Below, one piece after another: positions 1 through 64,000 of a stretch of 64,000 bases of DNA. This DNA is from Kiritimatiellia bacterium (GTDB lineage Bacteria; Verrucomicrobiota; Kiritimatiellia; RFP12; UBA1067). The number at the start of each line of letters is the position of its first letter. Position 1 is the stretch's first letter. The notes under the pieces were generated by a model. The model made no database searches and was not told the origin of the DNA. It worked only from the letters and a program-made list of their open reading frames with translations. The stretch lies in the NCBI GenBank assembly GCA_017962315.1, contig JAGCVN010000118.1, forward strand, positions 492 to 64,491, read 5' to 3'. The translations under genes were made by a program, and so were the position numbers.

Positions 1-2227
1 TGACGTCCCGGAGTTCTTGCCAACTTCCGTCCGACTGCCGTGCAAGGAGACGCCAGGCAACCGGAGGTCTACAATTTCCGCGTCCCGTGTCATCAAACCA
101 AGTCGCCACCGAGCGCGTAAACGTCACCGGCTTCCCGAAGTCGTACTGGATCCATTCCTCGCTGTTCTTGTGCGGCCAGAAATCGAAGTTGCCCGACGCG
201 GATTCGCCGTCGTTGATCGCCGTAAGCGGCATCTCTGCCCGGTGGAACGAGACGGTCGCCTTGGCGAAACATCCTTTGTGCAGTCCCGCTTTTTCGGCGT
301 CTTCAGTCATCCACACCATCGACCTGGTCGCGCCCCGGTTGAGGCGTGCATAGTTCGGAATCGCGACCGCGCCGTTCCCCCCTTTGATCGCGACGAGGCC
401 GTCGCAAAGATCCGGCATCCAGAAAGGCCGGAACGTCGCGTCGGGCGCGACGAGCATCCCCGCCAGCGGTACGGGCTGATCCCTCTGTTCGAAACTGTAC
501 ACGACCGGTCCCCGCTGGAACGCGACACGGCCCCGATTCGCCGCGACGCGCGCGTCGCAGCGGATCCGCTGCACCGGCATCGGGAAAGAAAATGAAAGCA
601 CGTCGCCCGGCTTCCACGTGCGCGTGACGCGGGCATAACCGCCGCGAACATCCGCCGGGGCCAATCCACCGTTCACCTCGACCGTGAACCGCCCCTTGGT
701 ATCCGGTTCCGCCCGGTAGAGTGTACTTTCCGTGCGGTCGGGTATACGCAGGGCGACAGTGAACGAGACCGGTTTTTCCGGCAAAAGCTCGAACACGGCC
801 TTCCCCTCCCACGGATAGTCGGTACGCTGGCGGATTGACAAGGAGGCGCCCGCCACGTTACCGACACGCCCCTCGAGTGCGAGGAAGTGGTTGACGTACA
901 GCGTCCTGCCGTCCACCCCAAGGGAGTACGCGAGATCTTTCAGTGCGAAGAGCGTGCGAGGGATATTCCCCACACAGCATGGGCAACCGTGCCAAGGATA
1001 GCGGGGGGTTGAACTGTCAAGCGGGTTCTGGTAATAAAAATTACGACCGTCCTCCGAGATCGCCCCAAGAAGGTTGTTGTACATCAACCGTTCCTGAACG
1101 GCCATCGTCCAGGCGTCGCCGTGGCGCTTGTGCTGTTCGGCCGCCCAGAAACTCATGCCGCACGAGGCACACGATTCACAGTATCCCGTCTGGTTGCCGA
1201 GTTTGTAGTCGCCGGCGAACGCCTCGTCACGCCACGACCCTCCGACACCGCCCGTGATGTATTCCTTCCGGTTGATCGCACTGTCGAAGAGGCGGTCGGA
1301 CGCCGTACCGAGCGCGTCGTCGCCGAGGCGTCCGGCAAGCCCCGACATTGCCGTGTAGAAATAGGTCGCGCGCACGGCGTGTCCCGTCGCGTCTTTCATT
1401 TCTTCGGCGGGACGTTCCGCCTGATGGTAGGCGGCTTTCCAGTGCCCGTTCCCGCCCGACGCCTTGTACTGGTTCCGGATGAAGTGCCGCGCAAGGCGGG
1501 CATACTTGTCGCCTTTACCGGGGCCTTCCGAGGCGTTGACCGCGTCCGCGAGGCGGCAGAGCGCGTATTCAAGGCCGGGATGCCCGTTCAGCCAGATGCG
1601 CTTCGGCGGCGGGCCGAAGACGGAGTCGAGATGATCGGCGCAACGGATGGCCGCGTCATAAAGGCGGCGGTCGCGCCCGTTCGTCATCCGCCAGTGGGCA
1701 ACGCCCATTTCGATAAAATATCCCATCACGTAGAATTCATGGCTCGCGGCATTCGAGAAATGCGGCGCACGGCGGAGGTCGTGGTAGGAATGAATGTAGC
1801 CGGACGGTTCCTGGGCCGAGAGGATGATCGGGATCCATTCCTCGACCTTACCCCGCAGGAACGTCTGCGCCTGCGCGAACGCATACTCGTCCCCCGGATC
1901 GATTTCCAAAGCGAGGCAGATGGCCTCGACCGTATTGTAGGGATAGGCGTCGCTCCACGGACAACCTTTGAATTTGACGGAAGGCTCCTTCCCCGCGAGC
2001 ACTTCGCCTGTCGCGACGAGGTTCAGCAGTTCCTCGCCCCTTCCCCCCGCCTCCATCTCACGGATACAGTGCGGAAGCCAACGGCAAACGAGCCGCCGGT
2101 ACTGGTCGCGCCAAAATCCCGAAATCTTCGCATCCTGCATCACAACCGGACAAACCGCGCCTCCCGCGAACGCAGAAATGGTGCTTACGCTTGCGGCGGC
2201 TATCACCGCCATAATGACCTTCTTCAT
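1..2227 (-). CDS. Glycoside hydrolase family 127 (beta-L-arabinofuranosidase / DUF1680-like), secreted; 3' end runs off the window
   Basis: Absent from the ORF track because no stop lies inside the window. Manual translation from ATG 2227 (AGGAGG just upstream) stays open to position 1 (742 codons). Signal peptide MKKVIMAVIAAASVSTISAFA. GYCESCASC and WHGCPCCVGNIPR match the Glu/Cys zinc-catalytic cluster of GH127. Confidence 0.85.
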   Translation of the reverse strand, partial: MKKVIMAVIAAASVSTISAFAGGAVCPVVMQDAKISGFWRDQYRRLVCRWLPHCIREMEAGGRGEELLNLVATGEVLAGKEPSVKFKGCPWSDAYPYNTVEAICLALEIDPGDEYAFAQAQTFLRGKVEEWIPIILSAQEPSGYIHSYHDLRRAPHFSNAASHEFYVMGYFIEMGVAHWRMTNGRDRRLYDAAIRCADHLDSVFGPPPKRIWLNGHPGLEYALCRLADAVNASEGPGKGDKYARLARHFIRNQYKASGGNGHWKAAYHQAERPAEEMKDATGHAVRATYFYTAMSGLAGRLGDDALGTASDRLFDSAINRKEYITGGVGGSWRDEAFAGDYKLGNQTGYCESCASCGMSFWAAEQHKRHGDAWTMAVQERLMYNNLLGAISEDGRNFYYQNPLDSSTPRYPWHGCPCCVGNIPRTLFALKDLAYSLGVDGRTLYVNHFLALEGRVGNVAGASLSIRQRTDYPWEGKAVFELLPEKPVSFTVALRIPDRTESTLYRAEPDTKGRFTVEVNGGLAPADVRGGYARVTRTWKPGDVLSFSFPMPVQRIRCDARVAANRGRVAFQRGPVVYSFEQRDQPVPLAGMLVAPDATFRPFWMPDLCDGLVAIKGGNGAVAIPNYARLNRGATRSMVWMTEDAEKAGLHKGCFAKATVSFHRAEMPLTAINDGESASGNFDFWPHKNSEEWIQYDFGKPVTFTRSVATWFDDTGRGNCRPPVAWRLLARQSDGSWQELRDV

Positions 2228-2322
2228 CGTTCCTCCTTGTTCCAATGAAAGTATGGAGACACTATACCAGAAATCCCCCTCCGTGTCAAACCGTATGCGC
2301 CCCTTGACGCAATGCGCCCGTT

Positions 2323-3558
2323 GTGAGACACTTGACGGCGATGAACGAGACGGACCGAAAAACAAAAGAAGCAGGAGCGGGAAGGTGCAACGGGCATTGC
2401 GCGCAGTGCCCGCGCCGCGAGGCCTGCCCCGCCCGGAAAGCGGCCGGGGGCTCGCCGATTCTCCTTTCCAAGATGACGCGCGTCGGTTCCTCCCGCAACC
2501 GGGACGGAGTCGGGTTCGCCGTCGATGTCGGCAGCACGACCCTCGCCGCCGCCCTTTACGACCTCCGGACGGGAGACCTCCTGGCCGGCGGGGGGCGGAT
2601 GAATCCGCAAGCTTCCGTGGCGTCGGATGTCATCGGGCGTATTTCGGCGTCGGAACAGCCGGGCGGACTGGAACGGCTTCAGCGGCTCGCGTCGGACGCG
2701 ATCGAGACCCTGCTCGGCGAAACGTGCGCTTCGGCGGGCGTCGCCGCCTCTTCCCTTGCAGACGGGGTCGTGACGGGGAACACCGTCATGCTCCACCTCC
2801 TCACCGGGCGCTCCCCATCCTCCCTCGGACGCGCACCGTTCAACGCCGAATGGCTGGGCGGCTGCGGGAAACCGCTCGCCGGGCGCCCCGTCTGGTTCCC
2901 CCCCTGCCTCGGCGCGTTCGTCGGCGCGGACCTGCTCTGCGCCCTGATTGCCGCCGGTCTCGACCGCGAGGAGGGGCCGGACGCGCTGCTTTGCGACATC
3001 GGGACGAACGCCGAGGTGGCGGTGCGGGCGAACGGGACGGTGTTCGCGACGTCCACCGCGGCTGGTCCCGCCTTCGAGGGGACCGGCGTCAGGGGATCGG
3101 AACTTCTGGACGCCATCGCGGGATTCCTCGCGTCGGGGAAAATCTCGGAAACGGGGGCGAGCGCGCCCGGTTCGCTTGTGCTGGACGACGGCAGAACGCT
3201 CGACAACGCGGACGTCCGCGCCGTCCAAGTGGCGAAAGCGGCCGTCGCGGCGGGTATCTCCGTCATGCTGGACGAAGCGGGGACAAGCGCGGAGGCACTT
3301 TCCGAAATCTTCCTGGCAGGCGGGTTCGGCTGCGGGCTGAACCCTGTTTCCGCCGAGCGGATCGGGATGTTGCCGTCGGCCCCCGGTGCCAAGAAAACGC
3401 CGATCGGGAACGCCGCGTTGACGGGGGCGGCGATCCTGCTGCTCCACCCGGAACGACGGGAGGCCGCGCTGCGGCTGGCCCGGCGTGCACGTCTGGTCGA
3501 ACTTGGAGGAAATTCCGTGTTCGCCGGCCGTTTCATTGACGCAATGATGTTCGAGTAG
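2323..3558 (+). CDS. ASKHA-fold ATP-binding protein, DUF4445 family (RACo C-terminal-like)
   Basis: Motifs FAVDVGSTTLAAALYD, GNTVMLHLL, LCDIGTNAEVAV and STAAGPAFEG are typical of DUF4445. Start is uncertain (2323, 2341 or 2473). Confidence 0.7.
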   Translation: MRHLTAMNETDRKTKEAGAGRCNGHCAQCPRREACPARKAAGGSPILLSKMTRVGSSRNRDGVGFAVDVGSTTLAAALYDLRTGDLLAGGGRMNPQASVASDVIGRISASEQPGGLERLQRLASDAIETLLGETCASAGVAASSLADGVVTGNTVMLHLLTGRSPSSLGRAPFNAEWLGGCGKPLAGRPVWFPPCLGAFVGADLLCALIAAGLDREEGPDALLCDIGTNAEVAVRANGTVFATSTAAGPAFEGTGVRGSELLDAIAGFLASGKISETGASAPGSLVLDDGRTLDNADVRAVQVAKAAVAAGISVMLDEAGTSAEALSEIFLAGGFGCGLNPVSAERIGMLPSAPGAKKTPIGNAALTGAAILLLHPERREAALRLARRARLVELGGNSVFAGRFIDAMMFE

Positions 3559-3619
3559 GATTCTGCAGTCATGCGGAATGACGAGACTCGGACATCTTTC
3601 CCCTTGTTCAAAAAAAAAT

Positions 3620-3648
3620 AGGCAAGCCAGCCGCCCGCGCTTCGCACG
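3620..3648 (+). repeat. 29-nt GC-rich repeat aggcaagccAgccgcccgcgcttcgcacg; second copy at 31586..31614
   Basis: 28/29 identical and in the same orientation. Both copies lie in non-coding DNA at the edges of accessory clusters. This copy is preceded by an A9 run at 3611-3619 (T9 on the minus strand). Confidence 0.7.
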
Positions 3649-3693
3649 AGAATGCACATCAGGGCAAGTTTCTGAAAACAACATGAACAACTT

Positions 3694-3780
3694 AAAACAA
3701 CATGTGGTCCTTCCGCGTACAACCGTGCGCGGTTATGAAAACGCCGCGCGGTTGCGCGGCGAGGGAAGGATGTTGTTTTT
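3694..3780. repeat. 87-nt imperfect palindrome / multi-hairpin element, copy A (inverted partial copy at 36002..36071)
   Basis: Outer arms aaaacaacat (3694-3703) / atgttgtttt (3770-3779) plus ccttcc/ggaagg. Inner hairpins aaccg-tgcg-cggtt and cgccgcg-cggttg-cgcggcg. About 60 of 69 nt match the reverse complement of 36002-36071. Confidence 0.65.
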
Positions 3781-3845
3781 GTATCTTAAGCTTTACAACT
3801 GCCTTATGCGTCAACCATCGCAAGTAAGCATCGCCACAGACAAAA

Positions 3846-3876
3846 GTGGAAGATGCAATTTTTTCTCATCTTCCAC
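3846..3876. terminator. 10-bp perfect stem-loop (gtggaagatg / catcttccac), insulator or terminator-like
   Basis: Arms at 3846-3855 and 3867-3876 with an 11-nt loop. On the minus strand it is followed by TTTTGT. It sits immediately upstream of the predicted ATPase promoter. Confidence 0.35.
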
Positions 3877-3905
3877 TTGACATAGTGCAAGATGTCTGAT
3901 AGACT
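3877..3905 (+). promoter_or_regulatory. Sigma70-like promoter TTGACA-17 nt-TAGACT for the AAA ATPase gene
   Basis: TTGACA at 3877-3882, a 17-nt spacer, then TAGACT at 3900-3905. GGAGAA RBS at 3921-3926 and ATG at 3934. Confidence 0.45.
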
Positions 3906-3933
3906 CTCTTTAAATCTTTTGGAGAAACCAGCG

Positions 3934-5307
3934 ATGCTAATCAACCTCGAAATCGAAAACTGGATGTCCTACAAGGGCAAAGCGGCAATCTCGCTCTCTG
4001 CTTCCCGTGAGCAGCAGCATAGCGAGACGCTTGCGGCATTTCCGCGCCTCAAGATGCGTTTCCTTCCCATCGCCATGATGTTTGGCGGAAATGCAAGCGG
4101 CAAGTCCAATTTCTTCAAAGCCCTTGCATTCTGCAAGTCCTTTGTCCAGTTCGGTATACAGATGCAGCCCGAAGAGCCGATAGCCGTAGAGGCATTCCGC
4201 CTTGACGCCGAAAGCGAATACAAGCCAACTCGATTCTCATTCAGTGTCCTGGTGGGGAATGACATTTATGATTATTCTTTTGCTGCAACAAGACTTCGCG
4301 TTACAGAGGAAAAATTCTCCCGGCGCACATCTCCGGCAAAGGACCTGTCTTATTCGCGGGTTTGGGACAGTAAAAAAGAAACATACGAATTCACTTTTGG
4401 CAAGGCATTTGATACGGATCTTGCACTTGCACAGCTCATATCGCGCAGTGTCCGCGAGAATCAGCTCTACTTGTCCGTCGCCGCCTCACAGAATCTTCTC
4501 GCGCTTCTACCCGTATACAATTGGTTCGCGAAGACACTTAGACTTATTTCACCAGCCCAGAACCATACAACCATCGAAAGATACGCCGACAAATCATGGC
4601 CGGCCTCGGCACGTGTAAGTGAGATGCTTCGCGAATTCGATACTGGCATCGCCGAAATCAGGCGTACGCATATTCAGCGAAGCGAGATCCCAATGCCTCC
4701 GCAATGGGTCGACGACTTCATCCGCCAGACACGCGAGGGCATGACCCTTCGTCTCAATAAGAATGACGAGACGATGCCCTATCTAATCACCCGCCTGAAC
4801 GGGGAACTGATTTTTGAAAAGCTCACGGCATGCCACAGAGCCTCAACCCCAAACGGGGAGACAGCCGAATTCGAACTGTCGCATGAGTCGGAAGGCACGC
4901 AGCGCATCCTCGACCTTCTGCCAGCGCTTGTCGATCTGGAAAGCAACGCGATACCGCATGTATTCGTCATCGATGAAATAGACCTACAGCTCCATACGAT
5001 GGCGACTCAGCGAATCATCGAACTCTTCACAGGTTCGCGGACAAAGGACTCGCGGTCCCAGATTCTTGCAACAACACATGATCTGTTCCTCATGGACCAG
5101 AGCATCCTTCGTCGCGACGAAATGTGGCTGGCCGAGCGCAATCCGCGTACGGAGACCTCAAAACTGGTAAGCGTGAACGACTTCCTTGAAACCCGCACGA
5201 ACCTCGACCTCCGTAAATTCTATCTGTCTGGCAGAATGGGCGGAATCCCTTCTATCCTCACAGGAAAACGTAAATCTGAAAGGAGGCGCGCATACCAATG
5301 CGAATGA
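3934..5307 (+). CDS. AAA_21/AAA_15-type (ABC-like) ATPase of the defence-associated AriA/PtuA/RloA kind
   Basis: N-terminus MLINLEIENWMSYKG, Walker A GGNASGKSNFFKAL, Walker B VFVIDEIDLQLH, then ATTHDLFLMD and the C-terminal FYLSGRMGGIP signature. The track ORF starts at 3892, but the promoter and RBS favour 3934. Lower GC than the flanks. Confidence 0.8.
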   Translation: MLINLEIENWMSYKGKAAISLSASREQQHSETLAAFPRLKMRFLPIAMMFGGNASGKSNFFKALAFCKSFVQFGIQMQPEEPIAVEAFRLDAESEYKPTRFSFSVLVGNDIYDYSFAATRLRVTEEKFSRRTSPAKDLSYSRVWDSKKETYEFTFGKAFDTDLALAQLISRSVRENQLYLSVAASQNLLALLPVYNWFAKTLRLISPAQNHTTIERYADKSWPASARVSEMLREFDTGIAEIRRTHIQRSEIPMPPQWVDDFIRQTREGMTLRLNKNDETMPYLITRLNGELIFEKLTACHRASTPNGETAEFELSHESEGTQRILDLLPALVDLESNAIPHVFVIDEIDLQLHTMATQRIIELFTGSRTKDSRSQILATTHDLFLMDQSILRRDEMWLAERNPRTETSKLVSVNDFLETRTNLDLRKFYLSGRMGGIPSILTGKRKSERRRAYQCE

Positions 5308-5326
5308 CAAGAGTCGACTGAAAAGC

Positions 5327-5363
5327 GACGTCCGAAAGCCGCTACCAACAGCCTTCGGACGTC
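5327..5363 (+). terminator. Perfect 10-bp stem-loop downstream of the ATPase gene (gacgtccgaa / ttcggacgtc)
   Basis: Arms at 5327-5336 and 5354-5363. No clear T-tract, so it may be a terminator, attenuator or processing site. Confidence 0.3.
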
Positions 5364-5498
5364 ATCCGCAGCGGATATGGAATCCTTTGCAGACCATGGC
5401 GGTTGTCAAGAATACCATATCTGCTGCTGGAAGTCAAGTGCGGCTTAGCCGTGTGGCGAGCTGCTTTCATCCAGACCATCCCCCAAAAGGAGGAAATT

Positions 5499-6152
5499 AT
5501 GATCAGCAGACGATACTGCGTATTCAATTCGGATATCCTTGCTGGCGCGGAGTTTACGCCTGGCGAAGAATATCCCAAAGTCAAAGGGACCATCCTATGG
5601 ACGCCGCCTTCGAAAATCAATCCGTTCGACCGAGCTTCCGAGCCGCACGACAAATGCACATGGATGCACTTCCATGTACACGACAGGCGTTTTCGCGCAT
5701 TCTACGGAAAGCCGGAGAAATATCTGCGGCTTCTAAAGGAGTACGGAGGAGTGTTCGGCATCGACCACAGCGTCTATCGGGATATGCCGCTCATCGAGCA
5801 GAAGTACAGCGTGTACTTGAACCGCGCCACGGACTTCTGGTTCGAGAAGAACGGGATTCCCGTCATCAGCAACGTGTCGTGGGGCGACAGCCGCACGTTC
5901 GCGTTTTGCTGCGCGGGCATTCACCAAGGCGTTTCGATCTCTGTTTCTGCCTATGGCTGTACCCGGTCGAAAATCGACAAGGCGTATTTTATCGACGGAT
6001 TCTGTTCCGTCTTGGACACGCTGAAGCCCGTGAACGTGTTTCACCAAGGACGCATTCTCCCCGAAGCACAGGCGTACGCCGACCATGTCGGCGTGCCGCT
6101 CTTCCACATTCCGAGCCGCCGCGAGGAGGTGTTCGCGGAAGGAGGCCGATGA
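5499..6152 (+). CDS. DUF4417-like protein
   Basis: AAAGGAGG RBS before ATG 5499. WMHFHVHDRRFRAFYGKPEKYLRLLKEYGGVFGIDHSVYRDMPLIEQKYSVYLNRATDFWFEKNGIPVISNVSWG resembles my recollection of the DUF4417 consensus. Not verifiable here. Confidence 0.55.
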   Translation: MISRRYCVFNSDILAGAEFTPGEEYPKVKGTILWTPPSKINPFDRASEPHDKCTWMHFHVHDRRFRAFYGKPEKYLRLLKEYGGVFGIDHSVYRDMPLIEQKYSVYLNRATDFWFEKNGIPVISNVSWGDSRTFAFCCAGIHQGVSISVSAYGCTRSKIDKAYFIDGFCSVLDTLKPVNVFHQGRILPEAQAYADHVGVPLFHIPSRREEVFAEGGR

Positions 6153-6556
6153 TGGGCAAGGGAGAACACGGACATTTCGCCGGTACGCAGGGCGCAGACC
6201 CTCACCACAACCTGACCGACAACCTTCCCGCACTGAAGGAGGCATTCAAGTCCACCCCTGAAGGATATTTCGGTACAAAAGGCAGTAGCACCAAAGTACG
6301 GAGAATTTCATCTTCAGACCCGGTGGCAACTGCGAAGAAGTTCTTCGAGATCGCCTCTGCGGGCGGGGTAAAGGATGAAAAAGTCAGTTCTGGAAATGAG
6401 CGTGTCTCAGTGGTCATGAAAGATGGCAGCCGAATAACCATGCGCATCACTTCTTCCTCGGATGGCTCGCCGGCGGTGGATATCGTCGTCTCAAAAGTCT
6501 CAAAAGGTGCAATCAAGGATCAGAAGATCCATTTCACGAAAGGAGAGCAACAATGA
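6149..6556 (+). CDS. Hypothetical 135-aa protein, translationally coupled to the DUF4417 gene
   Basis: ATG 6149-6151 overlaps the upstream TGA 6150-6152 (ATGA). Gly/His-rich N-terminus and a beta-rich C-terminus ending IKDQKIHFTKGEQQ. No family recognised. Confidence 0.55.
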   Translation: MMGKGEHGHFAGTQGADPHHNLTDNLPALKEAFKSTPEGYFGTKGSSTKVRRISSSDPVATAKKFFEIASAGGVKDEKVSSGNERVSVVMKDGSRITMRITSSSDGSPAVDIVVSKVSKGAIKDQKIHFTKGEQQ

Positions 6557-7095
6557 AAATCCGCAACTTCTGCATAACAAACGATGAGAAGGCCGCTCTG
6601 TCCCAGCTTAAGGGCAAGAAGATTGTCGCTCTCGTCAGCACCGGCAGCGAAACCGCCTCGGATGAGGACGTATTTATACGGACAGAAGAATCTGACGTCA
6701 GGTTCCACAACACCGAAAAAGTGCCGCCGTCGTTCGATCCTGATCTTGCGCGGGCGGTGATCGAAGCAGGCCCGATAGGTTCGTTTCGCATATCATGGGC
6801 AAAAAATGAGCCCGAAAATCCGTGGGACGAAACCTATTGGAGTATAATCCGCATCGACAAGATTGTTCGTCGCATTTCCATCTACAATTGCGAAGAAAAT
6901 GATTCCGACTGCGACGGCAACGAGTTCCTCGACAGGGATACTGCCTTGATCGTGTTCCACTTTGACGACGCGTGCCTTGTGCTTCAGCACAATCTCATTT
7001 CGATCATGTGGACGATGTCCTATCAAGACAATCCTGAGGTTGACTTCGACAAATTGTTTGTGATAGACGGAAAAGTCACAAAGGAGGTGCTGTGA
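6553..7095 (+). CDS. Hypothetical acidic 180-aa protein, translationally coupled (possible immunity or partner protein)
   Basis: ATG 6553 overlaps the upstream TGA 6554-6556 (ATGA). Acidic, with no signal peptide or TM segment. No family recognised. Confidence 0.55.
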   Translation: MKIRNFCITNDEKAALSQLKGKKIVALVSTGSETASDEDVFIRTEESDVRFHNTEKVPPSFDPDLARAVIEAGPIGSFRISWAKNEPENPWDETYWSIIRIDKIVRRISIYNCEENDSDCDGNEFLDRDTALIVFHFDDACLVLQHNLISIMWTMSYQDNPEVDFDKLFVIDGKVTKEVL

Positions 7096-7102
7096 CAGAG
7101 AA

Positions 7103-7136
7103 ATCGGGCTGCGTGTAATACTGCACGCAGCCCGAT
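7103..7136. terminator. Bidirectional terminator hairpin between convergent modules
   Basis: Perfect 13-bp arms atcgggctgcgtg (7103-7115) and cacgcagcccgat (7124-7136), placed between the stop at 7095 (+) and the stop at 7190 (-). Confidence 0.6.
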
Positions 7137-7189
7137 GATTTGCCATTTCAATCCAATCTATATGAGATTACGGTACGGAAGAAATCGCG

Positions 7190-8365
7190 TCAACTGTTTC
7201 CCTTGACGCGGTTGTGATGTTTGCAGAGCATCTGGCAGTTCGCCTCCGATGTGTCGCCGCCCTTTGACCATGCCGTGACGTGGTCCGCCTCCATCTCGTT
7301 GAATGCGTAGATGCGCTTGGCGTTCGCATCGTGCGCCAATACGCAGTCGGGGCAGTTTGAAACGCCCTTGGCCTTCGCCTCGTCCGTCTGCCGCTTGTAC
7401 ACCTTGCGGGCAATCTCCGCTCCGAACATCCGCACTTTGAGCAGTTTCCTGTCCGTCTCGCCGCCGAGGACGTACTCGAAGATGTTGCGCCGGGCCTGTA
7501 TCTTGCCGTCGTCCGCGTCGGCGTACAGCGCCTCGACGCGCTCCCACACCTTGTCCGGCGAATAGGGCCTGTCGTGGTACAACTCGTAGAGCCGCCCCCA
7601 TTCAAGCCCGCGCATCTCGGCCTTGACATCCTTGAAAATCCCGTCGATCCACGCAATGACACTCTCGAAGTAATTTGTCAGTTCCGTGATGTCAGGATTG
7701 TGCCGATGGTCTTTCATATACTCCTCTACATTCCCTTTCGACACCCAGTCGAGCGCAACGGCGAGGATTTCCTGCCGTCTCTCGTTTCCCTTCACGTAGG
7801 CTTTCCACGTGTCGATGTTTGAGTTGCCCGAGTTGCTAAACACACTTTTCGCCGCTGTTACGAACGAACCGGAATACACGGCGTTCAAAAGTTCTTGCGG
7901 AGTGAGATCGACACCCGCTATGTTTATGGTCTTGAACCACTGCTTTATCTCACTCTCCGGATCGGGGCCCTCGCCCTCGCAGATGTAGATCGTGAGCGGG
8001 ATGTTCAATATGCGCCCGTGCAGCGATTTGTCGAAGTTGTGCGGATGTCCGTCTTCGTCCATGACAGGCATCTTGCCCGTCACGAACCGTCCGAAGCTCG
8101 TAATGCGCTGTTGGCCGTCCAAAACCTCGTATCGATCTTCGCCTGTCTTGAGGAAGTAGAGAAGCCCAAGCGGATACCCTTTCAAAAGCGACTCAACAAC
8201 GGCTGTGTCGCGTTTCAATTCCTCGTAGATGTAGTTGCGCTGGTATTCGGGTTGTATTACAAGTTTCCCGCCCCAGCCGTTTACGCCCTTGCCCTCAAGC
8301 TTGTTGTAGTAGAATCCCTTGCAGATGTCCCCGACAGTGATGTCGGTGCGAAGTGTGGTTTTCAT
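7190..8365 (-). CDS. DUF262 (ParB-like, GmrSD N-terminal) domain fused to a C-terminal HNH endonuclease
   Basis: N-terminal IQPEYQRNYIY and VLDGQQRITS are hallmark DUF262 motifs. The C-terminal CPDC...ADHVTAWSKGGDTSEANCQMLCKHHNRVKGN is a classical HNH. Confidence 0.85.
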   Translation of the reverse strand: MKTTLRTDITVGDICKGFYYNKLEGKGVNGWGGKLVIQPEYQRNYIYEELKRDTAVVESLLKGYPLGLLYFLKTGEDRYEVLDGQQRITSFGRFVTGKMPVMDEDGHPHNFDKSLHGRILNIPLTIYICEGEGPDPESEIKQWFKTINIAGVDLTPQELLNAVYSGSFVTAAKSVFSNSGNSNIDTWKAYVKGNERRQEILAVALDWVSKGNVEEYMKDHRHNPDITELTNYFESVIAWIDGIFKDVKAEMRGLEWGRLYELYHDRPYSPDKVWERVEALYADADDGKIQARRNIFEYVLGGETDRKLLKVRMFGAEIARKVYKRQTDEAKAKGVSNCPDCVLAHDANAKRIYAFNEMEADHVTAWSKGGDTSEANCQMLCKHHNRVKGNS

Positions 8366-9429
8366 TTCACGTCTCCTTTCTTGCGACGGATGAGAATACG
8401 CGCATAGGTCTCTATGCCATCAATTGTAAACCGATGTCCATAATGTGGATTGTCAGGTACGTATCGATCCAAGCCGATTATCTCAAATTGCTCCGGGCAG
8501 TACTTGTCGAGGAACGAAATGGGCACGCCCATCACGCCGTCGTAGTCGGCCGGTATCGCATCGGTGAACGGCACTTCGATCGCGTCGTAGTTGTCGTACT
8601 TCCTGTATCCGACTCCTTTCACCTCCTTGTGGCGCGAGTACTTGATGTTTCTCGCCTCCGTCATGAGCTGCAATGGCTGGTGGCGCCTTCCGTGCTCGAG
8701 GTTCGTGAACCACCTCACGCCCTTGACGCGGATGAAGTGGTTGCCCTTTGAATCGACGCGCCACCCCGCCGCGTTCAACGGATATTCTTTCGGTACGCCA
8801 AATTCACGGTCGCCGCTGTGGATGCTTTCGCCAAGCCACATTTTGTTTGATTTGATGAGCGGGAACACCTCCTTGTAAGTTATCGCGTTCATGTTTCCGA
8901 TGATGAGGAAATTCTTGTCGGCATCGACAATCCACTTCAGAAACTCGCGGAAAAGCGAGAATGGCGGATTGGTGACGATGACGTCCGCCGCATCGCGGAA
9001 CTTCTTCACTTCCTCGCTACGGAAGTCGCCGTCTCCCTTCAGATACCACCATTCGAGGTCTTCGAAGTTGATCTTGCCGTCGCCGTTGACGTCGTGGTCG
9101 AGAATCATCATACGTCCGTGCTTCGGGTCGAGATTACGCCCCGCCGCCCAGTCGAAGAGCTCTAGGCCGTACTTGTCTTTTTTCGCCGCCGGCGCATAGC
9201 TCGTCGATATGAGCTTCTTTAGACCGAGCCGCGTAAAGTTCTCAGCGAAGAACCGGGTGAAGTTACTTTCTTCCGGGTCGTCGCAAGGAAGGAGGACAGT
9301 CTTGCCTCGAAACGTATCCGGGTCGTATTCGAGATAGGCGTTTACCTCCGCCTGAATGTCGGCGTATTGAGTGTAGAACTCGTCGTTCTTCGCCTTCTTG
9401 GCCTTTTGAAGCGCCGTTGTGTCCACCAT
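8362..9429 (-). CDS. EcoRI-methylase-family N6-adenine DNA methyltransferase
   Basis: KKAKNDEFYTQY, CDDPEESNF, VIVTNPPFSLFREF, IIGNMNAITYKEVFPLIK, YDNYDAIEV and MGVPISFLDKYCPEQFEI match the family. AGGAG RBS before ATG 9429. The track ORF extends to 9651 and another ATG lies at 9483. The stop overlaps the nuclease start by 4 nt. Confidence 0.85.
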   Translation of the reverse strand: MVDTTALQKAKKAKNDEFYTQYADIQAEVNAYLEYDPDTFRGKTVLLPCDDPEESNFTRFFAENFTRLGLKKLISTSYAPAAKKDKYGLELFDWAAGRNLDPKHGRMMILDHDVNGDGKINFEDLEWWYLKGDGDFRSEEVKKFRDAADVIVTNPPFSLFREFLKWIVDADKNFLIIGNMNAITYKEVFPLIKSNKMWLGESIHSGDREFGVPKEYPLNAAGWRVDSKGNHFIRVKGVRWFTNLEHGRRHQPLQLMTEARNIKYSRHKEVKGVGYRKYDNYDAIEVPFTDAIPADYDGVMGVPISFLDKYCPEQFEIIGLDRYVPDNPHYGHRFTIDGIETYARILIRRKKGDVK

Positions 9430-10002
9430 TGCCGAAACTCCTGCGAGAAGCGCGGCGCACAAGGCAATCGTCAATCTATCCATTTCCGCGTCTCTACTTC
9501 TTGCTCGCGCATCGTCTCGGCGCGGACACCATGTCCATGCATGAAAAGGGGCGCGGTGATCCGATCTCATGCACTCGAACGAAGCCCTACCACAGGCCCA
9601 AAGTGAATACATGAAACAGAAAACGCGCCCATACGGACGCGCAACCTGCAACCATGCCGTTCACTTTTATGAAATAGTGGTAGTATTTCGTTCGAACGTC
9701 GTGTTTGCCGTTACGCAAATCGTTTTCTCGGCGCATTGGATTTCTCCCCTTTGCGCCAAAGCCCGTCGGCCGGCTTCCGCCTCGACCGGACGTCTGCAGT
9801 CTACCACGCCTCCGCCCTTGGTTCAAGCGTGTTTTTGTAACGGGCGCGGGATACGGGGTTTCCTGCGACGACCAGCGGGGACGGTGTCCAAACGCTCGGG
9901 CGCGGCGGAACATCAGAAAAATTTTACAAAATAGTTCTTTTCTTGTTACTGCTTCTTTGGTACTATCACGGCAGTATTTGGAAAGCGTTTTCGGGAACAA
10001 GA

Positions 10003-10662
10003 ATGACAACTGTCGCAAACATCGTCACGCCGGAGAACGGTGTGTATACCTGCCGAAAGCCGGACGGGGTGCGTCTTCGCCCCGGCAGCAGGTGTCTCGC
10101 CACGCTGGATTACGGCGTGGATTGCGTCACATTCCGTTCCGAGGAGACGGCGGACAGTCCGCTGCCGACGTTCCTCCTGCTGCGCGAACTGCGGGAGGCG
10201 GACGGTGCGATACTCGCCCAGAACGAAGAGATCGCAAGCCGTGCGAGGGAAGCGTTCGACCGTGTAACGGCGGGGGAAAGGGGGGGTGTCCGCGCCTTGC
10301 GTTCGCGGTTGTCGTTCGGACGCGAGCGCCTGTTCATCCGGTACACGGCCCAGATGCCGCTCGACCTTCGGCGGTACGCAGGTGAACTGGGACGCGCGTT
10401 CCACACACAGTTCCACTTCTGGCAGGTTTCCGCCCGGGAGGAGGCGGCTCTGCTGGGGTGCGTCGGCGTGTGCGGGCGGAAAGCGTGCTGCTGTTCCTGG
10501 CAACAGACCCCGCCTCCGGTGACCATCAAGATGGCGAAGGAACAGGCCGTCTCGCTCCAGCCGGCGGCGATCAACGGAATCTGCGGCAAACTCAAATGCT
10601 GCCTCGCCTTCGAGAACGAGGCGGGGGCGGGAACGACCGACAAGGAGGACACAGGCAAATGA
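10003..10662 (+). CDS. PSP1 domain protein (RicT/YaaT-like)
   Basis: PSP1-type core plus the Cys-rich tail GVCGRKACCCSW...ICGKLKCCLAFE. Start chosen at the internal ATG 10003. Confidence 0.7.
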   Translation: MTTVANIVTPENGVYTCRKPDGVRLRPGSRCLATLDYGVDCVTFRSEETADSPLPTFLLLRELREADGAILAQNEEIASRAREAFDRVTAGERGGVRALRSRLSFGRERLFIRYTAQMPLDLRRYAGELGRAFHTQFHFWQVSAREEAALLGCVGVCGRKACCCSWQQTPPPVTIKMAKEQAVSLQPAAINGICGKLKCCLAFENEAGAGTTDKEDTGK

Positions 10663-11105
10663 AACTTTTGATTTTGAACGGGCCCAACCTGGGGTTGCTC
10701 GGCACGCGGGAGCCGGAGATCTACGGGAGCGAGACGCTCGCCGGAATGATGGCGCGCGCGGTCGCGTTCGCCGCTTCGCGGAATGCCGAGGCCGAATGGC
10801 GGCAAAGCGACATCGAGGGTGAACTGGTCGCCTGGATCGGGGGGGCGCGCGGAGCGTTCGACGGCATCGTGATCAACCCCGCCGCGTACACCCACACGAG
10901 CGTCGCCCTGCGCGACGCGCTCTCCGGTTGCGGCGTGCCCGCCGTGGAGGTGCATCTCTCCAACGTCCACCGGCGCGAACCCTTCCGGCACACGAGCCTG
11001 ACCGCCGCCGCCTGCGTGGGGCAAGTCATGGGATTCGGCGCGGACGGCTACCGCCTCGCCATCGAGGGGCTTTTGAACTGGCTTACAAACAACAGAGGAA
11101 AGTGA
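10659..11105 (+). CDS. aroQ: Type II 3-dehydroquinate dehydratase
   Basis: MKLLILNGPNLGLLGTREPEIYG, INPAAYTHTSVALRDA, EVHLSNVHRREPFRH. The ATG overlaps the upstream TGA (ATGA). Confidence 0.9.
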   Translation: MKLLILNGPNLGLLGTREPEIYGSETLAGMMARAVAFAASRNAEAEWRQSDIEGELVAWIGGARGAFDGIVINPAAYTHTSVALRDALSGCGVPAVEVHLSNVHRREPFRHTSLTAAACVGQVMGFGADGYRLAIEGLLNWLTNNRGK

Positions 11106-11110
11106 ACCGT

Positions 11111-12019
11111 ATGAAAGAACTGAAACTTTGGACCGTCGGCTCCATCAGCCGCGACGACATCAAAACCCGCGATGACGAGCGCAAGGACGTGCTTGGCGGA
11201 TCGGTGCCCTACTCCGCCATGGCGGCTTCGTTTTTCGTGAAGACGGGCGCGGTCGGCGTGGTCGGGACGGATTTCCCCGCCTCCTTCGAGCGGCGCTGGC
11301 AGAATTTCAACGTCGATACCTCCGGTATCCGCCGCATGGAAGGCAGGACGTTCCGCTGGGGGTGTGTCTACAGTGACAACATGATCGACCGGAAGACGCT
11401 TTTCACCGAACTCGGAGTTTTCGCGAATTTCAAACCGACGATCCCGGCAAGCTTCCGTGAAGCCCCGTTCGTCCTGCTCGGCAACATCCAGCCCGAACTC
11501 CAGCTCGCCGTGCTCGACCAGGCGCGCAACGCGGAGTTCGTGCTCGTCGATACGATGGACTACTGGATCAAAAACAAACCGGCCGAACTTCGCAAAGTCA
11601 TCAAGCGTGCGACCATGCTCACCTTGAACGACACGGAGGCGCGGATGTTTGTCGGACAATGGAGCCTCCTGGAGTGCGCGGCTTCGCTCATCCAGATGGG
11701 GCCGAAGTACGTCCTCATCAAGAAGGGTGAGCACGGGGCGATGCTGTTCACGGAGGACGACATTTTCATTGTCCCCGCCTACCCCGTCCGCCGCGTGGTG
11801 GACCCGACCGGCGCGGGCGACGCTTACGCCGGTGCGTTCATGGGGTATCTCGCCCATTCAGGGGATGTGAAAGACCGGAACATCCACAACGCGCTGCTCC
11901 ATGCCAGCGTGGTCGCCTCGTTCGGTGTCGAAGAGTTCGGCCCCGAACGTTTCTCGCGGCTCACGCTTTTCGACATCAAGTCCCGCGTCGCCGACCTCAA
12001 ACACATGATGAAAGTCTAA
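11111..12019 (+). CDS. PfkB-family carbohydrate kinase
   Basis: The C-terminal DPTGAGDAYAGAFMGYL is the PfkB signature. Start taken at the internal ATG 11111. Confidence 0.8.
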   Translation: MKELKLWTVGSISRDDIKTRDDERKDVLGGSVPYSAMAASFFVKTGAVGVVGTDFPASFERRWQNFNVDTSGIRRMEGRTFRWGCVYSDNMIDRKTLFTELGVFANFKPTIPASFREAPFVLLGNIQPELQLAVLDQARNAEFVLVDTMDYWIKNKPAELRKVIKRATMLTLNDTEARMFVGQWSLLECAASLIQMGPKYVLIKKGEHGAMLFTEDDIFIVPAYPVRRVVDPTGAGDAYAGAFMGYLAHSGDVKDRNIHNALLHASVVASFGVEEFGPERFSRLTLFDIKSRVADLKHMMKV

Positions 12020-12033
12020 AGGAGAAAAACCGA

Positions 12034-13443
12034 ATGAAGGCGAAACCGTTCATCCACGACGACTTCCTGCTTGAAAGCGAGACCGCCCGCGCACTCTACC
12101 ACGAGTACGCCGAGCAGATGCCGATTATCGATTACCATTGCCACCTTCCGCCTTCGGAGATCGCGGGGGACAAACACTGGGAGAACATCGCCCAAGTCTG
12201 GCTGGGGGGCGACCACTACAAATGGCGGGCCATGCGCACGAACGGAATCGACGAGGAGAAAATCACGGGGAATGCGTCAGACCGTGAAAAATTCGACGCA
12301 TTCGCCGAAACGATGCCCTACCTCCTGCGGAATCCGATTTACGACTGGTCGCACCTGGAACTCGCCCGCTATTTCGGCGTGACGGAACTCCTTTCGCCCG
12401 CGACGGCCGACAAGATCTGGAAGAAGACCTCGGCGGAACTCGCAAAGCCCGGCTTCAGCGCGCGCGGGCTGATCACCCGCAGCAACGTTGAACTCCTCTG
12501 CACGACGGACGACCCGACGGACTCGCTCGCCCATCACGAAACCATCCGCGAATCCGAATTCAAAACGAAAGTCCTCCCCGCCTGGCGCCCCGACCGTGCC
12601 TTGGCGATAGACCGTCCCGCGAACTGGAACCACTGGCTCGACCGACTCGGCAGCGCGACGAAAATCCCCATCAAGACGTGGGAGGATTTCATCGGCGCCC
12701 TGCAGGTCCGCCACGATTTCTTCGAGGAAAACGGCTGCCGCCTCTCCGATTACGGCATCGAGCGCCCCTATTGCGACCCGTACACGATGGAGGACGTCAC
12801 CTCCCTCTTCAACCGAGTCCGGCTCGGCGGCAAAGCCACCGCATACGAAATCGCCAAGTTCCGCTCCGCCGCGCTCTACGAGATGATCGCGATGGACGCC
12901 CGCGCCGACTGGACGGTGCAGATCCACTACGGGGTCTACCGCAACATGAACACGAAGATGTTCAAACGCCTCGGTCCCGACACCGGATTCGACACCATCG
13001 GCGACGTCTCCGCCGCCTTGGGTCTCTGCCGCATCTTCGACCGGCTCGAACGAAACGACATCCTTCCGCGCACCATCCTCTACCCGATCAATCCGTGCGA
13101 CAACGAAATCGTCGCCACCTGCATCGGTTGTTTCCAAAAGGGGCCGGAACCCGGTCGCCTCCAGTTCGGCAGCGGCTGGTGGTTCAACGACCAGCGCGAC
13201 GGCATGACCCGCCAGATCGAGAGCCTTTCGCAGCTCGGGCTGCTCAGCCGTTTCGTCGGAATGTTGACGGACAGTCGTTCCTTCCTGAGTTACACGCGCC
13301 ATGAATATTTCCGCCGCGTGCTCTGCAATATCCTCGGCGAGGATGTCACGAAAGGACGCCTCCCGAACGACCTCCCGTGGATCGGCGAGATCGTGAAGGA
13401 CATTTGTTACCGCAACGCAAAACGCTATTTCAAGTTCGCGTGA
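12034..13443 (+). CDS. uxaC: Glucuronate (uronate) isomerase
   Basis: FIHDDFLLESETARALYHEYAEQMPIIDYHCHL and full-length similarity to UxaC. Confidence 0.9.
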   Translation: MKAKPFIHDDFLLESETARALYHEYAEQMPIIDYHCHLPPSEIAGDKHWENIAQVWLGGDHYKWRAMRTNGIDEEKITGNASDREKFDAFAETMPYLLRNPIYDWSHLELARYFGVTELLSPATADKIWKKTSAELAKPGFSARGLITRSNVELLCTTDDPTDSLAHHETIRESEFKTKVLPAWRPDRALAIDRPANWNHWLDRLGSATKIPIKTWEDFIGALQVRHDFFEENGCRLSDYGIERPYCDPYTMEDVTSLFNRVRLGGKATAYEIAKFRSAALYEMIAMDARADWTVQIHYGVYRNMNTKMFKRLGPDTGFDTIGDVSAALGLCRIFDRLERNDILPRTILYPINPCDNEIVATCIGCFQKGPEPGRLQFGSGWWFNDQRDGMTRQIESLSQLGLLSRFVGMLTDSRSFLSYTRHEYFRRVLCNILGEDVTKGRLPNDLPWIGEIVKDICYRNAKRYFKFA

Positions 13444-13982
13444 AGTTCCATCTTCCAGCGTGGCCCGTCGCCGCAGGCATCTGTTTCGCCTGCGGCCGGA
13501 CAACGCGGACGCGCGGGGCGCGCGTCTGTCCGTATTGCGGGGAACGGGTGTACCGTTCCCGCCGTGCGCAGACTGCGGCCTGGCTGTCGCTCGCCCTCCC
13601 CGCAGCAGCCTCCGCAGCCGTTTTGCTTTCAGGCGGGGTGCGGTCCTTGATTGCCAGTTTCCCGTCCAGAGCGGGAATCGCGGCATCCGGCCTGGCCGCC
13701 GTCGGTGCGGCCCTGCCGCTCCTTCCGGTTGACACGGCGGATCTCGTCGTCTCGACTTCGCGAGAGGTCTGGAAGTGGCAGGCCGCGTCTTTTTTCGGAG
13801 GACTCTTCACCGCCCTTGCCGCGTTCACGCTGGCGGCTGCGTTCAACGCCGCCGCCTCGCCCGCACGGGTTCTTGCGGTGACCGCCTTCCCCTTCGTCCT
13901 GATGATTCCCGTCTACTGGCGAGTTTCGTTTTCGGCGCTCCTCTCACCCGTATTGTTTTACGCCGCGTTCCGTCTCGGATAA
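13440..13982 (+). CDS. Hypothetical membrane protein with an N-terminal zinc-ribbon (CxxC...CxxC)
   Basis: CFACG...CPYCG followed by 4-5 hydrophobic helices. The GTG start overlapping the uxaC stop is a guess; the track ORF begins at 13377. Confidence 0.4.
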   Translation: MKFHLPAWPVAAGICFACGRTTRTRGARVCPYCGERVYRSRRAQTAAWLSLALPAAASAAVLLSGGVRSLIASFPSRAGIAASGLAAVGAALPLLPVDTADLVVSTSREVWKWQAASFFGGLFTALAAFTLAAAFNAAASPARVLAVTAFPFVLMIPVYWRVSFSALLSPVLFYAAFRLG

Positions 13983-14040
13983 TGCGACAGCCGCCGACGG
14001 CCGCGATGGCCGCCGACGGCTGCTGACTTACTTGCCTACA

Positions 14041-14964
14041 CTACGCAAACAGCCAGGTACTCAAATACCGCTCTCCGGTATCCGGCAGGATGACGACGAT
14101 CGTCTTGCCTTCGTTTTCCGGGCGCTTCGAGAGTTCGAGGGCGGCCCAGAGCGCGGCACCGGAGGAGATCCCGACCAGCAGTCCCTCCTGCGCGGCGGCG
14201 GCGCGCGCCGTCGCGCCGGCGTTCTCGGCGGTGGCCGTGACGACCTCGGTCAACAGTTCCTTGTCCAGCGTCCTCGGGACGAATCCCGCGCCGATCCCCT
14301 GGATCTTATGGGGGCCGGATATTCCCTTTGAAAGGACTGGGCTTGTATCCGGTTCGACGGCAACAAGCCTGACCGCAGGATTCTTCGTGCGCAGGAACCG
14401 TCCGACGCCGGTGATCGTCCCGCCGGTCCCCACACCTCCGACAACCACGTCCACCTGCCCGTCCGTGTCGTTCCAGATCTCAGGTCCCGTCGTCGCCTCG
14501 TGGTACGAGGGATTCGCCGGATTCTCGAACTGTTGGAGAATGACCGAGCCGGGAATCGACTGGTTGAGTTCGTTCGCCTTCGCAATGGCGCCCTTCATTC
14601 CTTCCGACCCGGGGGTGAGGACGATTTCCGCGCCGTAGGCGGCCGCGAGCTTGCGGCGTTCGACGCTCATCGTCTCGGGAAGCGTGAGAATGAGGTGGTA
14701 TCCTTTGACTGCGGAGGCAAGCGCCAACCCGACACCGGTGTTGCCGCTCGTCGGCTCGATAATCGTAGCGCCCGGCTTGAGGATGCCCTTTTTCTCGGCA
14801 TCCTCGATCATGCCCAGCGCGATACGGTCCTTGACGCTGCCGCCGGGGTTGAAGAACTCGACCTTCGCGAGTACCCGCGCCGCGCCCTTGTTCAGCTTGG
14901 AAGAAATCTCGACCAGCGGCGTGCCGCCGACCGTCTTCAGAATGTTCGAAGCAATCTTGCTCAT
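14041..14964 (-). CDS. cysK: Cysteine synthase A (O-acetylserine sulfhydrylase)
   Basis: [24 protein letters not shown] and [10 protein letters not shown] are PLP-enzyme motifs. Confidence 0.9.
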
Positions 14965-15060
14965 GTTTCGCCAACCTTTCTCTTTAGACTACCAGTTCGG
15001 TAGAGAACGGACGAAGTATACCATCCCGGCCGTCCCCTGTCTACTGGCAAGTTTCCTGTT

Positions 15061-15945
15061 TTAGAACTGGAACTGAATGGAAAAGACCGCGCCGGAACCG
15101 ACACCCAGGTTCTTCGGGTCTCCGTGGCGATAGAACCTGTCTTTCCCGCCTGTTTCCGCGAACGCCGCGACCAACGAAAGCCGGGGCGTGACGAACCACG
15201 CGACGTGTCCGTCCCAATAGTCGTGGTTGCGGATCCCGTCACCCGCGTCCACGCCCTGCTTGTATTCGACACCGATCGCGACATTCTCCGCCGGGAGGAT
15301 GTCCGCGTTGCCGAAAAAGACCACGTCGTACTCGTTGTGGCCGACGACGCCGTTGACCACTTCGTCCGAAACCAGCGCACCCGCCGAGAGCAGGATCGGC
15401 AACGGGGTCTGCGTGATCAGTTTGGTCGCAACCGCGTAGGCGTCAAACCCGTAATCCTCCAACCCCAGCGCGTCCACCGTCTTTGAATCGGTGTACTTGT
15501 AGACGCCGCCGAGCGCGACCGCCGGGACCCACGGCTGGTCGAAGGCGTTCTCGTCCAGGATGCGCAACTTGGCGCCGAGGTTGTGCGTATTGATACTGTT
15601 GTCGCCGTACCGATGCGCGTTAATGAACCCGTACCCGTAGGAGAGTTCGAGCCGTTTCGCGAAGGTCAGCGAGGCCGAGGCCGCGTACCAGTTGATCCGC
15701 GAGTCGTTGAGATTGACGTACCACGCGCCGACCTGCGGTTTCGAGACCACCTCGTTCCACGAATTACTCGACCCGCCTTCCCACTCCAGACCGGAGGTGT
15801 AGGCCAGCGGGTTGAACGCGATACCCCCCGTACCCTGCAAGTTGTTCAACGGCACACCGCCAAACGCAGCGCCCTGTGCCAGAACCAGACCGAGCACACC
15901 CGTGCGGAACGTCGCCTGAATCAAATCCGTCTTCTTCATTCTCAT
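15061..15945 (-). CDS. Outer-membrane beta-barrel (porin-like) protein
   Basis: Signal peptide, alternating beta-strand pattern, and a C-terminal ...FSIQFQF with terminal Phe. Confidence 0.65.
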   Translation of the reverse strand: MRMKKTDLIQATFRTGVLGLVLAQGAAFGGVPLNNLQGTGGIAFNPLAYTSGLEWEGGSSNSWNEVVSKPQVGAWYVNLNDSRINWYAASASLTFAKRLELSYGYGFINAHRYGDNSINTHNLGAKLRILDENAFDQPWVPAVALGGVYKYTDSKTVDALGLEDYGFDAYAVATKLITQTPLPILLSAGALVSDEVVNGVVGHNEYDVVFFGNADILPAENVAIGVEYKQGVDAGDGIRNHDYWDGHVAWFVTPRLSLVAAFAETGGKDRFYRHGDPKNLGVGSGAVFSIQFQF

Positions 15946-16055
15946 CGCCCTTTCTCATTACTACCTTTTTGGTAGTATTTTGTTCCCGTTGAAACCGGCA
16001 CCCGTCCGGGGGCCGGTTGTTTTATTGTCTACTGTTTTGGTAGACAACGCGGGAG

Positions 16056-16084
16056 ACTTTACACGCTTCCCGGCGCCTTGTCAA
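16056..16084 (-). promoter_or_regulatory. Sigma70-like promoter TTGACA-17 nt-TAAAGT for the porin-like gene
   Basis: On the minus strand, TTGACA lies at 16084-16079 and TAAAGT at 16061-16056. It is followed by a roughly 100-nt leader with three hairpins. Confidence 0.4.
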
Positions 16085-16158
16085 CAGGAAATTTTAAAAA
16101 ATTTCGTTTCAGGCGAACAAACGGGACGGTGAATCGAAGGGGAACCGGTATGTTCGCG

Positions 16159-18732
16159 TCAGCGATTGGCGAACTGAAGGGAGTCCGCACCTGCCGTCAC
16201 GGTGATCGGGCGGTCGCGGTGAAGCTCCCCCGAAAGCAGTTTCACGGAGAGGGCGTCAAGGACGAACTTGTTGATGGCGCGTTTGACCGGGCGGGCCCCG
16301 TATTCCGGCTCGTACCCATGTTCGGCAAGGAAATTCTCCGCCAAGGCATCGACCGAAAGATCCACCCCGTCAGTCTTCATTTTCGCCGTGAGCGAAGCCA
16401 GCTGGATTTGGACAATCCGGCGGATGTCCGCCTTTGAAAGCGGACGGAAGAGGATGGTCTCATCCAACCGGTTCAGGAATTCAGGCGAAACCCGGCTCCG
16501 CAGTTCCGCAAGGACGGCCGCTGTGACAACCGCCTCGTCCGACTCCAGCCCCCGCATGAAATACTCGTGGAGCTTCCTCTGCCCGATGTTCGAGGTGAGG
16601 ATGAGGATCGTGTTTTTAAAGTTGACGGTACGCCCCTGTCCGTCCGTCATGCGCCCGTCGTCAAGGATTTGGAGAAGCGTCTCGAAAACTTTCGGATGGG
16701 CTTTCTCGATTTCATCGAAAAGGATGACGCTGTAAGGTTTGCGTCGGACCGCTTCGGTGAGCTGTCCGCCCTGGTCGTAACCGACGTAGCCGGGAGGCGC
16801 GCCAAACAGGCGCGCGACGGTGTGTTCCTGCTGGTATTCGCTCATGTCGATACGGATCATCATATCGCGGCTGTCAAACAGGAACTCCGCAAGCGCCTTG
16901 CCAAGTTCGGTTTTACCGACACCCGTCGATCCGAGGAAGAGGAAGGAGCCGATCGGACGGGAAGGGTCGCCCAGTCCGAGGCGGTTGCGGCGCAGAACGG
17001 CGGCGACGGCGGCGACGGCGCGGTCCTGTCCGATGACGCGCCGGCGGAGTTCTTCCTCCGCATGGGCGAACCGCTGCGCCTCGTCGCTGCTCATCTTGCT
17101 GACGGGGATGCCGGTCCAGTCGGTGACGACCTGCATGATGTCGTTCTCGTCGAGCGCACGTTTCAGCATCGTCCCCTGCTCCTCCATCTCCACGACGACC
17201 TCGCCCGCCTGGCGTTCTGCATCCGCGGCCCGGCGGTCAAACGAAGCCGCCTCCTCGAAGCGGGAAGCCTGCTCCGCGTCGCGGGCGTTCACGCGGAAAC
17301 GCTCGGCCTCGTCCTGCAGGGACTGCAACCGCTCGAACAAGGCGCGTTCGTTCTGCCATTTGGCGTTGAGTTCGTTTTCCCGTTCACGGAGGTTGGCGAT
17401 CTCAAGGTCGAGCGGCTGAACGGCGGTTGAATCGGATCCGTCCTGAAGGATGCTTTCGCGCTCGATCTCTTTGCGGCGGATCGTGCGGGAAAGTTCGTCC
17501 AGTTCACGGGGGACAGAGGCGCGTTCGATACGCATACGGGAGGCGGCCTCGTCCAAGAGGTCGATGGCCTTGTCGGGCAGGAAACGGTCCGAGATGTACC
17601 GTTTCGAGAGACGGACGGCGGCGACGACGGCGGTGTCGAGGATCTTCGTGCGGTGGTGACTCTCGTATTGCGACTTGATCCCGCGTAGGATGGCGATCGC
17701 GGAATCGATATCAGGCTCATCGACTTCGACCTTCTGGAAACGGCGTTCAAAGGCGGGATCCTTCTCGATGTACTGGCGGTACTCGTCGTGTGTCGTCGCA
17801 CCGATGACCATCAGGCGTCCGCGCGCGAGTTCTGGCTTGAGAATGTTCGCCGCATCCATCGCGCCGGAGGAACGCCCCGCCCCGATCAGCTGGTGGATCT
17901 CATCGATAAACAGCACGATCGAAGGATCGGCAGAAGCCTCGTCGAGGACTTTTTTGAGCCGCTCCTCGAACTCACCCATGTGGCTGGCGCCGGCGACGAG
18001 CGCCGTGAGGTCGAGCGAATAGGGCTGAATACCCTTCATATCGACGGGAACGTCCCCTTTGAGGATCCGGTGGACAAGCCCTTCGACAATGGCGGTCTTG
18101 CCCGTTCCGGGTTCGCCGACAAGGACAGGGTTGTTCTTCGTCTTGCGGGAGAGAATCTGGAGAACACGCCGGATTTCGCGTTCGCGGCCGATGGCGGGAG
18201 AGATCGCCCCCTCGCGCGCAAGGGCGAGAAGGTTGCGCCCGTATTTGCAGAGCGAGGGATGACGGGAGGCGGAGGCATCCCCCGCCGTTTCAGGGTGTGC
18301 CCCCCGGAACGCCAGAACGGCCTCACGCAGTTTCTCCCGCGTGACGCCGGCCTGCGTGAACAAAGCCCGGACAGGATTCTCGATGACCGCGAGCGACCAG
18401 AAAAGATGTTCAGACGAGGCGACGGCGACATTCGTCTCGCGGGCGAGGGCGGCGGCCGCCATCCGGCAGGCGTCGAACGAAGCCGAGGGGACGGGTGAAC
18501 TGCCGGAACCTTTCGGAACCGCCTGAAGCATGGAGGAAACCGCGCCGAAAAACCGATTCTTGTCGATGCCCAGCTGATCAAAGAGGAATACCGCCATGTC
18601 GCGCGCCCGTTCCCAGAGCGCGACGACCAACACCGGCGTGGTGACTTCACCGTGCCCGGAATGGATTGCAATCTCCTGGGCGCGATCCAGCACGGCGACA
18701 GCTTTTTCAGTGAATACAGGTTGTTCAGCCAT
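16159..18732 (-). CDS. clpB: ATP-dependent chaperone / disaggregase ClpB
   Basis: Two AAA+ modules ([14 protein letters not shown] and [15 protein letters not shown]) with a long coiled-coil middle domain. Start is probably MAEQPVF at 18732; the track gives 18744. Confidence 0.92.
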
Positions 18733-18740
18733 AGGTACCC

Positions 18741-19016
18741 TCAATCCTTGCTTGATTTATAACCGATGATGGCGAGGACTAGCACGATCCAGAACCATTT
18801 TGAACCGAGTAACACGATGGCGATACTCTTCAAAAACCAGATAGCGGCCACTGCGACCACAACAAGGAGGCCACAACCGATAATCGTGTCGGAATCCCAT
18901 CCACTGCCGCCGGAAGACCGGCGGCGGGGGGACGACGGACGGCGGGAACGCCGGGACGCCCCCCTCTCCTCGACTTCTTCGAATTCCCCAGTTTGATCGT
19001 TGTACCGTAGTGCCAT
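18741..19016 (-). CDS. Small 91-aa membrane protein: MALRYNDQTGEFEE head, Arg/Ser-rich linker, two TM helices
   Basis: The stop is 9 nt upstream of the clpB ATG. The first 14 codons encode the same peptide as ORF 19222..19440, and every nucleotide difference there is synonymous. Confidence 0.7.
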   Translation of the reverse strand: MALRYNDQTGEFEEVEERGASRRSRRPSSPRRRSSGGSGWDSDTIIGCGLLVVVAVAAIWFLKSIAIVLLGSKWFWIVLVLAIIGYKSSKD

Positions 19017-19221
19017 CGAACACCTTCTTGAAAAGACTGCCGCGTTTCGCCTGCTGAACAGTCTATTCTATCCGATTCCGGCGCGTTTTCAAACAAAAAC
19101 ACGCATCCGCATGTGACCGCATCTGCGTGATCCACCTGTCAAACGCGATGCGGCGGCACCGGCAAGACCATTCTTCCCTCGTATATGTTCGGAGGACTCC
19201 CGCTTTCTCTGACAGGCCCGG

Positions 19222-19440
19222 TCAACCGTCCCCTTTTTTGAACAAACGGTGGAGAAGCGTATCCCCGGTTGCGACCAGGGCGACACACACGAGAACCTTG
19301 CCTACCTCGACGGCCACCTTGCCCCAGTCAACCGAAGAACGGGAGCGGGTACGGCCACGGGAGCGGGTACGGCTGCGGGATGAACCGCCGCCGCCCTCCT
19401 CTTCAAATTCCCCTGTTTGATCGTTATACCGTAGCGCCAT
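19222..19440 (-). CDS. Small 72-aa protein: MALRYNDQTGEFEE head, Gly then Arg/Ser-rich linker, one hydrophobic helix, ends ...KKGDG
   Basis: The ATG is 3 nt after the E1 stop. Paralogue of 18741..19016. Confidence 0.7.
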   Translation of the reverse strand: MALRYNDQTGEFEEEGGGGSSRSRTRSRGRTRSRSSVDWGKVAVEVGKVLVCVALVATGDTLLHRLFKKGDG

Positions 19441-19443
19441 CGA

Positions 19444-20694
19444 TCAGCCCCCCTGTCCGGCGACCTCATCGAGGTTGATACCCGACGTGTCGCCCATGTC
19501 TCCAAGACGGGATTCGATTTCGTCGCCCGTATCGAGTTCGGCATGGCCGCCGCAGACGGCGCACCCGTCGTTGCGGGCGATCCGCGCACCGTACCAGCGG
19601 AGGATCGTCGGTTTCGCCGCGGCGTTCGGGAAGGGCGCCCAGTTGGCGTGGCGGCGTTCCCGTCGGTTCGCCCACATGTAGTAGTCATAGACCAGCTCGT
19701 CTTCCAGCTGGGCGAGTCCGGTGTCCAGCCCGCGCGAAAGCTCGACGAGCGCAAGCTTGACCATGAGGTTGCAGATCGGTTCGATATCCGCCGAAAGCCC
19801 GACCTGCACCATCGCGGAAGCGTCCTCCGGCGAGACGTAGGCGGCGATGCGCCCCGAACGGCGGGCGGAGGCTTCGTCGGTGATCTCCTCGTCGCGGCTT
19901 TCAAACCAACCGTTCCCGATGAGGCAGTTGTAGCAGGGGCCGCCGGGACGGTAACGGAAGACGTCGCCGCCCTCCGCCCGCGTGACGGCCCTGCCGTACA
20001 GACAGGGCTTGGCGCGGCGGAGCAGCGCGTTCGTCAGGTTGAACCGGCTGGTGTTGTTGTCAGTCGCGCAGATCACGAGATCGGCGCGCGCGGTTTCACG
20101 GTCGAGAAGCACCGGCTCGCGGTTGATATCGACCGGGAAACGTTCGACTTCCGCATACGGGTTCTTCCCGAGGATCGCGTCGGCCACGGCGTCGGTCTTG
20201 AGCCGTCCGAGATCCTGCACCGAGCAGATGTGGCGAGAAAGGTTGTGCAACTCCATACGGTCGAAATCAAGCAGGGCGAACGCGCCGACGCCGGCTTTCG
20301 CCAGTTCGACGGCGATCTGTCCGCCGAAACTGCCCAGTCCGACGATCATGACGCGTTTCTGCGCGAGTGCGCCGACCTCCAGAATCCCTTTGCTACGGGA
20401 GAACAGTTCACTCCGTGACGGAATGAAGTTCAGCGGCAGTTCCTTTCCGTCGAGAAAGGCTGTCGCCTTCACGCCATCCCCTTCCCGTTCGTAACGGACG
20501 CAGAACCCCGCCGGGGGAAGTTCCCCCGTCCCGCCCCGGATGAAACGGCAAGGCGAAACCTTACCGTAGGCATGGCGGGGCGGGCGGGCGTGGAGGTGTA
20601 CGACCTCCTCCCCCTCCCACTCGCAGGCGACGCCGTCGGCGACGCCCGTATCGGGGAGGGTCATCAGTTCCTCTTTGTTCAGATAGACGATCAT
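19444..20694 (-). CDS. ThiF/E1-like adenylyltransferase with an N-terminal extension of about 95 aa
   Basis: Rossmann/ATP motif VMIVGLGSFGGQIAVELAKAGV, DFDRMELHNLSRH, and CxxC pairs (CYNC, CAVC). GGAAGGAG RBS. The ORF ends ...VAGQGG. Confidence 0.85.
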   Translation of the reverse strand: MIVYLNKEELMTLPDTGVADGVACEWEGEEVVHLHARPPRHAYGKVSPCRFIRGGTGELPPAGFCVRYEREGDGVKATAFLDGKELPLNFIPSRSELFSRSKGILEVGALAQKRVMIVGLGSFGGQIAVELAKAGVGAFALLDFDRMELHNLSRHICSVQDLGRLKTDAVADAILGKNPYAEVERFPVDINREPVLLDRETARADLVICATDNNTSRFNLTNALLRRAKPCLYGRAVTRAEGGDVFRYRPGGPCYNCLIGNGWFESRDEEITDEASARRSGRIAAYVSPEDASAMVQVGLSADIEPICNLMVKLALVELSRGLDTGLAQLEDELVYDYYMWANRRERRHANWAPFPNAAAKPTILRWYGARIARNDGCAVCGGHAELDTGDEIESRLGDMGDTSGINLDEVAGQGG

Positions 20695-20729
20695 TTCTGT
20701 CGCTCCTTCCGGGGAATAGACAGCCCCGC

Positions 20730-20924
20730 TTACGCGACTTCTTGCAACGCGAACCCCTCTTCGGTCATGCGCGTGACGACCTCGCCCTGGGCGGGCGATT
20801 CCGTCTTGTTGACCTGCTTGAACTCGCCGGTGACGGGATCATAGACCAGATCCGTCATCGTGTTCTCGCCAAGTCCCTGCTTGCGCACGTTCTCACTCAG
20901 GTTGTTCAATTCTCTCTCGTTCAT
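20730..20924 (-). CDS. Small 64-aa protein with an internal LVYDPVTGEFKQV motif
   Basis: Sits between the E2 and E1 genes with an AAAGGAA RBS. It shares Y-x-[DP]-x-T-G-E-F with the two MALRYNDQTGEFEE proteins. No C-terminal Gly. Confidence 0.6.
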   Translation of the reverse strand: MNERELNNLSENVRKQGLGENTMTDLVYDPVTGEFKQVNKTESPAQGEVVTRMTEEGFALQEVA

Positions 20925-20953
20925 GTTGTTTGTTCCTTTCTTGTTTTGTGCAA

Positions 20954-21382
20954 CTAATCCTGATGGTTGAGGTAGTAATCGATATCCTTCCCTGTACGCA
21001 GGTGTTGCTCATACATCTCGAGCCAGAGGCGGCTCTTGATGAAGACCTTGTAGATGGAGACCTCCGGATGCCATGAATCAAATCCGAAGTGGCAGATCCT
21101 TGTGCGCCCGTTCTCGCTGGTGAGGGTGTGCATTGTGGCGCTGCAGGAATCGAGGTCGTGCCCCCGCTTGTCTTTGAGCATCCGGGTGACGAACACCTTC
21201 GGGATGCTTTCGGGGAAATCATCCAGTTCGATCCGCAACGTGTAGACGTTGCCGCGGTTCGTGCGCGCGCCGAACACGACATAGGGCTCGTCCGTGTCCA
21301 GATCGAAAAAGCGGTAGAGATTGGGGGAAAGCTTGCGGCTGAGCACGCCGAGTTCAAGCTGGTAACGGTCATCTGTCATCAT
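20954..21382 (-). CDS. Prokaryotic E2 / UBC-like protein
   Basis: YTLRIELDDFPESIPKVFV (E2 flap motif) and MHTLTSENGRTRICHF (His...Cys active-site arrangement). The start overlaps the JAB stop (ATGATGA). Confidence 0.75.
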   Translation of the reverse strand: MMTDDRYQLELGVLSRKLSPNLYRFFDLDTDEPYVVFGARTNRGNVYTLRIELDDFPESIPKVFVTRMLKDKRGHDLDSCSATMHTLTSENGRTRICHFGFDSWHPEVSIYKVFIKSRLWLEMYEQHLRTGKDIDYYLNHQD

Positions 21383-22521
21383 GGATTGGATCCTCGTTTC
21401 GTCAGGTTTTTGTAAAAAGCGGTAAACGCGGGATAAATCTCACCCGTAAACACCCACTTCGGCGGGGCGGGCGGAACCCCGGCGGCGGGAAGGTGCGGTT
21501 GGTCCGCCCCTGCGGCGACCGCCGCGCAACGGCGCGCACGGTGAAGCAGGCGGACGCGGCGCGACCACTTCCGCTTGCCCTTCCGGTTCGCCAGCCGGTG
21601 CAGCCGCCGGACCTCGGATCTCGGGAGGCGGGCGTGTTCCGCGTTCCCGCCGGCGGATGCCGAGAGAGGATCCGGGGAACGCGGCGCGTCGGGCGGAAGC
21701 TCGACCACCGGGGCTTCGTAAGGGAACGCCTTCGGGAAATAGACATGCTCCACCCCGTAGCCGCGCCGGACGTTCACGTGGACGCACTTCTCCGCGTCGA
21801 GCTGGACGTTGACCCCCTCAGAGGGAGCGACGGCGGCAAGGTAATCGACAATCTGTTTCAAGACACGGTTGTTCGCCTTGTCGTTCAGCCAGTAATCCCC
21901 CCCGTAAACAGGCGTCGCCAGCCGTGCATCACCGGACGCGACGGCAAGCGGGGCCATGTGCGGGCGGGGCGTCCGGGGGACGGTCAACATCCGGCCCAGC
22001 TCCGGGTCCGTTTCGATCGCGGCACGGAAGGGGCTGACCATCGGCTTGACTTCCCAGCCCGCCTGTTTGTACTCGTACCCCGTTCGCTCGTGGAAGTTGA
22101 ACGCGTTGAACGTACTGGTTCGCCCGCCACAATTCCCGATACAGAGCAGGAAGCGCCCAAGGCCCTCCTTCGCGATGCTGTCCACCATCGTCTGCGCGTC
22201 GTGCCCGCTTGGCCTGGCAAGTCCGAGCTGGTGGTGGGAATGCCATTCGCCGATGTGGCGCAGGCCGTACCGGTGGATGAGGATGCCGCCGACGCGCACA
22301 AGGTAGTCGACATCCTGGTTGAAGAAAGTCACCTGGTGGTTTGCGCGCGGCCCCGGCCCGATCGCGAAGAGGACGACCGGCGTCCCTTCCGCCGTCCAAT
22401 AACCGAACAGTTGCCCGCCCGTTTCGATATTCGGGTAGTCTAAAATACACCGCGAAACAAAATCCAGCTCGCTTTGGTAAACTTGAACCGTAGACGACGG
22501 AACCTGATCATGTAAAGGCAT
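21379..22521 (-). CDS. JAB/JAMM metallopeptidase with a C-terminal extension of about 230 aa (second E2/UEV/RWD-like module plus an Arg-rich tail)
   Basis: IETGGQLFGYW and GEWHSHHQLGLARPSGHD form the JAMM motif. The C-terminal YFPKAFPYEAPVVELPP resembles the E2/RWD FP..YP..PP motif but has no obvious catalytic Cys. GGAG RBS. Confidence 0.8.
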   Translation of the reverse strand: MPLHDQVPSSTVQVYQSELDFVSRCILDYPNIETGGQLFGYWTAEGTPVVLFAIGPGPRANHQVTFFNQDVDYLVRVGGILIHRYGLRHIGEWHSHHQLGLARPSGHDAQTMVDSIAKEGLGRFLLCIGNCGGRTSTFNAFNFHERTGYEYKQAGWEVKPMVSPFRAAIETDPELGRMLTVPRTPRPHMAPLAVASGDARLATPVYGGDYWLNDKANNRVLKQIVDYLAAVAPSEGVNVQLDAEKCVHVNVRRGYGVEHVYFPKAFPYEAPVVELPPDAPRSPDPLSASAGGNAEHARLPRSEVRRLHRLANRKGKRKWSRRVRLLHRARRCAAVAAGADQPHLPAAGVPPAPPKWVFTGEIYPAFTAFYKNLTKRGSNP

Positions 22522-22672
22522 CTTGTATCACTCCAAACATTTCATTGCACCCAAAAGGATTTCCTTTGCCCTATTATTCTAGGGACCTCATCCCGTTTTC
22601 TAAAACAAAAGACTGTTTTCTTGGCAATTTTTTGGGATGCCCGGCTAACAACCAGCCAGACTCCCTCCGCCA

Positions 22673-22924
22673 CTACAGTCTCGCCTTCACAAAATCGCGC
22701 AACGCGGCGACGCTGAGGAAATTGCGGATGTTGAAATCGCGATCCTCAATCGTGATGCCGAAGGCCTCTTCCAGCCCGACCACGAGTTCCAGAAGACAGA
22801 CGGAATCCACTCCGTAGACGTCCACCAGCGAGGCGTCGGTGACAATCTCTTCCGGCTTCACGCTCAGGAAAAGCCGGTCAACGATCATTTCTTTCAGTTT
22901 GGATTCGATTTCCTGTTCACTCAT
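22673..22924 (-). CDS. Acyl carrier protein-like (phosphopantetheine-binding)
   Basis: 83 aa, acidic, with the VYGVDSVCLLELV Ser attachment motif. The ATG overlaps the stop of the MFS gene. Confidence 0.75.
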   Translation of the reverse strand: MSEQEIESKLKEMIVDRLFLSVKPEEIVTDASLVDVYGVDSVCLLELVVGLEEAFGITIEDRDFNIRNFLSVAALRDFVKARL

Positions 22925-24105
22925 TTCAACGTTCCTTTCTTCTGAACAGCGGCAAAGATGCCAAGTCCCAGCAGGTAGGCTTCACAGGCCAGCAAGACCC
23001 AGGTCAGGCCGTTCACGCCGCTCCGCTCCTGCATCCAGCCGAGGACGGGGGTGACGACCGCGCCGCCGACGATGGCCATGACCATCAGGCTGGAGATTTC
23101 GTTGGTTTTTTCCGGCACCCGGTTGATGGCCAGCCCCATCGCCATGCCGAAGGTGTTGGCAAGGCCGAGAGAGGCCGCGAAAACGCAGGCGAGGAGGAGG
23201 GCGGGCGTCCGGGCGAAAAACATGGCCGCCGTGCCGGCGACCGCCAGCAGGACCGTCCACGGGAAACACTTCGCCGGGGCGGCCTTCGCGAAAAGGATCG
23301 CTCCGATAAACGCGCCCGCCGTCTTCGCGATGAAATAAACCGTCGGCCCCATCCCCGCGACATCCGCATCCACCTTCATGTCCCGCAGGTAGTCCGGAAC
23401 CGTGTACCCGAACCCGACATCCGCGCCGACCGAGAAGAAAACGCCCAGCGTCATCGCGAGGATGTACGGAGAGCCGAGCTGGGCCAGGCAGCTGCCGAAC
23501 GTGACGCCGCCTGCCGCGGGTTCCTCCCGGCGGACGGGGGTTCGCCACAGCCACGCCGCCGCGACGAGGGTGATCGTCCCGTACAACGGGAACAGCAGCT
23601 TCCAGTTACCCATCGCCTTCGCGGTGAGGTAGACGAACACGGGCGTGAGCGCGGCGCAGACCGCCTTGACGAACTGTCCGAGCGAGATGCGGCTCGTCAA
23701 CTGGTCTTGCGGCACGACGTTGCTCATCAAAGCCGGGAGTGCCGCCTGGATCACCGTGTTCCCGATCCCGAGCAGCGCGAACGAGACGAAGTAGACCCAG
23801 ACACGCCCCGGTCCGCCGGCCAGCGCGAGGAACATCGCGAAAACCGTCACACCCAGGCTTGCCAGCACGGTGTTCTTGCGTCCGATTCGTCCGCAGAGGA
23901 TACCCGCCGGGATCGAGACAAGGAAAAACCAGATGAAAATCATCGACGGGAGGAATCCGGCCTGCGTATCGGACAGTCCGCATTCCGGCTTCACCTGGTT
24001 CATCACCGTCCCGATGATGTCGCTAAACCCCATTACAAAGAACCCCGCAAGGATCGGCATCAACGCCATCCAGCCCATTCCACGCCGCATCTCCGGCATC
24101 TCCAT
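22921..24105 (-). CDS. MFS transporter (FucP / sugar-permease-like)
   Basis: About 12 TM segments; GFSDIIGTV...LSDTQAGFLPSMIFIWFFLVSIPAGILCGRIGRK. Confidence 0.8.
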   Translation of the reverse strand: MEMPEMRRGMGWMALMPILAGFFVMGFSDIIGTVMNQVKPECGLSDTQAGFLPSMIFIWFFLVSIPAGILCGRIGRKNTVLASLGVTVFAMFLALAGGPGRVWVYFVSFALLGIGNTVIQAALPALMSNVVPQDQLTSRISLGQFVKAVCAALTPVFVYLTAKAMGNWKLLFPLYGTITLVAAAWLWRTPVRREEPAAGGVTFGSCLAQLGSPYILAMTLGVFFSVGADVGFGYTVPDYLRDMKVDADVAGMGPTVYFIAKTAGAFIGAILFAKAAPAKCFPWTVLLAVAGTAAMFFARTPALLLACVFAASLGLANTFGMAMGLAINRVPEKTNEISSLMVMAIVGGAVVTPVLGWMQERSGVNGLTWVLLACEAYLLGLGIFAAVQKKGTLK

Positions 24106-24258
24106 GTTCCCCCCTTTTTTCGATTCTTCACGAAACGCCCGTTATTCTCTCCTTTCCCTCCCCCGTTGGCAAGCCAGAAATCAACTCCGCAAAAAATCCA
24201 CGTTGCCGATGTCGCCGTTATCTGCTAGACTACCCGGCATCTACAGAAAGGACGGAAC

Positions 24259-25107
24259 ATGAACGCAACGGTAAAGATGGTATTGGTCGGAGCGGTCGTC
24301 GGAGCGGCTGCGTTTTTCGTGGGCAACCGGATGGGACGGACAGAGGCGCAGACGGGCGCGCCCAAAGCCGATGCAGTGGAAACGAGGGCGAAACCAAAAG
24401 CCGACGAGGCCGCCGCACTCGCCCGCGCAAAGAAACGGATTCATGAACTTGAATCTGAACTGGCGGCGATGCGCGCTGCCGCGACGAAGAAAACCGTGAT
24501 GGAAACCCCCGTAGAAGAGACGGTGGACGAACCGACGGCAGTCGCGACGTCGCCGACACCGATTCCGGGTTCCGACGCCGCCATCAGCGTCTCCCTCGGA
24601 ACGAGCAATGAAGACATCCTCAAGCAGATCAAGAAACAGGTTCCGAAAGAGCATTTCGCCGAGGTGACCAACGTGTTCGCCAAGATGCGCGAGAGGAACA
24701 TGAACAAGGCGCGCGGGAAAGTCCAGTACCTGGCCAGCATCGACACCGCCAACATGACCGACAAGCAGCGCAAGAGCCACCAGCGTTACCTGGAACTGCT
24801 CACCCGCATGGAGGAACTCTCCGCAAAGAACACGGGGTTCCTGCCGGATATGTCAACCCTCCAGCAGCAGGTGGAACTTCAGACCGAACTTACGCCGCTT
24901 GCGAAAGAGGAGCGAAAACTGCTGGTCGACCAGCTTTCCCGTAGCCTCGGCTATGAAGGGGACGACGCCGTCGTAATCAGCGAGACCGTACAGGACATCG
25001 TTGACGCGACGTCCCCGTCCGGCATGATCGGCACGGCGATCGCCACCTCCGTGGAAGAGATCGGCGGGTTGAGCCTCGGCGCACCGGGCGCGGCAAAACC
25101 GAAATGA
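24259..25107 (+). CDS. Hypothetical membrane-anchored coiled-coil protein
   Basis: N-terminal TM VKMVLVGAVVGAAAFFVG followed by Ala/Glu/Lys-rich helical sequence. Confidence 0.6.
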   Translation: MNATVKMVLVGAVVGAAAFFVGNRMGRTEAQTGAPKADAVETRAKPKADEAAALARAKKRIHELESELAAMRAAATKKTVMETPVEETVDEPTAVATSPTPIPGSDAAISVSLGTSNEDILKQIKKQVPKEHFAEVTNVFAKMRERNMNKARGKVQYLASIDTANMTDKQRKSHQRYLELLTRMEELSAKNTGFLPDMSTLQQQVELQTELTPLAKEERKLLVDQLSRSLGYEGDDAVVISETVQDIVDATSPSGMIGTAIATSVEEIGGLSLGAPGAAKPK

Positions 25108-25142
25108 AGGGTTGACCGATAGCGGCCGGTTGCCATTGACGG

Positions 25143-26213
25143 CTATCGCCGGGCGCCGCCCGCACGAGTCCGCTCCACCCCGTCGCCGTAGATGGTCTTC
25201 CAGTCGTCGCGCATGGAGATAGGGACCCAGCCGTTTTTCTTGCAGGCGGAACGCATCGCTTCCGCCTTTTTTGCGTCACCGTACTCGCGTTCCAGGTCGT
25301 CGCAAAGCACCATGAAGCCCATCGCCTTGTGCGGATTCTTCTGAAGGGTGTAGTTGAGCATACTGATGTCGCTGGAACTGTTGCCGAACGCAAGCACGGG
25401 CTGAATGCCGATCTCGCGCACGAGAACGGTGACTTTGTTCATCTGGAGGTTCTTGACGATACTCTTGCCGCCGAGCACCAGTTCATCCGTCGTCCGATAG
25501 GTGAACGCCAGACCGTCGTCCGTCCCTTGGGCGCGCGCAAGGAGCGTGCTGTCAGACCCGATGATCCACTGGGGTGGGAGCGGGAGTTTCGACCTGACCA
25601 CGGGACGCAGGACGAGCCGGTCGGTCCCGCTGCAGACGTACACGCTGAACTCGTTCGCCAGTAAGAGGTGTACGACCTCCAGCATGGGGAGGTAGTACGC
25701 CTCGCCGCGTTTCAATCCGGTGAATCCCGTGTGAGGTTCCCGCATGAAGCCCCGCACAAACGACTCAAACGCCTCCAGCGTCATCCCCTCGTAAACCTCC
25801 AGCATCAGGCGTTCACGGTCGTGCGTCAGGCCGGGAATCGCGGTACGGGAACGCGACGCCTTCGCCGCCGCCAGCTGTTCCGGCGTCGGGCGGTAGGAGG
25901 GATCGTCCAGCACGCGGCGTTCAAACAACAGCCAGTCGAAATAGGTGGGATCGGTCTCGCAAAAGAGCGTCCCGTCGAAATCGAACACGGCGATACGTTC
26001 CGGCTGCGGGATGTAGTCCGGCGAATCTTTCTCGGTCACGGCTCGGACATACTCAAGAAGCGCCGCCTTCGCCGGCGCGCCGTTTCGCCAGAGCGAAAGG
26101 TCTGCATCCCCCTTCCCCCGCAGGGAGGCACATCCCGTCAAGCAGACGGCCGCGGACAGGCAAGCCGCGAAAACGACAAAAAGACGACTCTTTCCTTCTT
26201 CATGATTTTTCAT
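25143..26213 (-). CDS. HAD-superfamily hydrolase lipoprotein
   Basis: Lipobox AVCLTGC and the HAD motif I VFDFDGTLF. Confidence 0.7.
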   Translation of the reverse strand: MKNHEEGKSRLFVVFAACLSAAVCLTGCASLRGKGDADLSLWRNGAPAKAALLEYVRAVTEKDSPDYIPQPERIAVFDFDGTLFCETDPTYFDWLLFERRVLDDPSYRPTPEQLAAAKASRSRTAIPGLTHDRERLMLEVYEGMTLEAFESFVRGFMREPHTGFTGLKRGEAYYLPMLEVVHLLLANEFSVYVCSGTDRLVLRPVVRSKLPLPPQWIIGSDSTLLARAQGTDDGLAFTYRTTDELVLGGKSIVKNLQMNKVTVLVREIGIQPVLAFGNSSSDISMLNYTLQKNPHKAMGFMVLCDDLEREYGDAKKAEAMRSACKKNGWVPISMRDDWKTIYGDGVERTRAGGARR

Positions 26214-26404
26214 GGCGCCATTTTATCAGAAGGGAAGTCAAAACAGAAGGGGGAAAATCGCCTTGAAATTGCGGCTTGCGTCCCCCGCGTTTTTCGGGTA
26301 GGATGAAAGGACAGAATGTGATGGGGTCGCCCTCTCCGTTCAGTGCCTGGCGCAGGGAAGCGCCGGCGCGGAGAGCGGGACGGCTCCGCAAAGGAGAGCA
26401 TCAG

Positions 26405-27811
26405 ATGATATTCAGTCGCCGTAAGTTCGTTGAAACGTTGTCCGCCGGGACGGTCGCATCAAGTGTCGCATGGAGCAAGACCGGCATGGCCGCGATCCTC
26501 GCCGCGCAGAGCGCGCCGGTCGTCAACAACCGCGTCAGGGGCGCGAACGACCGCGTCAACGTCGCGTGCGTGGGCTATTCCGATCGTTTCAAGGATGCAT
26601 TGTTCAAGTGCTTTCTGCGCAACCGCGAGCATCTCAACTTCGACATGGTGGCGGTCGCCGACCTCTGGAAGAAACGCCTTGAGGAGAAGGCGGTGCCCGG
26701 CATCGAGCAGGCCATCGGGCACAAGGTCGCGGCCTACCGCAGCGACATCGAACTCTACGAGAAGGCGAAGGACGTCGATGCCGTGATCATCTCCACGGCC
26801 GACTTCCAGCACGCCCAGCACGCCACCCACGCCGTCAACGCAGGCAAGGACGCCTACTGCGAGAAGCCCATGGCCGAGGACATGTACTCCGCCAACATGC
26901 TGCTTGACGCGGTGACCGCCAAGCGCGACGCCGGTTTCGCGCCCGGCGCCGTCCTGCAGATCGGATCCCAGCGCCGCAGCGGCCCGGCCTACCATGCCGC
27001 CAAGGCGTTCTTCGACAGCGGCAGGTTCGGCAAGCTCACCTACGTCGATCTCTGCTGGAACGTGAACCAGAACCGCCGCTGGCGCCGCAGCGAGGAGCTT
27101 GTGGCCTCGCTCAAGAAAGAGGACATCGACTGGAACCTCTGGCTGCTCGACCGCGACCCCGCGAAGTACAGCTTCGATCCGCGTAAGTACCTCGAATTCC
27201 GCCTCTTCTGGCCGTTCTCGTCGGGCATCCCCGGCCAGTGGATGTGCCACCAGATCGATACCGTCGCATGGTTCACCGGCCTCCAGTTCCCGCTCTCCGC
27301 CATGGCGTCCGGCGGCACCTACGCCTGGAACGACGGACGCATGAGCTACGACACCTTCACGACGATTCTGGAGTACGGTCCCTCCAAGCTCAACGACAAG
27401 GGCTTCCAGGCGGTGTTCTCGTCGCGCCAGACGAACGGCGCGCGCGGCAACGTCGAGAAGTATTACGGGCCGAACGGCACGATCGACCTCATCCGGGGAC
27501 GCTTCACCAGCGAAGGCGGTACAAAGAAGCGCCCCGACGAGAAGCTCACCGAGACGGTCGCCGCATCGGCCACGGCGGCCAACACCGGAGGCGATTCGAC
27601 GGAATCCGCCCATATGCGGAACTGGATGGAATGCGTCCGCGCCCGCAAGAACCCGAATGCCCCCGTCGAGGCCGGCTACAGCCACTCGATCGCGCTCATC
27701 ATGTCCAACGCCGCGAGCCGTACCGGCATGAGGGCGACGTTCGACCCCGTGCAGCGCCAGGTCATCGTCGCCGGGAAGGTGTTCAAGGGATACGACTCGA
27801 CGAAGTGGTAG
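26405..27811 (+). CDS. Gfo/Idh/MocA-family oxidoreductase with a TAT-type signal
   Basis: MIFSRRKFVETLSAGTVAS (twin-Arg) and the Rossmann stretch VNVACVGYSDRF. Start at the internal ATG 26405 with a GGAG RBS. Confidence 0.8.
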   Translation: MIFSRRKFVETLSAGTVASSVAWSKTGMAAILAAQSAPVVNNRVRGANDRVNVACVGYSDRFKDALFKCFLRNREHLNFDMVAVADLWKKRLEEKAVPGIEQAIGHKVAAYRSDIELYEKAKDVDAVIISTADFQHAQHATHAVNAGKDAYCEKPMAEDMYSANMLLDAVTAKRDAGFAPGAVLQIGSQRRSGPAYHAAKAFFDSGRFGKLTYVDLCWNVNQNRRWRRSEELVASLKKEDIDWNLWLLDRDPAKYSFDPRKYLEFRLFWPFSSGIPGQWMCHQIDTVAWFTGLQFPLSAMASGGTYAWNDGRMSYDTFTTILEYGPSKLNDKGFQAVFSSRQTNGARGNVEKYYGPNGTIDLIRGRFTSEGGTKKRPDEKLTETVAASATAANTGGDSTESAHMRNWMECVRARKNPNAPVEAGYSHSIALIMSNAASRTGMRATFDPVQRQVIVAGKVFKGYDSTKW

Positions 27812-27818
27812 GACGGAG

Positions 27819-28703
27819 GTGGACACCATGATCACACGCCGTTCATTTGTCGGCGGGGTGGCGGCGGCGGGTACCGCCGCCGCCCTGGGCGGAACCTGCT
27901 GTGGCAAAGCCGCCTCCCCGGTTTTCGGCCTCTGCGCCGGACCCGAAACCGCCGCCAAGTACAAGGGTCTCGGTTTCCAGTTCATCGAATCCAACGCGCA
28001 GTCGATTCTCCAGGCGGAGAAGAGCGACGCTGAGTGGCAGCCGATGTTCGAGAAGCTGAAGGCCTGCCCGCTGCCGATCCGTTCCTGCACCATCTTCCTC
28101 CCCGGTAAGTTCCGGATCACCGGACCCGAGCCGAAGACGGAAGAGGCGCTGAAACACGCCGTCACCGAGTGCCGCCGCGCCGACCTCGTCGGGATTCCCG
28201 TCCTGGTCTTCGGGAGTAGCGGCGCGCGCAATGCGCCGAAGGGGTTCCCCGTCGAAAAGGCGAAGGAGCAGTTCGTCGCGTTCTGCCAGAAACTCGGCGA
28301 CGCCATCCGCGAGTGCAAAGTCACCGTCATCCTCGAACCGCTCCAGAAAAAAGAGGCGAACTACCTCAACCTGGTCGAAGAGGGGATCGACATGGTGGAC
28401 GCGATCAATCGTCCGCGCATCCAGCTGCACGCCGACCTGTTCCATATGTCGATGGGCGGGGAGAAGCCGGACATCATCCGCAAGGGCGGCGCCCGCATCC
28501 GCCACTGCCACGTCGCATCGTTCAAGCACCGCCAGTACCCCGGATTCGATAAGGAAGACTACCGCCCTTGGTTCGCGGCGTTCCGCGACATCGGGTATCA
28601 GGGCGTTTACTCCTGCGAATGCGGCTGGGGCAAGAAGGAAGAGCGCGAGGAGAACTACGCGAAGGGACTTGCCTATCTGACCGAACAGGCGAAAGGCTTC
28701 TGA
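27819..28703 (+). CDS. Xylose-isomerase-like TIM-barrel protein (sugar phosphate isomerase/epimerase) with a TAT-type signal
   Basis: ITRRSFVGGVAAAGTAAALG signal. ILEPL and LHADLFHM metal-binding-type motifs. Confidence 0.75.
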   Translation: MDTMITRRSFVGGVAAAGTAAALGGTCCGKAASPVFGLCAGPETAAKYKGLGFQFIESNAQSILQAEKSDAEWQPMFEKLKACPLPIRSCTIFLPGKFRITGPEPKTEEALKHAVTECRRADLVGIPVLVFGSSGARNAPKGFPVEKAKEQFVAFCQKLGDAIRECKVTVILEPLQKKEANYLNLVEEGIDMVDAINRPRIQLHADLFHMSMGGEKPDIIRKGGARIRHCHVASFKHRQYPGFDKEDYRPWFAAFRDIGYQGVYSCECGWGKKEEREENYAKGLAYLTEQAKGF

Positions 28704-28726
28704 GAAAGAAAAGGATCCTCGGTATC

Positions 28727-30193
28727 ATGGACATCTCCGCATTTCCTCTCGCCGAGGACTACGAACGCCTCCTCGCCCCCGGAACGGGGGGTGCGGGGGC
28801 GTTCCCTTCTTCTTCGTTCACATCCGCCTGTGAACCGCACGCGGCATACGGGTTCCCATGGACGGAACGCCACCTCCAGTGCGTCTGGTTTGACGAACGT
28901 TACCGTCCACGTCAGTTCCCGCTGCCCGGTGGCGAAACCGTCGAGGTACTGGCGCCGGGCGAATGGAACCTGGAGGCCGGTCCCGACTTCCTCAACGCGA
29001 CGTTGCGGATCAACCCCGGCGGGCGTCGCCTCCGGGGCGACATCGAAGTACACGTGCGCCCCTCCGACTGGGACGCTCACGGGCACGCCTCCGATCCCGC
29101 CTACGCACAGGTCGTCGCGCACGTAACCTGGTTCGCCACGCCCCATCCGCGTACCCTTGCGGCGAACGTCCTCGCCCTCCCGCTCGGCGGACAGCTCGCC
29201 TCGCGGCCGGACTTCTCGCTCGACGACATCGACCTGAAGGCGTACCCGCACGCGATCCTCCCGGAGACGCCGCCCCCGTGCGAGGTTTTCCTCAAGGACA
29301 ACCCGAAACGTGCGTTGAGCCTGCTTGCCGCCGCCGGACAGTACCGCATCCGCCTCAAGGCCGCGCGACTCGCCCAGCGCCTCCGCGCCACGGGCGACCG
29401 GGAACAGGTTTTCTACGAAGAGACGATGACCGCCCTCGGTTACAAATACAACCAGGCTCCCTTCCGCGCCCTGGCGAAGCAGCTTCCCTTCCAGAACATC
29501 CGCGCCTTGAAACCGGAAGAAGCACTCGCCCGGTTACTCGGCTGCGCACGGCTTCTGCCGCAGCCGGACGCCGCCCCCGACGAAGAGGGGCGGCGCTTCC
29601 TCCGCGACCTCTGGGACATCTGGTGGAAAAACAGTTGCGAAACGCTTCCGCCCGAACTCGAATGGCGCACAAGCAACCTCCGCCCGCAGAACTTCCCCGC
29701 CCGCCGCCTCGCCGCCGCCGCGCGCCTCTTCACCGGGACGCCGTCGTTGCTGGCCGCGCTGGACGCGCACGACGGGGAACCGGGACAACGCTGGCATTCG
29801 CTCTGTCTCGACAGTTTCGCGGAACGTTGCCGCTGGCCATTCTTCAACCAGCGCCTCGCCTTCTCTTCTGCGCCGGATCCCCGCCGCGAGAACGCCCTGC
29901 TGGGGACTGGACGCGCAGCCGCGATGGTAACGAACATCCTGCTGCCGTTGACCGTCGCGGAGAACCGGCTCGCACCGCACGCCCTCGACCACATTCCGCC
30001 GGAAGACCTCTCTGCGCCGATGCGCTTGACCGCGCTGCATCTTTTCGGACGCGACCACAACCCTTCGCTCTATGCATCGGACGGACTCTATCTGCAAGGA
30101 CTGCTGCAAATCTACCTCGATTTCTGCCTGAACGCAAAACCGGGTTGCGAAGATTGCGGCCTCCGAAACGCACTCTCAAAAAATGAAACGTGA
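28727..30193 (+). CDS. DUF2851 family protein
   Basis: LQCVWFDERY, VEVLAPGEWNLEAGPDFLNATLRI and GDIEVHVRPSDWDAHGH match the DUF2851 pattern. Start at the internal ATG 28727. Confidence 0.7.
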   Translation: MDISAFPLAEDYERLLAPGTGGAGAFPSSSFTSACEPHAAYGFPWTERHLQCVWFDERYRPRQFPLPGGETVEVLAPGEWNLEAGPDFLNATLRINPGGRRLRGDIEVHVRPSDWDAHGHASDPAYAQVVAHVTWFATPHPRTLAANVLALPLGGQLASRPDFSLDDIDLKAYPHAILPETPPPCEVFLKDNPKRALSLLAAAGQYRIRLKAARLAQRLRATGDREQVFYEETMTALGYKYNQAPFRALAKQLPFQNIRALKPEEALARLLGCARLLPQPDAAPDEEGRRFLRDLWDIWWKNSCETLPPELEWRTSNLRPQNFPARRLAAAARLFTGTPSLLAALDAHDGEPGQRWHSLCLDSFAERCRWPFFNQRLAFSSAPDPRRENALLGTGRAAAMVTNILLPLTVAENRLAPHALDHIPPEDLSAPMRLTALHLFGRDHNPSLYASDGLYLQGLLQIYLDFCLNAKPGCEDCGLRNALSKNET

Positions 30194-31133
30194 TTTCCGT
30201 CTCGAGTCCCTGAAAGAAACCCTTGAAACCGGTTTCGGCATTTCCGTGCGGAGCATCGTCCCGCTCGCAGGGCACGCCCATTCCATCAATTTCAAAGTTA
30301 CGACGGCGGACGGCGCCGTCTTCGCCGCAAAAGGCATCCCCGAAAAGGCGGACGCGATGTCCGCACGCCTCCTCGCGCACACGGTATCCGCCCAGACCCC
30401 GCTTGCCGTGACGCGGTTGTTCGAAGGGAAAGTGCTTCCGTTCGGCGGCTGGAACATCCTCGCGCTGAAATGGATCCCCGGAACGATGCGTTATCCAGAC
30501 CAGCTCGACGACCAAGAGACGAATGCGTTTCTCGCGGGATATTCGTCCTTTCTCGACGGGCTTCGGGACGACGGCGAAATCATGCCGATCCGCGACGGGA
30601 ATGCGGTCAGGCAAACCGTTTTAAACTGCCTTCGCGGCGGAAATTCAAAAGGACTCCTCCGCATGGTGGAAGAAATCCCGGACGACGAACTGACCCTCCC
30701 CCCTTCCGTCGTGCGGATCATCCACGGCGACCTCCACTGGGAAAATTTCCGCTTCGAGAATGGGAAGGTGACGGGATTCCTCGACCTCGAGGAACTGCGT
30801 TTCGGAACTCCGGCGGAAGACCTCGTCCGATACCTCGTCTGCCGGGCGGAACACCAACGCTGGTACGACTTCGGGGGACGCCGCCGACTCCTCAAAGTCC
30901 TTGAACGTTTCCTCGCAAAGACATCGTTCACACGCGGGGAATGGCTTTTCGCGCTCAACGGCTACCTGTTGCGAAAGCTTGAGAAGAAAATCAAATCGCG
31001 GCATATCGCCTTCTACACACGCATCAACCTGTATGCCCGCTTAAAATTCTACCGAGCCTTCCGCTCCCTCGTCTGCGCCGCGTTCGCCACCCGGGGGGAT
31101 CGGCTGGATGAAGATCGGCATAGCCCGGCCTAA
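30183..31133 (+). CDS. Aminoglycoside-phosphotransferase-like (APH/ChoK) kinase-fold protein
   Basis: IIHGDLHWENFRF (catalytic loop) and FLDLEELRFGTPAEDL. Confidence 0.75.
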   Translation: MKRDFRLESLKETLETGFGISVRSIVPLAGHAHSINFKVTTADGAVFAAKGIPEKADAMSARLLAHTVSAQTPLAVTRLFEGKVLPFGGWNILALKWIPGTMRYPDQLDDQETNAFLAGYSSFLDGLRDDGEIMPIRDGNAVRQTVLNCLRGGNSKGLLRMVEEIPDDELTLPPSVVRIIHGDLHWENFRFENGKVTGFLDLEELRFGTPAEDLVRYLVCRAEHQRWYDFGGRRRLLKVLERFLAKTSFTRGEWLFALNGYLLRKLEKKIKSRHIAFYTRINLYARLKFYRAFRSLVCAAFATRGDRLDEDRHSPA

Positions 31134-31585
31134 CCGTCAACCGCCATCCCCGGGAGGAAAGCCTCGTCAAGCTTCAATTATTGTGTCGGACGGAATTAAT
31201 AGGTGTATATGAATCTGAAGCTCTTCGAAGTTTTTAGTGGAACGGGAATCATCCTTGTCCACCCATACCAATGAAAAACAAAAAACGGATTTGCTCACGC
31301 CTAACGGCGTTCGCAAGGAGGAGTAAGCCGCGCTAACGGCGAACCAATCCGTGTGCTAGAAGGAAATCGGGATTGTCGATCACTGAACAATGAGGATTGA
31401 AGATCACGAACATTTCCACAGTTTTCTCTGAAGAACCGAATTTGATTGCCCGCGTAAATCCGACAGTCTTTTACCGTATCTCTGCGTTTCAGCAATACCC
31501 TTTCGGCAGGCGTGAAAAATTTTAACGCAGCGCGGACCGACCGCGCCGCGCACGGGAACATTCATGGGGATAAATGGCATTTTAC

Positions 31586-31614
31586 AGGCAAGCCCGCCGC
31601 CCGCGCTTCGCACG
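31586..31614 (+). repeat. Second copy of the 29-nt GC-rich repeat (see 3620..3648); forms a terminator-like hairpin after the dynamin operon
   Basis: aggcaagcccgccgcccgcgcttcgcacg. With the following gggcgggggg it forms a GC hairpin just past the stop at 31636. Confidence 0.6.
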
Positions 31615-31635
31615 GGCGGGGGGTAACCGCTAGGT

Positions 31636-33246
31636 TCACCTGTCCGACAAGTCGGTCGTACACACGATCGACCGACGGAGCACCTCCGCCTGTTCCTGAA
31701 TCTCGTCCAGGGCTCGTAACAACTTTTGTTTCACTCCGTTCTCTTCCTGGCGTTTTCTCTCGATCTCGTCCAACTCTTCTTTGACCTGCATGAATTGTTC
31801 GTAGGGTTCCGTTTCGACGTAGGCATCGTAAGCTTTGGCGACATCCTGCTCCGTCTCGGAAAACGCCCGGCGCAGTCCGGCGAGGGCGGCATCCTTTTGC
31901 TTCTCCTGGTAAAGGTCGAACCCGGTTCCGACGACTTCGGATAAAGGCCCTATCGCCTTTCCCGCGCCCCGCAACCATTTCGTCCATTTGGTTGCTCCGT
32001 ACGGCTTGAACTTGCCCCCGAAGAAATGGACGATTTTGACGAGAGTGTTTTTGTCCAGTTTGGCGAGGGCTGCGCCCGCTTTTTTCAATCCCGTCTGGAT
32101 GCCGGTTTTCCACTTGCCGCTATCAAACGTGCCCATCATCTTCGTCGAGAATTTTCCGGAAAGCGAGACCAAGCGGTTTTCAATGTCGCTGACCTGCAAG
32201 CGGATCGCGTCCAGATCCAGTTCCAACTCTTCCAGTAACGACTCGACATCCGACGTCAGCCGGGCATCCGACTCCGCCGCCTGGATGTGTTCGGGCATTT
32301 TTTCCAGTTCCGCCAGAAACGACTTGTCGCCTTCGGCACACAGGGAAAGCATCCTGTCGCGTTCACCCCGGATTTTCTGAAGGACGCGCTGTTTCGCCCC
32401 GAGAAACGCCTGCCTGTACTGATCCATCGCGTGAGTGACCGCCTTCGACTGGCGCACGACGATCTCATCCCGCGTCTTCTGCGACTCACAAATCTCCCGG
32501 CAGACGGCGACCTGTTTGTCGAGGACGTCCAGCAACGCCGCGCATTTCCCGTAGGCCCCCCTTTCTCGGAGGAAGTTGTTCAGCTTCGCAAGGAACGGTT
32601 TCATACGGCTGGCTTCGACCAGTTCTTCGTCCCCATCTTTCTTTCCCAACAGATAATCCTCGGTATCGATCATGCAGAAACGGAATTTCCCGGCTGCCTC
32701 CATACCGCCGATGGTTTCGAGAACTCCCGCTTCCTTTTGCGGAAGGTTCGACTCCTCCTCGTCGCTGATGCGTCCCATCACCAGCATGGTCTTGTCCGCG
32801 TAGCGGGGAAGGATCGTCTCCTTGAAATTCTTCTCCGTCAAAGGGGTGAACCCCTTCGCGGGAATCATGTAGAGCAGAAGATCCGCACGCGCCATGTAGT
32901 CGAGCGAGATCCGGTCGTGTTCAGGATACCCCGCGCAGATCCCCGGCGTGTCGACAACGACGAACGCCTCGGTGTCGTACGGGGTCGCCTTGTCCGTCAC
33001 GCGACCTTGCCCGACGCAAATATCTTTCCGCCCGGTCAGGAAGCGGATGAGCGTCGATTTCCCGGAGGAATAGGCGCCGCAGACGGCGAGGTGGAGTTTC
33101 TCCTCTTCCCGTTTTTCCGCGAACACGTCTTGAAGTTGACGAAGCGGGACTTCGATCAATTCATTTCCCGTCAACGCGTACAAGCGATCCGCCAACCCCG
33201 ACACACGCTCCATGAAATCCGCAAAGACAAATTCCCGTTGTTTCAT
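31636..33246 (-). CDS. Dynamin-like GTPase (LeoA/BDLP-like)
   Basis: G1 motif AVCGAYSSGKSTLIRFL and G3 motif VVVDTPG, followed by a long helical stalk. ATG 33246 overlaps the upstream stop (ATGA). Confidence 0.8.
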   Translation of the reverse strand: MKQREFVFADFMERVSGLADRLYALTGNELIEVPLRQLQDVFAEKREEEKLHLAVCGAYSSGKSTLIRFLTGRKDICVGQGRVTDKATPYDTEAFVVVDTPGICAGYPEHDRISLDYMARADLLLYMIPAKGFTPLTEKNFKETILPRYADKTMLVMGRISDEEESNLPQKEAGVLETIGGMEAAGKFRFCMIDTEDYLLGKKDGDEELVEASRMKPFLAKLNNFLRERGAYGKCAALLDVLDKQVAVCREICESQKTRDEIVVRQSKAVTHAMDQYRQAFLGAKQRVLQKIRGERDRMLSLCAEGDKSFLAELEKMPEHIQAAESDARLTSDVESLLEELELDLDAIRLQVSDIENRLVSLSGKFSTKMMGTFDSGKWKTGIQTGLKKAGAALAKLDKNTLVKIVHFFGGKFKPYGATKWTKWLRGAGKAIGPLSEVVGTGFDLYQEKQKDAALAGLRRAFSETEQDVAKAYDAYVETEPYEQFMQVKEELDEIERKRQEENGVKQKLLRALDEIQEQAEVLRRSIVCTTDLSDR

Positions 33247-35195
33247 TTCTTTCCTCTCCCGCCCGCCGTCACGGCAAGGCGCGTCTCCATTCTCGAACGG
33301 ACCCCGGCGACAACCTTGTCCGCCTGTCCGCAAACTTTTTCCAATTCTTCCAATCCGTCACAAAACACCCGGAAAGCGGATATCGTCCGCTCCAACGCCG
33401 CGCAGATTTTCGTTTCGCTTGCTTGCAGCGACACGGTAAACTGCGGGACGGCCACAGCGATCGAATTTTCCACACTGGCATCGAGCTTCCGTTTTAATTC
33501 CAGAATCTTCGTTTCTTTCGTTTTGAAAAGACTGGACAGCCAGTCGAGCGCCAGGGCGATCACACCCAACACGATGCCGACCACCGTCCCCGGCCCCGGA
33601 AAACAAAACGCGATCGTACCTCCGATGCCCAAGATACGGCTGGTCAACTTCAAAACTTTCCGTCCGTTGAAAGCATCGTCGTTGATTTTGCCCAACCCGG
33701 CAAAGGATGTATCTGTAAACGCGAGCGCGTCACCGAGGTTTTCCAGATGCCGCCGAAGTTCCGCCTCCACTTCCTTCTGGAATGAAACGGAAGCCTTTTC
33801 GATGGTGCTTCGCATCGTTTGAGTCCAGGACGCGGAGATTGCCTCTTTTTTCAGGCCGGATAGAATCGCATGATGCGCGAAAGCGTCCGTATCAAGCCCC
33901 GCCTGCACGAGATGGTCATGGAGGCAGGGAGCGAGGCGCCGCCGCCAGGCGTCGAATTTCCGCCGGAGGTTTTTCACCATCGTCTTGAACGCATCGGCCT
34001 GTGCTTCTGTCTTTTCACGTACCCGCGAAACCGCGTGCCGCCGTTCGCTGAAAAAAGCCCCCGCCTTCTCGATGAAAAACGCATCGATCGTCCGTTTCCG
34101 CGACGCGACGCCCTGTTTCCCGATAAACGCGGTCAGGCGGTCGCGGAACTCGCCGAACCGGGAAAGGGCGTACAGTTCCGAACGGGTGACGTTGTTCCGT
34201 TCAAAGAAAGCGTCCGCTTCCGCGCTTCCCCGCGCCCGGCTCAAGAAACAGGCGCGGGCGTGGACGACGATGACGTGTTCGCGGACTTCCGCCGGATAGG
34301 TTTTTTTGTCGCCTTCCGGTTCACGCAGAAGGTCGTCGATAAACGCCTGTTGCGCCTCGCGGCTGATCATCCGGTCTTTCCCCCGTTTGCGGAATCTCGC
34401 GTAGTCGGTGATGTCCGCAACAACGTTGAGCAGGATGACGTATGGACGGCCTGACTTCACAATCTGATCGAGCCGTTTCCGTTCCTGTTCCTCCACCGTG
34501 TCGGTCTTGAAGACCACGACGGCGAGGTCGGCAAGGTCGAGGTACTTGTTCGCGAGCCGCTCTTCGTCGCCGATCCCCTGGATGTCGCGTCCGGTGTCCT
34601 TGGAGGAGTTGATGCCGGGCGTGTCGAAAACATGAAGCTTGCGCCACTCGTAACAGTGGACATCTTTCGTGGTGCTTGGCGCCCCGTGTCCGATGGTCGC
34701 GCCGTCGCCTCCGGTCAATGCCTCGCGGATGGTGCTTTTCCCGACCATCGTGCGTCCGAACAGGACGACCTTGAAATCCGCAGTGTCTTCCGCAAGCCTG
34801 TCCAGTTCTTCCTGAAGGGACAGGAAGGTGGTTTTGAATTCCCGTTTCAACGACGTAAACGTGCCGGAGACCATCTTGCGTTGCGCGAAAAACGAATCCC
34901 GTTCCACTTCGGTCAGTCCGGATTGAACGTCCGCGTCCGTTTCCGGGAGGACGATTCCGTCGATCGCTCCGCCTAGTTTCCGGATTTCGAGAATCCGTCC
35001 GGCAATGTAAACCGACTCCTCACGGCCCGCTTCGCTGCACGCGCGCAACGCCTGAATGAACGCATGGTATTCCTGCATGATCCTCGGCAAGGCGCCGCAC
35101 ACAGGAAGCGAGGGGAATACCGGTTCAACACTCTTCCAGTCCCAGGCAGCCACGCGATCCGCCTCTCGGTCAAGTCTCTGAAGGCAACGTTTCAT
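33243..35195 (-). CDS. Dynamin-like GTPase with a C-terminal membrane paddle (LeoBC/BDLP-like)
   Basis: G1 motif VVLFGRTMVGKSTIREAL and G3 motif VFDTPG. Hydrophobic segment GIGGTIAFCFPGPGTVVGIVLGVIALALDWL. Confidence 0.8.
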   Translation of the reverse strand: MKRCLQRLDREADRVAAWDWKSVEPVFPSLPVCGALPRIMQEYHAFIQALRACSEAGREESVYIAGRILEIRKLGGAIDGIVLPETDADVQSGLTEVERDSFFAQRKMVSGTFTSLKREFKTTFLSLQEELDRLAEDTADFKVVLFGRTMVGKSTIREALTGGDGATIGHGAPSTTKDVHCYEWRKLHVFDTPGINSSKDTGRDIQGIGDEERLANKYLDLADLAVVVFKTDTVEEQERKRLDQIVKSGRPYVILLNVVADITDYARFRKRGKDRMISREAQQAFIDDLLREPEGDKKTYPAEVREHVIVVHARACFLSRARGSAEADAFFERNNVTRSELYALSRFGEFRDRLTAFIGKQGVASRKRTIDAFFIEKAGAFFSERRHAVSRVREKTEAQADAFKTMVKNLRRKFDAWRRRLAPCLHDHLVQAGLDTDAFAHHAILSGLKKEAISASWTQTMRSTIEKASVSFQKEVEAELRRHLENLGDALAFTDTSFAGLGKINDDAFNGRKVLKLTSRILGIGGTIAFCFPGPGTVVGIVLGVIALALDWLSSLFKTKETKILELKRKLDASVENSIAVAVPQFTVSLQASETKICAALERTISAFRVFCDGLEELEKVCGQADKVVAGVRSRMETRLAVTAGGRGKK

Positions 35196-35199
35196 GTGC

Positions 35200-35547
35200 C
35201 TATCCGTTCATCGACTGAATCGTTTCGGAAAGACCATTGATTTCGACCGAAACCCCATTGGCAATCTCGGCGCACGCCTCAACCTGCCGCCGGCACAGGG
35301 AAAGCGCCGTTTCGACTTCACGGTTCTGTTTTTCGATTTCGGCGGAGACAGTCCGGCAAATCCCCTTTGCCTTCCGGGCGATTTCCTCCAGCGTCTTCTC
35401 GAGCGCCTTGACCTCTTCACGCAGCCCGTCCGAAGTGCGGGTCAAGGCATCCATCTGCTCACCAAGTTTCCTGCTCCTTGTTTCCGCCGTCTCCAGCCAA
35501 TTATCCTGTTTGACGAGTTTCGTTAGACGAACAAACCACTTGAACAT
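35200..35547 (-). CDS. Small 115-aa coiled-coil protein, first gene of the dynamin-like operon
   Basis: Internal ATG 35547 with a GGAG RBS. Heptad-like, Glu/Lys/Leu-rich sequence. The 5' part of track ORF 35200..35892 looks non-coding. Confidence 0.55.
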   Translation of the reverse strand: MFKWFVRLTKLVKQDNWLETAETRSRKLGEQMDALTRTSDGLREEVKALEKTLEEIARKAKGICRTVSAEIEKQNREVETALSLCRRQVEACAEIANGVSVEINGLSETIQSMNG

Positions 35548-35909
35548 ATCGCTCCTACCTACATTCAAAAACAGGGGGAAGGTAACAGTTTCTCCCAACA
35601 GCGTCAAGAACATCTTCGCAAACCCATCGGTGGCTGATACGGCTCCGCCCTCAGGTTTTTGAGGTTTCGGGTGAGTGTGGGGCTGATTCAGCCAGCAAAG
35701 GGCATTTTCAAAATGTGAGACGGTGTTTTCCCCTGGAAAACAACGGGAGAAAACCTCGCGAGTTTTTTGAACGCAGCCCCCGTTCGCGCCTCGGTGCGAG
35801 TGATTCGATTCGGATAACTTGCTGCTATACTGTGCCTCCGGCAAGCCGTGGGGTGAAGTTATAGACGAGAGGCGCAGAAATAAAACGACCACCCCCGCTG
35901 AGTTTGCCT

Positions 35910-35947
35910 ATAACTTGATTGTTCACAAATGCCATCATTGCCACAAA
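35910..35947. repeat. 38-nt segment exactly identical to the reverse complement of 62170..62207
   Basis: ataacttgattgttcacaaatgccatcattgccacaaa. Weaker similarity continues for about 50 nt further. Confidence 0.85.
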
Positions 35948-36001
35948 GACAAGTATCGGGACTTGCCTGTAAGTTTGATTTGTGACAACCGAAACAACTT
36001 G

Positions 36002-36071
36002 AAAAGACAACATCCTTCTTTCGCCGCGTAACAGCGCGGCGTTTTCATAACCGTGCATGGTTGTGCGCGGA
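36002..36071. repeat. Copy B (inverted, lacking one outer arm) of the multi-hairpin element at 3694..3780
   Basis: aaaagacaacatccttctttcgccgcgtaacagcgcggcgttttcataaccgtgcatggttgtgcgcgga. It keeps both inner hairpins and is followed by a cggac-N10-gtccg-tttt hairpin at 36083-36108. Confidence 0.65.
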
Positions 36072-36105
36072 TTTTATTCATCCGGACTGTCCCCGGCGTC
36101 CGTTT

Positions 36106-37218
36106 TCAATCAAGCCCTTTGAATGCGCCAATCAGCCGCAAGACGGCGGATTGTTTCATGCGGATCGCCCCCTTCGGACAGACTTCGTGGCAGCACGCAC
36201 AACCAATACAGGCTTTCGCGTCGAGACGGGGCACGGAGGCATCCGCCCGCAAAGCCAAGGCCGACGCGGGGCAGGCTTGTGCGCACTTACCGCAGCGGAC
36301 ACAGGGGCCGGGCACAAAGGCGGGCCGTACCCAGAGCAGACGCGAGGCCACATGTACGAGCCAGGCCGGAAGCAGGTCGAGCAGATGCGAACCAGAAGGG
36401 ATTTCAAAGGAAGGGACGCTCACGTCGTCGCCCAAAACCTCGGGGGTGTGCGCGGTCTCGCATCCCTTCAGATAGGGAACCGTCGAGGGACGGAGGTGCA
36501 GGATACCGCAGAGCGCAGTATCGAGCGCGAAGGGATCGTCCGATGCGGCGAGAAATCCCAACCGGACCGGTTTCCCGTTTGAAGGCCCCTGCCCTTCCAT
36601 CCCGACCACCGCATCCGCTAGGCTCACCGCCGGCGGCAGCACGTTCCAGATCGCCTGCAGGAGACGCCCGAAGGTTTCGGGTTTGGGATACAGGCGGTGG
36701 AGGGTCGTTTTGCTGTACCCCGGAACCGCCCCGTAGAGGTTTTTCACGGCGGCGGTGAGTTTCGTCAGGGAATGGCTTTTGACCTTCGGGAGGTTGACGA
36801 GCAGATCGGCCTCCACCACGGGTTTCGCGAGCAGGAAGGAAAAGCCGTCTTGCTCGAAGTTACGGACTCCGCCTTGCTCGAACGAGACGAACGGGACACC
36901 TTCTTCTTCGCAGACCGCGCCGATCCCCGAACGCTCCAAGGTGACTTTGAGGTTCGCCGTGCTGGCGGGGCTGTCGCCGACGGAGACGACCGCGCCGGCT
37001 GCCTTAAGCCGACGGATCACGAGACGCACAAGCGAGGGGTGCGTCGTCACCGCCTGTTCAGGAAGGCGGTCGGTGAGCAGGTTCGGCTTGACCAACACGC
37101 GCTTGCCGCACAACGCGGCAGCATCGAAGAGCCCGCTCGCGGCGGCAAGGCGTTCAAACGCTTCGGGAAGCGCGATCTCGTAATCGGGGCAACGGACAAC
37201 ATGGACGGCGTGTTTCAT
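36106..37218 (-). CDS. DUF362 domain protein with a C-terminal 2x[4Fe-4S] ferredoxin domain
   Basis: VLVKPNLL near the N-terminus. C-terminal CVRCGKCAQACP and CIGCACCHEVCP. Confidence 0.75.
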   Translation of the reverse strand: MKHAVHVVRCPDYEIALPEAFERLAAASGLFDAAALCGKRVLVKPNLLTDRLPEQAVTTHPSLVRLVIRRLKAAGAVVSVGDSPASTANLKVTLERSGIGAVCEEEGVPFVSFEQGGVRNFEQDGFSFLLAKPVVEADLLVNLPKVKSHSLTKLTAAVKNLYGAVPGYSKTTLHRLYPKPETFGRLLQAIWNVLPPAVSLADAVVGMEGQGPSNGKPVRLGFLAASDDPFALDTALCGILHLRPSTVPYLKGCETAHTPEVLGDDVSVPSFEIPSGSHLLDLLPAWLVHVASRLLWVRPAFVPGPCVRCGKCAQACPASALALRADASVPRLDAKACIGCACCHEVCPKGAIRMKQSAVLRLIGAFKGLD

Positions 37219-37982
37219 ACACGAATTCCGGAAAACGCCCGCCCCACATCGGGGACGGCGGCGAGCAGGGTGCGGGTGTACGGGTGCTCCGGCGTCTCCA
37301 GCACGTTGTCGGTTTTACCGGTTTCGACGAATTCGCCCCCGTGCATCACGCAGACACGGTCGCAAATGGTGCGGACGACGGCGAGGTCGTGCGAGATGAG
37401 CAGGACGCCCAGGTTTAATTCCCGCTGCAGCGTGCGCATGAGGTTCAGGATGCGCGCCTGCACGGAAACGTCCAGCGCGCTCACCGGTTCATCGGCAAGC
37501 AGGATGCGCGGTTTCAGGGCAAGGCACCTAGCGAAACTCACGCGCTGGCACTGCCCCCCGCTGATTTCGCGGGGATACGCCCCCAGCACTTTTCCGGGAA
37601 GTCCCACCAAGTCCAACAGTTCCCCGATCCGTGCCTCCGTCTCGCCGGGGGAGGTCATCCGGTGGACACGCAATACTTCTTCCAGCGTCTGGCGGACGGT
37701 CATGCGCGGGTTCAGCGATCCAGCCGCATCTTGGAAAACCATCTGGATGTCGCGTGGATGCCGTCCGGTCTGGGGATGGCCGTCCAGTAGGACTTCCCCC
37801 GAAGCCGGCGCAAGCAGTCCGATAATCGCCTTCGCAAGCGAAGATTTCCCGCACCCGCTCTCACCGACAATGCCGAGCGCCTGCCCTGCGTCCAGCTGGA
37901 ACGAAACACCTTTGACCGCCTCGACCGGCTTGTGTCCGGGGACACGGTAGGTGACACGGAGGTCGTTGACGGTTAACAGCAT
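37215..37982 (-). CDS. Oligopeptide/dipeptide-type ABC transporter ATP-binding protein (OppF/DppF-like)
   Basis: Walker A GESGCGKSS, signature ISGGQCQR, Walker B ILLADEP. Confidence 0.85.
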   Translation of the reverse strand: MLLTVNDLRVTYRVPGHKPVEAVKGVSFQLDAGQALGIVGESGCGKSSLAKAIIGLLAPASGEVLLDGHPQTGRHPRDIQMVFQDAAGSLNPRMTVRQTLEEVLRVHRMTSPGETEARIGELLDLVGLPGKVLGAYPREISGGQCQRVSFARCLALKPRILLADEPVSALDVSVQARILNLMRTLQRELNLGVLLISHDLAVVRTICDRVCVMHGGEFVETGKTDNVLETPEHPYTRTLLAAVPDVGRAFSGIRV

Positions 37983-38959
37983 GGCGCCCCCCCTTCAACA
38001 GGACACGGATGGTGACAGGCGCAGAGGCGTTTATCGCCCAACGGTTTGTCACAGGGAACTTCGGTCCGGCAGAGGTCGTCCGCCCTTTCGCAACGCGGCG
38101 AAAAGACGCACCCTTGCGGCCAGGCGTCCGGCGAAGGCACCGTGCCGGGAATGTCGTGCAGCGCCTGTTCGCGCGGCGCATCGAGCCGAGGCACGGCGGC
38201 GAGCAGCCCTTCCGTGTACGGGTGGCCCGGTGCAGTCAGGACGTCGCGGACGGGACCGCTCTCCGCCATTCCTCCGCCGTACATGACGTAGACGCGTTCC
38301 ATGCGCCCCGCGACAAGCCCGAGGTTGTGCGTGATGAGGAGGACGGCCATCCCGTATTTCGCGGAAAGACGGTCGATCAAATCCAGCACGCGCTGCTGCG
38401 TGGTGACGTCGAGCGCGGTCGTCGGTTCGTCGGCGATCAACAGTTTCGGCCGCTGTGCGAGGGCGACGGCAAGCATCACGCGCTGCTGCTGCCCGCCGCT
38501 CATTTCGCACGGATAGGCGCGCGCCATGCGCGGGGGATCCGGAAGCCCCGTCTCTTCCAGCAGCTTTTCGGACAACGCGATCCGTTCCGCCTTGGACATC
38601 CTACCGCACGTTTCGGTGATCTGCCGGTAGACCCGCATGACGGGATTGAGGCTCGCCGTCGAATCCTGAAAGACGTAGGCGATCCCGTGGCCGCGTACCG
38701 CCAGAAGGCGGGATTCGGACGCGGTGAGCAGGTTTTCCCCGCAGAACAGGATTTCGCCTTTCAATTCGGCGCGATCGGTGGGCGGAAGCCGTGTGACGGA
38801 CATCGCGGTGAGGCTTTTGCCGCACCCGCTCTCGCCGACGACCGCCACGCGCTCCCCGGCGTAGACTGTCAACGACGCATCGCGCACCGGAACCGTGATT
38901 TTACCGTCGCGCTGAAACGAGACGGAAAGGCGGCGGATTTCCAGGACTTTCTCGCGCAT
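37973..38959 (-). CDS. Oligopeptide/dipeptide-type ABC transporter ATP-binding protein (OppD/DppD-like)
   Basis: Walker A GESGCGKSL, signature MSGGQQQR, Walker B LLIADEPTTALD, plus the C-terminal Cys-rich Opp tail. Confidence 0.85.
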   Translation of the reverse strand: MREKVLEIRRLSVSFQRDGKITVPVRDASLTVYAGERVAVVGESGCGKSLTAMSVTRLPPTDRAELKGEILFCGENLLTASESRLLAVRGHGIAYVFQDSTASLNPVMRVYRQITETCGRMSKAERIALSEKLLEETGLPDPPRMARAYPCEMSGGQQQRVMLAVALAQRPKLLIADEPTTALDVTTQQRVLDLIDRLSAKYGMAVLLITHNLGLVAGRMERVYVMYGGGMAESGPVRDVLTAPGHPYTEGLLAAVPRLDAPREQALHDIPGTVPSPDAWPQGCVFSPRCERADDLCRTEVPCDKPLGDKRLCACHHPCPVEGGAPCC

Positions 38960-38973
38960 ACGTCCGGTCCGTT

Positions 38974-40458
38974 TTACTTGTCCTTCATCTGCGGGAAGAG
39001 AATCACGTCGCGGATGACCTCCGTACCGGTGAGCATCATCACCAGACGGTCGATGCCCATCCCCATTCCACCCGTCGGCGGCATGCCGTGCTCGAGCGCG
39101 AGGATGAAATCCTCGTCAATCTTCTCGGTATCCTCGCCCGCCTGGTTCTCCAGCGCCTTACGCTGTTCAAAGGGATCGTTCTGCTCGGTGTAACCGGGGC
39201 AGAGTTCCTTGCCGGCGACGACGAACTCGAAGACATCCACGAGGGAGGGATCGTCCGGGCAGGTTTTCGCCAGCGGCACGAACTGATGCGGGATTCGAGT
39301 GACGAACGTCGGTTGACGGAGCGTTTTCTCGATGAGTTTGTCGTAGACTTCGTGCGTGAGCAGCAGCATATTCCACGCGGGATCGATAAACGCCAGCCCC
39401 TTCTCCTCCGCCTTCGCTTTCGCGGTCTCCAGCGGCAGGTCGAACCAGTCGTCCCCCATCAACCCTTTCACCAAGTCGCTGTAGGCGACCTCGCGGTACG
39501 GCGGCTTGAAATTCAAGATTTCGCCCGCCTCGCCGTATTTCACCTCGTAGGTACCCAGCACCTTTTCGCAGAGGCGCGGAAGCATTCCCTCGATGATCGC
39601 CTTCATGGAGGTGCGGTCGCCGTACGCCTCGTAGATTTCGAGAACGGTGAACTCCGGGTTGTGCGAACGGTCGATTCCCTCGTTGCGGAAGTCTTTGCCG
39701 AGTTCAAACACTTTGTCGAACCCGCCGACGATGAGGCGCTTCAAGTAGAGTTCCGGCGCGATGCGCATCACCATATCGCGGTCGAGCGCGTTGTAGTGCG
39801 TGAAGAACGGCTTCGCCGCCGCGCCGCCCGCCTGGCCCTGCATCATCGGCGTTTCGACTTCCATGAAACCGCGCTCTTGAAGGTAGGCGCGGATTTCGGC
39901 GAGGATTTGACTCCGCTTCACGAAACGGTCGCGAGATTCCTTGCTCATCATCAGGTCGAGATAGCGTTTGCGGTAACGGTCCTCGATGTCCTGCAACCCG
40001 TGGAACTTCTCAGGCGGCTGCTGGATGGCCTTGCTGAGCAGCGACCAGGAATGGACTTCAATCGTCATCTCGCCGGTCTTCGTCTCGAAGAGGCGGCCTT
40101 CGACCCCGATGAAGTCGCCGATATCCAGCAGTTTGAACGCCTTGAACGCCTCTTCGGTGAGGAGATCCTTCTTGAAGAAAACCTGGAAACTGTCCGTTCC
40201 GTCCATGATGTGCGCGAACGCGGCCTTGCCCATGCGGCGGCAAGTCATCAGGCGCCCCGCCGCACGGACGGTCTTGTCCACCGCGAAGTCGCGGCGGATT
40301 TCGGAGAGCCGGGTGCGTTCGAACGCGCGCCCGAACGGCTCGTACCCCAGTTCCGCCAACGCCTTCATGTTGGCGATCCGCTGGTCGCGGTATTCGTTGG
40401 TTTCCGGCGCTTTCGCGGGCACGGCGGCCGGTTTCGCTTCAGATGCTTCGTTTGCCAT
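38974..40458 (-). CDS. lysS: Lysine--tRNA ligase (class II)
   Basis: OB-fold N-domain and class II motifs (FRNEG, GMGMGIDRLVM). Confidence 0.92.
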   Translation of the reverse strand: MANEASEAKPAAVPAKAPETNEYRDQRIANMKALAELGYEPFGRAFERTRLSEIRRDFAVDKTVRAAGRLMTCRRMGKAAFAHIMDGTDSFQVFFKKDLLTEEAFKAFKLLDIGDFIGVEGRLFETKTGEMTIEVHSWSLLSKAIQQPPEKFHGLQDIEDRYRKRYLDLMMSKESRDRFVKRSQILAEIRAYLQERGFMEVETPMMQGQAGGAAAKPFFTHYNALDRDMVMRIAPELYLKRLIVGGFDKVFELGKDFRNEGIDRSHNPEFTVLEIYEAYGDRTSMKAIIEGMLPRLCEKVLGTYEVKYGEAGEILNFKPPYREVAYSDLVKGLMGDDWFDLPLETAKAKAEEKGLAFIDPAWNMLLLTHEVYDKLIEKTLRQPTFVTRIPHQFVPLAKTCPDDPSLVDVFEFVVAGKELCPGYTEQNDPFEQRKALENQAGEDTEKIDEDFILALEHGMPPTGGMGMGIDRLVMMLTGTEVIRDVILFPQMKDK

Positions 40459-40470
40459 GGTGGAGTTCCT

Positions 40471-42585
40471 TTACCGGGGACGATTGTTACGATGGTTGAA
40501 ACGGCCACCGCCGCCGGGGCGCTTCTTGAAACCGCCGCGACCGCCACCGCCGCCGAAACGCGGACGGTAACCGTCCTGACCGCCGAAACTGGTACTGAAC
40601 CCGCCTTCATCGCCGCGCCGGTCGTCGCGGTCGCGGAAATCGCGGCGCGGACGGTCGTCGCCGTGGAACGGACGGTCGCTGTGACGTCCGCCGCGCCGGT
40701 CGTCGCGGTCGCGGAAAGGACGGCGCGGACGATCGTCGCGGTCGCGGAAATCGCGGCTGTCGCGGTCGCGGAAGGGACGGCGCGGGCGGTCGTCGTAACG
40801 GCCGCCGCCCCGGTCGTCGCGGTCGCGGAACGGGCGGCGCGGACGCCGGGGGGACTCGTCGCGGTCACGCGAATCGTCGTCATCATAACGTCCGCCGCGC
40901 GGCATCGGGTCGCCGGGCAGATGGTGGCCGTTCGAGCGATAGGGTTTGGCGTACCAGGGTTCCTTTTCCGCTTTCGCAGGAGGGTCCTCCGGGGCGTGAG
41001 TCGGCGCGGGGAGATCCGCCGGTTCGGGGGCAGGGACAGCCGCTTCCTCGGAGGGCACCGCATCCGGCGGTGGAACGAAGCGGGATTCTTTCTCGTTATT
41101 CGTCATGGTCTTGGTTTCCTGTGGACGTTCCTCTTCCAGTACGTCCCGTTCACGTTTATGAAAATCCTTCTGCATCCGTCCTTTGTTGCTGGGAAGGCGT
41201 TCACGGCGGTCTTTGCGGTCGCGAGACTTGCGTCCCGCACCCTTGCCGCGCATCCATTCCGGCGGGGGAAGCCCGTCTTCCGCCTTTCCGGCCGCCCGTT
41301 CGGCGGTCTCGGAATGGTAGGGCTGGTTGCGGTCGATCTCGATCTCCTTCTTGATCATGCGCTCGATGGCGCGGAGCAGGCCGCGCTCGTCCGCACTGAC
41401 GAAGGAGATCGCCGCGCCGGAAGCCCCGGCGCGCGCCGTACGCCCGATCCGGTGTACGTAGGACTCCGTCTCCTCCGGAAGGTCGTAGTTGAAAACATGG
41501 GTGATGTTGTCCACGTCGATGCCGCGAGAGGCGATGTCCGTCGCGACCAGCACGCGCGTCTTGCCCTTCTTGAAAGCCGCCAGCGCGCGTGTCCGCATGG
41601 CTTGCGTCTTGTCGCTGTGGATCGCGTCGGATTTGATCTCGGCCTCGGCGAGTTTGCGGACAATCTTGTCTGCGCCGTGGCGCGTCCGGGCGAAGACCAG
41701 CACCTTCTCATATTCCGGATGCGTGTGCAGGATGTGGATGAGCAGGTTGCACTTGTTCCCTTTGTCGACGAACATGAGCTGCTGGTTGATTTTGTCCACC
41801 GTCGGCTGGTCGGGAGAAATCTCGATCGTCACGGGATCCTTCACGAGCGTTTGCGCGAGTTTCATGACCTCCTTGGAGAGGGTCGCCGAGAAGAACTGCG
41901 AATGGCGCTTGTCGGGAAGGAAGGCGATCACCTTCTTGATGTCGGGCAGGAACCCCATGTCCAGCATCCGGTCGGCCTCGTCCAGCACAAACTCTTCGAT
42001 CTTGTCTAGAAAGGCATACTTCTGCTGCATCAGGTCGAACAGGCGGCCGGGAGTCGCGATGACGATTTCCGCGCCTTTGGTCAATGCCTTGACTTGCGCC
42101 GCCTGGCTGACGCCGCCGAAGACGACGGCGAACTGCGTGCCGAGGAACTTGCCGTAATCGGCGCAGCACTGCGCGATCTGCGCGGCAAGCTCGCGCGTCG
42201 GCGCAAGAACGAGCGCGCGGGGATGCTTGGGTTCGATCTCCTTCGGATTCGCCGCGAGGCGGTGCAGGATCGGCAAAAGGAACGCGGCGGTCTTGCCCGT
42301 ACCCGTCTGCGCACAACCGAGCAGGTCGCGCCCTTCCAACAGGACGGGAATGGACCGTTCCTGGATGGGCGTCGGCGCGAGATAACCGTCTTCCGCAACG
42401 GCGTGCTGAATCAACGGATTCAACGTCCCGAACGCATTCTCGGCGAAGGCCTCCGGAAGCTCGCCCTTGGGGACGGGAATCTTCACGGGGGCGTCGTGTT
42501 CGGCGAGTCCGGGATGGCGGTTCTTCCTGCGACGGAACGGACGGCGCCCTTTCCCCGGGCGCTTAACTGAGTGGTCTGTATGCAT
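40471..42585 (-). CDS. DEAD-box ATP-dependent RNA helicase with a long Arg/Asp/Gly-rich repetitive C-terminal tail
   Basis: Q-motif TPIQ, AQTGTGKTAAF, VLDEADRMLD, SAT, HRIGRTARAG. Start at the internal ATG 42585. Confidence 0.9.
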   Translation of the reverse strand: MHTDHSVKRPGKGRRPFRRRKNRHPGLAEHDAPVKIPVPKGELPEAFAENAFGTLNPLIQHAVAEDGYLAPTPIQERSIPVLLEGRDLLGCAQTGTGKTAAFLLPILHRLAANPKEIEPKHPRALVLAPTRELAAQIAQCCADYGKFLGTQFAVVFGGVSQAAQVKALTKGAEIVIATPGRLFDLMQQKYAFLDKIEEFVLDEADRMLDMGFLPDIKKVIAFLPDKRHSQFFSATLSKEVMKLAQTLVKDPVTIEISPDQPTVDKINQQLMFVDKGNKCNLLIHILHTHPEYEKVLVFARTRHGADKIVRKLAEAEIKSDAIHSDKTQAMRTRALAAFKKGKTRVLVATDIASRGIDVDNITHVFNYDLPEETESYVHRIGRTARAGASGAAISFVSADERGLLRAIERMIKKEIEIDRNQPYHSETAERAAGKAEDGLPPPEWMRGKGAGRKSRDRKDRRERLPSNKGRMQKDFHKRERDVLEEERPQETKTMTNNEKESRFVPPPDAVPSEEAAVPAPEPADLPAPTHAPEDPPAKAEKEPWYAKPYRSNGHHLPGDPMPRGGRYDDDDSRDRDESPRRPRRPFRDRDDRGGGRYDDRPRRPFRDRDSRDFRDRDDRPRRPFRDRDDRRGGRHSDRPFHGDDRPRRDFRDRDDRRGDEGGFSTSFGGQDGYRPRFGGGGGRGGFKKRPGGGGRFNHRNNRPR
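40606..40872 (-). repeat. Imperfect in-frame tandem repeats encoding (R)PRRPFRDRDDR units
   Basis: The DNA unit gtcgtcgcggtcgcggaa(a/g)ggacggcgcgg recurs at least 4 times, giving peptide RPRRPFRDRDDRGGGRYDDRPRRPFRDRDSRDFRDRDDRPRRPFRDRDDRRGG. Confidence 0.8.
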
Positions 42586-42638
42586 TTGGCGAAGACTATA
42601 GCCCGAAAAGTGGGTATCCGTCAAGAAAATGCAGAAAC

Positions 42639-44762
42639 TTACAGGCTTTCTGCAAGGACTTCGGCGATGTGGCTTACGGCAACGGGGAGGCCGGCCCGAT
42701 CGGCGCCTCCTTTGAGCTGCATCGCGCACCCAGGACAGTCAAGAGCCAGCCGGGAAGCGCCGGATGCCGCGACGTTCGCGAGTTTCTTCCGCATCAGTTC
42801 CGCCGAGATCTCCGGGAACTTCGCGGAAAACGTGCCGCCGAATCCGCAACAGCTCTCCTCCTCGTTTGACGGCACGTATTCCACCGCCCGGCGTAAGAGC
42901 GCGCGCGGAGCCTCGCGTACCCCCAACGCCTTGCAAAGGTGGCAGCTCGCGTGATACGCCACCTTCTCCGTCCGCCGCGTGAACGGCAAGACTTCCGGCG
43001 GCAGGTATTTGTGGACAAACGAACTGAAGTCCATGACTTTCGCAGAGAAGGATTCCGCCTCTGCGCCGAGCATCCGGAGATAGCCGTGCTTCAGATGCGA
43101 CGCACAACTGGCGCACAGCGTCACGATCGCGTCACAGTCTTCCGCAAACGCCTTGATGTTCTGCCGCGCCACGCGCTCGGCCGTCTTGGCCTCGCCGAGC
43201 ATCGTCAACGGAAGCCCGCAGCAAGTCTGGTCTACCGGAAACTCGACCGCCACCCCTCCGGCGGCAAAGACCTTCAATGCGGCGAGCAGATGTTCCGGGT
43301 AGACGAAATCCTGTGCGCATCCGGCGAAGAGGGCGACCTTGAGGCGCGGCTTCTCCACGACCGGTTTCACCTCCGCCCACAGTGCGCGGAAAGGTTTCGG
43401 CGCAAACGCGGGCAGCGATTTGAACCCCTGCCTTCCGTAGAGCGCCAACGGGAGGTGGCGGATAAAACCGTCTTTCCCCGCAACGGGTTTCTGGGCAAAC
43501 CGCATGAAACCGAGCAACTTGTGGAAAAGGCGCCTGTCTCCCATCGCGAAAGCGGCGAGCTTCGACGGGAGCGGCGAACCGTCCTCTTGCGCGAAGCGGG
43601 CGCGGATTTCCTGAATGAGGGCGGGCAGGTCGATCCCCCCGGAGCAGACTTCTTTGCACGCGCCGCAACCGACGCAGTTCTGGCAGAGCTGCTTGGCGAT
43701 GGCGCGGTCGTGGAACAGATAGGTCAAGACAAGGCCGATCGCGCCGATGTAGACGTGCCCCATGCGGTGTCCCCCCACAAGGCGGAACACGGGGCAGACG
43801 TTCGCGCAGGCGCCGCAACGGACACAGCGGAAGACCTGCGCGAACAAAGGATCGCGCGCAACGCGGGAACGCCCGTTGTCGAGGAAAACAATATGCAGGA
43901 TCTTGCGCCCGCCGGGCGCCTTCGTGCAGGGCACGGTGCCGGACAGGAAGGTCGTGTAGGCGGTGAGCCGCTGCGACGTGGCGTTGCGCGGAAGGACGCG
44001 TAACGCCGAGAGGACATCGTCGAGCGAGGGTACGAGCTTGTCGAGTCCGGCAAGCACCACATGCACCGGGGGAAGCGTGTTCACGAGGCTTCCGTTTCCC
44101 TCGTTGGTGACGATCGTGACCGTGCCGGTCTCGGCGATGCAGAAGTTGGCGCCGGTGATCCCCATGTCGGCCTCGAAAAACTTCGGGCGCAATTCGCGCC
44201 GCGCCACTTTGACGAGCCGCTGCACGTCCTCGTGATCCTGTTTCTCGCCGGTCGCCTTCTCGAATTCGTCGGCGACTTGGCCGCGCGAGAGATGGATCGC
44301 CGGCATGACCATGTGGGAAGGCCCCTCGTGACGGAGCTGCACGATCCATTCGCCAAGGTCGGTCTCCTGCACTTCGATGCCGCTTTTTTCCAGATGGGCG
44401 TTTAACCCGATTTCCTCGGCGGTCATGGACTTCGACTTCACGATCCGCTTCACGTTGTTCCCGGCGGCGATGCGGGCGATGATCGCACACGCTTCGGCGG
44501 CGGTTTCCGCACGGTGTACGACAGCCCCGCGCGCCTCTGCCTCGCTTTTGAAACGGGTATAAAGGGATTCCAGGTCACGGGCGGCCGCGTCTTTCATGTC
44601 GGCGATGGCACGGATGAGAGACGGTCCGTCAACCTCCCGGAAAACACGGTCGCGGCTTTCACGGTATTCGACGGCGAACCGGTCCAACGTGCGCCGGAGG
44701 AAGGTGTCGTCCAAGGCTTCTGCGATTTCGCGATGATAGACGCGGGATGACGATGTGTTCAT
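42639..44762 (-). CDS. Fused LutB-LutA-like lactate-utilisation Fe-S oxidoreductase (LUD domain + 2x[4Fe-4S] + CCG domains)
   Basis: CVRCGACANVCP and CVGCGACKEVC ferredoxin motifs. C-terminal CCG repeats (QTCCG, ESCCGFGG). The length is about the sum of LutB and LutA. Confidence 0.8.
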   Translation of the reverse strand: MNTSSSRVYHREIAEALDDTFLRRTLDRFAVEYRESRDRVFREVDGPSLIRAIADMKDAAARDLESLYTRFKSEAEARGAVVHRAETAAEACAIIARIAAGNNVKRIVKSKSMTAEEIGLNAHLEKSGIEVQETDLGEWIVQLRHEGPSHMVMPAIHLSRGQVADEFEKATGEKQDHEDVQRLVKVARRELRPKFFEADMGITGANFCIAETGTVTIVTNEGNGSLVNTLPPVHVVLAGLDKLVPSLDDVLSALRVLPRNATSQRLTAYTTFLSGTVPCTKAPGGRKILHIVFLDNGRSRVARDPLFAQVFRCVRCGACANVCPVFRLVGGHRMGHVYIGAIGLVLTYLFHDRAIAKQLCQNCVGCGACKEVCSGGIDLPALIQEIRARFAQEDGSPLPSKLAAFAMGDRRLFHKLLGFMRFAQKPVAGKDGFIRHLPLALYGRQGFKSLPAFAPKPFRALWAEVKPVVEKPRLKVALFAGCAQDFVYPEHLLAALKVFAAGGVAVEFPVDQTCCGLPLTMLGEAKTAERVARQNIKAFAEDCDAIVTLCASCASHLKHGYLRMLGAEAESFSAKVMDFSSFVHKYLPPEVLPFTRRTEKVAYHASCHLCKALGVREAPRALLRRAVEYVPSNEEESCCGFGGTFSAKFPEISAELMRKKLANVAASGASRLALDCPGCAMQLKGGADRAGLPVAVSHIAEVLAESL

Positions 44763-44766
44763 GATG

Positions 44767-45201
44767 TCAATCCTCCACAAGAATGATGGTGAGTTCAAGG
44801 GGACCGTGGACGCCGACGGCGCTCACGCGCTCAATGTCGGCCGTACGGCTCGGCCCTGTGATGAACGAGGTACACGTGGCGCATCCGGCGGACTGGCGCT
44901 CGCGGAGGAAGGGGGCGAGGTCGGGGAGGTCGGGGACGAGATCGGAAGTCCGCAATACGATGACGCTCACCTCGGGAACCAAGGTGGCCAGCCGGGTCGC
45001 CTCTTCGTCCGCCTCCACCACACACGTGCCGGTGGAGGCGATGCCGCGAGCGGCATGGATGACATCGACGGAAAAACCGGAAACACCGGCACGTTCACGT
45101 TCGCGCGCGACAACCGCGTCCGCCTCCGTACCGGAACGCACGCGCACCACCTTCGCCGAAACCGCCTCGGCCCGTTCAACAAATTGCTCGATCATGGTCA
45201 T
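44767..45201 (-). CDS. lutC: LUD-domain protein (LutC-like)
   Basis: 144 aa, located directly upstream of the lutB-like gene, with the ...GPSRTADIE... LUD pattern. Confidence 0.6.
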   Translation of the reverse strand: MTMIEQFVERAEAVSAKVVRVRSGTEADAVVARERERAGVSGFSVDVIHAARGIASTGTCVVEADEEATRLATLVPEVSVIVLRTSDLVPDLPDLAPFLRERQSAGCATCTSFITGPSRTADIERVSAVGVHGPLELTIILVED

Positions 45202-47828
45202 TTTCTACCCCCATACTTGTCAGTTCCTTTTTTCGCAACCGCGATCCAGCGGATCCCCGCATGGACGATCCCTCCGGCCAGCAAGACGAATACGCCGATG
45301 GACAACGTGCGCAACCAGACCGACGGCGCAAGCGGAACGGTCTGGAAGAGCTGCCCGCCGTACTGAACCATCAAGACCTGAATCGCAACCACAAGTCCCA
45401 TCACACCGAGGAAGCTCCGGCTGCGGAAAAGCCCCCCGAACGCCGATTCCCGCGCATTGACGCTCCGGGCGTTGACGGCGTTGAACAACTGCAGCCAGAC
45501 AAAGCAATTGAACACGGCTGTAGCCTTCTGGGCATCCGGCGCCCCCAGCCAATCCGTCGTCTGGACAACCAGCATGACCGCCACGAACACCACCCCCATC
45601 GCCACGATGTTAACCGCCATCGCCCGCGTCACAAACGGTTCGGCCGTCTCCTTCGGCGGCATCGACATCACTTCCGGGCGCGGCGGCTCCAATCCGAACG
45701 CCAGCGCGGCGAGGGTGTCCATGATCAGGTTCAGCCAGAGGAACTGTAGCACCGTCAGAGGAGTTTGCGAGAATCCCGCGTTCGGCCAGAACAGAGCGGC
45801 AAGCGGGCTGATGAACGCGAAAAACAAGGCGGAGATGTTCACCGTCAACTGGAACTGGAGGAATTTCTGGAGGTTCTCGTACAGCGTCCGTCCCCATTTG
45901 ACGGCGCGGACGATACTCCCGAAGTTGTCATCCGTCAGCACAATGTCGCTCACGGATTTGGCGACATCCGTCCCCCGGACGCCCATCGCGATCCCGACAT
46001 CCGCCTGTTTCAGGGCGGGGGCGTCGTTCGTCCCGTCGCCGGTCATCGCGACGACTTCGCCTTCCTCCTGCAGCAGACGGACGAGACGTGCCTTTGTGTC
46101 GGGCCGCGCCCGCGCGATCACGTTGACGGACTTGAGCAGGACGCGGAGTTCTTCATCGGACTTCGCCGCGAAGGTCTCCCCCGTCAACACCTCTGCCGCG
46201 GATTCCGGGCGCACCAACCCCGCGTCACAGGCGATCGCCCTCGCGGTAAGCGGGTGATCGCCTGTGATCATAATCACCCGGATGCCCGCCTTGCGGCATC
46301 CCGCCACCGCCGCCGCCACGTCCGGGCGGAGCGGGTCGGTCAACCCGACAATGCCGAGCAGGGTCAACCCCTCTTCCGGAGCCTCCTCCGTCCGTTCTTC
46401 TTTATAGGCGACGGCGAGCGTCCGCACCGCGCGTTGCGCCAGTTCTCGGACGATGCGTTCCGCGCCGGCGACATCCCCTCCCGTACAGAGAGGGAACACC
46501 CGTTCGGGAGCGCCCTTTGTGAAGACGTAGCCGCCTGCCACCGTGGTCATCCGCTTGCGGTCCGCCGAGAACGGGATGCGCCGGACAACCGGCGTACCGG
46601 CACGGAACTCCGCGTAACGCAGATTCAGGGAGGCAAGCCAGCGCAGGACGGCCGCTTCCGTCGCGTTGCCGACCGCACGTCCCTCCGCATCGATTTCCGC
46701 AGTCGAGTTGAGGGAGAAACCGCGCGCGAAAAGGTCAAAGTCTGCATCCGACTTTGCCTCCCCAAGCGTCGCCCCGGCATAACACCGCCCACCGAACCAA
46801 AGGGTATCGACCCCCATCTGATTCATCGTGAGGGTCCCGGTCTTGTCCGTGCAGATCACCGTCGCGCTGCCGATGGTCTCCGCCGCGACCATCTTCCGCA
46901 CCAGATTGTTGTCTTCCCGTATTTTCCGCATTCCGAGGCCGAGCGTGACGAAGACCGCCAGCGGCAGCCCCTCCGGGACAGCGACGACCACGATTGTCAC
47001 CGCGACCATGAACGCGCGGAAAAGCGCCCCCGCCACATTCGCGAACGTATACCTGTCCATCGAACAGAACGCACAGCCCGCGAGGACGGCGAAAATCAAG
47101 ACGGCCGCCGCCATTCCCCAGACACTGATCTGCTGCGAAAGTCTCTTCAACCGTTTCTGCAACGGTGTCAACGCTTCCCCTTCTTGCGCCGTCTCGCCTT
47201 GCAACGAGGCGGCGATCCGTCCGAGTTCGGAACGGTCGCCTACCGCCGTGACGCAGGCGAGCGCCTGTCCCGACAAGACGTAGGTGCCGCCGGTGAGGCG
47301 GTTCTGCTCGACATTCTTCGGAACCGCCATCTGCTCTCCCGTCATCAGGGATTCGTCCACCTCGAATTCCACGCCCGAAAGATACCGCGCATCTGCAGGG
47401 ATTTTGTCGCCCGCCTCCAGCCGGACAATGTCACCTACAACCACATTGCTGTTTGCGACGACCTGAAACTGCGCGTCGCGGATTACCTTCACGAGAATCT
47501 TGTCTGTGTCGCGTTTCAGCAGTTCGAACGCCTTGTCGGCCTTCAGTTCGCTCCACAGCGTCCCGCAGGTCGCGACGAAAACGGCAAGCAGGATAGCCAC
47601 ACCTTCCCAAGGGAAATTTCCCCGCGAGACTTCAAGCGCGATGGAGACGGCGGCGCAGGCGCACAGGATGAGGACCGTCAAATCGGCGAACTTTTCAAAA
47701 AAGAGGATGAACAGGGATTTTTTCTTCGCGGGGGTGAGTGTATTCGCCCCGTACCGTTCACGACGTTCAAGGACATCAGCGCTCGTGAGACCTGTCTGCG
47801 GATTGGTGGAAGGTTGTTGCGTATTCAT
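45198..47828 (-). CDS. P-type cation-transporting ATPase (Ca2+-ATPase-like, P2 type)
   Basis: ICTDKTGTLT phosphorylation site, MITGDHPLTA, MTGDGTNDAPALKQADVGIAMG, and 10 TM helices. Confidence 0.9.
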   Translation of the reverse strand: MNTQQPSTNPQTGLTSADVLERRERYGANTLTPAKKKSLFILFFEKFADLTVLILCACAAVSIALEVSRGNFPWEGVAILLAVFVATCGTLWSELKADKAFELLKRDTDKILVKVIRDAQFQVVANSNVVVGDIVRLEAGDKIPADARYLSGVEFEVDESLMTGEQMAVPKNVEQNRLTGGTYVLSGQALACVTAVGDRSELGRIAASLQGETAQEGEALTPLQKRLKRLSQQISVWGMAAAVLIFAVLAGCAFCSMDRYTFANVAGALFRAFMVAVTIVVVAVPEGLPLAVFVTLGLGMRKIREDNNLVRKMVAAETIGSATVICTDKTGTLTMNQMGVDTLWFGGRCYAGATLGEAKSDADFDLFARGFSLNSTAEIDAEGRAVGNATEAAVLRWLASLNLRYAEFRAGTPVVRRIPFSADRKRMTTVAGGYVFTKGAPERVFPLCTGGDVAGAERIVRELAQRAVRTLAVAYKEERTEEAPEEGLTLLGIVGLTDPLRPDVAAAVAGCRKAGIRVIMITGDHPLTARAIACDAGLVRPESAAEVLTGETFAAKSDEELRVLLKSVNVIARARPDTKARLVRLLQEEGEVVAMTGDGTNDAPALKQADVGIAMGVRGTDVAKSVSDIVLTDDNFGSIVRAVKWGRTLYENLQKFLQFQLTVNISALFFAFISPLAALFWPNAGFSQTPLTVLQFLWLNLIMDTLAALAFGLEPPRPEVMSMPPKETAEPFVTRAMAVNIVAMGVVFVAVMLVVQTTDWLGAPDAQKATAVFNCFVWLQLFNAVNARSVNARESAFGGLFRSRSFLGVMGLVVAIQVLMVQYGGQLFQTVPLAPSVWLRTLSIGVFVLLAGGIVHAGIRWIAVAKKGTDKYGGRK

Positions 47829-48586
47829 TCGGGAATCACACAGTAAGCGGAAGATGAGGGAAGAGGGTGGAGTGAAACAGGGCAACCGTACACGCACGAC
47901 AAGATTTCCGGACGGAAAACCTCGGCGACCGTCCCGTCCGCCTCGATCCGGCCTTCACGCAGCAACACGGCACGGGGAAAATACCGGCTCGCAAACGTAA
48001 GGTCATGCACGGTGGCGACGATGGCGACGCCCTTTTCTTCGTTCAGGCGAAGCAGGATCGACGCGAGCCGCACATGGTGCGCCAGATCAAGGTTCGCGGT
48101 GGGTTCATCCAGCAGCAAGACTTCGGGGCGCGCCGCGAGCGCCATCGCAAGCGAGGCGAGACGGCGTTCTCCACCGCTCAATTCCGTCATCGGGCGGTCT
48201 CCAAGCGATACAAGCCCGGTCGCCTCCAACGCCTCGTCAACCGCCTCGCGGTCTTCGTGCGAAGGGCTTCCAAACCTCGGAAGCCAAGGCGTCCGTCCCA
48301 GCGTCACGAACGCGCGTACGGCAAACGGGACATCGCGCGGCGTTTCCTGCGGGACGGTCCGCAAGCGGCGTTCGCGCGGGGCAGGAATCGTCACGTCCCC
48401 GGAAAACGGGGCGAGTGCACCGGAGAGGACACGCAGAAGCGTGGACTTGCCGGCACCGTTCGGTCCCGCCAGGGCGATCCGCTCGCCGGGGTTCACGCGG
48501 AAGGTCACGGCGTGCAGGACCTCGCGGTCGCGATAGCCGGCCGTGACGTTTTCCAACGCGGAAATTGGCTGTCCCGTCTTCGTCAT
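47825..48586 (-). CDS. ABC transporter ATP-binding protein (FecE/BtuD-like)
   Basis: GPNGAGKSTLL, LSGGERR, LLLDEPTANLD. The stop overlaps the ATPase start (ATGA). Confidence 0.8.
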   Translation of the reverse strand: MTKTGQPISALENVTAGYRDREVLHAVTFRVNPGERIALAGPNGAGKSTLLRVLSGALAPFSGDVTIPAPRERRLRTVPQETPRDVPFAVRAFVTLGRTPWLPRFGSPSHEDREAVDEALEATGLVSLGDRPMTELSGGERRLASLAMALAARPEVLLLDEPTANLDLAHHVRLASILLRLNEEKGVAIVATVHDLTFASRYFPRAVLLREGRIEADGTVAEVFRPEILSCVYGCPVSLHPLPSSSAYCVIPE

Positions 48587-48589
48587 GCG

Positions 48590-50743
48590 TTATCCCCCCG
48601 TCACCTTTCCCGTCACGCTGACAGCCAGATTTTCCGTCGCGCCCTTGCGCGACCGCAACGCGGCGTTCGCGAATCCCCATTCAGCGAGCGAAAGGAGAAG
48701 CGCCAGCCAAAGCACCAATTCGGTGAACGAGCGTCCGTTCCGGCGTTCTTCGACGAGCCTGGCCAGTTCCTCCGCATCCGTCGCGACAACGCATTTCTTG
48801 AACCCCGTCCATTCCGCCACGTCATCTTGCGACGCGGGATCGAGTTTCGACTCGGAGCGGTCGGTGTTGACCGCCAACACGGGTTCGTCCGTGCCGCCCG
48901 CTTTCGTGCGCAGATAAATGCCGGGTTCAGGAAGTTCCGAAAGGATGAGGTTCCGTCCCCCGCTTTCTTTCACTTGCAACGGAGCACCGGAAGGCATCGT
49001 GACCGTGTCCTCTTCCCGGTAATTGGGGATCGCCTCGTTGGCGGCCATCGAAGTCCCGAGGGTCACGTGCGCGGGCTGGACCGACGCGCCGCTCCCCTGG
49101 CGGATCAGCTGGTGTACGACCGGCACGAAAAACGCCGTCAACGGGAACGTGCTCCACTCGCGGGTCGCGCCGACGGTGAACAGGAAGCAGCGTCCGCGCC
49201 CCGCCGCGCGCCCGAGAAGGAACGGCATCCCCTCCCCTGCGGTGACGAGCGTCGCCGCCTCTTCCGCCGGTTCGCCGGCGATCCGCAGAATCCGCTTGAG
49301 CGCGACGGTCGGCATCGTCCCAGGCGGAAGCGGCAGTGTGAAATCGACCTTCTGTCCTTCCTTGCGGGGCAGGCGGCGCAGGAAACGCGCGGCATCCGCC
49401 GTTGCGACGGAGGCGACTTCGCCCGGTTGAGCGGGAAGGATGTTGAACACGGCATAGGCGGAAGGATCGCACGTCTCGCCGGGGAAGAACACCGCCACGC
49501 CGCCGTTCTGCACGTAGGTTTCGATCCGCAGAACGGTTTGACCGGAAAGCGGAAGCGCGTCACAGAAAAAAACCGCCTGGAAGTCGCGAAGTTCAACCGC
49601 ATCCAGCGCATCGGGGGTAACCTGCCGGATACTGTCATCCGCCGCGCCGGGGGCGAGCGCGGCGCGGAGGTAGCGTGTCGCCTCGTGCCGTCCAACCACC
49701 AATACCGGAAGACGATGGTTCACACGCAGCAAAAACTGGAAGACGTCATCTTCTGCAAGCGCGTCCTTCGGCGTGGAGACGGAGGCGACGTGGATGCCCG
49801 CCTCCAGGTTGTTCAAGACGAATTCGACCGATGTCTCCGTACCTGGTTCCGCCGTGACAGAACGGCTGCCCTGTTCCTGTCCGTCAACCTTGAGCGTGAC
49901 AGTGACGGGTTTCGGCGCCCCCGTCCGCCCGATGCGGACGGCGACGCGCGCGCTCTGTCCCTGCAACATCAACGGGGGCGAAACTTTTACAAACGAAGGG
50001 AAGGCGTTTTCCGGACTGGCCGCGCCGGCAAGCAGCGCGAAGAACGCGACCTTGTCGCGGGCCTCGCGGGGAATAGCCTCCCCGGCATCCTCGTCCCCTT
50101 TTTTGGAAGACGCACGGAAATCCTCCCATGAAAGCGCCTGTCCGTCGGTCAACACGAAAACCTCTTTCTCGGTCTTCTCCTTCACTGCACCGAGCGTCCG
50201 GAGGGCGGCGGCGACGGTTTCGCCGAGTTTCGAGGAGACGTGCGCGCACGACAACGACTGGATCGCGCTTACGACCGTCGCGTATTCGGTTGTCGGTTTT
50301 TCGATGACCGGCACCGCCGTATCCGTCGCGAGGTAGACACAGACGCGGTCGCCCGGATGCAACGCCTGCACAATCTGCACGGCGGCATCCTTGCACAGCG
50401 ACCAGACCTTGCCCCGGTCCAGTTCATAATTCATGCTGTAGGAACCGTCGAGGACGATTGCCACGTCGCGACGCGAGCGTCCGAGGAACGAATCCGCCCC
50501 CGCGACGTTGCGCAGGACAGGCTGGGCAAACGCCAGTGCCAGCGCGGCCAGCAGCGCGGTACGCAACAGCCAAAGCAGGAAATTCTCAAACCGCACGCGG
50601 CTGGAGGAACGTTTTTGCGCCGCCTTCAGGAAGCGGATGGTCGGGAACGGCGTGTTCACCGTGCGGCGACGCTGGAACATATGGAGCATCAACGGGATGC
50701 CGGCGGCGAGCAGCGCCCAGAGAAACATGGGAGATCCAAACAT
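48590..50743 (-). CDS. BatA-type N-terminal double-TM domain protein with a VWA domain
   Basis: FLWALLAAGIPLMLHMFQRRR, then DVAIVLDGSYSM (MIDAS-like). Confidence 0.75.
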   Translation of the reverse strand: MFGSPMFLWALLAAGIPLMLHMFQRRRTVNTPFPTIRFLKAAQKRSSSRVRFENFLLWLLRTALLAALALAFAQPVLRNVAGADSFLGRSRRDVAIVLDGSYSMNYELDRGKVWSLCKDAAVQIVQALHPGDRVCVYLATDTAVPVIEKPTTEYATVVSAIQSLSCAHVSSKLGETVAAALRTLGAVKEKTEKEVFVLTDGQALSWEDFRASSKKGDEDAGEAIPREARDKVAFFALLAGAASPENAFPSFVKVSPPLMLQGQSARVAVRIGRTGAPKPVTVTLKVDGQEQGSRSVTAEPGTETSVEFVLNNLEAGIHVASVSTPKDALAEDDVFQFLLRVNHRLPVLVVGRHEATRYLRAALAPGAADDSIRQVTPDALDAVELRDFQAVFFCDALPLSGQTVLRIETYVQNGGVAVFFPGETCDPSAYAVFNILPAQPGEVASVATADAARFLRRLPRKEGQKVDFTLPLPPGTMPTVALKRILRIAGEPAEEAATLVTAGEGMPFLLGRAAGRGRCFLFTVGATREWSTFPLTAFFVPVVHQLIRQGSGASVQPAHVTLGTSMAANEAIPNYREEDTVTMPSGAPLQVKESGGRNLILSELPEPGIYLRTKAGGTDEPVLAVNTDRSESKLDPASQDDVAEWTGFKKCVVATDAEELARLVEERRNGRSFTELVLWLALLLSLAEWGFANAALRSRKGATENLAVSVTGKVTGG

Positions 50744-50749
50744 GGCGAC

Positions 50750-51667
50750 TTACCTCGACATCCGTTTACGTTCTTCAAGATAGGCGCGGACAAACGTGTC
50801 CACCGGTTCATCGGTGGTCACGAGACGGTAATCGACCTTCATCTCCGCGAACGCCTTGCGGTAGGTTTCGATAAACTGCCCCATGATGTCCTTGTACTCT
50901 TTCGCCATCGCACGGGGATCGGCGATCATCTTCTCCCCCGTCTCCAGGTCTTCAAACTCCGCGCCGCGTTTCAGGTTCAACGTCAGCTCGACGGGATCGA
51001 GCGTGTGGAAGACAATCACATCGTGCATATTCTTCCGGAAATGCGCGACCGCCTTGACGATCTCCTCCTGATCGTCCAAAAGATCCGAGACAAGGACAAC
51101 CAGCGCGCGGCGGCTGATGGATTCCGCGATCTGGTGCATCACTTCGGCACCGTGCGTCCCCTTCTCCGGCTTGAAGGACTGGAGGACCTTGAGTGAATTG
51201 TTCCATTCGTTGAACGAATTGCGGCAAGGCAGGGCGGCGTCCATCTTCTCTCCGTAGATGTACATTCCCACCGCGTCGCGCGCCTTCAACACGACGTATC
51301 CGAGCGCGGCGGCGAGCGTCGCAGCGTAGGCGTATTTCGTGGGGCGATCCAGATCGGAGGTGTAGTTCATCGACCCGCTGCGGTCGAGAAGCAAATAGAC
51401 GCGAAGGTTGGTCTCGTCCTGATAACGGCGGATGTAGTACTTGTCCGTCCTCCCCAGCACCTTCCAGTCGATCCGCTTCAGGTCGTCTCCGGGCATGTAC
51501 GAACGATGGTCGGCGAATTCGGTGCTGGAACCTTTCTGCGCACTACGGTGGCGTCCCGCCAGCGTGCCCTCCACGACATAGCGCGAATTCAAGACCAGCT
51601 GGTTCAGCTTCGCCATCTGGGCGGCATTCAGATACGCCGCGATTCCTTCCTTCGTCATCTGCACCAT
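50750..51667 (-). CDS. DUF58 domain protein
   Basis: GRHRSAQKGSSTEFADHRSYMPGDDLKRIDWKVLGR and LLLDRSGSM. Confidence 0.8.
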   Translation of the reverse strand: MVQMTKEGIAAYLNAAQMAKLNQLVLNSRYVVEGTLAGRHRSAQKGSSTEFADHRSYMPGDDLKRIDWKVLGRTDKYYIRRYQDETNLRVYLLLDRSGSMNYTSDLDRPTKYAYAATLAAALGYVVLKARDAVGMYIYGEKMDAALPCRNSFNEWNNSLKVLQSFKPEKGTHGAEVMHQIAESISRRALVVLVSDLLDDQEEIVKAVAHFRKNMHDVIVFHTLDPVELTLNLKRGAEFEDLETGEKMIADPRAMAKEYKDIMGQFIETYRKAFAEMKVDYRLVTTDEPVDTFVRAYLEERKRMSR

Positions 51668-51673
51668 CCCTCT

Positions 51674-52492
51674 CTAACGCCGTGCGCGTTTCGCCAGGAT
51701 CCAGAAATCCCCGGAGCTGTCGATCATCAATGCGAATGAACCGTCGGTGGCGAGCTTCACGAGGCGGATGCCGTTCAACGCCTTCGCCCCCTCGCCGGAA
51801 ATACCCCGTTCGCGCTTGCCGTCGCGCACTGCCTCGAAATCGACCAGCACCGGCCTACCCGGTTTCACGCCGAGAATCGTCGCCTCGAGCCCCTCCCCGT
51901 ACGCACGTCTCGAAAACGTTTTCAACGACGTGCCCTCGCGTCCGAGCGTCTGGCTGTAAAGCGCAAAACGCTGGTTCGCCAGCCCCTTGATTTTAGAGAA
52001 TTCCTCCAGTCGGTAGATCCAGGCGTCGCCGAACCGGTCTACCCTGGGAAGCTGCCGGCTTTTTACGTCCGTCAGCACAGGCGCAAGCGTGGCAGGGTAT
52101 TCGACGTGCGTGACGTAGTAGCTTCGCAGCGCCTTGTTCACGCGGGCGGCGTCGAAACGGGTGAGCCAGCGTTTCGCCTGAATATCCGCGAACCTCGCCG
52201 TGGACGTCGACGCCTTGCCCTTGAACAGGGCGGATTCAAAAATCCGTTCGGCATCCGATAAATCCCCCATCGCATAGAGATGCCAGGCGGCGAGCGTCTT
52301 GACCGCCGGCAACCACTCGCCGAGCGTGGAGGCTTTCTGCATGACGGGTTGGCACGCCTCGATGAACGCCCGGTGGTCCGTCCCCGAACGAACATGCACA
52401 TTCCAGACCTTCAAGAAAGATTCCTCCTGCGGCGTGACCGCGCCCAGGCACCCCGCCCAAAGAAGGAATCCGAGTATCCTTGCAAAATTCAT
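51674..52492 (-). CDS. Hypothetical secreted protein (TPR-like helical N-half)
   Basis: Signal peptide MNFARILGFLLWAGCLGA. First gene of the DUF58/BatA cluster. Confidence 0.55.
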   Translation of the reverse strand: MNFARILGFLLWAGCLGAVTPQEESFLKVWNVHVRSGTDHRAFIEACQPVMQKASTLGEWLPAVKTLAAWHLYAMGDLSDAERIFESALFKGKASTSTARFADIQAKRWLTRFDAARVNKALRSYYVTHVEYPATLAPVLTDVKSRQLPRVDRFGDAWIYRLEEFSKIKGLANQRFALYSQTLGREGTSLKTFSRRAYGEGLEATILGVKPGRPVLVDFEAVRDGKRERGISGEGAKALNGIRLVKLATDGSFALMIDSSGDFWILAKRARR

Positions 52493-52610
52493 GTCCCCAC
52501 CATACCACATTTCCGCGTTTCCGTAAACGAAATCAATGCGCTTCTCCTCCGGTTTTTTCCACTAGGCAAAAAAAACTTGGATAGTCCGTGTTTTCTGGTA
52601 GACTGTCGTC

Positions 52611-53222
52611 ATGTTGTTTTCCAAACGAATCTTTCTCCTCGCATTCCTCCTCGCATTCTCCGCATCCGGCGCCTTTTTCTGGAAACTCGCCGGGTCGGCG
52701 GAGAAATTCCTCTCCGGCCTGGGAGGCGAACGTATGTACGCCACCCCCGTAACCGTGAACGGGCTTGACGGGGAACTCCTGGTCTACACGTTTCCTTCGG
52801 GCGACGCGGGCGCTCTTGCCAAGGCGCTCGCCGCGGATCCACCTTCGGGAACCCGCTGTTTCTTGATTCCGGCAACCACCGCCCCGCTCGTGCTGGCGGT
52901 GACGGGAAAGGCCGCGGCCGCACGTGGAACGCCGCAATGGCCGGCCGCGATCCCGCAATTCGCAGCCCGCCCCTTGTTCAGTGCGGAAACGCGCGCGTCG
53001 AACCTTTCCTTCCTGACGGGCGCGAGCGATGCCCCCCCCGCCGAGACCTCGCTTCAAGCCGAAACCTCGCTTTCGCTCGCAGGTTTTTCGGAAGCGTCGC
53101 CGCCGGGCTCCTCCTGCCGTATATTCGTGAAAGGTCCTTCCACCGCCCTGTTGTTTGTCTCCCCCTCCCCGGACGGAACGCACGTCACCGTGCTTGTCCG
53201 CAAGGGTGCAGGAAAATTTTAA
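52611..53222 (+). CDS. Hypothetical secreted protein
   Basis: Signal peptide MLFSKRIFLLAFLLAFSASGA. No family recognised. Confidence 0.5.
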   Translation: MLFSKRIFLLAFLLAFSASGAFFWKLAGSAEKFLSGLGGERMYATPVTVNGLDGELLVYTFPSGDAGALAKALAADPPSGTRCFLIPATTAPLVLAVTGKAAAARGTPQWPAAIPQFAARPLFSAETRASNLSFLTGASDAPPAETSLQAETSLSLAGFSEASPPGSSCRIFVKGPSTALLFVSPSPDGTHVTVLVRKGAGKF

Positions 53223-53234
53223 AGGTCTGCCGCC

Positions 53235-54728
53235 ATGAAGCTTTCCCGGTTTGAAAAAGCCTCCTCCCTTCTGGATACCCCGTTGCCCGACCTCGAATTC
53301 CGTAGCGTGCAGAGCGATTCACGCCTCGTCGGGAAAGGCGACCTCTTCGCCGTCGTGCAGGGGACGGACGACGACGGACGCCGTTACATCGATCAGGCTT
53401 TGCGGGCCGGCGCCGCCGCCCTGCTCGTTGACCGCACACTCGACCTGCCTCCCTACCCCGTCCCCGCCCTGCGCACCGGAGACGTTCGCGGCGCAATGGC
53501 GGAACTCGCCTGCGCCGCCAACGACGGAGCCGGACGCCGCATGGATCTTTTCGCCGTGACCGGAACGAACGGGAAAACAACCACCGCCTGGGTCTTGGCC
53601 GAATTGTTGAAAGCCGCCGGACGAAAACCGGGATTGCAGACGACGGTCGCCGTCGAATTCGCGGGACGGACGCGCGCCTCCGCCCGGACAACCCCCGGTT
53701 CCTGCGAACTCCACAACCTGCTGGGGGAAATGTTCCGCGCCGGGTGCGATTCCGCCGTTATGGAGGCCTCGTCCCATGCGCTGGATCAACGCCGCGTCGC
53801 GGCGCTTCGCTTCACAGGCGCCGCATTCACCAACCTCACGGAAGACCACCTGGACTACCACAAGACGATGGAGCGATACTTCGAGGCGAAACAGAAACTC
53901 TTCCGGCAAATGGCCGACGAAAATCCGGACGGCACGGCGGTCTGCCTTCTCGACGCGCCTTACGGGGAAACGATGGCCGATTTCTGCAAACGCCTGAAGT
54001 TACACGTCGTCTGCGCGGGAATCGGCAGGATCCCTGGAGCGACACTCCGCGCCGAGTCGGTGGAACTCGCCCCGGACGGGAGCCGCTTCCGGCTCGTTGC
54101 GGAAGGCGCGGGTGAAGACACCGTGACCACCTTGCTGGCGGGACGATACAACATTTCAAACCTTCTCTGCGCCGCCGGACTGGCCCTTTCCGCCGGTGTC
54201 CCCTTCGAAACGGTCTGCCAAACGTTGGGTCGCGTCCAGCCGCGCTGGGGACGGCTTGAACGCATCGCGACACCCCTGCCCTGCTCCGTCTACGTCGATT
54301 ATGCCCACACGGACGACGCCCTCCGGAAAGTCTTGACGGCTGCACGGGAAATGACCGAGAAACGACTCTTCGTCGTCTTCGGATGCGGGGGCGACAGAGA
54401 CCGCGCGAAACGTCCGTTGATGGGAAGGGCGTGCGCGGAGTGCGCCGACCGCCTCGTCGTAACCTCGGACAACCCGCGTTCGGAAAATCCGCTCGCCATC
54501 ATCGACGAAATCCTGGCGGGGATTCCCAAGACGGCGGAGTGTGCGGTCGAACCGGACCGCCGCGTCGCGATCCGGCTTGCGCTACAGGAGGCAGGCGCAG
54601 GCGACCTGGTGGTCGTCGCCGGGAAAGGGCACGAAACCACGCAGACCATCGCCGGTGTCGCCTACCCTTTCGACGACCGCGAAGTGGTACGCGAGGAAGC
54701 CGGCAAAATCATCGCCGACAGATGCTGA
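53235..54728 (+). CDS. murE: UDP-N-acetylmuramoyl-L-alanyl-D-glutamate--2,6-diaminopimelate ligase
   Basis: AVTGTNGKTTT, and DNPR in VVTSDNPRSENP. Mur ligase domain order. Confidence 0.9.
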   Translation: MKLSRFEKASSLLDTPLPDLEFRSVQSDSRLVGKGDLFAVVQGTDDDGRRYIDQALRAGAAALLVDRTLDLPPYPVPALRTGDVRGAMAELACAANDGAGRRMDLFAVTGTNGKTTTAWVLAELLKAAGRKPGLQTTVAVEFAGRTRASARTTPGSCELHNLLGEMFRAGCDSAVMEASSHALDQRRVAALRFTGAAFTNLTEDHLDYHKTMERYFEAKQKLFRQMADENPDGTAVCLLDAPYGETMADFCKRLKLHVVCAGIGRIPGATLRAESVELAPDGSRFRLVAEGAGEDTVTTLLAGRYNISNLLCAAGLALSAGVPFETVCQTLGRVQPRWGRLERIATPLPCSVYVDYAHTDDALRKVLTAAREMTEKRLFVVFGCGGDRDRAKRPLMGRACAECADRLVVTSDNPRSENPLAIIDEILAGIPKTAECAVEPDRRVAIRLALQEAGAGDLVVVAGKGHETTQTIAGVAYPFDDREVVREEAGKIIADRC

Positions 54729-54732
54729 CCTC

Positions 54733-57204
54733 TCAGTTTTCGTCTTCGCCGGACGTGCACGGCGAAATATGCCAGATGTCCTCGGCATACTCGCGGATGG
54801 TACGGTCGGAAGAGAACTTGCCGGAGCGGGCGACGTTCAGAAGCGCCTTGCGATCCCACTCGCGGGTCTTCTTGTAGAGCGCGGAAACCTTATCCTGAAC
54901 CTCGATATAACTCCGAAGATCCGCCAGCAGCATATAGTGGTCGTTCCAGTCCAGCAGACTCTGCACAATGGGCTGGAAGAGATCCGGATGGAGCAGACTG
55001 AACACGTTGTTGCGGATCATGTCGATGGCGCGGCGGATCTCAGGGTCGGACTTGTAGATGTCGCGTGAACAGTAGGACGGACGCAACGCATCGACCTCTT
55101 CGGAATGGAGCCCGAAGATGAAGATGTTTTCGTCGCCGACCTCTTCGCGGATTTCCACGTTCGCGCCGTCGAGCGTGCCGACGGTGATCGCGCCGTTGAG
55201 CATGAGCTTCATGTTGCCCGTGCCGGAAGCCTCCGTGCCGGCGAGCGAAATCTGTTCGCTCACGTCGGCGGCTGGGATGATACGTTCGGCGAGGGAGACG
55301 CGGTAATCGGGCAGGAACACGACCTTGATGCGTCCGCGCACCTTCGGGGTGCTGTTCACGACATCGGCGACACCGTGGATCAAACGGATGATCAGCTTCG
55401 CCATGTGGTAGCCGGGGGCCGCCTTCGCCGCGAAGATGAACGTGCGCGGCACCATGTCGAACGACGGATCGTTGACCAGGCGGTCGTAAAGGATGATGAT
55501 GTACAGCACCAGCAGAAGCTGACGCTTGTACTCATGGAGACGCTTCACCTGGACATCGAAAATCGACGAGGCATCGACCGAAATTCCGAGGGTTTCACGG
55601 ATGTAGGCGGAGAGCGATTCCTTGTTGCGCTGCTTGACGGAATGGAAAGCGCGGAGGAACGCGGGGTCGTCCACATACGCCTCCAGCTTGCGCAGCTCGT
55701 CGAGATCGGTAATCCATCCGGAACCGATTTTGGAGGTAATCAGATTCGAAAGGCCGGGATTCGCCTTCAACAACCAGCGGCGCTGCGTGATACCGTTCGT
55801 CTTGTTCGAGAAGTGATCGGGATACAGTTCGTAGAAATCATGGAAGAGCGAATCCTTTAAAATCTGCGAATGCAACGCGGCGACACCGTTGACCGCGCTC
55901 GAACCGACAATAGCCAGGTTGGCCATGCGGACGTACTTGTCGCCGCTCTCGTCGATAATACTCATGCGAGAGAGACGCGCGATGTCGCCCGGCCATGTGG
56001 CGGCGACCTGCTTGAGGAAACGGGCGTTGATCTCGTAAATGATCTGCATGTGGCGGGGCAGCAACCGCGCGAACATCGGGAGGTTCCACTTCTCCAGCGC
56101 CTCCGGCAGGATGGTGTGGTTCGTGTAGGCGGTGCAGCGGCGGGTAATGTTCCACGCGGTGTCCCAATCCAGATGTTCGCGGTCGATGAGCAGACGCATC
56201 AATTCCGGAATGACCAGCGCGGGATGTGTCTCGTTCAACTGGATAAACGCCTTCTCGGGCAGGATGCGCCAATCGGAATTCGTGCGGCGGAAGCGCGCCA
56301 GCATATCCTGTACGGAACAGGAGACGAAGAAGTATTGCTGACGGAGACGGAGTTCCTTGCCCGCGACCGTGTTGTCGTTCGGGTAAAGGACTTTGGTAAG
56401 GTTCTCGGCAAGGACCTTGCTCTCGACCGCCTCGACGTAAGACCCTTTGTTGAAATCGTCCAGACGGAACTCGTCGTCCGCCTTCGCCGACCAGAGGCGG
56501 AGCGTGTTCACGTTCTGGTTGTACCCGACGATCGGCAGGTCGTAGGGTACGCCCAGCACGTTTTCGGTATCGACCCAGCGCCATTCCGTGCCTTTCTCGC
56601 CCCGGATACATTCGACATGGCCGCCGAACCGGACGGTCTGCGTATACTCTGGACGGCACAGCTCCCAAGGATACCCGTGCTTCAACCAGTTATCGGGTTC
56701 CTCCACCTGCTGCCCTTCGCAGATCCGCTGCTTGAAGATACCGTAATCGTAACGGATGCCGTAACCGAGCGCGGGCAGGTTGAGCGTGGACATGGAATCG
56801 AGGAAACAGGCGGCGAGACGCCCGAGGCCGCCGTTTCCGAGACCCGCGTCGGTCTCGAAGTCGCGCAGCGAATTCCAGTCGATCCCGTAATTCTTCAGAG
56901 CCTCGGCGGCGATATCCTCCATCTTAAGGTTGATCACGTTGTTGCCGAGCAGACGGCCGATGAGGAATTCGAGGGAAAGGTAATAGACCCGCTTGACGTT
57001 GCGGCGGTAGTACGTGGACTGCGTTTCGAGCCAACGTTCAATCAGGCGGTCGCGCACGCAGTGTGCAAACGACGTGTACTGGTCACGCCGCGTCGCCTTC
57101 ACCATGTCCTTCGCCTGGGTATAGCGGACATGCCAGGCGAAGTCCTCCTTCAACCCTTCCACACTCATCTCGACCCGACGGTCGCGCGTCTTCCTGCTAG
57201 CCAT
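54733..57204 (-). CDS. glgP: Glycogen / alpha-glucan phosphorylase
   Basis: EASGTGNMKLMLNGA is the PLP-Lys motif. Full-length GT35 similarity. Confidence 0.92.
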   Translation of the reverse strand: MASRKTRDRRVEMSVEGLKEDFAWHVRYTQAKDMVKATRRDQYTSFAHCVRDRLIERWLETQSTYYRRNVKRVYYLSLEFLIGRLLGNNVINLKMEDIAAEALKNYGIDWNSLRDFETDAGLGNGGLGRLAACFLDSMSTLNLPALGYGIRYDYGIFKQRICEGQQVEEPDNWLKHGYPWELCRPEYTQTVRFGGHVECIRGEKGTEWRWVDTENVLGVPYDLPIVGYNQNVNTLRLWSAKADDEFRLDDFNKGSYVEAVESKVLAENLTKVLYPNDNTVAGKELRLRQQYFFVSCSVQDMLARFRRTNSDWRILPEKAFIQLNETHPALVIPELMRLLIDREHLDWDTAWNITRRCTAYTNHTILPEALEKWNLPMFARLLPRHMQIIYEINARFLKQVAATWPGDIARLSRMSIIDESGDKYVRMANLAIVGSSAVNGVAALHSQILKDSLFHDFYELYPDHFSNKTNGITQRRWLLKANPGLSNLITSKIGSGWITDLDELRKLEAYVDDPAFLRAFHSVKQRNKESLSAYIRETLGISVDASSIFDVQVKRLHEYKRQLLLVLYIIILYDRLVNDPSFDMVPRTFIFAAKAAPGYHMAKLIIRLIHGVADVVNSTPKVRGRIKVVFLPDYRVSLAERIIPAADVSEQISLAGTEASGTGNMKLMLNGAITVGTLDGANVEIREEVGDENIFIFGLHSEEVDALRPSYCSRDIYKSDPEIRRAIDMIRNNVFSLLHPDLFQPIVQSLLDWNDHYMLLADLRSYIEVQDKVSALYKKTREWDRKALLNVARSGKFSSDRTIREYAEDIWHISPCTSGEDEN

Positions 57205-57356
57205 ACAAACCCTTCCAATAAGCACGTTTGAAAAGGGGGTATTGTCTCATTTTTTCAGGATTTGTCACGAAAATCTTTTTCAAAAACAATCGGGCAATCG
57301 GGCGGCTTCATACGGTTCTTGCGCAGAACCGCGCCTATCGTCCTGGTTTTCCTCTT

Positions 57357-58382
57357 TCATGGCCAAGCCTCCCATGATTCGTGTGCATGCACAAGGGCCC
57401 ATTCGATGAGCGCATGGGCACGAATGTACATTTCGCGTTTGTCGAGCTTCGCCGCCTGTGGCGCGTAGGGTGAAAGGTAGAGCATCCTCCCGGCTGCGCA
57501 CAGCCGCTCCTGTTTTTCGGAAGGGTGCCACCGTTCGCCAAAGCCCGTCATCGAGAGCACGATCAGCGCACCGCCTGCTTTGACAATCTCGTTGCCCGCT
57601 TCTTTTTCAAGCGGCGAGAGGAAGGTTGAAAGCCCCGCGCCGCCCGGACCGATGCGCGAAGCCGCCAAACGAAGCGCAGCGGCGTCAAAACGTTGTTTAC
57701 CGTCGCCCGCATCTACGGGCGGCAATGCCCTCCTGTGCCCTTTCAGCGCCACAATTACGGGCAGCGCAAGCAACGCCTCGTTACCGTATGCCCAATAAAG
57801 CGCACCGCAAAAGGTTATCTGCCGCGCCCGCGTGAAATACCGGCGGTTCGCGCAACGGCGCGCGTGGCGCAGCGGGTTTTCGAGAATATACGTGCGAAAG
57901 GTCGCGAGCTGCCCCTGCTTTTTCACGATCCAATCGTGCCACTCGGAGTCGATGACGGGGGGCGCGGACAGACTGTTCGTATAGTCATCCGCGTCTGCGG
58001 GCGACACAACCGCCCAATACGCCCTGTTGAGCCGCTTCCTGAGATCGCCCACCACCACCGCCAGCGAAACCGCTTTTTCTACGGCGGCCAGCTTGACGAG
58101 CAGATGCAGATGGTCAGGCATAATCACATGAGGCGAAACGCTTTCCTCCGAGCGCCAGAAAGCCGCCCATTCGCGAATCACCGCCTCGAACGCTTCAGTT
58201 ATCGCATTGGCCACAACTTCACCCGTTTCGGAAATAATACAAAACGGCGGGGTTTGCAGTTGTCCGAACCCGTGGACAACATCCCGGCCCGCAGACGCGG
58301 GCGGTTGCAATACCCGCACCCGTTTCAGCGTAACCATGTAAAAAAACGGTCTCTTGTAATCAAAATCCGGCAGTCTGCCCAT
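57357..58382 (-). CDS. HUH / Y1 transposase-like (IS200/RAYT-type, COG1943-like) domain fused to a C-terminal domain of about 170 aa
   Basis: FYMVTLKR, the HUH motif MPDHLHLLVKL, and WHDWIV...FRTYILENPLRHA. The C-terminal LSPLEKEAGNEIVKAGGALIVLSMTGFGERWHPSEKQERLCAAGRMLYLSPY weakly recalls DprA/SLOG Rossmann domains. Start is 58382 or 58424. Confidence 0.65.
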   Translation of the reverse strand: MGRLPDFDYKRPFFYMVTLKRVRVLQPPASAGRDVVHGFGQLQTPPFCIISETGEVVANAITEAFEAVIREWAAFWRSEESVSPHVIMPDHLHLLVKLAAVEKAVSLAVVVGDLRKRLNRAYWAVVSPADADDYTNSLSAPPVIDSEWHDWIVKKQGQLATFRTYILENPLRHARRCANRRYFTRARQITFCGALYWAYGNEALLALPVIVALKGHRRALPPVDAGDGKQRFDAAALRLAASRIGPGGAGLSTFLSPLEKEAGNEIVKAGGALIVLSMTGFGERWHPSEKQERLCAAGRMLYLSPYAPQAAKLDKREMYIRAHALIEWALVHAHESWEAWP

Positions 58383-58428
58383 CACGCCCCCTTCGGCTTT
58401 ACACGCCGCCGTGGTAGGTTCCATAACC

Positions 58429-58511
58429 GCCCGCGTCTGCAGCCCGGGTTTTGCAGTTGCCCGCGTCTGCGGGCCGGGTTTTGCAGTTGCCCGCGTCTGC
58501 GGGCAACATCC
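58429..58511. repeat. Tandem array (period 30 nt, about 2.7 units) of REP-like palindromes gcccgcgtctgcgggc + cgggttttgcagtt
   Basis: Palindrome copies start at 58429 (imperfect), 58459 and 58489. Degenerate or inverted copies lie inside the adjacent CDS at 58250-58284 and 58287-58302. Confidence 0.85.
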
Positions 58512-58523
58512 CCCTCCTCATCG

Positions 58524-59879
58524 CTATTTCGCGGTGGCTTTGGCTTTGGCGGCAGCCATTTCGGCGCGGATCACGCCTTTCGCCCGGCGGAAATGCTGGA
58601 CGAGGGGACGGTGCGCCGGACAGACGTAGGCGCACGAACCGCACTCGATGCAGTCCATCAGGTTCGCCTTTTTCGCGCCTTCAATGTCGTCCGCTTCGAT
58701 GAACTGGCTCATCGCCGAGGGGATCAACCGCATCGGGCAGGCGTCCACGCAACGCCCGCAGGAGATGCAGGCCTGCGACGTAAAGAAAGAAATGTCACGC
58801 CGCGTCAGGCAGGTGATGCCGGAGGTCGTCTTTCCCGTCGGAACGTCAAGGTTCGTCACCGCGAACCCCATCATCGGCCCACCAGAGACGACTTTTGCCG
58901 CCGGCTCGCGGAAACCGCCCGCCGCCTCAATGAGCGTCCGGTAGGCAGTCCCGAACGGAACGAGGAAATTGCCGGGCGAGGACACGGCTCCGCCCGTCAC
59001 CGTTACCACGCGCCGCGTCAAGGGGATCCCCTTGACCACCGCCTCGTAGACGGCGTTGACCGTGCTGACGTTCTCGACCACACACCCCGTGTCCATCGGA
59101 AGGCCGCCTCGCGGCACCTGGCGTCCCGTCACGGAGAAAATCTGCTGCTTTTCCGAACCCTGCGGATATTGCGTCGGAAGTTTGACCAGTGCGAAGTCAC
59201 CCTCCGCGTCGCGGCAAGCCTCCTCCATCGCGGAGATGGCGTCGGGTTTGTTGTCCTCGATCGCGATGCGCACGCACGGCGTACCGAGGATACGGCGGAT
59301 AATCTCCGCTCCTTCGCGGATCTGGCGCGCACATTCGAGCATCACCCGGTGGTCGCTCGTCAGGTAGGGTTCGCACTCCGCGCCGTTCAAAATCACGGTG
59401 TCGATCGGCTTGTTCGCCGGGGGCGACAGTTTCACCTTCGTGGGGAAACCCGCGCCGCCCATTCCGACGATTCCCGCCTCGCCGACGCGGGCCAGCAGGT
59501 CGCCCGGAGCCGCGTTGCGCCAATCAGGGATCGCGGCGAACGGCACCGCCTCCGCTTCGGGATCCGTCTCGATCACGACCGACGCACACCGTGCGCCCGA
59601 AGCGTTTTGCGTGACGCCGATTTCAACCACCTTCCCGCCTTCCGGCGCATAGACCGGCGAGGAAATGAAACCGCCCGCCTCGGCGACCAGCTGGTATTTC
59701 TTGACGACATCGCCGACTTTGACGACCGGTTTCGCCGGCGCACCGAGATGCTGCGACATCGGAATCACGAGCTTTGCGGGAACGGGAATCTCCCGCACGG
59801 GCACGCCCGCCGCAAGCTCCTTGCGGTAACAGGGATGGATGCCGCCCTTGAAGTGAAACACCTTGGAAAGAATCTTCAT
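58524..59879 (-). CDS. rnfC: Rnf/Rsx electron-transport complex subunit C
   Basis: FKGGIHP, GMGGAGFPT, and two 4Fe-4S motifs (CISCGRCVDACP, CIECGSCAYVCP). Confidence 0.88.
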   Translation of the reverse strand: MKILSKVFHFKGGIHPCYRKELAAGVPVREIPVPAKLVIPMSQHLGAPAKPVVKVGDVVKKYQLVAEAGGFISSPVYAPEGGKVVEIGVTQNASGARCASVVIETDPEAEAVPFAAIPDWRNAAPGDLLARVGEAGIVGMGGAGFPTKVKLSPPANKPIDTVILNGAECEPYLTSDHRVMLECARQIREGAEIIRRILGTPCVRIAIEDNKPDAISAMEEACRDAEGDFALVKLPTQYPQGSEKQQIFSVTGRQVPRGGLPMDTGCVVENVSTVNAVYEAVVKGIPLTRRVVTVTGGAVSSPGNFLVPFGTAYRTLIEAAGGFREPAAKVVSGGPMMGFAVTNLDVPTGKTTSGITCLTRRDISFFTSQACISCGRCVDACPMRLIPSAMSQFIEADDIEGAKKANLMDCIECGSCAYVCPAHRPLVQHFRRAKGVIRAEMAAAKAKATAK

Positions 59880-59894
59880 GTCACATCCCCCTTC

Positions 59895-60695
59895 TCACGC
59901 ACCCGCGGCGTCGCGGCCAATGCAGTGCCCCGGACATTTATCTACGACGGCGGGATTCTTGACGGGCTGCGTGTAATCCCGGACGGCGAGAAAACCCTTC
60001 ATCACGAACGCGCCGGGGGAAAGTTTCGTGCAGACGGTGCAGCCGAGACACCCCTTGCCGCAGACCTTCTTGACGGCGGGGCCCTTGTCCTGCGAGCCAC
60101 AGAAAACATGCACATCCTCGGAAGCAGGGACAAGCTCGATCAAGCGGCGGGGGCAGGCAGCGACGCATTTGCCGCAACCGATGCACCGCTCCTTGTCCAC
60201 GACGGCAATCCCCTCCCGCAGGGAAATCGCCTGGACGGGGCATTGCCGCGCGCACGTCCCGAGACCGAGGCAACCGAATGCGCATCCTTTGTCGCCGCCC
60301 GCCGTCGCGTGATCCGCCGAGCAGTCGGCGATCCCGTTGTAGGCGGAACGCCGGACCGCCTCGCCGCAATTTCCCCGGCAGTGGACGACGGCGACACGGC
60401 GCTCCCGCGCCTCCCCCGCCTCGATACCGAGCAGGGCCGCGATCTGCGCCTCCGCCGCCGATCCGCCCACGGAGCAAAGGTTCGGCGCGGCGGCGCCGGA
60501 GACGATCGCCCTGGCGTAGTCCGCGCATCCGGCAAACCCGCATCCGCCGCAATTCGCCCCTGGGAGCGCCTTTGCGATCTCGCCGATGCGGGGATCCTCC
60601 CGGACGCTGATGAATTTGTCCGCGAGCGCGAGCGCACCGGCCGCGACAAGCCCGATCCCGCCTACACAGAGCGTCGCCGTCAAAATGGGATCCAC
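59895..60695 (-). CDS. rnfB: Rnf/Rsx electron-transport complex subunit B
   Basis: N-terminal TM helix, LPGANCGGCGFAGCADYA, and multiple ferredoxin CxxCxxCxxxCP motifs. Confidence 0.88.
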   Translation of the reverse strand: MDPILTATLCVGGIGLVAAGALALADKFISVREDPRIGEIAKALPGANCGGCGFAGCADYARAIVSGAAAPNLCSVGGSAAEAQIAALLGIEAGEARERRVAVVHCRGNCGEAVRRSAYNGIADCSADHATAGGDKGCAFGCLGLGTCARQCPVQAISLREGIAVVDKERCIGCGKCVAACPRRLIELVPASEDVHVFCGSQDKGPAVKKVCGKGCLGCTVCTKLSPGAFVMKGFLAVRDYTQPVKNPAVVDKCPGHCIGRDAAGA

Positions 60696-60706
60696 TGCGT
60701 TCCTCC

Positions 60707-61285
60707 TTACTTGACCAGGCCGTTAAAACCCATGAACGCGAGCGAAAGCAGCCCGGCCGTCACCAGCGAAACCGCGATCCCCTTAAACGCGCGCGGCGGC
60801 GCTGCAAGCAGGATCCGTTCGCGCAGCCCCGTGAAAATCACCAGCGCGAGCCCGAAGCCGACGGCAGCGGAAAAGCCGAACACCACCGATTTCAGGAAAC
60901 CGTAGTTCAACTGCACGTTGAGGAGCGCGACGCCAAGAACGGCACAGTTCGTCGTGATTAGCGGCAGGAAGATCCCGAGGGCCGCGTGGAGCGAGGGCGC
61001 GTAACGCTTCATCACGATATCGATGAACTGCACCAGCGAGGCGATCACGAGGATGAACGCCAACGTCTCCAGATATTTCAATCCGAGCGGGATCAGCACG
61101 AAGTGGTCGAGACACCAGGCGACGGCGGACGAAATGGTCATCACGAAAACGACGGCGCCCGACATCCCCAGCGCGGTGTCGAGATTTTTGGAAACGCCGA
61201 GGAACGGACAACATCCCAAGAAGCGGCTCAGGACGAAATTGTTCACCAACACCGCGCTGACGATCAGCAACAGGTACTCCACCAT
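60707..61285 (-). CDS. rnfA: Rnf/Rsx electron-transport complex subunit A
   Basis: [19 protein letters not shown], and six TM helices. Confidence 0.88.
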
Positions 61286-61336
61286 GTTCCCCTCCTCATC
61301 GAAAACACCGTCACCGGGCGGCGTTGACCTGGACGG

Positions 61337-61558
61337 CTACGACTTGTGACGGTAAATGATGCGGCCTTTGGTCAGGTCGTACGGCGAGATCTGCAGCGTC
61401 ACCGTATCCCCGCAGGCGATCTTGATAAAGAACTTGCGCATCTTCCCCGAAATGTGCGCCAAAACCTCATGCCCGTTCTCCAGACGCACCGTGTACATCG
61501 TGGCGGGCAGGACCTTGACGACCGTGCCGATCACTTCGATTTCTTCTTCGCTAGCCAT
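61337..61558 (-). CDS. infA: Translation initiation factor IF-1
   Basis: 73 aa; [36 protein letters not shown]...Y is an S1-like OB fold. Confidence 0.92.
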
Positions 61559-61664
61559 AGAACTCCATTCTTGCTGTTGCCCCGCCGCCCGGATGCCCTC
61601 CGGGGGTGTAGGGAAAACGACGCTATCCTACCATGAATACCCCGCCTTTGCAAGCATTAGTAAT

Positions 61665-61692
61665 TTTACCCGGTTAGAAAGCACGGTATAAT
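61665..61692 (+). promoter_or_regulatory. Sigma70-like promoter TTTACC-16 nt-TATAAT
   Basis: -35 at 61665-61670 and -10 at 61687-61692, about 60 nt upstream of ATG 61754. Confidence 0.4.
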
Positions 61693-61753
61693 CGGGGGCA
61701 CGGTTTGAAACGTGCCGGGTTACGTGTTCTCACGTGAACCGAGGAAAATATGC

Positions 61754-62058
61754 ATGAACCGTTGGCTGATCCTTCTGGCCGTCGTATCTGCCGTTTCGTC
61801 TGCCCCGGCCGACACTGCGACCGCATCGAAAGAAAACACAAAGCTTCCGGCGAGACAATGCCCGGCGATGACGCAGTCAGGAAACCGCTGCAAGCGGAGG
61901 ACCCGCCCGGCGAACGCTACTGCCGCCAGCACGCGACCTCCACCGCCCCTTCCAAACCGCTCGCCCGCTGCCGGTCGATGACCCCGGAAGGGATGCAGTG
62001 CGCGGAAAAATCGGCTGAAGGCAAACAGTATTGCCAGAAGCACTTGAAGAAAGAATAG
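61754..62058 (+). pseudogene. Small secreted Cys-repeat protein, apparently frameshifted near 61905
   Basis: Frame A gives a signal peptide MNRWLILLAVVSAVSSA and QCPAMTQSGNRCKRRTRP. Frame B continues GERYCRQH...RCRSMTPEGMQCAEKSAEGKQYCQKH. The C-x4-T-x2-G-x2-C-x(6-7)-G-x2-YC-x2-H unit is complete only if the frames are joined. Confidence 0.4.
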
Positions 62059-62106
62059 CCCGCCGCCCAGACTTCGTACAGGAATGTACATGAGTGTAAC
62101 GTGGAC

Positions 62107-62207
62107 ATTGTTCACAAATCGCAAGTGTCACAATTGTTCACAAATCACAAATTGCAAGTGTCCCCGATATTTGTGGCAATGATGGCATTTGTGAACAATC
62201 AAGTTAT
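62107..62207. repeat. MITE-like element: two direct attgttcacaaat sub-repeats plus one inverted copy
   Basis: attgttcacaaat at 62107-62119 and 62133-62145, and the inverted atttgtgaacaat at 62187-62199. Segment 62170-62207 is the exact reverse complement of 35910-35947. It lies between convergent gene ends. Confidence 0.8.
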
Positions 62208-62240
62208 GGGCAAGCGGATGAATGCCGCCGCCGAAAACGG

Positions 62241-63185
62241 TCAGCCCAGACGGACGCGGGGATCCAGCCAGGCGTAACCGAGATCGGTGACCAGCTGCAC
62301 CGCCTGGTACAGAAGCGCACCCAGCACGACCACCGCCCGCACCACGGCCATATCCGAGGAATGGATGGCGTTGATGCTGACGTTGCCTAATCCGGGAATA
62401 CCGAAGAAGGTCTCCAGCAACAGCGACCCCGTAAACAGGAACGGGATCGAGAGGCTGACGTAGGTGAGGATCGGGATCAAGCTATTCCGCAGGACGTGGA
62501 CGGTCATCACCCGCCACCCCGCCAGCCCCTTCGCCAGCGCGGTGCGGACGTAGGGTTTATACGTCTCGTCGAGAATCACCGCCCGGAAGAAACGGACGTC
62601 GCGCCCCAGTCCGCTGAAAATCCCGATGCACACGGGGAGGACGAGGTACACGGCCGAACCGAACCCCCAGATGGGAAAGAGGTGGAGCTTGAACGCGAGC
62701 AGGAACTGTCCCGCCAGCACCCAGACCACATAGTTGACGCTCATCAGGATCGTGGAGAACACCAAGACGGCCTTGTCCCACTTGCCCCCGCGCCAGGCGG
62801 CGCACAACAGGGCGAGCGAAACGCCGATGAGCGTCCCGCCGATCAACATCGGAACGGTAAGCATCAGCGAAGGCCCGGCCCCCTCGCGCAAGACATCCGC
62901 AACCGGACACTGGTGTTCCGTCGAAACGCCGAGGTCTCCCTTCGACAGCGAACGCACGTAGTTGAAAAACTGCGAATCGAAAAACGAGGACTTGCCGATG
63001 AAAAGCGGCTTGTCGTAGCCGTATTTCGCATCGAACGCGGCAATCGCCTCCGCCGTCGCATTCTTCCCTAGCACGACCTGCGCGGGAGAACCGCCCACCA
63101 CGTTGAAGAGGAGGAACGTGAGCAGGAGAATCCCGATCGTTGTCGGGACCGCCTCCAGAAGCCTACGAATGACGTACCGCTTCAT
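62241..63185 (-). CDS. Oligopeptide/dipeptide-type ABC transporter permease (OppB/DppB-like)
   Basis: N-terminus MKRYVIRRLLEAVPTTIGILLLTFLLF, six TM helices, and the EAA-loop region YVRTALAKGL. Confidence 0.85.
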   Translation of the reverse strand: MKRYVIRRLLEAVPTTIGILLLTFLLFNVVGGSPAQVVLGKNATAEAIAAFDAKYGYDKPLFIGKSSFFDSQFFNYVRSLSKGDLGVSTEHQCPVADVLREGAGPSLMLTVPMLIGGTLIGVSLALLCAAWRGGKWDKAVLVFSTILMSVNYVVWVLAGQFLLAFKLHLFPIWGFGSAVYLVLPVCIGIFSGLGRDVRFFRAVILDETYKPYVRTALAKGLAGWRVMTVHVLRNSLIPILTYVSLSIPFLFTGSLLLETFFGIPGLGNVSINAIHSSDMAVVRAVVVLGALLYQAVQLVTDLGYAWLDPRVRLG

Positions 63186-63191
63186 ACCGGA

Positions 63192-63803
63192 TCAGGAACC
63201 GGGATGGACCGGCTTAGACCCGGCTTTGCACATCGGGCACTCGTCGGCGGTCCACGTTTCGGGCGTCATCTGCATGAGCGAGAACATCGGGACACGCCCG
63301 AACTTCACCTTGCCCGCCGAACGATCGACGAGGACGACAACGCCCGCGACGCTGCCGCCGGCCGCCTTCACAAGGTCAATCGTCTCCTGGACGCGCCCAC
63401 CTTTCGTCACGACATCCTCGGCGACGACGTAACGTTCCCCCTTCTTGATGGAGAACCGGCGGAGCGCAAGGACGGTGTTGGGTTTGCCGGAGGCGTCCGT
63501 ACCCTCGCCCTGCACCTTCTCCGCAAAGATGCACTTGACGCCCAGCTCGCGCGCGACCTCGTGCCCGACGAGGATTCCGCCGACCGCCGGGGAGATCACC
63601 CCGTCGATGCGTTTCCCGAGTTTGCCGCTCTTCACCACCTCGCGCGTCACGGCGCGGCAGAGCTTCTCGGCGATACGCGGATACCGCAACACGTTGGCAC
63701 ACTGAAAGTACCGGTTGGAGTGCAGTTTCGAGCGGAGTTCAAAGTGTCCCTCCAGCAGGGCCCCCGTCTCACCCATAATCTGCAAGATCTGTCGTTCGGT
63801 CAT
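63192..63803 (-). CDS. pyrE: Orotate phosphoribosyltransferase
   Basis: GHFELRSKLHSNRYFQC and the PRPP motif YVVAEDVVTKGGRV. Confidence 0.88.
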   Translation of the reverse strand: MTERQILQIMGETGALLEGHFELRSKLHSNRYFQCANVLRYPRIAEKLCRAVTREVVKSGKLGKRIDGVISPAVGGILVGHEVARELGVKCIFAEKVQGEGTDASGKPNTVLALRRFSIKKGERYVVAEDVVTKGGRVQETIDLVKAAGGSVAGVVVLVDRSAGKVKFGRVPMFSLMQMTPETWTADECPMCKAGSKPVHPGS

Positions 63804-63858
63804 GATTCCATCCTTTGTTTGAAAAACAGGGGTAGTCTACCACACATTCCCGCCCTTG

Positions 63859-64000
63859 TCATGCCTTATGAAGAAGATTCGGCGATTCCTTCCCCGGATC
63901 TTTCTGGAACAGGTTTTCCAGCTCGTCGAGGGTCTTGCCCTTCGTCTCGGGAATGAAGCAGACGGTGATGAAATAAAGGACACCGTTCACGGCGAAGAAG
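63859..64000 (-). CDS. C-terminal end of an MFS sugar-porter-type transporter (5' part beyond the window)
   Basis: Manual translation gives FFAVNGVLYFITVCFIPETKGKTLDELENLFQK..., the typical sugar-porter C-terminus PETKGKTLEE. The stop lies at 63859-63861. Confidence 0.6.
   Translation of the reverse strand, partial: FFAVNGVLYFITVCFIPETKGKTLDELENLFQKDPGKESPNLLHKA

Follow-up and report, generated by a model that had tools for sequence, protein, structure and literature searches.

The abortive-infection system AbiL of Lactococcus consists of AbiLi and AbiLii/RloB. In PARIS (AriA/AriB) and Septu (PtuA/PtuB) an ABC-like ATPase gene likewise lies beside a toxic effector, and neither system includes an immunity protein. 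RHS and PT-TG domains typify secreted polymorphic toxins. In the literature, ABC-type AAA ATPases and ImmA proteins are said to pair promiscuously with diverse toxins (PMC10440598), and CapH/CapP to regulate immune operons (bioRxiv 10.1101/2022.04.27.489752).

The 64-kb stretch of DNA analysed here (the window) contains a locus that shares features with several of these systems. The initial annotation had described a four-gene module with ATPase motifs, a promoter, a terminator, low GC content and a facing restriction-modification pair, and all of these were found at or near the positions where it had placed them. The block between 3934 and 7136 is, however, a composite of an AbiLi-type ATPase gene and a discrete cassette (5319-7136) that comprises, in this order, a structured leader, a DUF4417 gene, a gene for a 134-aa protein (ORF3) and a gene for an acidic 180-aa protein (ORF4). 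The features are listed in Table 1.

Table 1. Features of the ATPase gene and the adjoining cassette, in window coordinates.
Feature	Position	Strand	Basis
ATPase promoter, TTGACA-17-TAGACT with TG extension	3877..3905	+	consensus scan and orthologue conservation
AbiLi/RloA-type ABC-like ATPase, 457 aa, without AbiLii/RloB partner	3934..5307	+	Pfam, PADLOC
Predicted small minus-strand transcript, about 80 nt, ending at hairpin and U-run	5320..5402	-	inferred from conserved leader
Conserved cassette-leader hairpin, stem sequence variable	5327..5363		covariance model R1
Minus-strand promoter-like site, TTGACT-17-TATTCT with TG, facing the hairpin	5409..5437	-	promoter scan
DUF4417 protein, 217 aa, predicted alpha/beta enzyme	5499..6152	+	PF14386 match
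ORF3, 134-aa basic protein (pI 9.5), new toxin-domain family member	6152..6556	+	domain in RHS/PT-TG proteins
ORF4, 180-aa acidic protein (pI 4.56), predicted immunity protein/antitoxin	6553..7095	+	position after ORF3, family
Strong hairpin terminator where the cassette meets the convergent restriction gene	7103..7136		terminator-like in scan

As had been noted, the GC content of the region is lower than that of the backbone (0.47-0.56 over 3500-10000 vs 0.60-0.71 in the flanks). The hairpin that closes the block is strong on both the plus strand (-33.8 kcal/mol, z -7.3) and the minus strand (-29.7 kcal/mol, z -6.7), in agreement with the bidirectional terminator proposed there. The facing module, described before as restriction-like, consists of a GmrSD_N+HNH enzyme (PADLOC REase_II, 9.6e-78) and an EcoRI-type methylase (1.7e-129), as identified with Pfam and PADLOC. 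This pair is not co-conserved with the ATPase and cassette, being missing from the related loci L009 and L018.

An AbiLi-type ATPase without its usual partner

The ATPase ORF at 3892-5307 holds the motifs GGNASGKSNFFKAL, VFVIDEIDLQLH, THDLFLMD and FYLSGRMGGIP, all as annotated, and matches Pfam AAA_21 (5.6e-33). In the PADLOC search suggested with the annotation, AbiLi was the best model for the ATPase (1e-70, 236 bits), whereas no model matched any of the cassette proteins. The match to AriA is weaker (4.4e-32), and the resemblance to PtuA is weak for both the model (2.5e-5) and the solved structure 8ee4 (E 0.022). Relatives with 51%, 47% and 42% identity to the ATPase each have RloB within 13 nt downstream, and these RloB genes score as AbiLii (5e-26 to 6e-21, PADLOC); the homologues in this range sit in canonical AbiLi-AbiLii pairs. 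The annotation's placement of the protein among the nuclease-paired ABC-like ATPases is upheld.

The gene evidently starts at the ATG at 3934 and not at 3892, because the -10 hexamer falls within the longer ORF and because public gene calls and aligned orthologues begin at 3934. The consensus scan for promoters by itself performs at chance level (4 sites vs 3.9 expected in 6.7 kb). The -35 element (TCCACTTGAC) and the extended -10 element TGnTAnACT are nevertheless conserved upstream of the orthologous ATPases in L018 and L009, with a variable spacer, which bears out the promoter of the initial annotation; we predict that the ATPase is expressed from this promoter of its own. All residues that are invariant in 15 homologues, including Walker A G51-K57, D347/E348 and H382, are kept, dN/dS relative to L018 is about 0.05, and 71% identity is retained where synonymous sites are saturated. 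The complete set of catalytic residues and the low dN/dS show that the gene is not decaying.

The defining AbiLii/RloB gene, which is Toprim-like, is absent. None of the downstream genes of the window matches RloB/AbiLii in Pfam or PADLOC, tblastn of RloB against 5100-7200 gave only noise, and an RloB profile found nothing in the whole 64-kb window. AbiLii is also absent in all six members of the ATPase clade, and DUF4417 shows no profile similarity to RloB. Judged by gene content, this ATPase lineage has evidently lost its usual Toprim-like partner, and the place of that partner is taken by the leader and the cassette. Pfam and PADLOC also revealed no same-strand Toprim or HNH gene after the ATPase, as the annotation had stated. 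Unlike in PARIS, no DUF4435/Toprim (AriB) partner was found among the downstream proteins by Pfam or PADLOC; unlike in Septu, there is no same-strand HNH (PtuB) partner. The single HNH protein nearby (7190-8365, opposite strand) is the GmrSD_N+HNH type II restriction enzyme that is paired with the methylase.

A conserved leader precedes the cassette

The ATPase and DUF4417 genes are separated by a structured leader of 191 bp. Its hairpin had been considered a possible terminator of the ATPase gene, an interpretation that does not fit its distribution. Covariance model R1 has a single match in the 64-kb window (5328-5362, 37.7 bits), and 31 of the 33 matches in 812 kb sit 90-281 nt upstream of a DUF4417 start. 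Compensatory changes occur at 13 of the 15 stem pairs; the loop core is CTACCAAC in the window and GCGCCAAC / GTTGGCGC in the family. On this comparative evidence the hairpin is a conserved element of the cassette, neither incidental nor a plain ATPase terminator. Its stability is no more than moderate (-23.9 kcal/mol, z -2.4). A U-run is missing on the plus strand, while on the minus strand the hairpin is terminator-like in the scan; in 20 of 25 loci it comes after an A-run of the coding strand.

The leader as a whole folds well (z -6.6) and matches no Rfam family. Between 5319 and 5459 it is 86-90% identical among the window, L018 and L093, as against 57% difference at synonymous sites. The sole promoter-like matches in the leaders of L009, L092 and L088 are minus-strand sites equivalent to that of the window, in the scanned L045 region the equivalent site is one of two minus-strand sites, and TGGTAnnnT is kept in all five aligned leaders. 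The hairpin has the look of a terminator for the minus strand, with a conserved promoter of that strand facing it, and the leader probably gives rise to a small minus-strand RNA. The consensus scan found no plus-strand promoter for the cassette. The hairpin could insulate the ATPase gene from the cassette.

ORF3 and ORF4 resemble a toxin and its immunity protein

The small ORFs had each been placed with their start inside the preceding stop codon. This holds for ORF4, whose ATG at 6553 overlaps the TGA of ORF3 as ATGA. ORF3 was indeed found, but its most likely start is 6152 and not 6149, since the resulting N-terminus, MGKGEHG, fits the MGKGxHG N-terminus of its family; the protein would then have 134 and not 135 residues, and its gene a one-base overlap with the DUF4417 stop codon (TGATG) and not one of four bases.

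ORF3 has no match in Pfam, PADLOC, PHROG or NCBIfam, and its AF2 model (pLDDT 77) has no significant fold match in the PDB. Related domains form the C-terminus of a 2713-aa RHS protein in L070 (RHS_repeat 1e-236, DUF6531, LysM) and of a PT-TG pre-toxin protein in L081 (PT-TG 9.2e-13), both of which terminate in an R..SSSDG.P..DI...KIHF domain. Residues R98, S101, S103, D104, G105, P107, K125 and F128 are invariant, and S102 and H127 nearly so. An acidic ORF of 164-201 aa lies directly 3' of the ORF3 homologue in 59 of 59 readable loci, the RHS-fused one included; two contigs that end too early downstream of the homologue are left out of this count. An iterative search placed 52 of these 59 ORFs in one divergent family. 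ORF4, confirmed as acidic, diverges rapidly (21% identity in a comparison in which the ATPase retains 71%) and has only 5 matches in 1.8 billion representative proteins. Neither family is in Pfam. The use of the ORF3 domain as the C-terminus of RHS and PT-TG proteins and the acidic ORF that follows it in the 59 loci lead us to read the pair, a basic protein followed by an acidic one with overlapping stop and start codons, as a predicted toxin and its predicted cognate immunity protein or antitoxin. The initial annotation made no mention of a toxin/immunity nature of the two small ORFs.

In a rival reading, ORF3 would be exported to kill competitors, ORF4 would protect the producer and DUF4417 would serve as an accessory or adaptor. 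The position of the domain at the tip of an RHS protein and after a PT-TG domain, each with an ORF4-family gene next to it, is that of a polymorphic toxin, and truncated orphan copies of ORF3 followed by full-length immunity genes occur in L075, L079, L080 and L086. In the window, however, the toxin domain stands alone, with no trafficking or delivery domain detected by Pfam; DUF4417 is coupled to it, the conserved leader comes before it, and the MGKGxHG N-terminus is kept only in the cassette form. Moreover, DUF4417, with its enzyme-like invariant polar residues, is missing from the RHS and PT-TG loci, the cassette spans phyla with very different cell envelopes, and the partner genes upstream of it encode intracellular regulators or an ATPase. 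The window ORF3 thus appears to carry a toxin domain without itself being a polymorphic toxin, and a role in interbacterial competition is improbable.

DUF4417 and its relatives in phages

The assignment of the gene upstream of ORF3 to DUF4417 was correct: the protein matches PF14386 over model positions 19-168 of 183 (1.9e-40; 138.7 bits vs a cut-off of 28.9). Its AF2 model has a pLDDT of 88 and a pTM of 0.87, and its invariant polar residues include D62, D89, S91, R94, Y106, N108, R109 and N125. There is no significant fold match in the PDB, and no TGT is among the 50 PDB matches listed. Against viral models (Foldseek) the best matches are phage DUF4417 proteins of the same fold (TMq 0.78-0.84), followed by a phage queuine tRNA-ribosyltransferase (TGT/DpdA)-like protein (E 4.4e-4, TMq 0.55, rmsd 6.2), a weaker resemblance that exists at the level of the fold only. 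We propose DUF4417 as an enzyme that obligatorily partners the standalone toxin; it may act on nucleic acid.

DUF4417 is present in 492 phage records. In Mycobacterium phages of cluster A it occupies the left end of the genome, and one review table puts it close to the terminase genes of a Streptococcus phage; the family is reported to be phage-enriched and often fused to ParB-CTPase folds. Together with the integrases found near 5 of about 50 cassettes, this raises the question of whether a phage or another mobile element left the locus behind as a remnant, in which case DUF4417 would function in DNA packaging or modification, as it may do in phages, and the small ORFs would be the addiction module of the element. 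Against such an origin, no relative of ORF3 was found in 2.9 million viral contigs or 72,556 plasmids, and the flanks of the module in the window, L009 and L018 contain no structural or replication genes of phages. The phage DUF4417 proteins share the Pfam family and the fold but only 26-35% identity with the window protein, which has no ParB domain. We regard this explanation as very improbable.

One module or two neighbours

The ATPase, DUF4417 and both small ORFs occur together in at least four other genomic contexts (69-91% ATPase identity), and all four genes are under purifying selection. The four-gene module of the initial annotation is therefore found elsewhere, but the conserved unit is, by its distribution, the three-gene cassette with its leader. 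This cassette is present in about 55 genomes from several phyla, and DUF4417 adjoins ORF3 on the same strand in 64 of 73 ORF3 matches.

Adjacency of defence genes in islands is frequently without functional meaning. The ATPase and the cassette could be unrelated neighbours, the cassette being an autonomous mobile unit that inserted or recombined at a hotspot and displaced AbiLii, with the ATPase working alone or with a partner elsewhere. The cassette is kept without the ATPase in about 50 of the 55 lineages. In L088/L089, which hold the closest relative of DUF4417 (88% identity), the gene upstream is an unrelated one of 148 aa, and the homology between L088 and the window starts at about 5319, just before the hairpin. 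In L093 the ATPase (94%), the leader and the right flank are as in the window, whereas the cassette has been swapped for a different DUF4417-like gene followed by a basic and an acidic ORF. Synonymous differences (pS) are saturated for ORF3 and ORF4 (0.86-0.88) as against 0.57 for the ATPase and DUF4417, which suggests separate histories, and the conserved leader may carry control elements of the cassette's own.

What argues against mere neighbourhood is that the ATPase, although it has no AbiLii, is under strong purifying selection and has a DUF4417 cassette downstream in all six clade members with readable context (the window, L018, L087, L009, L092 and L093), and that no RloB was found elsewhere in the 64 kb. 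The same arrangement is seen in a Firmicute (L076), where the cassette directly follows the gene for a second, independent AbiLi-like ATPase (PDC-M12A, 5e-112) and none of the neighbouring genes matches a PADLOC partner model. DUF4417 does recur beside AbiLi-type and AbiLi-like ATPases, a point on which the initial annotation had sought evidence. Independence of the two units is, in our assessment, a serious possibility, though a doubtful one. A functional link, with the ATPase controlling the cassette, is plausible.

Elsewhere the most frequent upstream genes are ImmA/IrrE-HTH regulators. At least 17 other loci have HTH and ImmA/IrrE peptidase genes immediately before the cassette, and the 150 nearest neighbour genes include HTH_3 (18), Peptidase_M78 (16), capH (10), RmrA (8) and capP (4). 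The cassette in these loci is positioned as in Rosmer (RmrT/RmrA) and CapH/CapP operons, and the upstream genes score as RmrA (down to 2.8e-37), capH and capP; unlike in Rosmer, no cassette protein matches RmrT. In the window there is no ImmA or HTH gene upstream, and the ATPase holds that position.

The reading that we prefer, and to which we give an even chance, is that the locus joins two units acting as one toxin-based abortive-infection or addiction module. The first would be the AbiLi-type ATPase without AbiLii/RloB, and the second the self-contained cassette of structured leader, DUF4417 enzyme and translationally coupled basic toxin and acidic immunity protein. Toxin and immunity protein would form a stoichiometric complex in which the immunity protein holds the toxin inactive. 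Phage infection, DNA damage or another trigger would be sensed upstream, by the ATPase in the window lineage and by the ImmA/IrrE peptidase and HTH repressor in most other lineages, and once the balance of toxin and immunity protein was upset the toxin would arrest the cell. Such an effector module of three proteins, one of them a predicted immunity protein, would differ from the effectors of PARIS and Septu. The presence of an ATPase that lacks a nuclease partner beside a widespread, undescribed cassette bearing a hairpin makes the locus a good candidate for a new toxin-based immune module, with a putative role in defence.

The ATPase locus and its surroundings

The initial annotation described an AAA_21 ATPase, a DUF4417 gene and two small ORFs as a candidate defence module. 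That observation holds, and part of the interpretation is supported. The ATPase ORF with its quoted motifs and the DUF4417 gene are both present, and the small ORFs (ORF3 and ORF4) overlap at their stop and start codons as described. Two starts had to be moved. The ATPase starts at 3934 and not at 3892: the promoter -10 falls within the 3892 frame, the protein is 457 aa long in public gene calls, and the alignment with orthologues begins at the 3934 ATG. For ORF3 the start is most likely 6152, as it matches the family N-terminus MGKGxHG. The promoter assigned to the ATPase did not stand out in a scan (4 sites versus 3.9 expected by chance) and drew its support from conservation, since two other genomic contexts keep the -35 and extended -10 before the ATPase gene, with a spacer that varies. 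Immediately next to the -35 of this promoter is a perfect 10-bp inverted repeat whose loop is T-rich, GTGGAAGATG ... CATCTTCCAC; its 3' arm (TCCAC) is kept in the homologous loci L018 and L009, and it could be an upstream terminator or operator.

The strong terminator is likewise present, as is the facing restriction-like module, a convergent restriction enzyme and methylase (R-M pair). GC content is low as claimed, at 0.47-0.56 across ~3500-10000 versus 0.60-0.71 outside, and the ATPase, the cassette (leader, DUF4417, ORF3 and ORF4) and the R-M pair form an island of ~6.4 kb. ORF and Pfam scans of its edges revealed no integrase or tRNA gene. The R-M pair adjoins the ATPase in locus L093 too and is absent in L009 and L018; its methylase is 355 aa in public gene calls versus 429 aa for the longest ORF.

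Features of the window and of homologous loci (L numbers) in other genomes or contexts
Feature	Location	Strand	Properties
RACo-type gene	window 2323-3558		flank of low-GC island (window 3500-10000)
Inverted repeat	window 3846-3876		
ATPase	window 3934-5307	+	AAA_21 (Pfam 5.6e-33)
Leader hairpin	window 5327-5363		
Minus-strand promoter-like site	window 5437 to 5409	-	TTGACT-17-TATTCT, facing hairpin
Minus-strand promoter-like site	L009	-	TTGACT-18-TATACT
Minus-strand promoter-like site	L092	-	TTGACT-18-TATACT
Minus-strand promoter-like site	L088	-	TTGATT-17-TATCAT
Minus-strand promoter-like site	L045	-	TTGACT-17-TAAAAT
DUF4417 gene	window 5499-6152		Pfam 1.9e-40
ORF3	window 6152-6556		134 aa, basic; predicted toxin
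ORF4	window 6553-7095		180 aa, acidic; predicted immunity protein
Terminator hairpin	window 7103-7136		-33.8 kcal/mol, z -7.3
R-M pair	window 7190-9651	-	GmrSD_N (DUF262)+HNH enzyme (PADLOC REase_II 9.6e-78) and EcoRI-type adenine methylase (Pfam 1.7e-129); type II-like
PSP1-domain gene	window 9943-10662		flank of low-GC island
Swapped cassette	L093:1351-2889		divergent DUF4417 (Pfam 1.7e-5), basic 166-aa ORF (pI 10.1), acidic 120-aa ORF (pI 4.2)
Second hairpin copy	L049:6567-6600		30.3 bits
Second DUF4417-like gene	L026:8985-10505; L056:7283-10624		
Island with PDC-M12A-type ATPase	L076:888-9524		TIR-TPR protein (938 aa), RES-domain protein, ATPase, DUF4417 cassette, 185-aa ORF without matches
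~140-150-aa upstream family	L088:374-820; L089:607-1053; L026:7218-7670; L028:7254-7670		no Pfam or PADLOC match
ImmA/IrrE peptidase, ~180 aa, usually after an HTH gene	17 loci, upstream of cassette		
HTH alone, HTH-ImmA fusion, PIN protein, or 148-aa protein without known family	several loci, upstream of cassette		

An AbiLi-type ATPase without RloB

AbiLi is the top PADLOC model for the ATPase (1e-70), with AriA, HEC-01A and PtuA far lower. Directly 3' of its homologues at 51%, 47% and 42% identity lies an RloB gene that matches the AbiLii model, so a canonical AbiL pair is the ancestral state. No RloB was found in the ATPase-DUF4417 gap or anywhere in the 64 kb. Searches for an RloB remnant in the 5308-5498 gap and, for L009 and L018, in small intergenic ORFs gave tblastn noise only and nothing in Pfam, and the idea that DUF4417 is itself a divergent RloB/Toprim protein was rejected (hhalign probability 0.4%). 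The ATPase is not decaying, since it keeps every residue invariant among 15 homologues, has a dN/dS of ~0.05 against its L018 orthologue (dS 1.09), and shows a non-synonymous divergence of 0.19 from L009, where synonymous sites are saturated. None of the module proteins matched NCBIfam, and sequence searches of the four for solved-structure relatives returned none except PtuA, with the ATPase profile (E 0.022).

A predicted toxin and its immunity protein

A collection of 5.8 billion proteins contains only 35 relatives of ORF3, and a set of 1.8 billion representative proteins contains five of ORF4. Scanning one genome per species with a profile yielded 61 loci with an ORF3 relative; the phyla bearing it are Kiritimatiellota, Lentisphaerota, Bacteroidota, Fibrobacterota, Actinomycetota, many Bacillota, and also Spirochaetota and Planctomycetota. 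No relative was found in viral contigs or plasmids, and carriage of the cassette by phages or plasmids was rejected on that ground. In profile searches DUF4417 adjoins ORF3 on the same strand in 64 of 73 ORF3 matches, usually directly upstream, and downstream of the ORF3-ORF4 pair in six loci. An acidic ORF (164-201 aa, pI 4.2-5.4) directly follows ORF3 in all 59 non-redundant loci with readable downstream sequence, and one divergent family takes in 52 of these 59.

The loci that lack DUF4417 bear on function. L070 encodes a 2713-aa protein, with 30 RHS repeats, DUF6531 and LysM, that ends in the ORF3 domain; in L081 the domain comes after a PT-TG pre-toxin domain; others hold orphan truncated ORF3 copies followed by full-length partner genes. 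By these accepted signatures ORF3 is predicted to be a C-terminal domain of the polymorphic-toxin type, with ORF4 as its immunity protein. Residues R98, S101, S103, D104, G105, P107, K125 and F128 of ORF3 are invariant, and S102 and H127 nearly so; the motif does not occur in the supplement of one toxin-discovery paper. The AlphaFold2 (AF2) model of ORF3 (pLDDT 77) had no Foldseek match in the PDB at E <= 0.001, and its likeness to the AriA fold (E 0.08, TM 0.29) is not meaningful.

DUF4417

The AF2 model of DUF4417 is confident (pLDDT 88, pTM 0.87) and consists of repeated beta-alpha units, with invariant polar residues at the strand ends when inspected by eye. Foldseek found no match in the PDB at E <= 0.001. 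In a library of viral models the best fold matches were phage DUF4417 proteins, and the next best were phage queuine tRNA-ribosyltransferase-like (DpdA/TGT-like) proteins (E 4.4e-4, TMq 0.55), a model-based likeness that we treat as a lead, not an assignment. The domain is common in phages (492 records). In mycobacteriophages it lies at the left genome end, and one review table puts it close to the terminase genes of a Streptococcus phage. It has also been reported as frequently fused to ParB-CTPase folds. In some loci a second DUF4417-like gene shortly downstream of the first cassette suggests tandem cassettes.

Is the ATPase tied to the cassette?

Several kinds of gene stand upstream of the cassette (see table). 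Among the 150 nearest neighbour genes, HTH_3 (18) and Peptidase_M78 (16) were found, with model matches to capH (10), RmrA (8) and capP (4). CapH and CapP are regulators of immune operons (bioRxiv 10.1101/2022.04.27.489752), and ABC-type AAA ATPases and ImmA proteins are promiscuous partners of diverse toxins (PMC10440598). A protein family of ~140-150 aa with the motif KLGF..AAEL...ERGFKV lies repeatedly directly upstream of cassettes in Kiritimatiellota-type loci. The AbiLi-type ATPase takes this position only in a Kiritimatiellae clade (window, L018, L087, L009, L092 and L093). The Firmicute locus L076 has another AbiLi-like ATPase there (PDC-M12A, 5e-112), whose neighbours match no PADLOC partner model.

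Under the main rival to a tie, the ATPase and the cassette are neighbours at a hotspot of recombination and independent of each other. Against a tie, most cassettes have no ATPase, and the closest relative of the window's DUF4417 (88%, L088/L089) has a 148-aa gene upstream instead, with homology to the window starting at ~5319, just before the hairpin. In favour of a tie is the presence of a DUF4417 cassette in all six members of the ATPase clade and of AbiLii in none, a count that covers six members, the metagenome scan with the ATPase having given three loci only. Strong purifying selection on both units and the same arrangement in the second ATPase lineage, that of L076, also speak for a tie.

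The most telling case is L093, whose ATPase is 94% identical to that of the window. The two share homologous DNA (90%) as far as window position 5459, the leader included, and then again from 7188, in the restriction gene; between the equivalent points L093 holds another cassette, with a DUF4417 of 24% identity and two ORFs. These ORFs have no Pfam or PADLOC match and possibly form another toxin/immunity pair that goes with DUF4417. The swap marks the locus as a cassette site, at which the ATPase and leader stay constant and the DUF4417-toxin-immunity units can be exchanged. Consistent with such a site, pS against L018 is higher for ORF3 and ORF4 (0.86-0.88, saturated) than for the ATPase and DUF4417 (0.57).

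A conserved hairpin in the leader

The 191-bp spacer is 86% identical between the window and L018, while synonymous sites differ by 57%, and of the leaders tested, from nine loci, eight fold at z -3.4 to -7.8. Kiritimatiellota, Actinomycetota and Bacillota all have hairpins at this relative position with a common loop core, GCGCCAAC or its complement; that of the window is CTACCAAC. The loop occurs in either orientation, and the stems are unrelated in sequence between loci. Compensatory changes were found in 13 of 15 stem pairs, with 88% of cells paired versus 60% after shuffling, in a 15-sequence alignment; this statistic is partly circular because the seeds were picked as inverted repeats. 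As an independent test we searched 812 kb on both strands with a covariance model. Of 33 matches, 31 precede a DUF4417 start by 90-281 nt (median 136), and many of these are in loci outside the seed set; the whole window has one match and the AbiLi-AbiLii loci have none. In L049 a second copy directly follows the immunity gene, so that the cassette there is bracketed by two hairpins. An integron attC-like reading was rejected on inspection, as the conserved CCAAC is in the loop and not paired as R''/R' core sites.

On the coding strand an A-run precedes 20 of 25 hairpins and a T-run follows only four, so the hairpin resembles an intrinsic terminator of minus-strand transcription. It is faced by promoter-like sites on that strand (see table), which are the only promoter-like matches in the leaders of L009, L092 and L088, and no plus-strand sigma-70 promoter for DUF4417 was found in the window leader. 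From these sequence features we predict a small RNA of ~80 nt, transcribed from the minus strand between roughly 5402 and 5320. The leader matches no known RNA family in Rfam. With its covarying stem, a loop kept across several phyla and a probable antisense transcript, the hairpin is a candidate regulatory or recognition element that is directly testable.

Implications

Our best reading is that an AbiL-type ATPase has swapped AbiLii for a widespread DUF4417-toxin-immunity cassette with its own conserved leader, and that the locus is probably a toxin-based defence or addiction module. The cassette has no PADLOC model and no description in the literature searched. A more ambitious view, to which we give only a slim chance, is that the cassette is itself a new immune system, widespread and autonomous, with four parts: a small antisense RNA ending in the conserved-loop hairpin, a DUF4417 enzyme with a TGT/DpdA-like barrel acting on nucleic acid, a toxin of new fold, and an immunity protein. 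DUF4417 would then possibly recognise the leader hairpin, and the interchangeable upstream sensors would be AbiLi-type ATPases that have shed their Toprim partner, or ImmA/IrrE-HTH pairs.

If borne out, the module would give a first functional context to DUF4417, which is rarely mentioned in the literature searched, and would define a new toxin domain and immunity family common to secreted RHS/PT-TG toxins and intracellular cassettes. It would also mean that AbiL-type ATPases can trade their Toprim nuclease for a quite different effector module, an exchange that would widen the concept of promiscuous pairing between sensors and effectors in bacterial immune systems.

Follow-up and report, generated by a model that had tools for sequence, protein, structure and literature searches.

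Two small proteins of 91 and 72 amino acids, here called A91 and B72, are encoded in the window (the whole 64,000-nucleotide stretch of Kiritimatiellia bacterium DNA that was analyzed), and our overall best explanation, which we hold with about even confidence, is that they serve a JAB-E2-modifier-E1-ClpB system as membrane partners or effectors tagged with a hairpin. Their substitution patterns indicate that both are almost certainly real genes with a constrained N-terminal head, and the head is, judging from shared motifs, very likely a module common to the cassette family and its modifier. The locus as a whole is best explained as a mobile six-part system consisting of a JAB peptidase, an E2, a modifier, an E1, one or more hairpin-headed proteins and a dedicated ClpB-type AAA+ unfoldase. 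The best reading of A91 and B72 is that they would be local members of a family-wide class of hairpin-headed accessory or effector proteins.

The earlier note on this DNA had reported that both reading frames open with the same peptide, and a codon-by-codon comparison bears this out: A91 and B72 both start MALRYNDQTGEFEE and have a 14-residue head in common (head peptide MALRYNDQTGEFEEV), and divergence begins at codon 15. The five nucleotide differences that had been counted over the 42 nt of the head (GCA/GCG, TAC/TAT, ACT/ACA, TTC/TTT and GAA/GAG) were recovered, all of them synonymous third-position changes. With ~8.3 of the 42 head sites being synonymous, five synonymous differences out of five would arise by chance with a probability of ~3e-4. 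The dN/dS-type comparison that had been proposed was made with five head copies from three related Kiritimatiellae genomes (A91 and B72 of the window, both copies of locus L004, and the copy of L001), and each of the 10 pairs showed 4–9 synonymous and 0 non-synonymous changes. Outside the head, dN of the small proteins was 0.27–0.44, that of E1 and ClpB was 0.05–0.06, and the body of A91 evolved with a dN/dS of ~0.35. As the head has changed only synonymously, at saturated synonymous sites and in five copies, both ORFs are very probably translated and the head peptide is very probably under purifying constraint, as the earlier note had argued; its view of A91 and B72 as paralogues also holds.

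Past the head, both proteins continue in the manner described before, with a basic linker of 24–25 residues rich in Gly, Ser, Arg and Pro and then a hydrophobic part, and are otherwise diverged. In A91, the ~45 hydrophobic residues after the linker comprise two transmembrane helices (best 19-residue Kyte-Doolittle window 2.65), and an SKWFWI motif is conserved; B72 has a single weaker hydrophobic segment (Kyte-Doolittle 1.71). The linker has no conserved lysine, and Arg takes the place of Lys in the Kiritimatiellae copies. Based on these features, A91 and B72 are predicted to be small inner-membrane proteins that present an N-terminal beta-hairpin head to the cytoplasm on a basic linker of ~25 residues that is predicted to be disordered. 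Scans of Pfam, NCBIfam, PHROGs and PADLOC placed neither A91, B72 nor the 64-aa protein of the cassette in any family, and word-indexed homologue searches with A91 and the 64-aa protein yielded only four clusters each; the wider family was reached through E1 and then through the loci.

Table 1. Features of the locus, with positions in the window, strand, and the basis of each assignment.
Feature	Position	Strand	Basis or remark
Promoter-like site upstream of JAB	22576-22604		Promoter scan
JAB/JAMM peptidase, 380 aa, cassette gene 1	21379..22521	(-)	PADLOC JAB models, motif, position
E2-like protein, 142 aa, invariant Cys97-His98	20954..21382	(-)	Weak PADLOC E2 matches and alignment
64-aa pre-E1 protein, probable conjugated modifier	20730..20924	(-)	Between E2 and E1, conserved C-terminus
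Modifier hairpin L26-V38 (LVYDPVTGEFKQV)	20811-20849		Inside 64-aa ORF
E1-like adenylyltransferase, 416 aa, beta-rich N-terminal domain and ThiF domain	19444..20694	(-)	Pfam ThiF
B72, 72 aa, cassette-proximal hairpin-headed membrane protein (predicted)	19222..19440	(-)	Head codons 19399-19440
Terminator-like hairpin then T-run, downstream of B72	19099..19114	(-)	Consensus match only
Promoter-like TTGAAA-16-TAGAAT upstream of A91-clpB	19065..19092	(-)	10/12 consensus positions
5'-UTR hairpin between A91 promoter and ribosome-binding site	19035..19063	(-)	Predicted
A91, 91 aa, clpB-coupled hairpin-headed membrane protein (predicted)	18741..19016	(-)	Head codons 18975-19016
ClpB-type AAA+ unfoldase, 857 aa	16159..18732	(-)	Pfam: Clp_N, two AAA modules, middle (M) domain

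The two head genes occupy different positions relative to their neighbors (Table 1). B72 starts 3 nt past the E1 stop codon, and an orthologue is found at the same position in L004, L005, L007 and L008. The adjacency of A91 and clpB that had been noted before is correct, and 8 nt, not 9 nt, separate the stop codon of A91 (18743-18741) from the ATG of clpB (18732); the GAGGG described as a ribosome-binding site inside the 3' end of A91 is present at the junction, where it overlaps the TGA stop codon of A91. The ClpB reading frame in the mechanical ORF list starts at TTG 18744, and since ClpB orthologues begin at the methionine of MAEQP or MPEQP, ATG 18732 is the likely start. When related genomes were checked for an ORF upstream of clpB, an intact one was found to be kept; the A91 type, seen in four lineages and three genomic contexts, always precedes clpB by 8–11 nt. 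In L001 and L090 the A91 type lies upstream of clpB and the cassette is not adjacent. In sample ERZ15610159, JAB-E2-modifier-E1 lies on a separate contig of equal coverage (27.1x vs 28.0x) with no head gene behind it, and the head is unchanged although the cassette is on the other contig.

A terminator-like hairpin and a promoter-like element separate B72 from A91-clpB. The TTGAAA and GGAATCGG.TAGA.T blocks of the latter are conserved in the window, L001 and L090, and in three lineages the A91 type is preceded by a conserved ribosome-binding site (AAGAAGGTG) and the promoter-like element, in keeping with its translation. In each of these lineages the 5'-UTR of A91 is predicted to form a hairpin at this position, with differing sequences; the z-score reaches -4.5 in L090, with weak values for the window and L001. 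An RNA element as the explanation is unsupported, as an Rfam scan of 18600-19600 matched no family. In the best explanation of this arrangement, A91 would be the copy transcribed together with clpB from a promoter of its own and coupled to clpB in translation, and B72 would be the copy coupled to E1. The idea that the two heads are a target-site duplication around an inserted island was rejected because both sit at the same cassette end; GC content gave no island signature.

Of the cassette enzymes, E1 is matched by Pfam ThiF at E = 2.4e-30 and has more than 1500 homologues at 57–67% identity, and the best Foldseek matches of its AF2 model are BubCD, Cap2, ThiF, MoeB, UBA5 and MccB. The first gene matches PADLOC JAB models down to E = 3e-12 and reaches 21.6 bits with Pfam Prok-JAB, under the cut-off of 25; its sequence contains E...HSH...S..D, and JAB homologues stand at the same position in 76/80 loci. 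The 142-aa protein is tentatively assigned as an E2 from its alignment. PADLOC E2 models match it weakly (E = 0.005–0.017), an alignment of 34 sequences has invariant FP..P, H85, G92, T94, C97, H98 and W104 with the UBC-like motif order kept, and hhalign against human UbcH5b places the catalytic Cys85 on C97 in the right motif register, at low significance (E = 0.017, match probability 2.6%). A profile search of the E2 against solved structures (PDB) gave no significant match, and its single-sequence AF2 model was unusable (pLDDT 38).

The 64-aa protein encoded between E2 and E1 contains a third, related hairpin (LVYDPVTGEFKQV), preceded by an N-terminal helix and followed by a C-terminal ...EEGFA and then LQEVA. 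Essentially every locus examined has a small pre-E1 protein between E2 and E1, with a C-terminus conserved as [DE]G[FY]A or PYFA, and natural in-frame fusions of it occur, in every case found to E1 and never to ClpB. On the strength of this position and C-terminus, the 64-aa protein is probably the conjugated modifier. AF2 modeling of a natural modifier-E1 fusion, which yielded secondary structure and pLDDT only, gave a helix and then a beta-hairpin, with pLDDT ~63 for the hairpin and poor values for the remainder of the modifier. According to this model the modifier is apparently a small Ubl-like protein that is not a beta-grasp, and as the predicted fold is of low confidence it may yet be a permuted or minimal beta-grasp. 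A start at the internal Met just before the hairpin was rejected because conservation across phyla extends to the N-terminal ELNLDxL...MRKQ segment. One consensus, L-x-[YF]-[ND]-[PE]-x-T-G-[ED]-F-[ED]-x-[VI], describes both the modifier hairpin and the N-terminal heads.

A hairpin-headed accessory family was defined by three features: a [YF]-[ND]-x-x-T-G-[ED]-F motif no more than ~10 residues from the start codon, a low-complexity linker next, and a gene position immediately behind E1 or ClpB on the strand of these genes. A91 and B72 both fit this definition. Among related loci of Bacteroidales, Fibrobacter, Kiritimatiellae, Verrucomicrobia and Flexilinea, an N-terminal hairpin protein, usually membrane-anchored, follows E1 or ClpB in 62/77 (counted as a head ORF starting within 700 nt past E1 or ClpB), with a transmembrane segment in 43 of the 62. 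In 80 loci the strict motif was matched 127 times on the strand that encodes the cassette, against 2 matches on the other strand. The heads are carried by very different proteins, namely tail-anchored peptides, multi-pass membrane proteins with SH3_3, a DnaJ-type zinc-finger protein, PKD or Ig-like repeat proteins, and a UvrD-like helicase; one protein, in L032, has two tandem heads. In divergent subfamilies the head is of the type LPxGFDPxTGTF, vs VWDKNTMTF or YFDAQDGKM for the modifier hairpin of the same locus.

The earlier note had allowed that the head might turn out to be a common low-information sequence unrelated to E1/E2/JAB loci. Its core, Y-D/N-x-x-T-G-x-F, is indeed generic and also occurs in Kelch repeats, but a relation to these loci is evident: a motif-first scan of metagenomes found E1 just upstream in 47/51 N-terminal matches and ClpB just downstream in 14/51, while 28/80 metagenome matches had the hairpin core inside unrelated proteins. 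These results rest on a relaxed head pattern; the full Kiritimatiellae pattern found nothing in metagenomes. As approximately 13 genome loci and most motif-first metagenome loci have a head-transmembrane gene after E1 with no adjacent ClpB, the association of the head with E1/E2/JAB is closer than that with ClpB. The system occurs commonly among Bacteroidales of the human gut and the rumen, one of them a cultured Segatella copri isolate (L022). No E1 relative was found on viral contigs, and plasmids held only distant E1 relatives in unrelated contexts.

A physical link between the E1/E2/JAB operon and ClpB had been proposed from this one junction and is reinforced by the wider set of loci, as a ClpB-type gene follows E1 in at least 47/77 (27 full-length, 17 without M-domain and 3 other multi-AAA proteins), and in many cases the head gene adjoins the end of the ClpB-like gene or overlaps with it (-4 to +45 nt). 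The window ClpB has a full N-domain, AAA-1, M-domain, AAA-2 and small D2 domain and spans positions 1-852/853 of the NCBIfam ClpB equivalog TIGR03346, at 1017.7 bits, below the cut-off of 1232.1; eight other full-length ClpBs (seven cassette-adjacent and that of L001) scored 920–1018 bits, all below the cut-off as well. It is 89–90% identical to the ClpBs of L001 and L004. Across loci, ClpB identity follows E1 identity and not host family (Spearman correlation 0.70). In Muribaculaceae the cassette-adjacent ClpBs form four lineages that are 47–57% identical mutually, each pair mirroring E1 identity, and one of them is 68% identical to a Flexilinea ClpB; this divergence along E1 lineages argues against vertical inheritance in Muribaculaceae. 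ClpB is probably a dedicated component of the system. The M-domain is the part by which ClpB works with DnaK, and the window ClpB, which keeps this domain, could simply be the only ClpB of the cell.

Among known systems, the cassette can be compared with Bil bacterial ubiquitination-like operons (BilABCD, types I/II; operon classes 6d and 6C, Iyer et al. 2006; PMC1779556, PMC10557695, PMC11601603), which likewise have separate E1, JAB and small modifier genes, and a separate E2 gene whose counterpart in the cassette is putative. An E1 with a ThiF/MoeB-type adenylation domain is present in both (in the cassette by Pfam ThiF and fold matches), as is a JAB/JAMM peptidase (by PADLOC and motif, with Pfam Prok-JAB just below cut-off). 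Class 6d E2s have a conserved histidine after the catalytic cysteine (PMC1779556), which corresponds to C97-H98 of the putative cassette E2. Processing by JAB, as has been shown for BilC (PMC10557695), is implied for the cassette modifier, since this is often extended past its conserved C-terminal motif or joined to E1. In place of the beta-grasp Ubl with a conserved C-terminal glycine of Bil, the cassette has a modifier of ~60 aa with a low-confidence fold, predicted as helix-hairpin-strand and ending in GFA or PYFA. It also differs from Bil in its gene order, JAB-E2-modifier-E1, and from both Bil and Bub in the addition of a ClpB-type ATPase and hairpin-headed accessories, which go unmentioned in the Bil and Bub papers examined. 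Sequence matches of the cassette proteins included no solved Bil protein.

Type II CBASS (Cap2/Cap3) and Bub have a related E1 fold and JAB, and the PADLOC "E1-E2" and "JAB" models match the cassette. No CD-NTase cyclase was found among the operon proteins or neighboring ORFs, and a Pfam scan of the operon proteins found no DUF6527 (BubE). Unlike the Bub fusions (Ubl-E2 and E2-E1), E1 and E2 are separate genes in the cassette, and the conjugated item would be a dedicated small protein and not a cyclase C-terminus or beta-grasp Ubl. In MccB-MccA and PaaA, as in the cassette, an adenylating E1-like enzyme with an additional N-terminal domain is paired with a short, gene-encoded peptide as its substrate, and both MccB and PaaA appear among the matches of E1 by sequence and fold; these systems have no E2 or JAB and make antibiotics, whereas the cassette keeps both, along with a peptide that has a Ubl-style, putatively processed C-terminus.

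The hairpin itself has two parallels. Effector-associated domains (EADs) of prokaryotic conflict systems are short modules common to a Ubl and diverse effectors of the same operon (Kaur et al. 2020, PMC7159879), and the cassette hairpin is similarly found on the modifier and on diverse accessory proteins; EADs, however, are death-like helical domains, and the cassette module is a ~14-residue hairpin placed at the very N-terminus. The Kelch blade hairpin (Pfam Kelch_1-6) has a similar core, [LV]-Y-D-P-x-T-G-x-[FW], and phmmer with the 64-aa protein recovers multi-repeat Kelch proteins through the YDPxTGxF stretch. Membership in Kelch was rejected, as there is one hairpin only and no propeller, and no Kelch family of Pfam matches A91, B72 or the 64-aa protein; the resemblance is most simply a common optimal beta-hairpin sequence. 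Full-text literature searches found no description of the cassette.

In Pup-Mpa, phospho-arginine-ClpC, ClpV-VipB and ubiquitin-Cdc48/proteasome, a small tag or N-terminal peptide is read by the N-terminal region of an AAA+/Hsp100 protein, and an unstructured stretch is then threaded. The cassette offers a functional analogy to these pairs in a ClpB that is genetically tied to a conjugation system and to tagged proteins with predicted disordered linkers; it differs from them in having no evident protease partner and a putative ClpB recognition, and, relative to Pup ligase or kinase tagging, in a tag that is a beta-hairpin putatively installed by E1 and E2. The layout of head, low-complexity linker and body would be that of a two-part degron composed of a tag and an unstructured initiation region. 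The JAB peptidase would probably expose the C-terminal GFA of the modifier, which E1 and E2 would then activate and transfer. The hairpin would be the handle read by ClpB, most likely through the ClpB N-domain, and the linker the unstructured stretch at which ClpB threading starts. That ClpB reads the head is possible, and we place it somewhat short of an even chance; Hsp100 N-domains do read short tags elsewhere, as ClpV does with VipB and ClpC with phospho-arginine. A91 and B72 would have the tag built in, and conjugation by E1 and E2 would put the same tag on other proteins. ClpB would be recruited to the membrane proteins or would extract them, and free or conjugated modifier would compete with them for ClpB. 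The full pathway, in which a non-beta-grasp modifier of ~60 aa is processed by JAB and conjugated by E1/E2, its hairpin is read by a dedicated, co-transferred ClpB, and the modifier competes with tagged membrane effectors, is proposed only tentatively and is more doubtful than its individual steps.

The head may instead be read by the conjugation enzymes (the E1 adenylation domain, E2 or JAB) and not by ClpB, which would then be a downstream or co-regulated helper, with the membrane proteins acting as conjugation targets or acceptor primers, as membrane anchors for the enzymes, or as competitive regulators. We consider this unlikely, though a serious alternative. E1, E2 and JAB must all bind the modifier, which has the same hairpin, the fusions found for the modifier are only to E1 with none to ClpB, B72 starts 3 nt past the E1 stop codon, and head proteins come directly after E1 with no adjacent ClpB in L009, L022, L028, L030, L031 and L034, in the same layout in L051, L058, L066, L077, L078 and L079, and likewise in most motif-first metagenome matches. 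Yet an invariant A91-type head stands beside clpB in L001 and L090 without an adjacent cassette, the ERZ15610159 cassette on another contig has no head gene of its own, and many head genes abut or overlap the end of a ClpB-like gene (-4 to +45 nt). The linker also has no conserved lysine, and head proteins accompany short E1s that have no N-terminal domain. The latter are E1s of 305–321 aa (L077, L078, L083-L087), and because they still come with head proteins, the E1 N-terminal domain was rejected as a general reader of the head. A further possibility, which we regard as improbable, is a homotypic adaptor, in which the modifier hairpin and the accessory heads pair by beta-sheet augmentation or oligomerization and thereby couple effectors to the modifier, much as EADs do for a Ubl and its effectors in other conflict systems. 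The same short module does occur on the modifier and on very different accessory proteins, the L032 protein has two heads in tandem, and a precedent exists in a Ubl and an effector that both have an N-terminal EAD1 domain (PMC7159879); a 13-residue hairpin, however, is small for a specific homotypic interface, and as the head type of divergent subfamilies differs from the modifier hairpin of their own locus, strict self-recognition is not obvious.

It is quite improbable that A91 is chiefly a leader or coupling ORF, whose translation would set clpB expression by coupling or as a stress-sensing uORF and whose head would be a relic of B72 duplication. Such a role would suit the junction found in four lineages, where the gap is 8–11 nt and the stop codon of A91 overlaps the ribosome-binding site of clpB, the conserved upstream promoter-like element with its CTTGAAA -35 box and 5'-UTR hairpin, and the fast-evolving A91 body; it would not account for the absolute amino-acid constraint on the head, the conserved SKWFWI membrane motif, or the same head-linker-membrane design downstream of ClpB or E1 in other phyla, where a clpB leader role is not possible. 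Coupling and a protein-level function are compatible, and a leader role would therefore add to the best explanation and not replace it. Finally, the ORFs are short and partly of low complexity and match no protein family in any library, as they would if they were untranslated and owed their identical start to recent duplication, gene conversion or a nucleotide-level element. This is barely credible and effectively refuted: synonymous sites in the head are saturated with no amino acid change in 10 comparisons, whereas recent conversion or an RNA/DNA element would conserve nucleotides instead, intact orthologues exist in four lineages, and no Rfam family matches.

If A91 and B72 are indeed hairpin-tagged membrane partners of the JAB-E2-modifier-E1-ClpB system, they bear on a class of operons for which, in CBASS type II, Bil and Bub, true protein conjugation has been shown only recently and for which, to our knowledge, targets and downstream readers are mostly unknown. 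Within this class the cassette stands out through its very small and seemingly non-beta-grasp modifier, its own ClpB-type unfoldase and its varied hairpin-headed accessory proteins. We know of no bacterial E1/E2-installed tag that is read by an Hsp100 motor, and literature searches found none; if ClpB reads the hairpin, the cassette would provide one. As the cassette is common in gut and rumen Bacteroidales, including the cultured Segatella copri isolate, experiments are feasible. If the tag-and-unfoldase pathway is true, it would be a functional prokaryotic counterpart of ubiquitin-Cdc48 or Pup-Mpa that has spread horizontally among gut and rumen bacteria.

The two minus-strand ORFs A91 (91 aa, just upstream of clpB) and B72 (72 aa, just after E1) both start with MALRYNDQTGEFEE, and codon comparison of their first 42 nt shows five differences, all of them synonymous third-position changes and exactly those that the earlier note had listed. 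Nei-Gojobori counting across five copies of this 14-residue head (window A91, window B72, both copies in the related locus L004, and the copy in L001) yielded 4-9 synonymous differences per pair on approximately 8 synonymous sites, which amounts to saturation, and 0 non-synonymous differences per pair on approximately 34 non-synonymous sites. This pattern shows that selection acts on the peptide in every copy, as that note had argued, and excludes both recent gene conversion and an element at the nucleotide level as the source of the shared head. Outside the head, dN was 0.27-0.44 for A91 (dN/dS of about 0.35) and 0.44 for B72; for E1 and ClpB from the same genomes it was 0.05-0.06. A91 homologues of 85-92 aa occur in three other Kiritimatiellae lineages with an overall identity of 56-64%, and their heads are intact apart from one Q-to-R change (protein P0003).

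In both proteins the head is followed by a basic linker of 24-25 residues that is rich in Gly/Ser/Arg/Pro and contains 6-8 Arg/Lys and 0-2 acidic residues. The approximately 45 hydrophobic residues that follow in A91 can be read as two transmembrane helices, and B72 has one, weaker hydrophobic segment; by the positive-inside rule, head and linker should be cytoplasmic. A B72 orthologue on a metagenome contig (L006, 741-935) is 64 aa long, with an 8-residue deletion within the Arg-rich linker.

Upstream of these ORFs on the same strand of this rumen Kiritimatiellae MAG lie genes for a JAB peptidase, an E2-like protein, a 64-aa protein and E1. The identity of E1 is secure, with the predicted structure matching the folds of BubCD, Cap2, ThiF, MoeB, UBA5 and MccB, and that of the JAB peptidase is well supported by profile and motif. 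The 142-aa protein carries invariant FP..P, H, G.T.ICH and W motifs, and a weak profile alignment places the catalytic cysteine of UbcH5b on its C97, making it a likely rather than a proven E2. In its C-terminal part (annotated as the last third), the window JAB has a roughly 230-residue extension past the catalytic domain, including an Arg-rich low-complexity tail; because JAB proteins of different loci span about 230 to 640 aa, this extension is a variable module. Core parts have extra paralogues in some other loci: L027 (7351-7842) has a second E2-like gene after E1, and L063 (5250-5974) and L065 (5436-5924) have, before E1, further small ORFs resembling the modifier or two modifiers in tandem.

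Features of the cassette and of the region before clpB
Feature	Coordinates	Strand	Length	Basis
JAB peptidase	21379-22521	minus		PADLOC E = 3e-12; JAMM-type motif
E2-like protein	20954-21382	minus	142 aa	invariant motifs and weak profile alignment
Modifier candidate	20730-20924	minus	64 aa	slot between E2 and E1; hairpin, C-terminal GFA
E1	19444-20694	minus		ThiF E = 2.4e-30
B72	19222-19440	minus	72 aa	ORF listing
Terminator-like hairpin, downstream of B72	19114-19099	minus		consensus match
Promoter-like TTGAAA-16-TAGAAT, upstream of A91	19092-19065	minus		consensus match
A91	18741-19016	minus	91 aa	ORF listing

B72 starts 3 nt past the E1 stop codon, and A91 is preceded by the promoter-like element, a 5'-UTR hairpin and a ribosome-binding site AAGAAGGTG, all three of which are also kept before the A91-type gene in L001 and in L090, another A91-clpB lineage. 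The terminator-like hairpin after B72, the promoter-like element before A91 and the B72-E1 spacing argue that B72 would be the last gene of the cassette transcription unit and A91-clpB a separate unit, the signals being consensus matches only. In this region (window 19035-19114, minus strand; L001 9890-10000; L090 2414-2524), the -35 box CTTGAAA resembles sigma-32 promoters, and a stem is predicted for the 5'-UTR hairpin in each lineage with differing sequences. A91-clpB could be under heat-shock or thermometer-type control.

The head is not restricted to this genome. More than 1500 homologues share 57-67% identity with E1, and 80 genome loci were retrieved through them, almost all from gut or rumen, with hosts including Bacteroidales (Muribaculaceae, Prevotellaceae, Bacteroidaceae, Alistipes), Fibrobacter, Kiritimatiellae, Verrucomicrobia, Flexilinea and others. 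The gene order JAB-E2-modifier-E1 is kept in about 76 of the 80. Searching all six reading frames of these loci with a strict head motif gave 127 matches on the cassette strand versus 2 on the other. A looser pattern found an ORF with the motif among its first residues, starting within 700 nt after E1 or ClpB, in 62/77 loci, 43 of which have a transmembrane segment in that ORF; the control, run over the complete opposite strand from every locus (900 kb), yielded 24 such ORFs. Head-bearing proteins are diverse. They include tail-anchored peptides (43-118 aa), PKD or Ig-like repeat proteins of approximately 336-560 aa, and multi-pass membrane proteins (230-330 aa), some of which end in an SH3_3 domain. 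In L080 and L081 (9935-11116), the head MPSIYNPTTGTITG sits on a 393-aa UvrD-like SF1 helicase directly after ClpB; the head is thus not confined to membrane proteins. L032 (7282-7570) encodes a head protein between E1 and ClpB in which tandem heads, MGYIYDNETGEFR and GGYVYDDETGEFR, precede the membrane anchor. The Segatella copri isolate OF03-3 (L022, 7260-7991) has a head protein of about 245 aa whose head leads into a linker rich in Ser, a transmembrane segment and zinc-finger repeats of the DnaJ type (CxxCxGxG). Proteins of this design also occur at many loci from gut metagenomes (e.g., L096, L103, L132); ClpB is not adjacent in L022, and the repeats represent another chaperone-domain link, in a cultured strain.

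A metagenome scan with the pattern Y-N-[DE]-x-T-G-E-F-E-[DE] returned 80 matches, 51 of them at an ORF N-terminus. E1 is directly upstream in 47/51 and ClpB directly downstream in 14/51; in three of the four lacking an upstream E1, the sequence before the ORF is shorter than 300 nt. In one more match, a head ORF beside E1 has no ATG start, and the remaining 28 lie inside unrelated proteins, 21 being one gut-phage portal protein. This PHROG 12 protein of an abundant human-gut phage (L093, 1921-3159, and 20 other loci, e.g., L099, L100, L102) carries the motif internally as RIYNDHTGEFEEM, around residue 160, which is probably a coincidence with a generic hairpin, though the virion protein shares the cassette's habitat. 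Kelch-repeat proteins, too, came up when the 64-aa protein was used in an exhaustive phmmer search, the match running through the YDPxTGxF core, so this core is generic beta-hairpin sequence. The concern that the head might be a common sequence unrelated to these loci therefore holds for the core, but N-terminal placement beside the cassette is specific.

The 64-aa ORF itself contains a related, third version of the hairpin motif, LVYDPVTGEFKQV, and the slot between E2 and E1 holds a 56-67-aa protein in essentially every related locus. These proteins share an N-terminal segment ELNLDxLxxxMRKQ, the hairpin and a defined C-terminus, [DE]G[FY]A(A/C) or, in a divergent branch, PYFA; the window protein continues with LQEVA after GFA, and in many loci the E1 N-terminus carries the slot protein as an in-frame fusion (e.g., L022, L024, L028 and the homologous protein P0109). 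Ub/Ubl precursors awaiting DUB cleavage look the same: their C-terminal motif is conserved, and in some cases additional residues or a fused protein come after it. From this precursor-like C-terminus, we infer that the 64-aa protein is a probable modifier, matured by JAB and activated and transferred by E1 and E2. BilA is processed by BilC in the same manner as DUB maturation of Ubl precursors (PMC10557695). AlphaFold2 modelling of the modifier part of the natural fusion P0109 gave a helix (residues 7-17) and a beta-hairpin (28-33 and 38-43; pLDDT about 63), the remainder being disordered; this element order appears, with low confidence, to differ from that of a beta-grasp.

At least 47/77 loci have a ClpB-type gene after E1, at times with a head gene between, and pairwise ClpB and E1 identities are correlated (Spearman 0.70), bearing out the proposed link between the E1/E2/JAB operon and ClpB. 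Among the 47, 27 are full-length, 17 lack the M-domain (ClpB residues ~405-525; 724-796 aa) and the remaining three are multi-AAA proteins of another kind, about 1250 aa long. The M-domain-less genes lie directly after E1 throughout (L027, L039, L043, L046, L054, L055, L057, L059, L061-L063, L065, L067-L069, L073, L075), and the Clp_N Pfam domain was not detected in that of L063. At their 3' side, at -4 to +139 nt (mostly ≤+45), are multi-pass membrane proteins of 230-270 aa beginning MALPxGF[ND]PxTGTF. A head-bearing membrane protein also comes after the ~1250-aa proteins (L026, 7300-11121; L047, 7274-11074; L052, 7273-11010), and that of L026 has a C-terminal SH3_3 domain; the ~1250-aa protein of L026, the sole one scanned, has four classic AAA modules. 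Although they come from one family, the Muribaculaceae linked ClpBs fall into four lineages with a mutual identity of only 47-57%, a distance typical of different phyla, each lineage pair matches its E1 divergence, and one shares 68% identity with a Flexilinea ClpB. This argues that the cassette-linked ClpBs of this family are not inherited as a vertically transmitted housekeeping clpB would be, with MAG binning errors as a caveat. All eight full-length linked ClpBs tested from other loci and the two from Kiritimatiellae score 920-1018 bits with the NCBIfam ClpB equivalog model, below its cut-off of 1232.

An ORF is kept upstream of clpB in all four lineages examined, as the earlier note's reading entails, with the A91-type gene 8-11 nt away in 4/4 and in three different upstream contexts. 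The gap in the window is 8 nt rather than the 9 nt reported, measured to the ATG at 18732, and the GAGGG described inside the A91 3' end is present but overlaps the TGA stop codon. The listed clpB ORF (16159-18744, minus) starts at a TTG at 18744 that would overlap the A91 stop codon; the ATG is probably the start and the TTG probably not used, because orthologues begin MAEQP or MPEQP. In L006 (1279-3839), clpB is present as two overlapping ORFs (518 and 342 aa), a frameshift or assembly error. The L001 ClpB is 89% identical to the window ClpB, yet the gene next upstream is efp in divergent orientation, not the cassette. JAB-E2-modifier-E1 lies on another contig of that sample, with an E1 89% identical to the window E1 and no head gene after E1 on the contig. 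As coverage is equal (27.1x vs 28.0x), one genome very probably holds the two modules apart, and its head is nevertheless invariant.

The constrained N-terminal hairpin thus shares its motif with the probable modifier and is followed by a disordered linker and a membrane anchor; B72 is tightly linked to E1 and A91 to ClpB, which co-evolves with the cassette. The hairpin may be a docking handle, with ClpB as the favoured reader and modifier conjugation handing the same handle to other proteins. AAA+ substrates classically consist of a tag with an unstructured linker after it, and Hsp100 N-domains read short tags (ClpV with VipB, ClpC with phospho-arginine). ClpB is favoured for these two reasons, and because the A91-clpB pair persists apart from the cassette and many head genes overlap the ClpB gene or lie right beside it (-4 to +45 nt).

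The leading alternative has E1, E2 or JAB as the reader of the hairpin: the modifier must bind these enzymes, the modifier fusions found are to E1 only, and many loci have head genes with ClpB not adjacent. The E1 N-terminal domain can be set aside as a general reader, since E1s of 305-321 aa without it still accompany head proteins. Two further options, homotypic coupling through the hairpin by analogy with EADs (PMC7159879) and A91 as a leader ORF, are partly compatible.

Among known systems, the Bil operons (classes 6d and 6C) come closest, sharing with this cassette separate genes for E1, JAB and E2 (a likely E2 here), a small modifier that undergoes processing (predicted here) and a histidine after the catalytic cysteine of the E2, putative in this cassette (PMC1779556, PMC10557695, PMC11601603). 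Unlike Bil, the cassette does not appear to have a beta-grasp Ubl with a C-terminal glycine as its modifier, and ClpB and the hairpin-headed proteins are additions that the Bil papers do not mention (PMC1779556, PMC10557695, PMC11601603). Assignment to CBASS type II fails on the cyclase, and to Bub on DUF6527, neither being found in a scan of the operon's proteins. No description of the E1/E2/JAB-ClpB cassette or the hairpin motif was found in the full-text literature searched, which does not in itself prove novelty. The paired heads are real, and the overall interpretation first drawn from the sequence is supported. Together these results point to a widespread, seemingly undescribed variant of bacterial ubiquitin-like conjugation systems, with stress proteostasis or phage defence as candidate roles.

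Follow-up and report, generated by a model that had tools for sequence, protein, structure and literature searches.

We have identified a gene cluster that, with a probability of about 0.6, encodes a ubiquitination-like conjugation module of the Cap2/Cap3 (type II CBASS) lineage, using a non-beta-grasp modifier (SM) together with tag-bearing partners and a ClpB. The cluster occupies positions 16159-22521 on the minus strand of the window, which is the whole 64,000-nucleotide stretch of DNA that was analysed. Its gene order is JAB, E2, SM, E1, T72, T91 and a diverged ClpB, and the features of the region are given below.

22573-22604, minus strand: promoter-like site 5' of the JAB gene (consensus scan only, weak evidence)
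21379-22521, minus strand: JAB/JAMM metallopeptidase, 380 aa (PADLOC JAB models, Pfam Prok-JAB)
20954-21382, minus strand: stand-alone UBC-fold E2, 142 aa (AF2 and Foldseek)
20730-20924, minus strand: SM, 64-aa precursor of a putative modifier (conserved between E2 and E1)
19444-20694, minus strand: E1, 416 aa (Pfam ThiF, PADLOC Cap2, Foldseek)
19222-19440, minus strand: T72, tagged membrane protein, 72 aa (ORF and sequence)
19065-19114, minus strand: terminator-like hairpin followed by a promoter-like site (consensus scan only)
18741-19016, minus strand: T91, tagged membrane protein, 91 aa, paralog of T72 (ORF and hydropathy)
16159-18744, minus strand: ClpB-like two-ring AAA+ unfoldase (Pfam domains)

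An earlier sequence-only reading had described five minus-strand ORFs, from JAB to T72, and all five were recovered with the same coordinates. The junctions it reported are also present, as the JAB stop and the E2 start share ATGA and the ATG of the 72-aa ORF lies 3 nt from the E1 stop, and so are the motifs it quoted, namely EWHSHHQLGLARPSGHD, FPESIPKVFV...TRICH, GLGSFGG, the two CxxC pairs, LVYDPVTGEFKQV and MALRYNDQTGEFEE. As a description of the cluster, however, the five genes were incomplete, and T91 and the ClpB-like gene had been overlooked. We consider that these ORFs go beyond chance because E2, the 64-aa ORF and E1 keep the same order in ~33 independent genome loci, and because the strict TGEF core is confined to the cluster in the window (all three of its occurrences in a coding context within the whole 64 kb). 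They go beyond chance also because a metagenome scan, unbiased in that the N-terminal tag pattern alone was the query, yielded 44 loci, and this E1 family directly adjoins the tag in 41 of them. The promoter-like site upstream of JAB sits in a 150-bp AT-richer gap after an ACP gene and is the probable start of the operon, as far as a consensus scan can tell. The hairpin and promoter-like pair lies within the 205-bp gap separating T72 and T91, and may mark an internal border between transcription units.

The three enzyme assignments made earlier from the sequence alone all found support. The JAB matches the PADLOC Cap3-type JAB models at 3.4e-12 and Pfam Prok-JAB at 2e-4, and it is conserved in 35 loci. 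Its N-terminal domain is Cap3-like, with the Glu in NIETGG and the pattern HSHH...S..D. Its C-terminal domain of ~100 aa, which in this genome is split by an Arg/Ala/Pro-rich insertion, has a pattern like that of UEV/RWD/E2 domains, with a YWLNDKANN helix and an FPxExP flap, and it lacks a Cys; the profile of this domain gave only sub-threshold matches in the PDB, mostly the VPS37A UEV and E2s, and a weak match to the E2 profile by hhalign. For the E2, no Pfam family matched and the CBASS E2 models matched weakly (0.005). Its AF2 model is of high confidence (pLDDT 92.4, pTM 0.87), and the top 11 Foldseek matches in the PDB are all of the UBC fold, being nine canonical E2s, the UEV Mms2 and the E2-like domain of FANCL (probability 0.77-0.99, TM ~0.5, weak E-values of 1.6e-2 or worse). 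Cys97 (TRICH) and His85 are invariant in 24 aligned E2s. There are 257 homologs, and the 120 listed among them are 140-144 aa long with identities of 58-91%. The E2 gene is separate from the E1 gene in all loci.

The E1 begins with a novel, beta-rich domain (residues 1 to ~105) carrying an invariant W-E-x-E...H...H-x-[YF]-G, for which no family or PDB match was found. The only adenylation domain comes next; it is of the ThiF/MoeB type, has GxGxxG and two CxxC zinc pairs, and matches Pfam ThiF (2.4e-30) and the PADLOC Cap2 E1-E2 model PDLC00829 (6.4e-32). The Foldseek matches are BubCD at the top, ThiF, Uba4, Cap2 and MccB. As a counterpoint, no obvious catalytic Cys was seen in the E1 apart from the zinc CxxC pairs.

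SM starts with a helix, which is followed by the hairpin LVYDPVTGEFKQV, a polar linker and VVTRMTEEGFA. Trimming of the last 5 residues, LQEVA, is predicted and would leave a mature protein of ~59 aa. It is found in almost all module loci, either as a gene of its own between E2 and E1 or joined to the N-terminal end of E1. In 26 diverse sequences, residues L26, G33, F35, T51, G57 and A59 are invariant and F58 is kept in >90%. Beyond the C-terminal motif ...VTxMTxxGF-A, which is found in every SM, comes a stop, 1-6 variable residues or the E1 N-terminus; among the listed loci, nine have their stop right after GF(Y)A, eleven encode 1-6 variable residues past it, and in eleven the reading frame runs on into E1. 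Because the GF-A is conserved and is then followed by nothing, by a variable tail or by E1, we read SM as a processed modifier precursor. The cut could also fall after Gly57, instead of leaving Ala59.

The operon had been said to have no recognisable Ubl, and this agrees with the SM profile, which found no Ubl in PDB sequences or Pfam. In the AF2 model of a natural SM-E1 fusion, the SM part consists of a helix, the TGEF hairpin and a disordered tail or coil, at low confidence (pLDDT 36-65, effectively from a single sequence). SM shows no recognisable beta-grasp; given the low pLDDT and the single-sequence input, a fold forming only upon binding is therefore not excluded. With its conserved C-terminal GFA and its precursor tails or fusions, the 64-aa protein, of the two small ORFs, is the modifier candidate on sequence grounds.

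On the other hand, SM could be a non-catalytic subunit or N-terminal extension of E1 with a regulatory or clamp role, in which case the real E1 substrate would be something else, such as a protein tail from the host or a phage, or the C-terminal end of one of the tagged proteins (in T72 it is ...KKGDG). The in-frame fusion to the E1 N-terminus in 11 of ~33 genome loci fits this explanation, as does the SM-E1 fusion being the commonest human-gut metagenome variant. The E1 of a Bradyrhizobium CBASS, whose substrate is presumably its CD-NTase, is also extended at its N-terminus by a helix and an LVYD-like segment. We nevertheless regard an E1 subunit as unlikely, since the alternation of nothing, a short variable tail or E1 after GF-A is typical of precursors and hard to explain otherwise, and the tagged proteins have no conserved C-terminus.

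Far less credit is due to a RiPP-like or microcin-C-like maturation, with SM as the precursor peptide, an MccB-like E1, JAB as the leader peptidase and an MFS exporter. The E1 does match MccB and PaaA by sequence and fold, SM has the size of a precursor with a conserved C-terminal core, and the window has genes for an MFS transporter and an ACP immediately upstream of the cluster. However, these two genes are not kept as neighbours in other loci, ThiF, MoeB, Cap2 and BubCD match the E1 equally well or better than MccB, and a UBC-fold E2 with an invariant Cys, which has no role in RiPP chemistry, is present in every locus; the SM-E1 fusions and the tag-bearing membrane proteins would also be left unaccounted for. 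An ordinary Bil- or CBASS-like system, in which a Ubl or CD-NTase was missed or the 64-aa ORF is itself a small beta-grasp Ubl, is hardly tenable: although the E2-small ORF-E1 order with a JAB gene resembles Bil operons and the enzymes are homologous to Cap2/Cap3, mature SM (~56-66 aa, ~20 of them in the N-terminal helix) is predicted as a helix, one hairpin and coil, has no Ubl match and ends in GFA, not Gly, and no SMODS or Ubl gene occurs in the window flanks or in the gene families common to at least three loci. The claim that neither a beta-grasp Ubl nor a CD-NTase gene is present was upheld for the cluster and its flanks. No SMODS CD-NTase was found among the cluster and flanking proteins or among the conserved neighbours of 35 loci, where gene families were those common to three or more loci. 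No SAVED, Cap4 or TIR domain was found in the window cluster, and no cluster protein has a Pfam match to DUF6527.

T72 opens with the tag MALRYNDQTGEFEE and has a single hydrophobic helix at its C-terminal side, the two being joined by a linker rich in Gly, Arg and Ser. T91 has the same tag (MALRYNDQTGEFEEVEE), followed by an Arg/Ser/Pro-rich linker and two hydrophobic helices; over their first 14 codons the two genes differ by 5 synonymous and 0 non-synonymous changes, and a T91 ortholog in locus L007 is 65% identical. Tag-bearing proteins (consensus M-A-[YL]-[RK]-Y-N-E-[KR]-T-G-E-F-E) are encoded directly 3' of E1 or ClpB; directly after E1 they were found in 23 genome loci in the first scan, and additionally in the variant-core loci L023 and L032. 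Most carriers are small tail-anchored membrane proteins, and some have ACP, Zn-finger or Ig-like cargo. Small TGEF proteins accompany homologous E1/E2/JAB genes across phyla, and the proposal passed this check of co-occurrence. The sequence-only reading had put both small ORFs in the Ubl slots. The motif is indeed common to both, but they are not equivalent, and T72, with T91, is one of a class of membrane proteins that are tagged at the N-terminus and mostly tail-anchored.

The ClpB ORF begins at TTG 18744, with a probable ATG start at 18732, and matches the Pfam families Clp_N, AAA, AAA_lid_9, AAA_2 and ClpB_D2-small. The N-domain, M-domain and D2 pore loop are intact. The canonical D1 pore-loop motif of E. 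coli ClpB is KYRGEFE; in the window, the D1 triplet is SHM instead of KYR. This loop is altered in 17 of 17 readable linked ClpBs (16 distinct loci and the window), with the variants SHM, SQH, QMQ, SMQ and SAH. The protein does not qualify as a canonical ClpB chaperone, given the D1 motif change and the TIGR03346 score of 1017.7 bits, which is under the equivalog cutoff of 1232.1 bits. The gene follows E1 or tag genes in 21 of 35 loci and is missing from about a third. This ClpB paralog belongs to the module.

Every step of the mechanism that we propose for the conjugation module is inferred, and none has been shown biochemically. JAB would trim the variable residues beyond the GFA of SM to expose the C-terminal Ala and, where SM is fused to E1, would free SM from it. 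E1 would then adenylate the C-terminal carboxylate of SM, as Cap2 does with the disordered cGAS tail, and SM would be handed to Cys97 of E2 and on to amino groups of targets, a conjugation that JAB may also be able to undo. The [YF]-[ND]-x-x-T-G-E-F hairpin may be a recognition element common to the SM interior and the partner N-termini, labelling operon-encoded proteins as dedicated partners of the machinery, either substrates or membrane receptors. The reader of the tag would most likely be the novel E1 N-terminal domain; as a counterpoint, the SM hairpin is kept in loci where E1 lacks this domain. ClpB with its altered D1 loop would most likely unfold, extract or disassemble SM-marked or tag-bearing proteins, and the coupling between SM and ClpB is inferred only from gene linkage.

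The module was found in ~33 genomes of four phyla of gut and rumen bacteria, and the order JAB-E2-SM-E1 is kept across Kiritimatiellae, Bacteroidales, Fibrobacter and Flexilinea. Among these loci, with the window's close relatives excluded, E2 identity is 43-67%. The module spreads horizontally among gut and rumen bacteria. Locus L001 has Rep3/ParA plasmid genes and a WYL regulator as neighbours, L003 has a transposase, and the cross-phylum distribution is patchy, all of which is consistent with mobility or defence. Its role, which we only infer, is probably to protect against phages or mobile elements, or else to act in membrane stress or membrane proteostasis, by way of the small membrane proteins. 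As a counterpoint to a defence role, conservation is unusually high, with E2 ~60-65% identical across phyla. The system as such is missing from PADLOC and was not found in the phage records or viral contigs searched, and our literature search found no description of E1/E2/JAB combined with a non-ubiquitin-like mini modifier, tagged membrane proteins and ClpB.

In comparison with known systems, MccB/MccA and other E1-like peptide-adenylating enzymes likewise rely on a homodimeric E1 of the ThiF type that has an additional N-terminal domain and whose target is the C-terminal end of a short ribosomal peptide, but they have no E2 or JAB and their product is an antibiotic, not a protein conjugate. 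By analogy only, Pup-Mpa/ARC and ubiquitin-Cdc48/p97 also couple a small modifier to a dedicated double-ring or AAA+ unfoldase, which is encoded next to it or acts together with it. Pup is small and largely disordered, again an analogy only, and is also 64 aa long; however, its ligase is the glutamine-synthetase-like PafA and no E1/E2 cascade is involved, and it has no sequence similarity to the module.

Bub (6E/DUF6527) provides the top structural match of the module E1, BubCD, and shares naturally occurring fusions in which the modifier is joined to an enzyme of its pathway, as well as an association with a WYL regulator. The Bub Ubl-E2 fusion is cut by the JAB-E1 fusion protein BubCD (PMC11601596). 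On the other hand, the intermediates in Bub are Ser and Tyr oxyesters, its Ubls are of the beta-grasp type and its protease is the DUF6527 serine protease BubE, whereas Cys97 is invariant in the module E2 and there is no DUF6527 protein. Bil (BilABCD; operon types 6C/6D, Iyer et al. 2006) likewise encodes its modifier, E2, JAB and E1 in separate genes; E2, which has a catalytic Cys, and JAB stand alone in both, and neither system has an E3. Modifier precursors with non-conserved residues past a conserved C-terminal motif are also shared, and in type II BilA as many as 9 of them follow the conserved Gly (PMC10557695). However, BilA has the beta-grasp fold of a Ubl and a Gly at its end, and SM ends in GFA without a Ubl match; BilD is a multidomain IAD-AAD-CYS E1, whereas the module E1 has a single adenylation domain after its 105-aa N-terminal domain, and its best structural matches (ThiF, MoeB, Uba4, BubCD, Cap2) are homodimeric. 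Bil also lacks TGEF tag proteins and ClpB.

Type II CBASS is most similar in its enzymes, as the E1 adenylation domain (6e-32) and JAB (3e-12) best match Cap2/Cap3 among the defence HMMs. The closest annotated relative is the split Cap2/Cap3 type II CBASS on Bradyrhizobium barranii plasmid pBb323S2b, whose operon encodes JAB, a split E2 (stand-alone, with 34% identity to the window E2), E1, an SMODS CD-NTase ending ...STFGA, Cap4-SAVED and a TIR protein. The E1 substrate of type II CBASS, like the one proposed for the module, is non-beta-grasp and has a disordered tail with Gly or Ala as its last residue, and the ...FGA end of the Bradyrhizobium CD-NTase compares with ...GFA in SM. In cGAS it is the disordered extreme C-terminus that Cap2 adenylates (10.1101/2022.03.31.486616), and a C-terminal Gly or Ala is conserved in type II CBASS CD-NTases (PMC10449767). 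Since the enzymes of the module descend from the Cap2/Cap3 lineage, a non-beta-grasp E1 substrate has a precedent. Unlike type II CBASS, the module has no CD-NTase, cyclic-nucleotide effector or SAVED, its proposed substrate is a free-standing protein of ~59 aa, and its E2 and E1 are separate genes, not one Cap2 polypeptide. Furthermore, its E1 has the novel N-terminal domain, its JAB has the extra UEV-like C-terminal domain, and N-terminally tagged membrane proteins and a ClpB paralog are added.

Among bacterial ubiquitination-like systems, a known class, the operon represents a new family. We judge it unusual in having a mini-modifier that is putatively not a beta-grasp protein, a linear tag code at protein N-termini, and a ClpB dedicated to the system. 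Eight closely packed genes occupy 16159-22521 on the minus strand. The sequence-only reading had described here a JAB-E2-E1 conjugation operon with two small ORFs sharing a motif. All the motifs that it quoted were found in the ORFs, and the observation was confirmed and extended by a second small membrane protein and a ClpB-like gene, both of which had been missed. Its interpretation as a new conjugation module is supported.

Features of the gene cluster, in order of transcription
21379-22521, minus strand: JAB, 380 aa
20954-21382, minus strand: E2, 142 aa; overlaps the JAB stop in ATGA
20730-20924, minus strand: SM, 64-aa ORF, putative modifier precursor
19444-20694, minus strand: E1, 416 aa
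19222-19440, minus strand: T72, 72-aa ORF, membrane protein; start 3 nt past the E1 stop
T72-T91 gap, 205 bp, minus strand: terminator-like and promoter-like pair inside (weak evidence)
18741-19016, minus strand: T91, 91-aa ORF, membrane protein
16159-18744, minus strand: ClpB-like gene; overlaps the T91 stop at its ORF start, with 18732 as the probable ATG
Upstream of JAB, minus strand: promoter-like site (weak evidence)

Genes for an ACP, an MFS transporter, a HAD hydrolase, CysK and a DUF3034 protein flank the cluster. An untagged ACP gene (22673-22924, minus strand) lies directly upstream of JAB. Proteins from a Kiritimatiellae MAG are 100% identical to SM and E1 of the window.

E1 matched the Pfam ThiF family (2.4e-30) and the PADLOC Cap2 E1 models (6.4e-32), and the model of an E1 homolog showed structural matches to BubCD, ThiF, Uba4, Cap2, UBA5 and MccB. 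The enzyme's one adenylation domain contains two CxxC pairs and comes after an N-terminal domain (NTD) that is beta-rich, about 105 aa long (residues 1-105; 20380-20694, minus strand) and marked by the invariants W-E-x-E...H...H-x-[YF]-G. This NTD had no Pfam or PDB match, and that of a homolog was modelled confidently (pLDDT above 90). An insertion in the E1 crossover loop (...RIAAYVSPEDA...; 19700-19900, minus strand) contains an invariant Tyr and Ser (AAYVS); the segment sits after the first CxxC, in a poorly modelled region. The best structural match, BubCD, works through a Tyr oxyester; a catalytic role for the AAYVS Tyr would be by analogy only.

JAB matched Cap3-type JAB models (3.4e-12) and has an extra conserved C-terminal domain without Cys (residues about 205-380; 21379-21900, minus strand), recognizable by a YWLNDKANN N-terminal helix and an FPxExP flap. 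E2 or UEV proteins made up 20 of the 27 sub-threshold PDB matches of this domain, and its hhalign comparison with the E2 profile was weak; the resemblance to UEV/RWD/E2 domains is suggestive only. In the window, about 70 inserted residues rich in Arg, Ala and Pro (...RSEVRRLHRLANRKGKRKWSRRVRLLHRARR...) interrupt this domain, and in two related loci from other genomes (L003 and L005) JAB also has N-terminal transmembrane helices.

E2 was identified by fold comparison only, since sequence searches were null: the protein had no Pfam match and its profile no PDB sequence match. Its AF2 model was confident (pLDDT 92.4), and the top 11 Foldseek matches were all UBC-fold proteins, mostly canonical E2s (Ube2K, UbcH5c, UBE2L6, Ubc13, UbcH7 and others), with probabilities of 0.77-0.99 and TM of about 0.5, and with E-values of only 1.6e-2 and weaker. 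Cys97 (TRICH) and His85 do not vary across 24 homologs.

Between E2 and E1, a homolog of SM is encoded in virtually every locus. A homology search with the 64-aa protein, limited by its word index, recovered only four near-identical proteins; the family was therefore recovered by ORF extraction from loci fetched with the E2 profile. An exhaustive representative search used a profile built from SM and the homolog P0229, in which SM is fused to E1; the weighting made all 464 residues of the fusion profile positions, so that the results were mostly E1 relatives and give no measure of the SM family. When 26 diverse members are aligned, an N-terminal helix (...L..[LM][AG]E.[VI]R.QG) and a polar linker are followed by a hairpin, M-x-[DE]-L-V-[YF]-[ND]-x-x-T-G-E-F, a variable polar loop and a final segment, V-T-x-M-T-x-x-G-F-A, where G57 and A59 never vary and conservation of F58 exceeds 90%. 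Met is conserved at position -5 from the hairpin aromatic (M-[TK]-[DE]-L-V-[YF]-[ND]), so that from this residue on SM resembles the N-terminus of a tag protein; judged from this alignment, a tag protein may be the ancestor of SM, or SM may contain an internal start. Some loci have extra hairpin-bearing small ORFs between E2 and SM, the one in L008 being a second SM-like gene. Extra-ORF or double-hairpin entries are L008 3027-3200, L017 10447-10734, L019 10447-10788 and L013 11950-12237, and in one tag protein the hairpin occurs twice in tandem (MGYIYDNETGEF...GGYVYDDETGEF).

The end of SM varies. The gene stops at GFA in nine listed loci (GYA in one of them), has one to six non-conserved residues past GFA in eleven (LQEVA in the window), and runs in frame into the first E1 strand in a further eleven; the last arrangement is also found in P0229 and in the commonest human-gut metagenome variant. 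Up to nine non-conserved residues follow the conserved Gly of type II BilA (PMC10557695), and the Bub Ubl-E2 fusion BubAB is cut by the JAB-E1 fusion protein BubCD (PMC11601596). The variable ends after GFA match this pattern of BilA tails and BubAB cleavage. As an alternative, SM may be a subunit of E1 and not a modifier. The AF2 model of a natural SM-E1 fusion cannot show docking: its SM part was of low confidence (pLDDT 36-65) because this part had no alignment depth, MAFFT having put the free SM sequences inside the E1 domain. A RiPP-like pathway is another alternative. A further possibility, that the system uses a hidden Ubl, was rejected together with a hidden CD-NTase, since the window flanks contain neither gene and the SM profile had no Ubl match in PDB sequences or Pfam. 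Chance ORFs were considered and rejected. As to SM itself, it does not look like a beta-grasp protein, as far as can be judged from its short length, the lack of a Ubl match and a low-confidence model of helix (7-16), one hairpin (28-43) and coil (44-65).

The N-termini of T72 and T91 are both MALRYNDQTGEFEE, and their genes differ across the 14 tag codons, as read from the sequence, by five synonymous and no non-synonymous changes. Across 49 distinct tags, the consensus is M-A-[YL]-[RK]-Y-N-E-[KR]-T-G-E-F-E-[ED] (for example MALRYNDQTGEFEEV). Tagged proteins are encoded directly after E1 or after ClpB, and most (43-127 aa) consist of a low-complexity linker of Ser, Thr, Arg and Pro with one to three hydrophobic helices at the C-terminus. 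Other cargo includes a transmembrane segment with a DnaJ-type zinc finger (L024), Ig-like proteins of about 340 aa (L008 and L011) and a 563-aa protein (L023), and L032 has three tandem tagged genes with a TGNF core. In L005 (10970-11269) and L006, an ACP with the tag MIRFNERTGEFEE... is encoded between E1 and ClpB, although ACP is otherwise not a conserved neighbour. When metagenomes were scanned with a DNA pattern for MAxxY[ND]xxTGEFE alone, without use of the enzymes, 44 loci were found, and a member of the E1 family lay directly beside the tag in 41 of them, indicating that the tag is specific to the JAB-E2-SM-E1 module. Five loci encode an E1 without the NTD (L015, L018, L027, L034 and L035), L027 being truncated by the contig end. 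Three of the other four have no tag gene, and all four keep SM with its hairpin. The absence of tag genes together with the NTD points to the NTD as the tag reader, but the correlation is weak owing to the phylogenetic clustering of these cases. The idea that ClpB alone reads the tag was rejected, since tags are also found in loci without ClpB.

The window ClpB scored 1018 bits, below the ClpB equivalog cutoff of 1232. In E. coli ClpB, the canonical D1 pore-loop triplet before GEFE is KYR, with an aromatic Tyr. In all 17 readable linked ClpBs (16 distinct loci and the window, where the D1 loop is near residue 250), this triplet is SHM, SQH, QMQ, SMQ or SAH, and the D2 loop GYVGY is intact. The altered D1 loop and the sub-cutoff score indicate a specialised paralog, and a housekeeping ClpB adjoining the cluster by coincidence was rejected on the same grounds. 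The ClpB motif GEFEE resembles the tag core TGEFEE, which is probably a coincidence.

E2 has 257 homologs, and the 120 listed are 140-144 aa and 58-91% identical to the window E2. A scan of one genome per species (185,579 species) found 32 loci, in Kiritimatiellae, many Bacteroidales (Prevotella, Segatella copri, Muribaculaceae and Paludibacteraceae), Fibrobacter and Flexilinea, with a gut or rumen origin wherever the record title names the source. Among the loci, E2 is 43-67% identical to that of the window, except in the close relative L007 (91%); this divergence and the taxonomic spread indicate horizontal spread. The order JAB-E2-SM-E1 is invariant, and in 21 of 35 loci it is followed by the ClpB paralog. 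A WYL regulator, M48 and HExxH peptidases, and TPR and Sel1-like proteins are occasionally encoded nearby; a transposase adjoins L003. In a few loci (L001 5170-6216; L038), a WYL-domain regulator and a 150-aa Cys-rich protein are encoded upstream of JAB, and L001, which adjoins Rep3, ParA and primase genes, is therefore probably on a plasmid. A 266-aa HEMLH (HExxH) protein follows E1 in L003 (9955-10755) and L005 (9908-10708), and M48 peptidase genes lie upstream (L003 2183-3391; L005 572-3126); these may be extra proteases in some variants of the system. No copy of the module was found in phage records or viral contigs.

We propose that JAB would trim SM to ...GFA, that E1 would adenylate the terminal Ala, and that SM would then pass to Cys97 of E2 and on to targets, a conjugation that JAB could reverse. 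The TGEF hairpin, common to SM and the tagged proteins, would be where the machinery docks; the membrane proteins that carry the tag would be dedicated substrates or membrane receptors, possibly effectors, and ClpB would unfold or extract marked proteins. In the boldest reading, the logic would be a bacterial counterpart of that of ubiquitin-Cdc48 or Pup-Mpa with different parts: a largely disordered, non-beta-grasp modifier of about 59 aa carried from E1 to E2 as a thioester through its C-terminal Ala, a genetically encoded hairpin tag at the N-terminus (M-A-x-x-Y-N-x-x-T-G-E-F-E) designating membrane substrates or receptors, and a specialised ClpB that reads the same hairpin and extracts or unfolds them. 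We give this reading a probability of roughly one in four. If it is true, it would be the first non-beta-grasp protein tag activated by E1 and E2, with its own degron-like code. The TGEF tag is a simple, linear, searchable signal linking diverse cargo to the machinery, which makes substrate recognition without an E3 directly testable. A biological role in defence or membrane stress is only inferred: the enzymes are homologous to those of CBASS, the distribution is patchy and mobile, and a few neighbours are WYL or plasmid genes. The unusually high sequence conservation calls for caution. Since the hosts include abundant human-gut and rumen taxa and a cultured Segatella copri isolate, OF03-3 with locus L024, the system may matter for phage and mobile-element dynamics or envelope stress in the microbiome.

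With regard to known systems, the operon fits neither Bil nor Bub, its architecture is not among operon types 6a-6e of Iyer et al. 2006, and literature searches did not find the JAB-E2-SM-E1-tag-ClpB arrangement described. To our knowledge, all dedicated modifiers activated by E1 and E2 are beta-grasp proteins, the sole exception being the CD-NTase of CBASS, where the enzyme itself becomes the tag. When plasmids were searched by tblastn with E2 as query, an E2 of 34% identity was detected on Bradyrhizobium barranii pBb323S2b (L039, 249799-256169). Its operon, JAB(346)-E2(155)-E1(483)-SMODS CD-NTase-Cap4 nuclease/SAVED-TIR, is a type II CBASS whose Cap2 is split into separate E2 and E1 genes; the CD-NTase is frameshifted and ends in ...STFGA. 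The JAB of this operon has the same extra C-terminal domain as that of the window family, and the E1 of this operon, too, is extended at the N-terminus, by a stretch that includes a helix and an LVYD segment. A plasmid of Acaryochloris marina, pREB3 (L040), carries a remnant JAB and E2 followed by an IS630 insertion. Published CBASS work offers a precedent: cGAS is adenylated by Cap2 at its very C-terminus, which is disordered (10.1101/2022.03.31.486616), and CD-NTases end in a conserved Gly or Ala (PMC10449767). The window family looks like a branch of this split-Cap2 type II CBASS lineage, with a free-standing "tail" protein in place of the enzyme substrate, and with tag proteins and ClpB in place of the nucleotide-signalling genes. 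If SM is indeed a stand-alone modifier of Pup size, without the beta-grasp fold but with an E1, E2 and JAB of its own, that fold would be non-essential to E1/E2 chemistry, and SM could represent an intermediate step in evolution from "tail-of-an-enzyme" substrates to dedicated modifiers.
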